Shown here piece after piece: positions 1 to 37,906 of a stretch of 37,906 bases of DNA; position 1 is the first letter of the stretch, and every line of letters starts with the position of its first letter. The stretch is from an uncultured Methanosarcinaceae archaeon (GTDB lineage Archaea > Halobacteriota > Methanosarcinia > Methanosarcinales > Methanosarcinaceae). The DNA lies in NCBI GenBank assembly GCA_963721455.1, contig CAVRJG010000030.1:1-37906 (forward strand). Reading direction: 5' to 3'. The notes under the pieces were generated by a model. It searched no databases. It was given only the letters and a program-made list of their open reading frames with translations, and was not told where the DNA came from. The position numbers and the translations under genes were made by a program.

Positions 1-804
1 ATCCCAAAACTTCATTTAATCTAATTATTGCTGCTACCATTACAACTCCTAAATATGATGTCTCTTTAATTTCATATCTTGGAAATACTTTCTTGCATGA
101 CTCTATCCAGCTAAAGAACCTTTCTACTATGCTTTTCTTTTTATATTCTTCCTGATCAACCTTTATTGGTCTTCCTCTCTTCTTTTTCTTCCGATTTCTT
201 TTATTTACTGGTATATTGGACTTTATTCCTCTTCTCCTGTTATATTTTCTAATTTTAGCTGTATCATACATTCCATCAGCTGTTACTTTGGAAGGCCTGT
301 TAACAGGCCTTCCTACAGGTCTCTTTATGTTGAAATTTTTAAGTGTAGGTATATAAAGTGTTGAATCATTTTTATTTGCAGGAACAATGATAATCGAGAG
401 AGGTAAACCCTGTAAGTTTACTAAAACGCTTAATTTTATTCCTTTTATCTTTTTGTGACCATCGTAGCCGATATTCCCCCTTTTTTAGCCGGAATATCCT
501 TTGTATCAGTAAAGCAATGAGAAAGATCTATTTTCTTCAAGTCGTAGCCTTTGTTTAAAAGCTCATTGAAAATCTTCTGATAAGTACCATGCTCACACAG
601 ATATAGATGGAATCTATGCACTGTTGACTTAGATCCATATTTCCTGGGAACGTCTTTCCACGTACAACCTGTCATAACAACGTACAAAATACCGTTCATT
701 AACTTCCTCATATGTGCACGCGGCCTTCCTGTATGTGGTTTCTGTGGAGGAAGATAAGGTTCTATGAATTTCCATAGAACGTCATCGATTTCATGGAATG
801 ACAT
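1..804 (-). CDS. IS5-family transposase, probably expressed by -1 programmed frameshift
   Basis: OrfA 445-804 (GRPR..LMNGILYVVMTGCTWKDVPRKYGSKSTVH). Slippery AAAAAAG at about 480-486. The -1 frame reads GYDGHKKIKGIKLSVLVNLQGLPL...RLNEVLG, with its stop in the IR at the window edge. Confidence 0.85.
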
Positions 805-852
805 AAATGTAAATTTATAATTTCAACATAATATTACTTTTGGGATAGGCTC
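1..852 (-). mobile_element. IS5-family insertion sequence (one end cut by the window edge)
   Basis: Ends ATCCCAAAA (position 1) and TTTTGGGATAGGCTC (838-852) are inverted repeats enclosing a two-frame transposase. Confidence 0.9.
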
Positions 853-1267
853 ATAGTTTTAATTGAGTGTCCGTAACATGCTTCTCTTTGTAGGGAAATT
901 GCTTTTCAAAATCCTCCAGCTCCTCATTTTCTATTTTAAAAACCTCGTCCTCATTAAATTTTCCTGAAATGCCCCTCAAGCTACCATCGTAGAGTTCCAA
1001 CGCCATAAATGCATCAAAATCATCACCCCAGGATGTCTGGATATTATATTCTTTAGCATTGACAAAACCAAAACGATGATAATAGTCAGGGTTTCCAAAA
1101 ATAATAATACCCTTATATCCCAACTGCCTTGCTTTTTCGATAGAATGATTCATTAATAAAGAACCAATCCCCTGCTTTTGGTATGATGGCAATACTGCAA
1201 ATGGGCCCATACATAAAACTTCGAATTCTTTATTTTCCTCATTTAGGACCTTAGCTCTTGAATTGAT
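851..1267 (-). pseudogene. GNAT N-acetyltransferase, 5'-truncated at the IS701 end
   Basis: Acetyl-CoA motif AVLPSYQKQGIGSLLM and GNPDYYHRFGF. The frame stays open (SRAKVLNEENKEFEVLC) up to the IS701 end; the N-terminus is not found beyond the IS. Confidence 0.8.
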
Positions 1268-2405
1268 TAGGAGTTACGCAGTTGGCTCTTAGCATATCGT
1301 TTTTCACAACTTCCCATCCATACAAATTAATTTAATGTGTACAGTGGATTATTTAAATATGCTGTCACTGCCACTCTTCTAATTTTCATGGCACTTTCAA
1401 ACCAGGATATTCCACTTTTGATTCTTTGTAATTCCAGTCTGAAAAAAGCTCTTAATGAAAACATTATATGTGCTCTTTGTGACTCTTCCTTCCTTGCCTG
1501 ACATTTTTCGACACCACAGAACTGCTTTATCCCTCTATGATATTCCTCAATTTTCCATGATTTCTTTGCCAAATCCTCACGTTTTGATTCATCCATATCC
1601 TGCACATCTGTAACCCAGTGTTGCGTGTCTCCATCTTTTGAAACAATCCGAAACACATTTACAAATCCATATGCTTTGAGATGAACCACAAGTCCTTCTG
1701 GAGGAATATCTACTGTTTCAAGTGGTACGTTTCCCTTGTTGTCAGGATTTACCAAACGATTATTTTTTAACCTCGTAAGGAAATGCCATTCTTTCTTCCT
1801 TATGGCTTTAAGGTTTTTCACACTTGCATACCATGTATCAAACAAAACAAATTCGGGATTAAAACCACGTTCTTCAGCTTTGTCAAGCATATCAAGGAAA
1901 TGGTCATTTTTCGTTTTGTCGTCTTCATCGATGTTATAAATTCGAAAATCGAGAGGTATGACGGTTGTACCGTCTGTCCAAACTAAGGTGACCAGGCCTA
2001 TCCCTTTTACAGTACGATGATGTTTTCCACTCCACTGGTACCGAACAAAGCCCATCTTTTCAGAATAAGGTTTATCCAATACTGTATCGTCGACAATCAT
2101 GTAGCCTTCTTTGGGAGTAACAAATTTCCTTACTTCAGTCCATAAAGATTCTGTATCTGAAGATTGATTTTGAAGAAGGCGAGTAAAACAATCATGAGAA
2201 GGAGCATTGACTAAAGATGAATAACAGCGAGCAGCTTCGGTACAACTATAAACGGTAGATGCTGCAATAAGAAAATTGATGTAATCAAGGACAGTACATT
2301 TGGGTGGATTTATAGGCATAACTCCAACCATTTTCATATTATATAAAAAAGGAATTATATTTTAAATGATTTTAAGTTTGCGGTGATTCAAGTGCGTAAG
2401 TCCTA
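1268..2405 (-). mobile_element. IS701-family insertion sequence
   Basis: Terminal IRs TAGGAGTTACGCAGTTG / CAAGTGCGTAAGTCCTA; no target-site duplication. Confidence 0.88.
1327..2337 (-). CDS. IS701-family transposase
   Basis: DDE motifs IVDDTVLDKPY, LFDTWYAS and WKIEEYHRGIKQFCG. Confidence 0.9.
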   Translation of the reverse strand: MKMVGVMPINPPKCTVLDYINFLIAASTVYSCTEAARCYSSLVNAPSHDCFTRLLQNQSSDTESLWTEVRKFVTPKEGYMIVDDTVLDKPYSEKMGFVRYQWSGKHHRTVKGIGLVTLVWTDGTTVIPLDFRIYNIDEDDKTKNDHFLDMLDKAEERGFNPEFVLFDTWYASVKNLKAIRKKEWHFLTRLKNNRLVNPDNKGNVPLETVDIPPEGLVVHLKAYGFVNVFRIVSKDGDTQHWVTDVQDMDESKREDLAKKSWKIEEYHRGIKQFCGVEKCQARKEESQRAHIMFSLRAFFRLELQRIKSGISWFESAMKIRRVAVTAYLNNPLYTLN

Positions 2406-2518
2406 AAAGTAATAAAAAACCTCTCTGTCAGAGAGGTTCCAGCATCTTCGTTGGTACGAACTCCTGCTTCAGAATCCGGTTCTTAAGCAGTGTACAGAGT
2501 ATTTCTGCCCGTACCCTG

Positions 2519-2695
2519 TTACACTGTCTCCCTGTGCAAGATTTCAACATCATTAATTAAAGCTGATTTTCCCGAGCCTGTCGGGCCTACGATTGAAAGG
2601 GTATCCCCTTGCCTTATTTCTATGCTTTCAAATCCTTCCTGTCCTCCAAATCTATTTTCTCCAGATTGAATGGTAAGGGTGAATTGTTGTGTCAT
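2519..2695 (-). pseudogene. ABC-type ATPase N-terminal fragment (frameshifted)
   Basis: Hand translation MTQQFTLTIQSGENRFGGQEGFESIEIRQGDTLSIVGPTGSGKSALINDVEI contains a Walker A motif. After a frameshift it continues AQGDSVTG. Confidence 0.7.
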
Positions 2696-2938
2696 ATGGT
2701 CAACTGTTTAGATCTGGCTTTTATATAACTTTCCGTATTATGGAAAATATTATCCTTTCAAGCCCAAAAAAAAACAAGTAAATGCCCATATTGGGCTAAA
2801 AATAAAAGAAAAACGGAAAGAATCGACTAATTCAAAGCTTTGATTTTTCCTCAGTAACTGCCTTAGGAATTACCATTACAACAGCACGGATAGAAAATGG
2901 CTGATGGCTTCAAGGTTAAACTGAACTTAACCACATGA

Positions 2939-3890
2939 TCAAATATCTATATGAGGTGTAAGGTCGCATCCAGTGCAGAGCATGCACATTGTGCGCGATT
3001 CAGCTACACAGAGCGACTGGCAGTCGAGCATATCCTTCAGCATACCTCCCAAGTTTTAAAAGCCGTGCAGCGTCTGGCCTGGTGATCTTCACATCTTTTC
3101 TCAGAGGATGTGGAGATATAGGTCTGAGAATTGGAATTATACATCGGTCCGTAAGGCGCTTGATACCCTTCTGGACGGTCTCGTCACTTTCCCCAAGGCC
3201 AATTATAAAGTTTGAAGATACCCGGTTTCTGCCGAAAATATTCACTGCAGTGTCGAGCGCATCAAGAACTGTATAGAGCGAGAGATCCGGACAGAAGCGG
3301 CGGAAAAGCTCAGGGTCCATAGTCTCAACATTGTATTTTACCTCGCATGCGCCTGCAGAATAAAGTTCTTCTGACGAACCTGTTGTGGGATAGACAGAGA
3401 CACCTATTGGGAGATCGTACTCACGTGTAAGCTGTTTTATGATACGTGCCGCCCTCTGGACTTCTTTCTTTGGCGAAACAGCTACACCGCTGGTAAGGGA
3501 AATTGCCTTCAGCTCACCCGTTGCATAAGCTTCCTCAACCATCTGGAGGACCTTTGTACTGTCCTTTATCCCGCCCTGCATTTTCGGTACCGGGCAAAAC
3601 TGGCAATCGTATACACATTTTTCGGATAACGTAATGTATGCCTGTTCCGGACAATGGCAGAGCGGCCGTTCAAGTACTCCCCTGGCAATCACATCATCGT
3701 CTTTAAGACTACCACATTTTCATCTTCCGGCACTACACGCAAAGGAGACGTATCATTGATTGTAAGCCTCACCCGCCGGTTTCCTGACTTCAGAAAGATC
3801 GAGGCGCCACCTGCTCCGGGTCCGGCTGTAGCCTTGCTCTTAAGCTGATCAGGAAGAAGGGATTTGTCGACCTGAGCACTTCCTATGCTT
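2939..3890 (-). pseudogene. Radical SAM protein (biotin-synthase-related), two frameshifts, 5' end lost at ISAzo13
   Basis: CVYDCQFC (CxxxCxxC). Frameshifts near 3695 and 3040; the true C-terminus MLKDMLDCQ...MCMLCTGCDLTPHIDI* lies in another frame. Confidence 0.8.
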
Positions 3891-5215
3891 AGGAATAACA
3901 AATATATAATTTAAAGTATTTTTATTGTCATATAATATTGTTGATTAAAATCTGTTAGAAATGACAAGGAATTTACTTTAATGCTGCGCACAAAATATTC
4001 TGAGGAAATTGAAAAACAAATGAAAGTGTTTTATAACACTTTAAATGAGAAAGATCGAAGAAGATATGCAGCCATAGAAGCAATGAAATTAGGTCATGGG
4101 GGACAAAACTACATAAGTAGTGTTCTAGGCTGTCATTTTCAAACTGTTATGGCTGGAATTAGTGAAATCACTAATGGTATAGAAAAACCAGATAACAGGA
4201 TTCGAAAGCCTGGTGGAGGTAAAAAGAAAATCATCGATACAGTCGAGAATATTGATGAAGTTTTCTTTGAGATTTTAAAAGATCATACGGCTGGAAGCCC
4301 TATGGATAACGAAATAAAATGGACAAATCTGAGTCTTAAGGAGATTTCAAAGGCTTTTGAAGCAAAAGGCATGAACATAAGTCCCCATGTAGTAAAGCAG
4401 CTCTTAAAGAAACATGGTTTTGCAAAGAGAAAGATGCAAAAAACCGTCACAATGAAAGATTGTAAAGATAGGAATGAGCAATTTGAGAGGATTCGTGAGT
4501 TAAAAGAAGAGTACTCAAAAAGCAAGAATCCGATTATCAGTATAGATGTCAAAAAAAAGAATTCATAGGCAACTTCTACCGTGACGGAAAAGTTTATTGT
4601 ACTCAGCCAGTTAAGGTTTATGACCACGATTTCAATACATTTTCAGATGGCATTGTAATTCCACATGGCATTTACGACTTAAAACGTAACGAAGGATACA
4701 TCACTTTAGGAACCAGTAAGGATACAAGCGAGTTTTGTTGTGATGGCATTAAAGACTGGTGGAAAAACTACGGTAAGCAAAATTATCCAGAAGCAAATAG
4801 CGTTTTAACCTTAGCCGATAGCGGTGGAAGCAACTCAAGTAGACATTTTATATTTAAAGAAGACTTACAAAAACTAGTAGACGAAATTGGGATTGAAATC
4901 AGAATGGCTCATTATCCATCATATACTTCGAAATACAATCCAATAGAACACAGGTTATTCTGTCATGTTACAAGTGCCTGCAAAGGTGTTGTCTTTAGCA
5001 GTATTGATGTGGTCAAAAGCCTTATTGATAAGACTTCTACATCAACAGGATTAAAAGTGTTTTCGACTATCAAAAATAAAGTTTATGCAAAGGCAAGAAA
5101 AGTAAGTGAAAACTTCAAGGAAAACATGAAAATTGTATTTGACGATTATTTGGGGAAATGGAATTATAAAGTAATTCCCGAAGTAGAAATGTGAAGTTAT
5201 TTTTTAGCTATTCCT
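3891..5215 (+). mobile_element. ISAzo13-family insertion sequence
   Basis: Imperfect IRs AGGAATAACAAATATATAATT / AAGTTATTTTTTAGCTATTCCT around the transposase. Confidence 0.82.
3981..5194 (+). CDS. ISAzo13-family transposase (-1 frameshift at an A8G run, about 4551-4559)
   Basis: LNEKDRRRYAA, RKPGGGKK and ISIDVKKK in the first frame; the -1 frame gives KEFIGNFYRDG..VYDHDF..ADSGGSN..HYPSYTSKYNPIEHRLF. Confidence 0.88.
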
Positions 5216-5412
5216 TAGTATCTGTCTTCTCTGGGTTTCCTGTGCTTAGGAAGACATTCTCTGCAGTAAACGGGTCTTTCCGGGTCAGGTTTGAAAGGTA
5301 CTTCGGTTTCAACACCACAATCAGAACATTTTGTCTTGTGCATTTCCTTTGGAGCTCCGAAACCCCCGCGGCTGCTGTCTCTTCCCCTGTTTCCTCTGTC
5401 ATTAAAGGCCAT
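5215..5412 (-). CDS. CxxC-x17-CxxC small zinc-binding protein
   Basis: EMHKTKCSDCGVETEVPFKPDPERPVYCRECL; upstream GGTGA ribosome-binding site. Confidence 0.9.
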   Translation of the reverse strand: MAFNDRGNRGRDSSRGGFGAPKEMHKTKCSDCGVETEVPFKPDPERPVYCRECLPKHRKPREDRY

Positions 5413-5693
5413 TTTGTTTCACCTTAGTTTTAGTTGTTAGTTATTGCTGAAAAATAAGATTGTATACGACTCTTTGGTTAAAAACAAAAATTGGTTTTTA
5501 ACAACAGATTGTTATACATCTCTTTATTTTCAATACACATACATTGCATTTAAAATATATAAATGTTTCTATAGTTATAAAAATAGATTTTTTTTAAATG
5601 AAAGAAAACTTTGTGAACAGGGTTTATGGGGCAGATAAAATATCTGAAATTCCAATTCCGGCTGATTATCCGATAAAGCAAAACTTATCGACT

Positions 5694-5813
5694 CTGCAAA
5701 GTGCTCCTTCTAAATCTGCAAAAATCACGGATTTTTAGTTATCTTTTCTTCACAAACTTATTCGGGGAAGATTGAAGCAGACCGCCGGCAGGAAAAATAT
5801 ATTTTAACTGAAT
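5694..5813. repeat. Intergenic palindromic repeat, copy A (3' part)
   Basis: CTGCAAAGTGCTCCTTCTAAATCTGCAAAAATCACGG...TTCGGGGAAGATT..GCAGACCGCCGGCAGGAAAAATATA, shared with 7010-7118. Confidence 0.85.
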
Positions 5814-5889
5814 TGGAATAAACTAAGAAAAGAAAACATACCTTGACAAATGAGGCTTATCCGATAAAATGGCTAAAGCCACAGAAATC

Positions 5890-6126
5890 TTACTTCAAAA
5901 GAGCCTCGAATTCTTCCACAGTAAGTCCTGAAGCTTTTATTAAATTTCTTAAAAGGCCCGGTTTAAGTTCTTTGTGCTTCGGGACAGTCAGCGTAACTTT
6001 AGAGCCTTCTTTTCTCAGAACAACGTGACTTCCTACCTGCCGATGAGAGAGCCAGCCAGCTTTGGAAAAGGCTTTAATTGCCTGCGTCCAGGAAATTACA
6101 GGAAGTCCACATTCAAGCGACCACAT
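5890..6126 (-). CDS. hicA: HicA-family toxin
   Basis: LPVIS..AIKAFSKAGW...RQVGSHVVL..LTVPKHKELKPGLLRNLIK, with the catalytic His in GSH. The start codon is uncertain. Confidence 0.88.
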   Translation of the reverse strand: MWSLECGLPVISWTQAIKAFSKAGWLSHRQVGSHVVLRKEGSKVTLTVPKHKELKPGLLRNLIKASGLTVEEFEALLK

Positions 6127-6331
6127 CAACCACTCTGCAGGAAGACTTTCCAATGCATTCCTGCAGTTCGTCTTCTGCGAGGGACTCCAGGCAGACCTGA
6201 ATCGCTTCTTTAATATTTTCAATAGCTTCTTCTACCGTATCTCCCTGTGAAAAGCAGCCCGGAAAGCCGGGGCAGCTGGCAACAAATCCCCTGGTTTCCT
6301 CGTCTTCCTCAAGGATAATTTTGAACCGCAT
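6113..6331 (-). CDS. hicB: HicB-family antitoxin (short form, no DNA-binding domain)
   Basis: GFVASCPGFPGCFSQGDTVEEAIENIKEAI; overlaps the hicA start. Confidence 0.9.
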   Translation of the reverse strand: MRFKIILEEDEETRGFVASCPGFPGCFSQGDTVEEAIENIKEAIQVCLESLAEDELQECIGKSSCRVVDVVA

Positions 6332-6431
6332 AAGGTCGATTATAAGGCTTTTTGCTTAAATTTCTATGGGTGAAAGGATTTAACATTCGAATATATTCCA
6401 TGAAAAACAGAATTCAGTTGACAGGTTTTCA

Positions 6432-6523
6432 CTTTAATCTGAAAACTTCCCCCCAGCAAAGAAGATCGCTTGATCTAAAGAAACCCTGCAAAGTGCTCCT
6501 TTAAATCTGCAATTTAACTGAAT
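6432..6523. repeat. Intergenic palindromic repeat, copy B (internally deleted)
   Basis: CTTTAATCTGAAAACTTCCCCCCAGC..CTGCAAAGTGCTCCTT..AAATCTGCAA joined directly to TTTAACTGAAT, which is the end of copy A. Confidence 0.8.
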
Positions 6524-6597
6524 AAATAGTCTCCTAAAGTTTTAAGTTCATGATATTGTATAGCGATGTTTTTATGCAAAAAAGGAAAATCTAAAGT

Positions 6598-6918
6598 ATG
6601 GACTTTACAGGAACATGGCACATTTATGAGATGGAACTATGGGATGAGGACTATTTCAATATGGAAGTTCAGGCTTATATTATGATAGAGCCAGACAACC
6701 TGGGGTATTTTCAATTTGGTTTAGTTTCTGGTGATATAGACGGAAGGATCGTTGATTATGCTGATGGCAAAAGATTTGAATTCACGTGGGAAGGAAATGA
6801 TGAGTGCGACCATGTCTTTGGTAGTGGTTGGGTCCAGATAAAAGAAAAAGACGTACTGGAAGGCGAGTTTAGATTTCATCTAGGAGACAGTTCTACCTTT
6901 TTAGCAAGGAGAGCATGA
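6598..6918 (+). CDS. Hypothetical beta-rich acidic protein (106 aa)
   Basis: Clean ORF with protein-like composition (FTGTWHIYEMELWD..FEFTWEGNDE..GSGW). Function not recognised. Confidence 0.75.
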   Translation: MDFTGTWHIYEMELWDEDYFNMEVQAYIMIEPDNLGYFQFGLVSGDIDGRIVDYADGKRFEFTWEGNDECDHVFGSGWVQIKEKDVLEGEFRFHLGDSSTFLARRA

Positions 6919-6956
6919 CGGCTTTCCTTGATTCATAATTCACCTGAAAAACATAC

Positions 6957-7117
6957 CTTTAATCTGAAAACTTCCCCCAGCATAGAAGATCACTTCGAGC
7001 AAAAAAGCCCTGCAAAGTGCTCCTTCTAAATCTGCAAAAATCACGGGTTTTCGAGTTTTCTTATTTCTACAGACAGATTCGGGGAAGATTTCAGCAGACC
7101 GCCGGCAGGAAAAATAT
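6957..7117. repeat. Intergenic palindromic repeat, copy C (most complete)
   Basis: Internal IR CTGAAAACTTCCCC (6964-6977) / GGGGAAGATTTCAG (7081-7094), 13/14 complementary. Confidence 0.85.
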
Positions 7118-7247
7118 AAGCTTATCCCATAACTCAAACTTCTTCTCCAAATCTCGAATTCGGAATAATCAATGAGTTTCTAATAATGGAAAATAATTCT
7201 GAAACTCTTATTGATTTTGAGGATAAGACTGGGTTTGGTATAAGCTC
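7118..7247. mobile_element. MITE with IS5-type ends, diverged copy
   Basis: AGCTTATCCCATAAC...GGTTTGGTATAAGCTC; colinear with the 131-bp copies at 10643 and 12161. Confidence 0.75.
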
Positions 7248-7275
7248 CGTAAATAGTCATGTTTGAAGTATTATT

Positions 7276-8994
7276 CCTACTTTCGGCAGGTAAACATATA
7301 GATTAATATAATTAATTTTATATCTCTTTCCTGGTCTTCCCATGGCAGAGAAAAACAGCAGTAGAAGAATTGAATCCTCCTTAAAACGCACAAGGTTCTT
7401 AGGTCACCTTGGCCTTATCGCTGGAGTTTTCAGAGAACTTGAAGTTGACAAACTGATCGACGAGAAACTCCCAAAGGAAAGGGATCATAATGTCCCTCAC
7501 TCAGTCTGCATCCTTGCCATGGTAATCAATGGTCTTGGTTTCATAGGGCAACGTTTGTACCTGTTTCCTGATTTTTTCAAAAACGTTTCTACGGAAAGGC
7601 TCTTTGGAGACAGTGTAACAAGAGAAGACCTGAATCAATATGCTATCGGAGAGACTCTTGATAGAATCGTAAAATACGGCCCTACAAAACTGTTTACGGA
7701 AATTACTCTTCACATTATGAATCGTCTACCTATTCCTGTCCATTGTTTACACGCTGACACTACAAGTGTCAGCGTTTATGGGGATTATGATGACGAAGAA
7801 ACTGAGTCTATTGATATTACTTTTGGAGTTCCCAAAAACGGAAGATGGGATCTCAAACAATTTGTACTAAGCTTGATTGTTAATCAGCATGGGATACCTC
7901 TTTTTATGAATACTCATTCAGGAAATGCTTCAGACAAAAACACAATTCTGGAAGCAATCAAGTCTCTCAAATCGGTTTTAAGACCTGAAAGCAAAGTGTA
8001 CTATGTCGCTGATAGTTCCTTTTACACAGATAATAATCTCAAGAACATGGGAAAGGCATTCTGGATCAGTCGCGTTCCTGCAACAATTAATGAGGCAAAG
8101 GAGTTGCTAACTGCAAATTTGAACCTGAAAATGCTGAAAAGCGATGAGAGATACTCATTTTATCAAACTTTTGTGGAATATGGTGGAGTCAAACAAAAGT
8201 GGGTTTTGTTGCTTTCTCACAAGATGAAAGAGAAGAAAGAGGGAACTCTCGGAAAAAAGATTGAAAAAGAGATTGAAAAAGCAGAAAAGGCTTTTAAAAA
8301 GCTGAAAGGAGAGGACTTTTTCTGCGAAGAGGATGCATTAAAAGCTGCGGAGAAATGGATTCAAGAATTCCCGTCTATTGTGTTTGAAAAAGTAGATTTG
8401 AAAGCCATTAAGAAACGTGAAGAAGGTAAAAGAGGCAGAACTTCAAAAGATGAGAAATTAAATACTTATTACAGGATTGATGGCAGCATAAAGGTTAATA
8501 ACGCTTTTGTTTTGAAAGAAATGGAGAAAATGGGACTTTTCATTCTTGCAAGTAATGATATCAGTATTTCTCCTGAAGAGATGCTAAAGTATTACAAAGG
8601 ACAGGATAACGTAGAAAAAGGATTCAGATTCTTGAAAAGTCATACATTTAGCATATCAAAAGTTTACCTCAAGAATAAAGCAAGAATCGAAGCAGTGACC
8701 ATGATAATGGTTCTCTGCTTAATGATTTATTCAATAGCAGAATGGAAGCTGAGGACAAAATTAGAGGAACAAAATGAAACGGTTCCAGATCAAAAAGGGA
8801 AACCAACAAAAAGACCTACAATGAGATGGATATTTTTCAATTTCCAGGGGATTACAGAACTTATAACTCAGAAAGAAGAGAAAATAGAGTCAGAAATATT
8901 GAATATGGAAGAGATTCACTGGAAGATATTGAGTCTCATGGGGGAGAAATATGAAAATATATATCTCTAATTACGTTAACCTGCCGAATGTAGG
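7276..8994 (+). mobile_element. IS1634-family insertion sequence, intact
   Basis: IRs CCTACTTTCGGCAGGT / ACCTGCCGAATGTAGG; 5-bp target duplication TTATT (7271-7275 and 8995-8999). Confidence 0.92.
7342..8970 (+). CDS. IS1634-family transposase (542 aa)
   Basis: LGHLGLIAG, HADTTSVSVYG, DLKQFVL, VADSSFY and YKGQDNVEKGFRFLK. Confidence 0.93.
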   Translation: MAEKNSSRRIESSLKRTRFLGHLGLIAGVFRELEVDKLIDEKLPKERDHNVPHSVCILAMVINGLGFIGQRLYLFPDFFKNVSTERLFGDSVTREDLNQYAIGETLDRIVKYGPTKLFTEITLHIMNRLPIPVHCLHADTTSVSVYGDYDDEETESIDITFGVPKNGRWDLKQFVLSLIVNQHGIPLFMNTHSGNASDKNTILEAIKSLKSVLRPESKVYYVADSSFYTDNNLKNMGKAFWISRVPATINEAKELLTANLNLKMLKSDERYSFYQTFVEYGGVKQKWVLLLSHKMKEKKEGTLGKKIEKEIEKAEKAFKKLKGEDFFCEEDALKAAEKWIQEFPSIVFEKVDLKAIKKREEGKRGRTSKDEKLNTYYRIDGSIKVNNAFVLKEMEKMGLFILASNDISISPEEMLKYYKGQDNVEKGFRFLKSHTFSISKVYLKNKARIEAVTMIMVLCLMIYSIAEWKLRTKLEEQNETVPDQKGKPTKRPTMRWIFFNFQGITELITQKEEKIESEILNMEEIHWKILSLMGEKYENIYL

Positions 8995-9338
8995 TTATTT
9001 CCTTAATTTTTAATCAAATTTTTGGTATTGAATTTGACAGATCGTATAGATAACGGACAAAATATAGATACTGTACAAAAAATTATATGCCAAAAAGGCT
9101 AAAATGGAACAAAAAATCTTCACTCCTTCATTTTTTAGAGGCTTTGGGGCTGAAAAACCAGCAAATCAGAGGTAAGTTTGATATAATTTTTGTATTCTGT
9201 CAAATGATTTTTGACGAAAAATGAGGTTTCTAACTAAATGGAATTTATACTGTCTAACTAAGGTAATAATTAATATAATGCTCAAAGGAGGGCAGGCAAC
9301 TTAATTGGGGAAGTTAATAGCTACCTGAATCGGGGGAG

Positions 9339-9559
9339 GTGAATCTATAAAAAGAGGCCCGTGCGAGGCTAAAGAGTTTATAAGCGTTAGGGGTCTCGGT
9401 CATCCTGCAAACAGGAAAGATCTTATTAGGTTTGCTGAAGGAAAACAGGCAGAGAGTGATTTCCTGGATCTTCTAGGGATACCTGAAATAGAATATAATC
9501 GCCTGATGAAGTTACCAGAGAAATCGAACATTTGGAAAGCGATAGTATCAAATCACTAA
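9339..9559 (+). pseudogene. DUF2795-domain pseudogene
   Basis: Frame-broken translation GLGHPANRKDLIRFAEGKQAESDFLDLLGIPEIEYN..PDEVTREIE resembles the intact neighbour. Confidence 0.6.
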
Positions 9560-9793
9560 AACCAAAAGAAGACTGAATTTTCGGGCTTTTAGTTTAGATT
9601 ATAGAGTTATTATAAATTTAGTAATATTTAAGAGATCACGTCTGCAAAAAGGGCGGTCTCTTAAAAGTAGTATCATGAATACGCCAGAATATAGTACCAG
9701 TTAAGGTAAGATAAATATTGGGAAATATTCCAATAGAAAATATACATCAACTCTGAAATAAACAACAAATAATAAAGATAAGGGGAAAAATTT

Positions 9794-10093
9794 ATGGAAA
9801 CAAGTCCTATTGAGGTTCAGAAGGCTTTAAAGGGTATGGATTATCCAGCAAAAAAGAAGGATCTTATTGAGAAAGCTAGAGAAAACGATGCTCCTGAGGA
9901 AGTAATGCAAGTTCTTGAGAATCTTCCAGACAAAAAATTTGAGAATGCTGTGGATGTCAGCAAAGAATTCGGAGAAGGAGGAGGTAGCAGAGGTGGCCGT
10001 CACGGAGGAGGTAGCAGAGGCGGCCAGGAAGAAAAAGGCCAGAGAATAAGCGGTCAGAAACAAGGCGGCAGAGGCCACAAAAAAGAAGAGTAA
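9794..10093 (+). CDS. DUF2795-domain protein with a Gly/Arg-rich tail
   Basis: SPIEVQKALKGMDYPAKKKDLIEKARENDAPEEVMQVLENLPDKKFENAVDV followed by two GGGSRGG repeats. Confidence 0.85.
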   Translation: METSPIEVQKALKGMDYPAKKKDLIEKARENDAPEEVMQVLENLPDKKFENAVDVSKEFGEGGGSRGGRHGGGSRGGQEEKGQRISGQKQGGRGHKKEE

Positions 10094-10107
10094 GTTGAAG
10101 ATAGAAT

Positions 10108-10531
10108 ATGCCAGCAAACTTGATGGAATATTTCAACAAAGCGCCTAGGCTTGGCATTCGTCTTCGGTTCACCTCATATGATCGATGAAAAAACCGTCGT
10201 AGCTTCAACAGCTAAGAACCGAACCTTCGAAAACCTTTTGGAGAGTCCAGATGCCGTGTACATAATCATGGAGCGGTGTTTTGAGAATCCAAACGCAGCG
10301 AAGATGAATATGGAATCAGGAAGTCCAGTCATTGACTGGAAAGGGATCCGGGTTTATATGAGGATGAAGGAATATCAGACGTCTAGGCAAATGCTCGAAA
10401 TGATCCGGAGCCAGGCTGCCAGCTTTGTTGGCGAGGAAGCCGCAAAGATGCTGCACGCTGCAGTGACCTTCGAAATATACGAGGTTAGACCATTGGTAGA
10501 TTTTGGGCAGAGTTGGGAGAAATCTATCTAA
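10108..10531 (+). pseudogene. Pyridoxamine 5'-phosphate oxidase-like (FMN-binding split barrel) gene with an internal frameshifting deletion
   Basis: MPANLMEYFNKAPRLG in one frame; FVFGSPHMIDEKTVV..NRTFENL..WKGIRVY..YEVRPLVDFG in another. Confidence 0.7.
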
Positions 10532-10642
10532 ACTTCTAATTTGCAGAAGTTGTACCATTGAAAGTGCAATAGACTATCTGACTTCTGTAATCTGTTACCC
10601 TGCCCCCTTACTTTTCACTCTTTACGTTCCTTTTTTATTAAT

Positions 10643-10773
10643 GAGCCTGTCCCGAAACTCAAAACTGCTTCTTTGAATCTCTAATTCAGAATAATTAATC
10701 GATCTTCTAATCATGGAAAATCGTTCTGAAATTCTTATCTATTTGAGGAGAAAACTGGTTTTGGGATGAGCTC
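10643..10773. mobile_element. MITE (131 bp) with IS5-type ends
   Basis: GAGCCTGTCCCGAAAC...GTTTTGGGATGAGCTC; near-identical copy at 12161; TTAA-rich flanks on both sides. Confidence 0.88.
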
Positions 10774-10784
10774 ATTAATTATAT

Positions 10785-10902
10785 TAGGACTTACGCGGTT
10801 GAACTGAGAAGTCAATAGCATTAAACCTTAAAATGTATAAAACACTAAACCAGTCACAACGCCGAAAGTGCTTGATTTTGTACTTCAAGTGCGTAAGTCC
10901 TA
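10785..10902. mobile_element. MITE (118 bp) with IS701-type ends
   Basis: TAGGACTTACGCGGTTGAA / TTCAAGTGCGTAAGTCCTA; the right end is identical to 2387-2405 of the IS701 copy. Confidence 0.88.
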
Positions 10903-11238
10903 TATATAATTCGAGAACAAGATCAATTAAAAAAGGATTGTAACTGTCTATTGGGAATAAAAAGAGGTTATAGTAGATAATTTGTGAGCAAGACTCATTA
11001 AAACCAGGCTTTATAAACACCATTTTCTAATTTCTGTTTCAGCAATTCTGTAAAAATCAGGTATTAGAGGCACAATTTATCATTATTTTTGTCTGTTGTG
11101 GTTTTAAATGTTATAATGATTATAAAAATAGGAAGTATTATATATTTGAAATAAAACAACATTACACGCAAAACCCTATGCATGAAATAAAAAAATAAAT
11201 CATGCAACTATTTAATATATTGAAACCCGTGATCCAAT

Positions 11239-11535
11239 ATGCCCAGGAAATATACTAACAAAACAACCCACTTCATCCTCCATGATGATGGTACATTCGA
11301 CGTTTACATGAATAAAAAATTCAAAGAATGTGGACTCTATGAGGAAACCCCAGACACTGTGGAGTTAAATTATTTTAAACATTCTTCAACATTTCAAAAA
11401 GAGGAAGGATGTTTAATTTCTGAGAACTGTAGAATTTGGATAGAGGACGGAATAATTAATGTTCCAGGTGGTACCCTTAATAATGGGGTGTTCATAGCCA
11501 ATTGTGATAATGGGGGTACTATGCTGAAAGATTGA
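11239..11535 (+). CDS. Hypothetical protein (98 aa)
   Basis: ATG-started ORF in AT-rich DNA with TATA-like sequence upstream. No family recognised. Confidence 0.6.
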   Translation: MPRKYTNKTTHFILHDDGTFDVYMNKKFKECGLYEETPDTVELNYFKHSSTFQKEEGCLISENCRIWIEDGIINVPGGTLNNGVFIANCDNGGTMLKD

Positions 11536-11718
11536 AATTCATGTCAACCTAAAGAAAATGAGATTCTAGAAAACATCAAAGTAGAAGAACCAAGAAAAGT
11601 ACCAGAGAAGTTTGCACTTCCTTACTGATATTGGGGTTCCGGAAGTGTTTTAGGCTACAAAAGAAGGAATTGATATTATAAGGACGTTTATTGGAGGAGA
11701 GAAGAAAGATAACTGAAA

Positions 11719-11808
11719 GTTAAAATCAGACCGTAGAGGTTTGAACTATAGAAAATCATGATTCCTCCAAATAATATGGTGATTATATTAGACCATATAG
11801 GAAAGCAC
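11719..11808 (+). CRISPR. Degenerate one-spacer CRISPR mini-array (type I-B-like repeat)
   Basis: R1 GTTAAAATCAGACCGTAGAGGTTTGAAC (11719-11746), a 34-nt spacer, then R2 GATTATATTAGACCATATAGGAAAGCAC (11781-11808; 18/28 identical, no gaps), directly upstream of a cas8b-like start. Confidence 0.65.
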
Positions 11809-11927
11809 TGCATAGGTAAATTTCAATTCTTTCTATTGATGAAAAAAGTTACTTTTGAATATTTTTCTCTTTTTTGAAATATTTTTTCTTTTGTAAAGGT
11901 GAAGATTTCTGAAAACGTGAGTGTAAA

Positions 11928-12020
11928 ATGAGCCCGAGCTTTCTTTATACATTTACTGGGAATCCTTTTGTGGATACTGGAATGTGGGTTATGTGCGAAT
12001 GGTCAGGTAGAAAAAAATAT
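11928..12020 (+). pseudogene. cas8b: Cas8b1/Cst1-like N-terminal fragment
   Basis: MSPSFLYTFTGNPFVDTGMWVMCEWSGRKK resembles the TG[NH]PFVDxG N-terminal motif of type I-B Cas8 proteins. The rest of the gene is absent. Confidence 0.6.
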
Positions 12021-12160
12021 TTCCCAGGTTTCAAAGCAAAATTGTTCCTTTCATATATGAAAAATAAGTTCAGGAAGAGTTCTACAACTTATATCAATCA
12101 ATTGAAATTGTTCCAGCTTAGTTTATACACATAACAGCAATCGAATGAGTTTTTTCTAAT

Positions 12161-12291
12161 GAGCCTGTCCCGAAACTCAAAACTGCTTCTTTGAATCTCC
12201 AATTCGGAATAATTAATCGATCTTCTAATCATGGAAAATCGTTCTGAAATTCTTATCTATTTGAGGAGAAAACTGGTTTTGGGATGAGCTC
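12161..12291. mobile_element. MITE (131 bp) with IS5-type ends
   Basis: Differs from 10643-10773 at only about 2 positions. Confidence 0.88.
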
Positions 12292-12305
12292 GATATAAAA
12301 ACACG

Positions 12306-12456
12306 GGTTGTGGTGCAAAAATAATATTTCCGCAGTTTGAGACTATAATTCTTATCTTTATGTACCATTTTTCCCGGTGATGAGATTGATTAACTTTCCT
12401 AATTGTGAAGGTTTACACTGATTTTGTAACAAAGCCAGATTTTTTGCACTACAACC
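12306..12456. mobile_element. MITE (151 bp) with GG-terminal IRs (IS6/IS1-like)
   Basis: GGTTGTGGTGCAAAAA / TTTTTGCACTACAACC, 15/16 complementary; no ORF. Confidence 0.75.
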
Positions 12457-12459
12457 GAG

Positions 12460-12680
12460 ATCTCCAGCATAAAGATAAACGGCACTTCTATCAATCCGAG
12501 CAACCTTTACCGCGTAACAGTTAACAATCGCATGGCTGATGGAAGCTATAATCTCTTTGTTTTTAAGGAAGGGGTCAATAGGACAGAAGGTCCTCTGTGT
12601 AGAGATGCCCTCGTCAATTACTTCACAGCTTTCTCTCCGGTGACTCCAGGACCTATGACCGCATTGCTTTGGTGAAATAA
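12460..12680 (+). pseudogene. 5'-nucleotidase C-terminal domain fragment
   Basis: Hand translation ISSIKINGTSINPSNLYRVTVNNRMADGSYNLFVFKEGVNRTEGPLCRDALVNYFTAFSPVTPG, then a frameshift to DRIALVK*. Confidence 0.7.
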
Positions 12681-12880
12681 GAGAACAGGGAGCTATCTAC
12701 ATTTTCGGTAGGGAGAACTACCGGGATATTTTTTTACTCGGTAACTTCCTCCCGACCCTGAATTTTGAACACAGTTGCGTACAAAAAATTTGAGTTACCT
12801 ATAACCCGCCTGTTTAGAGGCTGTCCGACAATTACCTTAGGTAATTGAAGTTTCTGCTTTGAATATATCAATTATTATAT

Positions 12881-13337
12881 CCTGAGTTTGACAGATAAAT
12901 AAAAATAAGTGCTCTTTATTTTGTTTTATTCGGTCCAATGAATATAAAAACAAAAATAAGAGCATTCCCAACTATTCCTAACAAGAATAAATGTGTTTCT
13001 ATCGGATCGATGCTTGCTGTTCAATACTTTTATGAAAAACTTAATTTTTCTGATGTTTTTAGCAAGCATAAAAGTAAGGGTTTAGATCTCAATAGTTTAT
13101 TAATTGGCTTGGTGAGCTATAAGCTCACCGAGAATTTTAGCATCAAGGAAGCTAGTAAATGGTTAAATCAGAAAGAAATTCTCGAGATTTTGAACCTCAA
13201 GAGTTTTCATGAAAAAGTTCTTTACAGGACTCTTGAGATCCTCGGACGTAATAAGGAGATAATTCTCTCGGAGATCTTAGATAATCTGTTTTCTGTTTAT
13301 GGTTTTGGAGAGACTGATATAAACCTTGACTGGACTA
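12881..13337 (+). mobile_element. Truncated IS1634-family element of a second subtype, interrupted by IS630
   Basis: Left end CCTGAGTTTGACAG. The ORF from 12938 reads ...LYRTLEILG..DINLDWTS and breaks at a TA where IS630 begins. Confidence 0.7.
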
Positions 13338-14367
13338 GTGTCGAGTCAACAATAAAATGTCGTAAATTTTATATTGTATATTGTTCATAATGAATCCTGG
13401 AGGATTACTTATGAATAGATACACTGTGACACTTACCAAAGATGAACGTGAAGCTCTTTGTGAACTTACCTCAAAGGGCAAACATAGCTCACAAAAAATC
13501 CTCAATGCTCTGATCTTACTTAATTGTGATAAAAGTGAATGGAATGTTAACCATTCAACCAATGAAGAAATCTCACGTATCCTGAATATTAGTATGAGAA
13601 AAATTGACCGTGTTAAGAAACGATTTGTTGAAGAAGGTCTTGAAGTTGCTCTCAACGGGGAAAAAAGAGATCGTATTTATGCTAAAAAAGTTGATGGTGA
13701 TTTTGAAGCCCATTTAGTTGCATTGAGTTGCAGTGAACCCCCTGAAGGTTTTGCAAGGTGGTCTTTGAGATTGTTGGCTGATCAGGCTGTAGAGCTTGGC
13801 TATATCGAGAATATATCTCATGAAACAGTTCGCCGTACTTTAAAAAAACGAAGTCAAACCCTGGCAAAGGAAAGGATGGGTAATTCCCCCAGAACAAAAC
13901 AGTAGCTTTGTTGCAAATATGGAAATGGTTCTGGATGTTTATAAGCGTCCATTTGATCCACGAAATCCTGTTATATGTATGGATGAATCCCCAAAACAAC
14001 TGATTGCAGAAACCAGGGTTCCTGTCCCCTGTTCACCTGGAAAACCAGCCAGGTATGATTACGAATACAAACGTTGTGGAATGTGCAATATATTCCTTGC
14101 CTGTGAACCATTGGCAGGAAAACGAATGGTGAAAATTACTGAAAGAAAAACCAAGCGAGATTGGGCTTGGTTTCTGGAAGAAATTGCACTTCAACAGGAA
14201 AATTCAGATAAAATTACGCTGGTAATGGACAATCTAAACACGCATATTCCAGGATCTCTCTATGAAATATTTCCACCAGAAAAGGCGAAGGCTCTATGGG
14301 ACAGGTTTGAGTTTGTGTACACACCAAAACATGGAAGCTGGTTGAATATGGCAGAGATTGAATTGAA
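13338..14367 (+). mobile_element. IS630-family element, right end lost
   Basis: Begins after a TA target. OrfA starts at 13411 (GGAGG RBS; PPEGFARWSLRLLA), has a slippery TTTAAAAAAAC at about 13839, and OrfB carries CMDE, VMDNLNTH and YTPKHGSWLNMAEIELN. Confidence 0.88.
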
Positions 14368-15235
14368 CCTACTTTCCGCAGGTGCGACAAGAAGCTATAC
14401 TATGAATTGCACCATTCGCTACCTCTTCCATTTGAGGTAATCCTACTGTGACATGCATAAATGGTAACATTTGTGTGTGAAGCTCACAGGACACTATCGA
14501 GAAATCAAGGAACCTGACTTTGGTAATCGGTTAGGATACGAATACTATGAAGAACATAAAGTGAACCATCGTAAGAATCGTGAAGTGGAATAAGCGAAAG
14601 CAGGCTGATACGCTTAACCAAAAGGTACAGAATCAGGCTGTAATGGGTCTGCGGACATTATGGCAAATGGACAAATGATTCTCGGTTTATAGATGGCTTC
14701 TAAGGTATTCACATTATTCGTAGTATGGAACTTGGTAAGCCCTAAATGCTCCCATTATGGGTAGGACTCCCGCGAGGGATAACGATGGCATTGAGGGTAG
14801 AGGATTCAGTAAAAAGCGAATGCCAATCTGTAATGGATTGGATAGAGGTTCAAACTTTGCCTCAATCCGAAAGGATGCAGACTTACTGATGGTGTTTTCT
14901 TGTGTGAATGGAAACAAACCTACAAATGTAAGATACTCAACGACACCAATAGGTGAGAGGCTTACAGACAATTATGTTAGTGGGCTGTTATCCGGAACAC
15001 AAAATCAGTTATGCAAATAACTGGTGCCTGATACAGAAAGGGTTTGAAAACACTCGAGCCGTATGAAGGGAAACTTTCAAGTACGGTTCCTAGGGGAGAA
15101 AGGAGGAGTAATCCTCCCTACTTACCCGACATGTCTTCAAAAAACTGATATTTTTCTTCCGTCATAAAAACCCACATACAAAACTGATAAACTAGTCAAC
15201 AAAAATGATACAAAAGTGAAATTTAGTGATATTTA
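14368..15235. mobile_element. IS1634-like terminal fragment hosting the group II intron
   Basis: CCTACTTTCCGCAG (14368-14381) is 13/14 identical to the IS1634 IR at 7276, and IS630 homology stops exactly there. The distal boundary is uncertain. Confidence 0.6.
14382..15130 (+). ncRNA. ORF-less group II intron (749 nt, probably IIB / CL1 class)
   Basis: 5' GTGCG; domain V GAGCCGTATGAAGGGAAACTTTCAAGTACGGTTC (15056-15089, AGC triad); domain VI with a bulged A ending CCCGAC; EBS1 CTGCGGA in a stem-loop at 14649-14655 is complementary to the 5' exon end TCCGCAG. Confidence 0.93.
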
Positions 15236-15259
15236 GAGCCTATCCCTTAGTGATACTTA

Positions 15260-15344
15260 GAGCCTATCCGAAAAGTGTTGTTATCTACTTTAATATTTAT
15301 TGTAACTTTTACAACATGCTATTATTGACTTTTCGGATAGGCTC
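15260..15344. mobile_element. MITE (85 bp) with IS5-type ends
   Basis: Perfect 17-bp IR GAGCCTATCCGAAAAGT / ACTTTTCGGATAGGCTC; TTA target duplication. Confidence 0.9.
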
Positions 15345-15410
15345 TTAATCAGGTAAATTATTGGTGTAAAAATATCAAAATTACAGGAACTGCAAGGATA
15401 ATGCTCTCTT

Positions 15411-15923
15411 TCATTTGGATTTGTCCTTCCCCTCTTGAGTAAGGGAAAGATTCAGAACTTTTTCAAATAACTTTTCATCATCATCACGGAATCCAACAAC
15501 TCTGGCCTGGGATCTGTCCGTGCAGACTTCCCCGTTCTCCCGCATGTAGATGTATGTTCCATTTCCAACACCCACAATCACAAAGGAGTCAGGAATGGTT
15601 TCTACTTCGAAATATTCTGCAATTTCGGGATTCTTGTTTGCATCTACGGACGCGATTGTGGCTTTTCCTCCGTATTCGGCTGCCAGTTTTTCAATGGTGG
15701 GCTTCATAGACCGGCACGTTGGACACCACCAGGTTCCTATTTTCACAAAGACTGGGCCATTCTGGAGGGATGCGTTTATCTGTTCCAGCTGGGTTACCTT
15801 TATAGCAGTGTTATTCTCCAAACTTCCATCAGAGTTTGTAGAATTTTCCTGAGCTTTATCGGTACAGCCAGCCGTAAAAAACACAGCTGCAAGCAGGATC
15901 AATAATATTACTAATTTTTTCAT
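15411..15923 (-). CDS. Thioredoxin-family lipoprotein
   Basis: Lipobox FTAGC after a signal peptide; WCPTC active site; cis-Pro TIP. Confidence 0.88.
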   Translation of the reverse strand: MKKLVILLILLAAVFFTAGCTDKAQENSTNSDGSLENNTAIKVTQLEQINASLQNGPVFVKIGTWWCPTCRSMKPTIEKLAAEYGGKATIASVDANKNPEIAEYFEVETIPDSFVIVGVGNGTYIYMRENGEVCTDRSQARVVGFRDDDEKLFEKVLNLSLTQEGKDKSK

Positions 15924-16803
15924 GTTGGTCTTCCATCCCCATACGATTAATGTTTCAAAATTCGTAAATGCGAATATATTTGTGATATTCAGAGCAATTA
16001 ATTTTTAAGATTATTTGGATTAAACATCCTCAGTTTTAGACTAATGAATCTAAATTTAGATCACTCTTGAGCATTATACATAGACCACCGGGAAATAGAT
16101 AAATTCCGTCGAATAAATTTTCCTTACAATTAATACTTTGGTGGTTAGTGGTCCATCAATAATGAGTTGATGTTTGTCCAGAAAATTCACATACTTGCAC
16201 TCTGCATCTCATTTTCCTTGCTGTGCAGGTTTTGGTTCTCGGTATGCAGGTAAGCTTAGAAAACGAATGCAGTTAAACAAAGTGCATTATAAGATGAAAC
16301 CTCAGCCAGCTAATGGAGCACGACCCTGAAATTGGTAAAAATAGAAAAAGCCTGCGTCTTACAGGTTTCATGAGATGTAAAACACAGGAGGTTGCAATTA
16401 AGGTATTAACATATAGCAATACGCAGACTCCGAATTGGTGCAGCGGTAAGCAGTGTTCAAACTGCTGTAGCAGCTATCCACATTTAAAAGAATAAAAAGT
16501 AAAAGGATACAAATAACCAATTCAATAGCCGTTGATTTGTCCATACTTCCCCCTATATACTTGTTTTCTATAGTTTTCCCCCTAACTCTCCCCTTAGAAT
16601 CTTCCTATCTTACTACACACTTCAACTATTAAAAAATATACATTTTATAATTACTTATATAGTTTTTGACAAATATAAAAACCGCAAAAAGACATCAAGA
16701 ATGCTAAAAAAGATTTTTATTGTCTTTTTTGAAGTTGGTGGCGGAATAGGTGTATTTGATTCTAATTTTCAAATAAAGCATATTCTGCTCTTTCCCGGGC
16801 TCT

Positions 16804-18054
16804 TCAAAAAAGAGTTCTCAGGAATGTTCCAAAGGCTTTCATAAGCCTCAGGGAGTTTCCTGAAAACATGAGTTTCTTCATAAGGATAGAAGGGTGGTCC
16901 ATGTCTCCATACTCAGTGATGGTGTTGAGAATAGATGGGGAATTTAGAGAGCCTATAAGGTCGTTCAACTGCCTGTCTTCCAGCTTCCCCATGTAGTCAT
17001 GAATTTTCATGCCTATTTCAAGCTCTTTTCCAAGCCCTTTCCGCCAGAGTTGATCGTATTCGGAAAGCCGTTTTGCAGAAGTATCCCCCTCAAGGGCAGC
17101 GTCTGCTGCAACTTTCCCAGCTATTTTTGCCGCAAAAGCCCCTGTATATACTCCGCCCCCTGACGTCGGTTTCGCCTGCCCGGCAGCGTCCCCTACCAGC
17201 ATAACGCTGTCAGAAACCGTTTTTTCCGGAGGGCCAATCGGGATTCCCCCGACTACAAAGTCAAGCATACCTCCTGAATACCTGGATTTTACGTGAGGGT
17301 TGGAGTGAAGGAATTTTTCGAGGTAAGAAAGGGGAGAACTTTCTTCCTGACCGTTTTTCCAGGCAAGCCCAGGTTCGAGGGCAAGCCCAATTCTTGAGAT
17401 TTTTTCGTCAACTGGCACGGCCCAGGCAAAAAAACCAGGAGCGGAAGAGCCAGGAAATAGTTCAACAAAGTCACTGTCGTCCGAGGCATAAGGAGCTTCG
17501 ATCTGGATGCCTGGAAGCACACGGGCAGGCTTTTCAAGGCCTGCATAGCTGGCTATCCGGCTTTTTACCCCATCTGCCCCTATCACGACGGATGCACATA
17601 TCGTTTCAAGCCGGCCGTTTTTGATTACCCTGAGTTTTGCAGGAGAACTTTTCTTTCCTCCCTTACCGGCTTCCGGATTCTCTTTTTCAAATCCTACAGC
17701 CCTTGTCCTGAGAGAGAGTTCAACGCCTTCCTCCACAGCCATTACTGCAAGGGCGCGGTCAAAGTTTTTCCGCGAGACCACATATGCTTTTGTCTGCCTC
17801 CCGTCTATTGGCAGATGCTGCCCGTCAGGAGCGTGTACAAAAGCCCCGCGCACCGAATTGAATACAAATTCATCCGAAGGCTTGAGTTCGCACTCTGCAA
17901 CAGCTCTCGTGCTCAAAAGCCCGGTACAGCCTACAGGTGACCCTATGGAAGGATGCTCTTCGAGCAGGAGGACCTTTGCCCCATTCAGGGCTGCATGGCG
18001 AGCAGCAGTGGAACCCACAGGGCCGGCTCCAACCACAACAACATCGTACTTCAT
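16804..18054 (-). CDS. Geranylgeranyl reductase family FAD-dependent oxidoreductase
   Basis: YDVVVVGAGPVG, VIGADG and LVGDAAGQAKPTSGGG. Confidence 0.9.
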   Translation of the reverse strand: MKYDVVVVGAGPVGSTAARHAALNGAKVLLLEEHPSIGSPVGCTGLLSTRAVAECELKPSDEFVFNSVRGAFVHAPDGQHLPIDGRQTKAYVVSRKNFDRALAVMAVEEGVELSLRTRAVGFEKENPEAGKGGKKSSPAKLRVIKNGRLETICASVVIGADGVKSRIASYAGLEKPARVLPGIQIEAPYASDDSDFVELFPGSSAPGFFAWAVPVDEKISRIGLALEPGLAWKNGQEESSPLSYLEKFLHSNPHVKSRYSGGMLDFVVGGIPIGPPEKTVSDSVMLVGDAAGQAKPTSGGGVYTGAFAAKIAGKVAADAALEGDTSAKRLSEYDQLWRKGLGKELEIGMKIHDYMGKLEDRQLNDLIGSLNSPSILNTITEYGDMDHPSILMKKLMFSGNSLRLMKAFGTFLRTLF

Positions 18055-18475
18055 ACCGTATCACCTTCGAGGATAGCGTTTGCCTTAGCAGGAAGCTTAA
18101 TATATTCATAATTCATAAATATAATTACAATTACATATTAAATATATTACTAAAGTGGGGTTTTAATCAAAGAAATTGCCTTTCAAGTGACCTCTAAATG
18201 ATGTTTCAAATCATCTTTAAACTGGTCTTTAAAGTGACCTTTTAAATGAAATTTAAATTGTCTCTAAATCGGTCATTGGGGTAATCTTTTGAGTGCTTGC
18301 CTGGTTTTTATATCGCGTAAAATATCAGGCGAGATTTTCAGGCCCCAACGTCTTCTTAACTTTCCGTACTTTCACAATCTTGATATATCGATAAACGTAT
18401 CCATGCTGAGACTGAAGGTAAAAACTGAACGATCAAATACTTAACCATTTCTTCGAATCACTGACCAGGGTTTCC

Positions 18476-37906: not shown

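What the first reader, a model, noticed from the sequence alone, without database searches (positions are those of the whole stretch)
14368..15135. ORF-less group II intron whose exon-binding sites read the terminal inverted repeat of an IS1634-type transposon
Seen: a complete 749-nt ribozyme (GTGCG...domain V, domain VI...AC) with no RT ORF; only a likely IEP stub (NVRYSTTPIGERLTD, about 14925-14970) remains. The 14 nt before it, CCTACTTTCCGCAG, match the IR of the intact IS1634 in this window (CCTACTTTCGGCAG, 7276) at 13/14. EBS1 CUGCGGA (14649-14655, loop of the GCUGUAAUG/CAUUAUGGC stem) pairs perfectly with TCCGCAG. EBS2 candidates AAGUGG (14583) or AAAGCAGG (14597) pair with CCTACTT. The one difference from the intact IS falls inside IBS1. 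Known: ORF-less group II introns occur in Methanosarcina and are mobilised in trans by RT-encoding relatives, with described homing into other intron ORFs. Inference: this intron targets multicopy transposon ends, gaining many neutral sites and disabling the end it splits; IS1634 variants with G at that position may be escape variants.
Basis: partly seen in the sequence, partly recalled or inferred. Interest (0 to 1): 0.85.

Follow-up and report, generated by a model that had tools for sequence, protein, structure and literature searches.

The report
Intron that homes into transposon ends
A self-splicing group II intron that has lost its own enzyme gene sits exactly 14 bases inside the end of a jumping gene, as do nearly all its relatives in this methanogen's genome; this targeting habit is real but is already known from one bacterial intron.

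Summary
Window 14382-15130 is a complete 749-nt ORF-less group II intron (Rfam RF02012 and RF00029, 63.5 bits each). The 14 nt before it (14368-14381) are the tip of an IS1634-family terminal inverted repeat. In the whole genome, 15 of 16 family copies sit behind CCnnCnTTC[C/G]GCAG with unrelated DNA further upstream. The same 14-mer ends 27 IS/MITE elements flanked by perfect 6-bp target duplications.

EBS1 (14649-14655), EBS2 (14583-14588) and a candidate EBS3 (14690) pair with IR positions 2-15. They covary with IR variants: ORF-less copies read ..CCGCAG|A, while three RT-encoding copies and two decayed copies read ..CGGCAG|G. Among C-type ends, 8 of 9 with perfect IBS2 are occupied, against 1 of 15 imperfect ones.

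The window's IS end is inserted in an IS630 transposase gene. Its mate end, with target duplication ATTGAA, lies on another contig.

The "G = escape variant" idea is not supported, because G-type ends have their own matching introns. Disabling of the split end was not tested.

Precedents are RmInt2 in the ISRm17 inverted repeats and the Thermosynechococcus ORF-less introns. This is a new (archaeal, CL-like, MITE-targeting) member of a known kind. Splicing and mobility are inferred, not shown.

The parts
13381..14367 (+). IS630-family transposase gene (two ORFs, 13381-13905 and 13919 onward), cut off at 14367. Its last 6 nt, ATTGAA (14362-14367), are the target-site duplication made by the incoming IS1634-family element.
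   Evidence: Pfam HTH_32/DDE_3 and NCBIfam NF033545. Intact copies read gagattgaATTGAAtgtacttacagg. The 3' remainder, starting with ATTGAA, lies at C52:225385.
14368..14381 (+). Tip (nt 1-14) of an IS1634-family terminal inverted repeat, C-type variant CCTACTTTCCGCAG. It serves as the 5' exon: IBS2 is 14369-14374 and IBS1 is 14375-14381.
   Evidence: 13/14 match to the IRL at 7276. The same 14-mer class ends 27 TSD-flanked IS/MITEs. Pairing is tabulated.
14382..15130 (+). ORF-less group II intron, 749 nt, GTGCGAC...CCCGAC, with all six domains.
   Evidence: Rfam hits, covariation-supported fold, and 7 copies at 100% identity plus 9 more diverged full-length family members in the genome.
14583..14588 (+). 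EBS2, AAGUGG.
   Evidence: Covaries with IBS2 across target types: AAGUGG/CCACUU, AAGCAG/CUGCUU, AAGUAC/GUACUU, AAAACC/GGUUUU, ACUUUU/GAAAGU.
14649..14655 (+). EBS1, CUGCGGA, in the terminal loop of the stem GGCUGUAAUG/CAUUAUGGC.
   Evidence: Pairs 7/7 with IBS1 in 26 of 32 copies examined (16 of 16 in this genome), across at least 6 different EBS1/IBS1 combinations. Loop position.
14690..14690 (+). Candidate EBS3 (U), pairing with the first 3'-exon base (A at 15131).
   Evidence: T goes with +1 A in 15 of 16 copies, and C goes with +1 G in 5 of 5. Only two states are seen, possibly from a single evolutionary change, so support is modest.
14889..14969 (+). Remnant of the IEP reading frame (its first ~28 codons) in domain IV. 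The rest of the ORF is deleted.
   Evidence: tblastn of the resident 497-aa IEP: 12/28 identities, E 0.018, at the syntenic position. The intron aligns to the RT-bearing copies over nt 1-588 and 639-732 only.
15056..15130 (+). Domain V (15056-15089) and domain VI (to 15128), with an unpaired A at 15124 as the likely branch point. The 3' end is AC.
   Evidence: RF00029, 63.5 bits. Pairs, where column 754 is unpaired.
15131..15165 (+). 3' exon, continuing the IS/MITE end (IR nt 15 onward plus the subterminal T-rich block). It resembles other C-type ends for about 35 nt and then diverges. No mate end was found in the window.
   Evidence: Comparison of 3' exons and empty ends. No mate tip, TSD or subterminal motif in 15131-19000.
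7276..8994 (+). Intact IS1634-family IS with unoccupied G-type tips: IRL CCTACTTTCGGCAG at 7276-7289 and IRR CCTACATTCGGCAG at 8981-8994. The IR is about 23 bp (20/23 matching), and the transposase gene is 7342-8970.
   Evidence: NF033559 390 bits, DUF4277 plus DDE_Tnp_1. IRs.

Best explanation
This is a non-autonomous (ORF-less) group II intron of a IIB/chloroplast-like lineage. Its homing site is the outer 14-15 bp of the terminal inverted repeat of IS1634-family insertion sequences and their MITE derivatives. The excised intron RNA would recognise IR positions 2-15 by base pairing only: EBS2 with IBS2 (6 nt), EBS1 with IBS1 (7 nt) and EBS3 with IBS3 (1 nt). It would reverse-splice between IR nt 14 and 15, reading inward. 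A reverse transcriptase/maturase supplied in trans by RT-encoding sibling introns would then copy it into DNA. That protein lacks an endonuclease domain, so priming probably uses nascent DNA at replication forks. Sub-lineages of the intron have retargeted their EBS1, EBS2 and EBS3 to different IR variants. The window copy entered an IS end that had itself inserted into an IS630 transposase gene. What is shown: the anatomy, the position, the pairing, the covariation, the occupancy bias, and the presence of intact IEP genes. What is inferred: splicing, trans-mobilisation, the priming route, and any effect on the IS.
For: Intron identity and fold. Position: 15 of 16 family copies lie directly behind ..TTC[C/G]GCAG with unrelated sequence upstream of the 14-mer. 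The same tip ends 27 elements with perfect 6-bp TSDs; two of them carry an intron inside otherwise intact TSD-flanked MITEs (C71:26844-27844 and C15:59908-62310). The window's own IS end has its mate end and the TSD ATTGAA at C52:225371-225390. The target ISs encode IS1634-family transposases. Pairing: EBS1/IBS1 is 7/7 in 26 of 32 copies and EBS2/IBS2 is 6/6 in 17 of 32. Cognate pairs score 11-13 of 13, against 3-12 for non-cognate combinations. The EBS3 candidate covaries with +1. Occupancy follows pairing: among C-type ends, 8 of 9 with perfect IBS2 carry the intron against 1 of 15 with imperfect IBS2 (Fisher p 1e-4; 8/11 against 1/17 if by-eye singletons are added, p 4e-4; MITE copies are kin, so p is optimistic). 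Movement as an intron rather than as cargo: the 7 identical copies plus the 99.9% copy sit in 8 different 3' backbones, and the about 99.8%-identical RT introns sit in two different MITE families. Helper: 3 intact 497-aa ORFs with RVT_N, RVT_1 and GIIM, TIGR04416 353.7 bits, no HNH domain. The closest solved structure is 6ME0 chain C (E 1.4e-151), aligned only to residue 479 of 562. Generality: the exact IR-tip/intron junction occurs in 17 of 284 genomes of the order (15 of 59 in the genus, 2 of 6 in a second genus) with 0 hits for the reversed control. Flanks in other genomes agree.
Against: No evidence of splicing: no contig joined 14381 to 15131 in four public runs, although that locus-specific exon pair need not exist in those samples. 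No RT-encoding intron with the C-type EBS1 is present in this assembly; the resident IEP comes from an intron only about 83% identical over D1-D3. Trans-mobilisation is therefore assumed, not shown; C-type RT copies do exist in other genomes (L007, L009). Many perfectly matching sites are empty: 11 CCTGCTTTCGGCAG ends against 3 occupied, and 0 of 35 CCTACTTTCGGCAG ends occupied. Homing is thus inefficient, recent or extinct. Two of the ten C-type 3' junctions (C8, C13) run into DNA that is not IS interior, and the window's 3' exon keeps only about 35 nt of IS-like sequence. The simple model does not explain this. The assembly looks like a MAG: C44 is chimeric with high-GC DNA, and C44 and C71 are one locus. 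The 100% identity of copies and the pairing of 5' and 3' flanks across an intron may therefore be products of repeat collapse.
Confidence: 0.85

Rival explanations
1. The intron is passive cargo. It was captured once inside a MITE/IS, and the composite is spread at the DNA level by the IS1634-family transposase, so the shared 14-mer is simply the transposon's own end.
For: C15a and C15b carry the RT intron in the same MITE subfamily at two loci with different upstream flanks. Their MITE parts are 172/175 identical to each other but only 154-155/175 identical to the single empty copy. This fits transposition or duplication of the composite. Both TSD-flanked occupied MITEs have intact TSDs, which is compatible with either order of events.
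Against: Near-identical intron copies lie in 8 mutually dissimilar 3' backbones. The RT intron is also in a second MITE family (C19). EBS1, EBS2 and the EBS3 candidate covary with the flanks, and occupancy tracks IBS2 complementarity. Cargo transport predicts none of these.
Confidence: 0.07
2. An arms race: the intron disables the IS end it splits, and IR variants (G at IR position 10) are escape mutants selected to avoid it.
For: The intron splits a ~23-bp IR at 14|9, which plausibly separates the cleavage tip from the inner transposase-binding part. The one full IS that is occupied (C52:222930-225384) has a frameshifted transposase. Two 99.7%-identical copies of the same IS group with a single long transposase match have a tip ending ..CCGCAT, which breaks IBS1 position -1, and are unoccupied. 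The most abundant tip, CCTACTTTCGGCAG (0 of 35 occupied), is matched 13/13 only by the C25/C12 intron type, whose 5' end is decayed (ATTCG).
Against: G-type ends are not free of introns: 5 copies with compensated EBS1 sit in them. C- and G-type tips belong to transposase groups only 46% identical, so the difference is old. Nothing tested shows that a split end is inactive. The sample of full-length ISs is tiny (9 transposase loci).
Confidence: 0.1
3. The copies are fossils. The intron family is no longer mobile in this organism, and the apparent recent burst of identical copies is an assembly artefact of a collapsed 749-nt repeat.
For: The assembly shows chimerism and duplicate loci. The flank pairing across introns is inconsistent: the window's IS end and its mate are on different contigs, and C19 lacks a matching TSD. 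Many perfect targets are empty.
Against: The junctions themselves are real and distinct. The ribozyme and three IEP ORFs are intact. Variant copies at 91-97% identity are assembled separately, so collapse is not total. Occupancy of 8 of 9 perfect C-type sites indicates efficient past homing.
Confidence: 0.15

Closest known systems
[quoted passage not shown] 2014, PMC4615759; Toro et al. 2018, PMC5894124; passages read)
   Same: A group II intron whose natural target (-14 to +1, recognised by EBS/IBS pairing) lies in the inverted repeats of an IS. Each element therefore offers two sites in opposite orientation. The IEP lacks an endonuclease domain. Copies within a genome are identical, and imperfect IBS2 pairing is tolerated.
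   Different: RmInt2 is bacterial, class D/IIB3 and RT-encoding. Here the host is a methanogenic archaeon (mcrA present) and the IEP is closest to a CL/IIB1-type protein. Most copies are ORF-less, MITEs are major targets, and several sub-lineages are retargeted to different IR variants. In RmInt2 the IEP reads distal 5'-exon bases (-20 to -15). Here everything beyond -14 lies outside the IS and is unrelated between copies. The exact position of RmInt2 within the ISRm17 IR is in a supplementary figure that I could not see.
Thermosynechococcus elongatus TeI3/TeI4 introns (Mohr et al. 2010, PMC2882425; passages read)
   Same: CL/IIB1-type introns. The ORF-less copies arose by a ~1.5-kb deletion in domain IV and are mobilised by sibling IEPs. 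Families are defined by diverged EBS sequences. They insert preferentially into other mobile elements (family F4 at a conserved site in ISEL1). Target recognition is almost entirely by RNA pairing. The closest solved relative of the IEP here (6ME0, E 1.4e-151) is a maturase/RT; that it is the T. elongatus TeI4h protein is my recollection, not a tool result.
   Different: The T. elongatus IS target is an internal site of an IS200-family element, not a terminal IR. TeI4h's IEP keeps an En domain, which is missing here. The host is a thermophilic bacterium rather than a methanogen.
Methanosarcina acetivorans/mazei ORF-less and RT-encoding introns (Dai & Zimmerly 2003), known to me only from the summary in Zimmerly & Semper 2015 (PMC4424553, passages read) and from recollection
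   Same: Archaeal ORF-less plus RT-encoding group II introns, site-specific homing, and no host genes in the flanking exons. Genomes of the same genus as the window's carry relatives of this intron (46 of 59).
   Different: The published pattern, as summarised, is nested homing into other introns' sequences. The window copy is not nested in an intron (only one intron in the window) but lies in an IS1634-family IR. I could not read the 2003 paper or Simon et al. 2008 (not held), so I cannot exclude that IS-end sites are listed there or in the intron database.
RmInt1 in ISRm2011-2 (IS630 family), from passages in PMC5894124
   Same: An En-less intron that uses a multicopy IS as its natural homing site. 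According to that review, insertion blocks spread of the IS.
   Different: That target is inside the transposase gene, not in the IR. In the window the IS630 element is only the bystander into which the IS1634-type element jumped.

Membership tests
Group II intron (ribozyme) | Conserved boundaries: 5' GUGYG and 3' AY | tested here: met
   GTGCG at 14382 and ..GAC ending at 15130.
Group II intron (ribozyme) | Domain V/VI matching the family model above its curated threshold, with an unpaired branch-site A in DVI | tested here: met
   RF00029 63.5 bits against gathering 40. A at 15124 is unpaired in the consensus fold.
Group II intron (ribozyme) | Domain I-IV architecture supported by covariation | tested here: met
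   RF02012 63.5 bits against gathering 34. 43 of 240 consensus pairs have compensatory changes in 6 sequences.
Group II intron (ribozyme) | EBS1/IBS1 and EBS2/IBS2 pairing with the 5' exon | tested here: met
   7/7 and 6/6 in the window copy. Covariation across at least 6 target types.
Group II intron (ribozyme) | Self-splicing / lariat formation | not testable with these tools
   No spliced joint was seen in public-run contigs, which is uninformative for this locus.
IIB / chloroplast-like (CL) class | EBS3-IBS3 pairing, and an IEP grouping with CL-class proteins | tested here: inconclusive
   The EBS3 candidate covaries with +1. The IEP's best solved relative is 6ME0_C at 508.7 bits, against 153.1 bits for LtrA and 113-145 bits for IIC RTs. 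No IEP phylogeny with class references was made, and the class label of 6ME0 rests on PMC2882425 and recollection.
ORF-less (non-autonomous) group II intron | No RT/maturase ORF in domain IV, while an RT-encoding relative exists | tested here: met
   749 nt in total. Only a 28-codon IEP remnant remains. 3 RT-encoding relatives have intact 497-aa ORFs.
IS1634 family (the target element) | Transposase matching the family model; terminal IRs; short TSD | tested here: met
   NF033559 at 390 bits (window IS) and 183.5 + 199.6 bits (C52 IS, split). ~23-bp IRs. Perfect 6-bp TSDs at 27 elements. That 5-6-bp TSDs are typical of the family is recalled, not tested.
IS-inverted-repeat-homing introns (RmInt2-like behaviour) | Insertion at the same position in the IRs at either end of the element, reading inward | tested here: met
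   The intron lies in the transposase-distal IR of two full ISs (C52a, C25/C12). It lies in either end type of the MITE families. It is always 14 nt from the tip.
IS-inverted-repeat-homing introns (RmInt2-like behaviour) | Class D (IIB3) intron with a class D IEP | tested here: not met
   The closest solved IEP is the 6ME0 maturase/RT, not a class D protein. So it behaves like RmInt2 but is not of its lineage. The test is incomplete, because no class D structure is in the PDB list returned.
IS-inverted-repeat-homing introns (RmInt2-like behaviour) | Demonstrated retrohoming into the IR target | not testable with these tools
   Only the genomic footprint is available: the occupancy bias.
Nested twintron arrays (Methanosarcina pattern of homing into intron ORFs) | Flanking exons are themselves group II intron sequence | tested here: not met
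   Rfam finds only one intron in the 37.9-kb window. The flanks are an IS630 gene and an IS1634-type end.

The most novel reading that the evidence does not exclude
A four-tier stack of genetic parasites, in which RNA-guided introns track and perhaps police a transposon family. IS1634-family transposases move MITEs. RT-encoding introns home into the IR tips of both. ORF-less introns borrow that RT. Intron sub-lineages would continually retarget EBS1/2/3 to follow IR variants. Intron-split ends would be dead for transposition, so the introns would act as a natural brake on IS/MITE expansion, and the IS family would diversify its tips in response. Under this reading, the solo 'tip + intron' junctions next to non-IS DNA (C8, C13, and the window's truncated 3' exon) would be scars of aberrant transposase action on split ends.
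Probability: 0.2. Interest if true: 0.7.

Novelty: new member of a known kind. Interest (0 to 1): 0.55.

Why it matters
This is a clean natural example of target choice made almost purely by RNA pairing. All 14 recognised positions lie inside the IS, and everything beyond them is variable. It comes with an internal series of retargeted sub-lineages. It extends IR-tip homing, so far documented for one bacterial class D intron, to archaea, to a CL-like intron lineage and to MITEs. It also supplies testable material on three questions: whether introns restrain transposons, how ORF-less introns are mobilised in archaea, and how 749-nt identical repeats reshuffle methanogen genomes. For annotation, IS1634-type ends and MITEs in these genomes should be checked for 0.75-2.1-kb intron insertions before being called 'truncated'.

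Tried and rejected
1. EBS2 candidate AAAGCAGG (14597-14604) is rejected. It reads AAAACAGG in the RT copies that target CCTGCTTT and shows no covariation, whereas AAGTGG does covary.

2. A mate IR or the rest of the IS630 in the window: none found. The mate was found on contig C52 instead.

3. The idea that CCTACTT at 14368-14374 belongs to the IS630 gene is rejected. BLAST extended the IS630 match to 14374, but intact copies read TGTACTT there, which is 5/7 by coincidence.

4. Splicing or expression from public runs. Contigs from three RNA libraries and one DNA run cover the intron (depth from about 14364 to 15135) and diverge from the window at about 14366, with other flanks. No contig joined 14381 to 15131. 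RNA libraries can hold DNA and the exons differ between organisms, so this says nothing either way about splicing.

5. The EBS3 search on the 5' strand of the internal loop (G/A at 14576) did not fit. The T/C at 14690 did.

6. Whether composite MITE+intron units transpose is left open. C15b's far end is truncated and C19's TSD does not match.

7. The 3' flanks of C8 (single copy) and C13 (another repeat from nt 32) are not IS interior. This is unexplained.

8. Literature. Seven full-text searches found no held paper describing Methanosarcina-type introns in IS1634 inverted repeats. Prior description there, or in the group II intron database, cannot be excluded.

10. The organism's genus was not named by any tool. 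I checked only that the genome encodes mcrA.

11. Not done: an IEP phylogeny with class references, structure prediction, the large protein searches, and a complex prediction. None would change the verdict.
Full report
WHAT IS THERE

Window 14382-15130 (+) is a 749-nt group II intron, GTGCGAC...CCCGAC. Rfam places D1-D4 (RF02012) at 14420-14569 and DV/DVI (RF00029) at 15054-15130. Both score 63.5 bits, above their gathering scores, and these are the only two Rfam hits in the window. A consensus fold of six ORF-less copies from five genomes gives 240 pairs, 43 of them with compensatory changes. It leaves A15124 unpaired in DVI.

There is no RT gene. The resident IEP aligns only by its first 28 residues to intron nt 508-588 (12/28 identities, E 0.018). 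The intron aligns to RT-bearing relatives over nt 1-588 and 639-732.

THE FLANKS

Upstream lies an IS630-family transposase gene. Intact copies of that IS read gagattgaATTGAAtgtacttacagg, whereas the window reads gagattgaATTGAA|CCTACTTTCCGCAG|intron. The IS630 therefore ends at 14367, and the 14 nt at 14368-14381 are foreign to it. They match the IRL of the window's own IS1634-family element at 13/14. That element spans 7276-8994, its transposase scores 390 bits on NF033559, and its IR is about 23 bp with 20/23 matching.

The missing 3' part of this IS630 copy is at C52:225385. It begins with the same ATTGAA and directly follows the other end (CTGCGGAAGGTCAG) of an IS1634-family IS. The opposite end of that IS (C52:222930) carries an identical intron copy.

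So an IS1634-type element jumped into an IS630 and made a 6-bp duplication, and an intron sits in its end. The two junctions now lie on different contigs, joined through identical 749-nt intron copies. This reflects either recombination between intron copies or an assembly cross-over. The assembly shows a chimeric contig end, and C44 and C71 are duplicates of one locus, so I cannot decide between the two.

The window's 3' exon resembles other C-type ends for about 35 nt and then diverges. No mate end is present in the window.

THE FAMILY IN THE GENOME

The genome has 73 contigs, 3.94 Mb and 42.5% G+C, and it encodes mcrA. BLAST finds 16 full-length family members:
- 7 ORF-less copies at 100% identity, including the window's
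- ORF-less copies at 99.9, 97 and 96% identity (one each), two at 91%, and one at 80%
- 3 RT-encoding copies, about 83% identical over nt 1-588

Infernal finds 18 domain V hits: these 16 plus two other introns.

Fifteen of the 16 copies lie directly behind CCnnCnTTC[C/G]GCAG, and the sequence upstream of that 14-mer is unrelated between loci. The exception, C49, has a different EBS1 that pairs 7/7 with its own flank.

The same tip, without an intron, ends many elements. A search for inverted tips with matching 6-bp flanks finds 27 elements with perfect TSDs:
- MITEs of 233-237 bp (8), 248-251 bp (3), 258-260 bp (2) and 277-278 bp (11)
- one 3-kb interrupted IS
- two occupied MITEs: C71:26844-27844 with an ORF-less intron, and C15:59908-62310 with the 2.1-kb RT intron

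The TSDs are 85% A+T by my count from that list. Full ISs with these tips encode IS1634-family transposases. G-type tips go with the window-like group and C-type tips with a group only 46% identical.

RECOGNITION

EBS1 (14649-14655, in a terminal loop) and EBS2 (14583-14588) pair with IR nt 8-14 and 2-7 respectively.
- ORF-less C-type copies have CUGCGGA and AAGUGG and sit behind CC(C/U)ACUU-UCCGCAG.
- The RT copies have CUGCCGA and AAGCAG and sit behind CUGCUU-UCGGCAG.
- More distant relatives in this and other genomes have other EBS pairs, each matching its own flank.

EBS1/IBS1 is 7/7 in 26 of 32 copies examined. Of the six misses, one (L005) is a one-base boundary offset, four are 6/7 and one is 3/7. 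EBS2/IBS2 is 6/6 in 17 of 32. Cognate combinations score 11-13 of 13 and non-cognate ones 3-12; the high non-cognate values are between the C and G types, which differ at few positions.

A single base in the D1 internal loop (14690) is T where the 3' exon starts with A (15 of 16) and C where it starts with G (5 of 5). It is a plausible EBS3, although perhaps from one evolutionary change.

All RNA-read positions (-13 to +1) thus lie inside the IR (nt 2-15). Position -15 and beyond lie outside the IS and are variable. This argues that the protein contributes little sequence-specific recognition, as reported for the Thermosynechococcus introns (PMC2882425, passages).

Occupancy follows pairing. 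Among C-type ends, 8 of 9 with a 6/6 IBS2 are occupied, against 1 of 15 with 4-5/6 (p 1e-4). With by-eye singletons added the counts are 8 of 11 against 1 of 17 (p 4e-4). MITE copies are related, so these p-values are optimistic.

Many G-type ends that match well are nevertheless empty: 11 empty against 3 occupied for CCTGCTTTCGGCAG, and 0 of 35 occupied for CCTACTTTCGGCAG. The only intron type that matches the latter 13/13 (C25/C12) has a decayed 5' end.

THE HELPER

All three RT copies keep a 497-aa ORF with RVT_N, RVT_1 and GIIM. It scores 353.7 bits on TIGR04416 and has no HNH domain. Its closest solved relative is the maturase/RT of 6ME0 (E 1.4e-151), aligned to residue 479 of 562. It is therefore CL/IIB1-like and lacks the endonuclease part. 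No RT copy with the C-type EBS1 is in this assembly. Such copies exist in other genomes (L007, L009).

BEYOND THIS GENOME

- 46 of 59 genomes of the genus have matches to the intron.
- Among 16 5' junctions recovered from other genomes, 10 lie behind IR-type tips, and the 6 others (80% identity or less) lie at other sites.
- A further genome (G001) has copies behind (C)TGACTTTCCGCAG.
- The exact junction TTCSGCAG|GTGCGACAAG occurs in 17 of 284 genomes of the order. That is 15 of 59 in the genus, 2 of 6 in a second genus, and none in the other 29 genera sampled. The reversed control has 0 hits. This genome has the most, with 14.
- Contigs from soil and sediment RNA libraries and a freshwater DNA run hold the intron with other flanks that diverge at about 14366. 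One 3' loose end looks like an IS end. No spliced joint was seen.

COMPARISON WITH WHAT IS KNOWN

Homing of a group II intron into both inverted repeats of an IS is published for RmInt2/ISRm17 in S. meliloti. There the target is -14 to +1, the IEP lacks En, the copies are identical and IBS2 pairing is relaxed (PMC4615759 and PMC5894124, passages).

ORF-less derivatives made by a DIV deletion, trans-mobilisation, EBS-defined families and insertion into IS elements are published for T. elongatus (PMC2882425).

ORF-less and RT-encoding introns in Methanosarcina are known for nesting in one another (summary in PMC4424553). I could not read the primary paper.

In the held library I found nothing on IS1634-IR targeting in archaea.

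VERDICT

The 'escape variant' idea is not supported, and 'disabling' is untested. This is a new, archaeal, CL-like, largely ORF-less and MITE-targeting member of a known behavioural kind. It is of moderate interest. The more novel possibility is that introns and IR tips co-diversify and that introns restrain the transposons. That remains open at roughly one chance in five.

Noticed in passing
window 15223-15349: A small palindromic repeat element. It has two tandem 23-nt units (TTAGTGATAyTTAGAGCCTATCC) followed by an 18-nt perfect inverted repeat (AGAGCCTATCCGAAAAGT / ACTTTTCGGATAGGCTCT, 51 nt apart). Parts of it recur on at least 10 other contigs. Contigs of RNA libraries X11 and X16 cover 15244-15375 at higher summed depth than the intron.
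   Followed up: partly
window 12329 and 7 other genomic sites: Another repeat family shares ..AATATTTCCGCAG|tttgagactataattc.. with a conserved upstream part (tgtggtgcaaaaat). It contains the IBS1 heptamer but a non-matching IBS2 (2/6), and it is never occupied by the intron.
   Followed up: no
G000 contig C59:1455-1860: A 384-nt tandem duplication comprising the genomic flank, the IR tip and the first 166 nt of the intron, directly upstream of a full intron copy.
   Followed up: no
G000 contig C44:~154600 onward, compared with C71:26844-27844: C44 and C71 carry the same locus (300 nt of identical upstream flank and the same MITE). The intron is the 100% type in C44 and the 97% variant in C71. 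C44 then switches abruptly into high-GC foreign-looking coding sequence. This indicates a chimeric contig end and strain mixture, so the assembly behaves like a MAG.
   Followed up: partly
G000 C52:~173866-175600 and C53:~19800-21500: Two 99.7%-identical IS1634-family copies, each with a single long transposase match, have a left tip CAGACTTTCCGCAT. The final T breaks IBS1 position -1, and both copies are unoccupied. The related IS with a perfect tip (C52:222930-225384) is occupied and has a frameshifted transposase.
   Followed up: partly
G000 C8:88311 and C13:39413: Two intron copies have a perfect IR tip on the 5' side, but on the 3' side they have single-copy DNA (C8) or another repeat from nt 32 (C13). 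There is no IS interior, and no explanation was found.
   Followed up: partly
G000 C45:33112-33186(-) and C35:15037-15113(-); loci L033, L034: Two further group II introns outside this family (domain V hits of 57.7 and 51.8 bits). The C35 one also has an RF02012 hit and is 68% identical to part of D1.
   Followed up: no
L006, L011, L027 (other genomes); G000 C49:4646; L018, L019, L024: More distant relatives of the intron (80% identity or less) target other recurrent sites. One is ..GTACTTTCATATC / ..CACTTTCATGCC, with a nearby inverted copy. The other is ..GTGTAnCnnAAGTTCTGTA(A), preceded in C49 by TTACAGAAC, so possibly a hairpin. Their EBS1/EBS2 match these sites. What these repeated sites are was not determined.
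   Followed up: no
window 13381-14440: The IS630-family transposase is read in two ORFs (13381-13905 and 13919 onward) in the window copy. Whether this is a frameshift site typical of the element or a defect was not checked.
   Followed up: no
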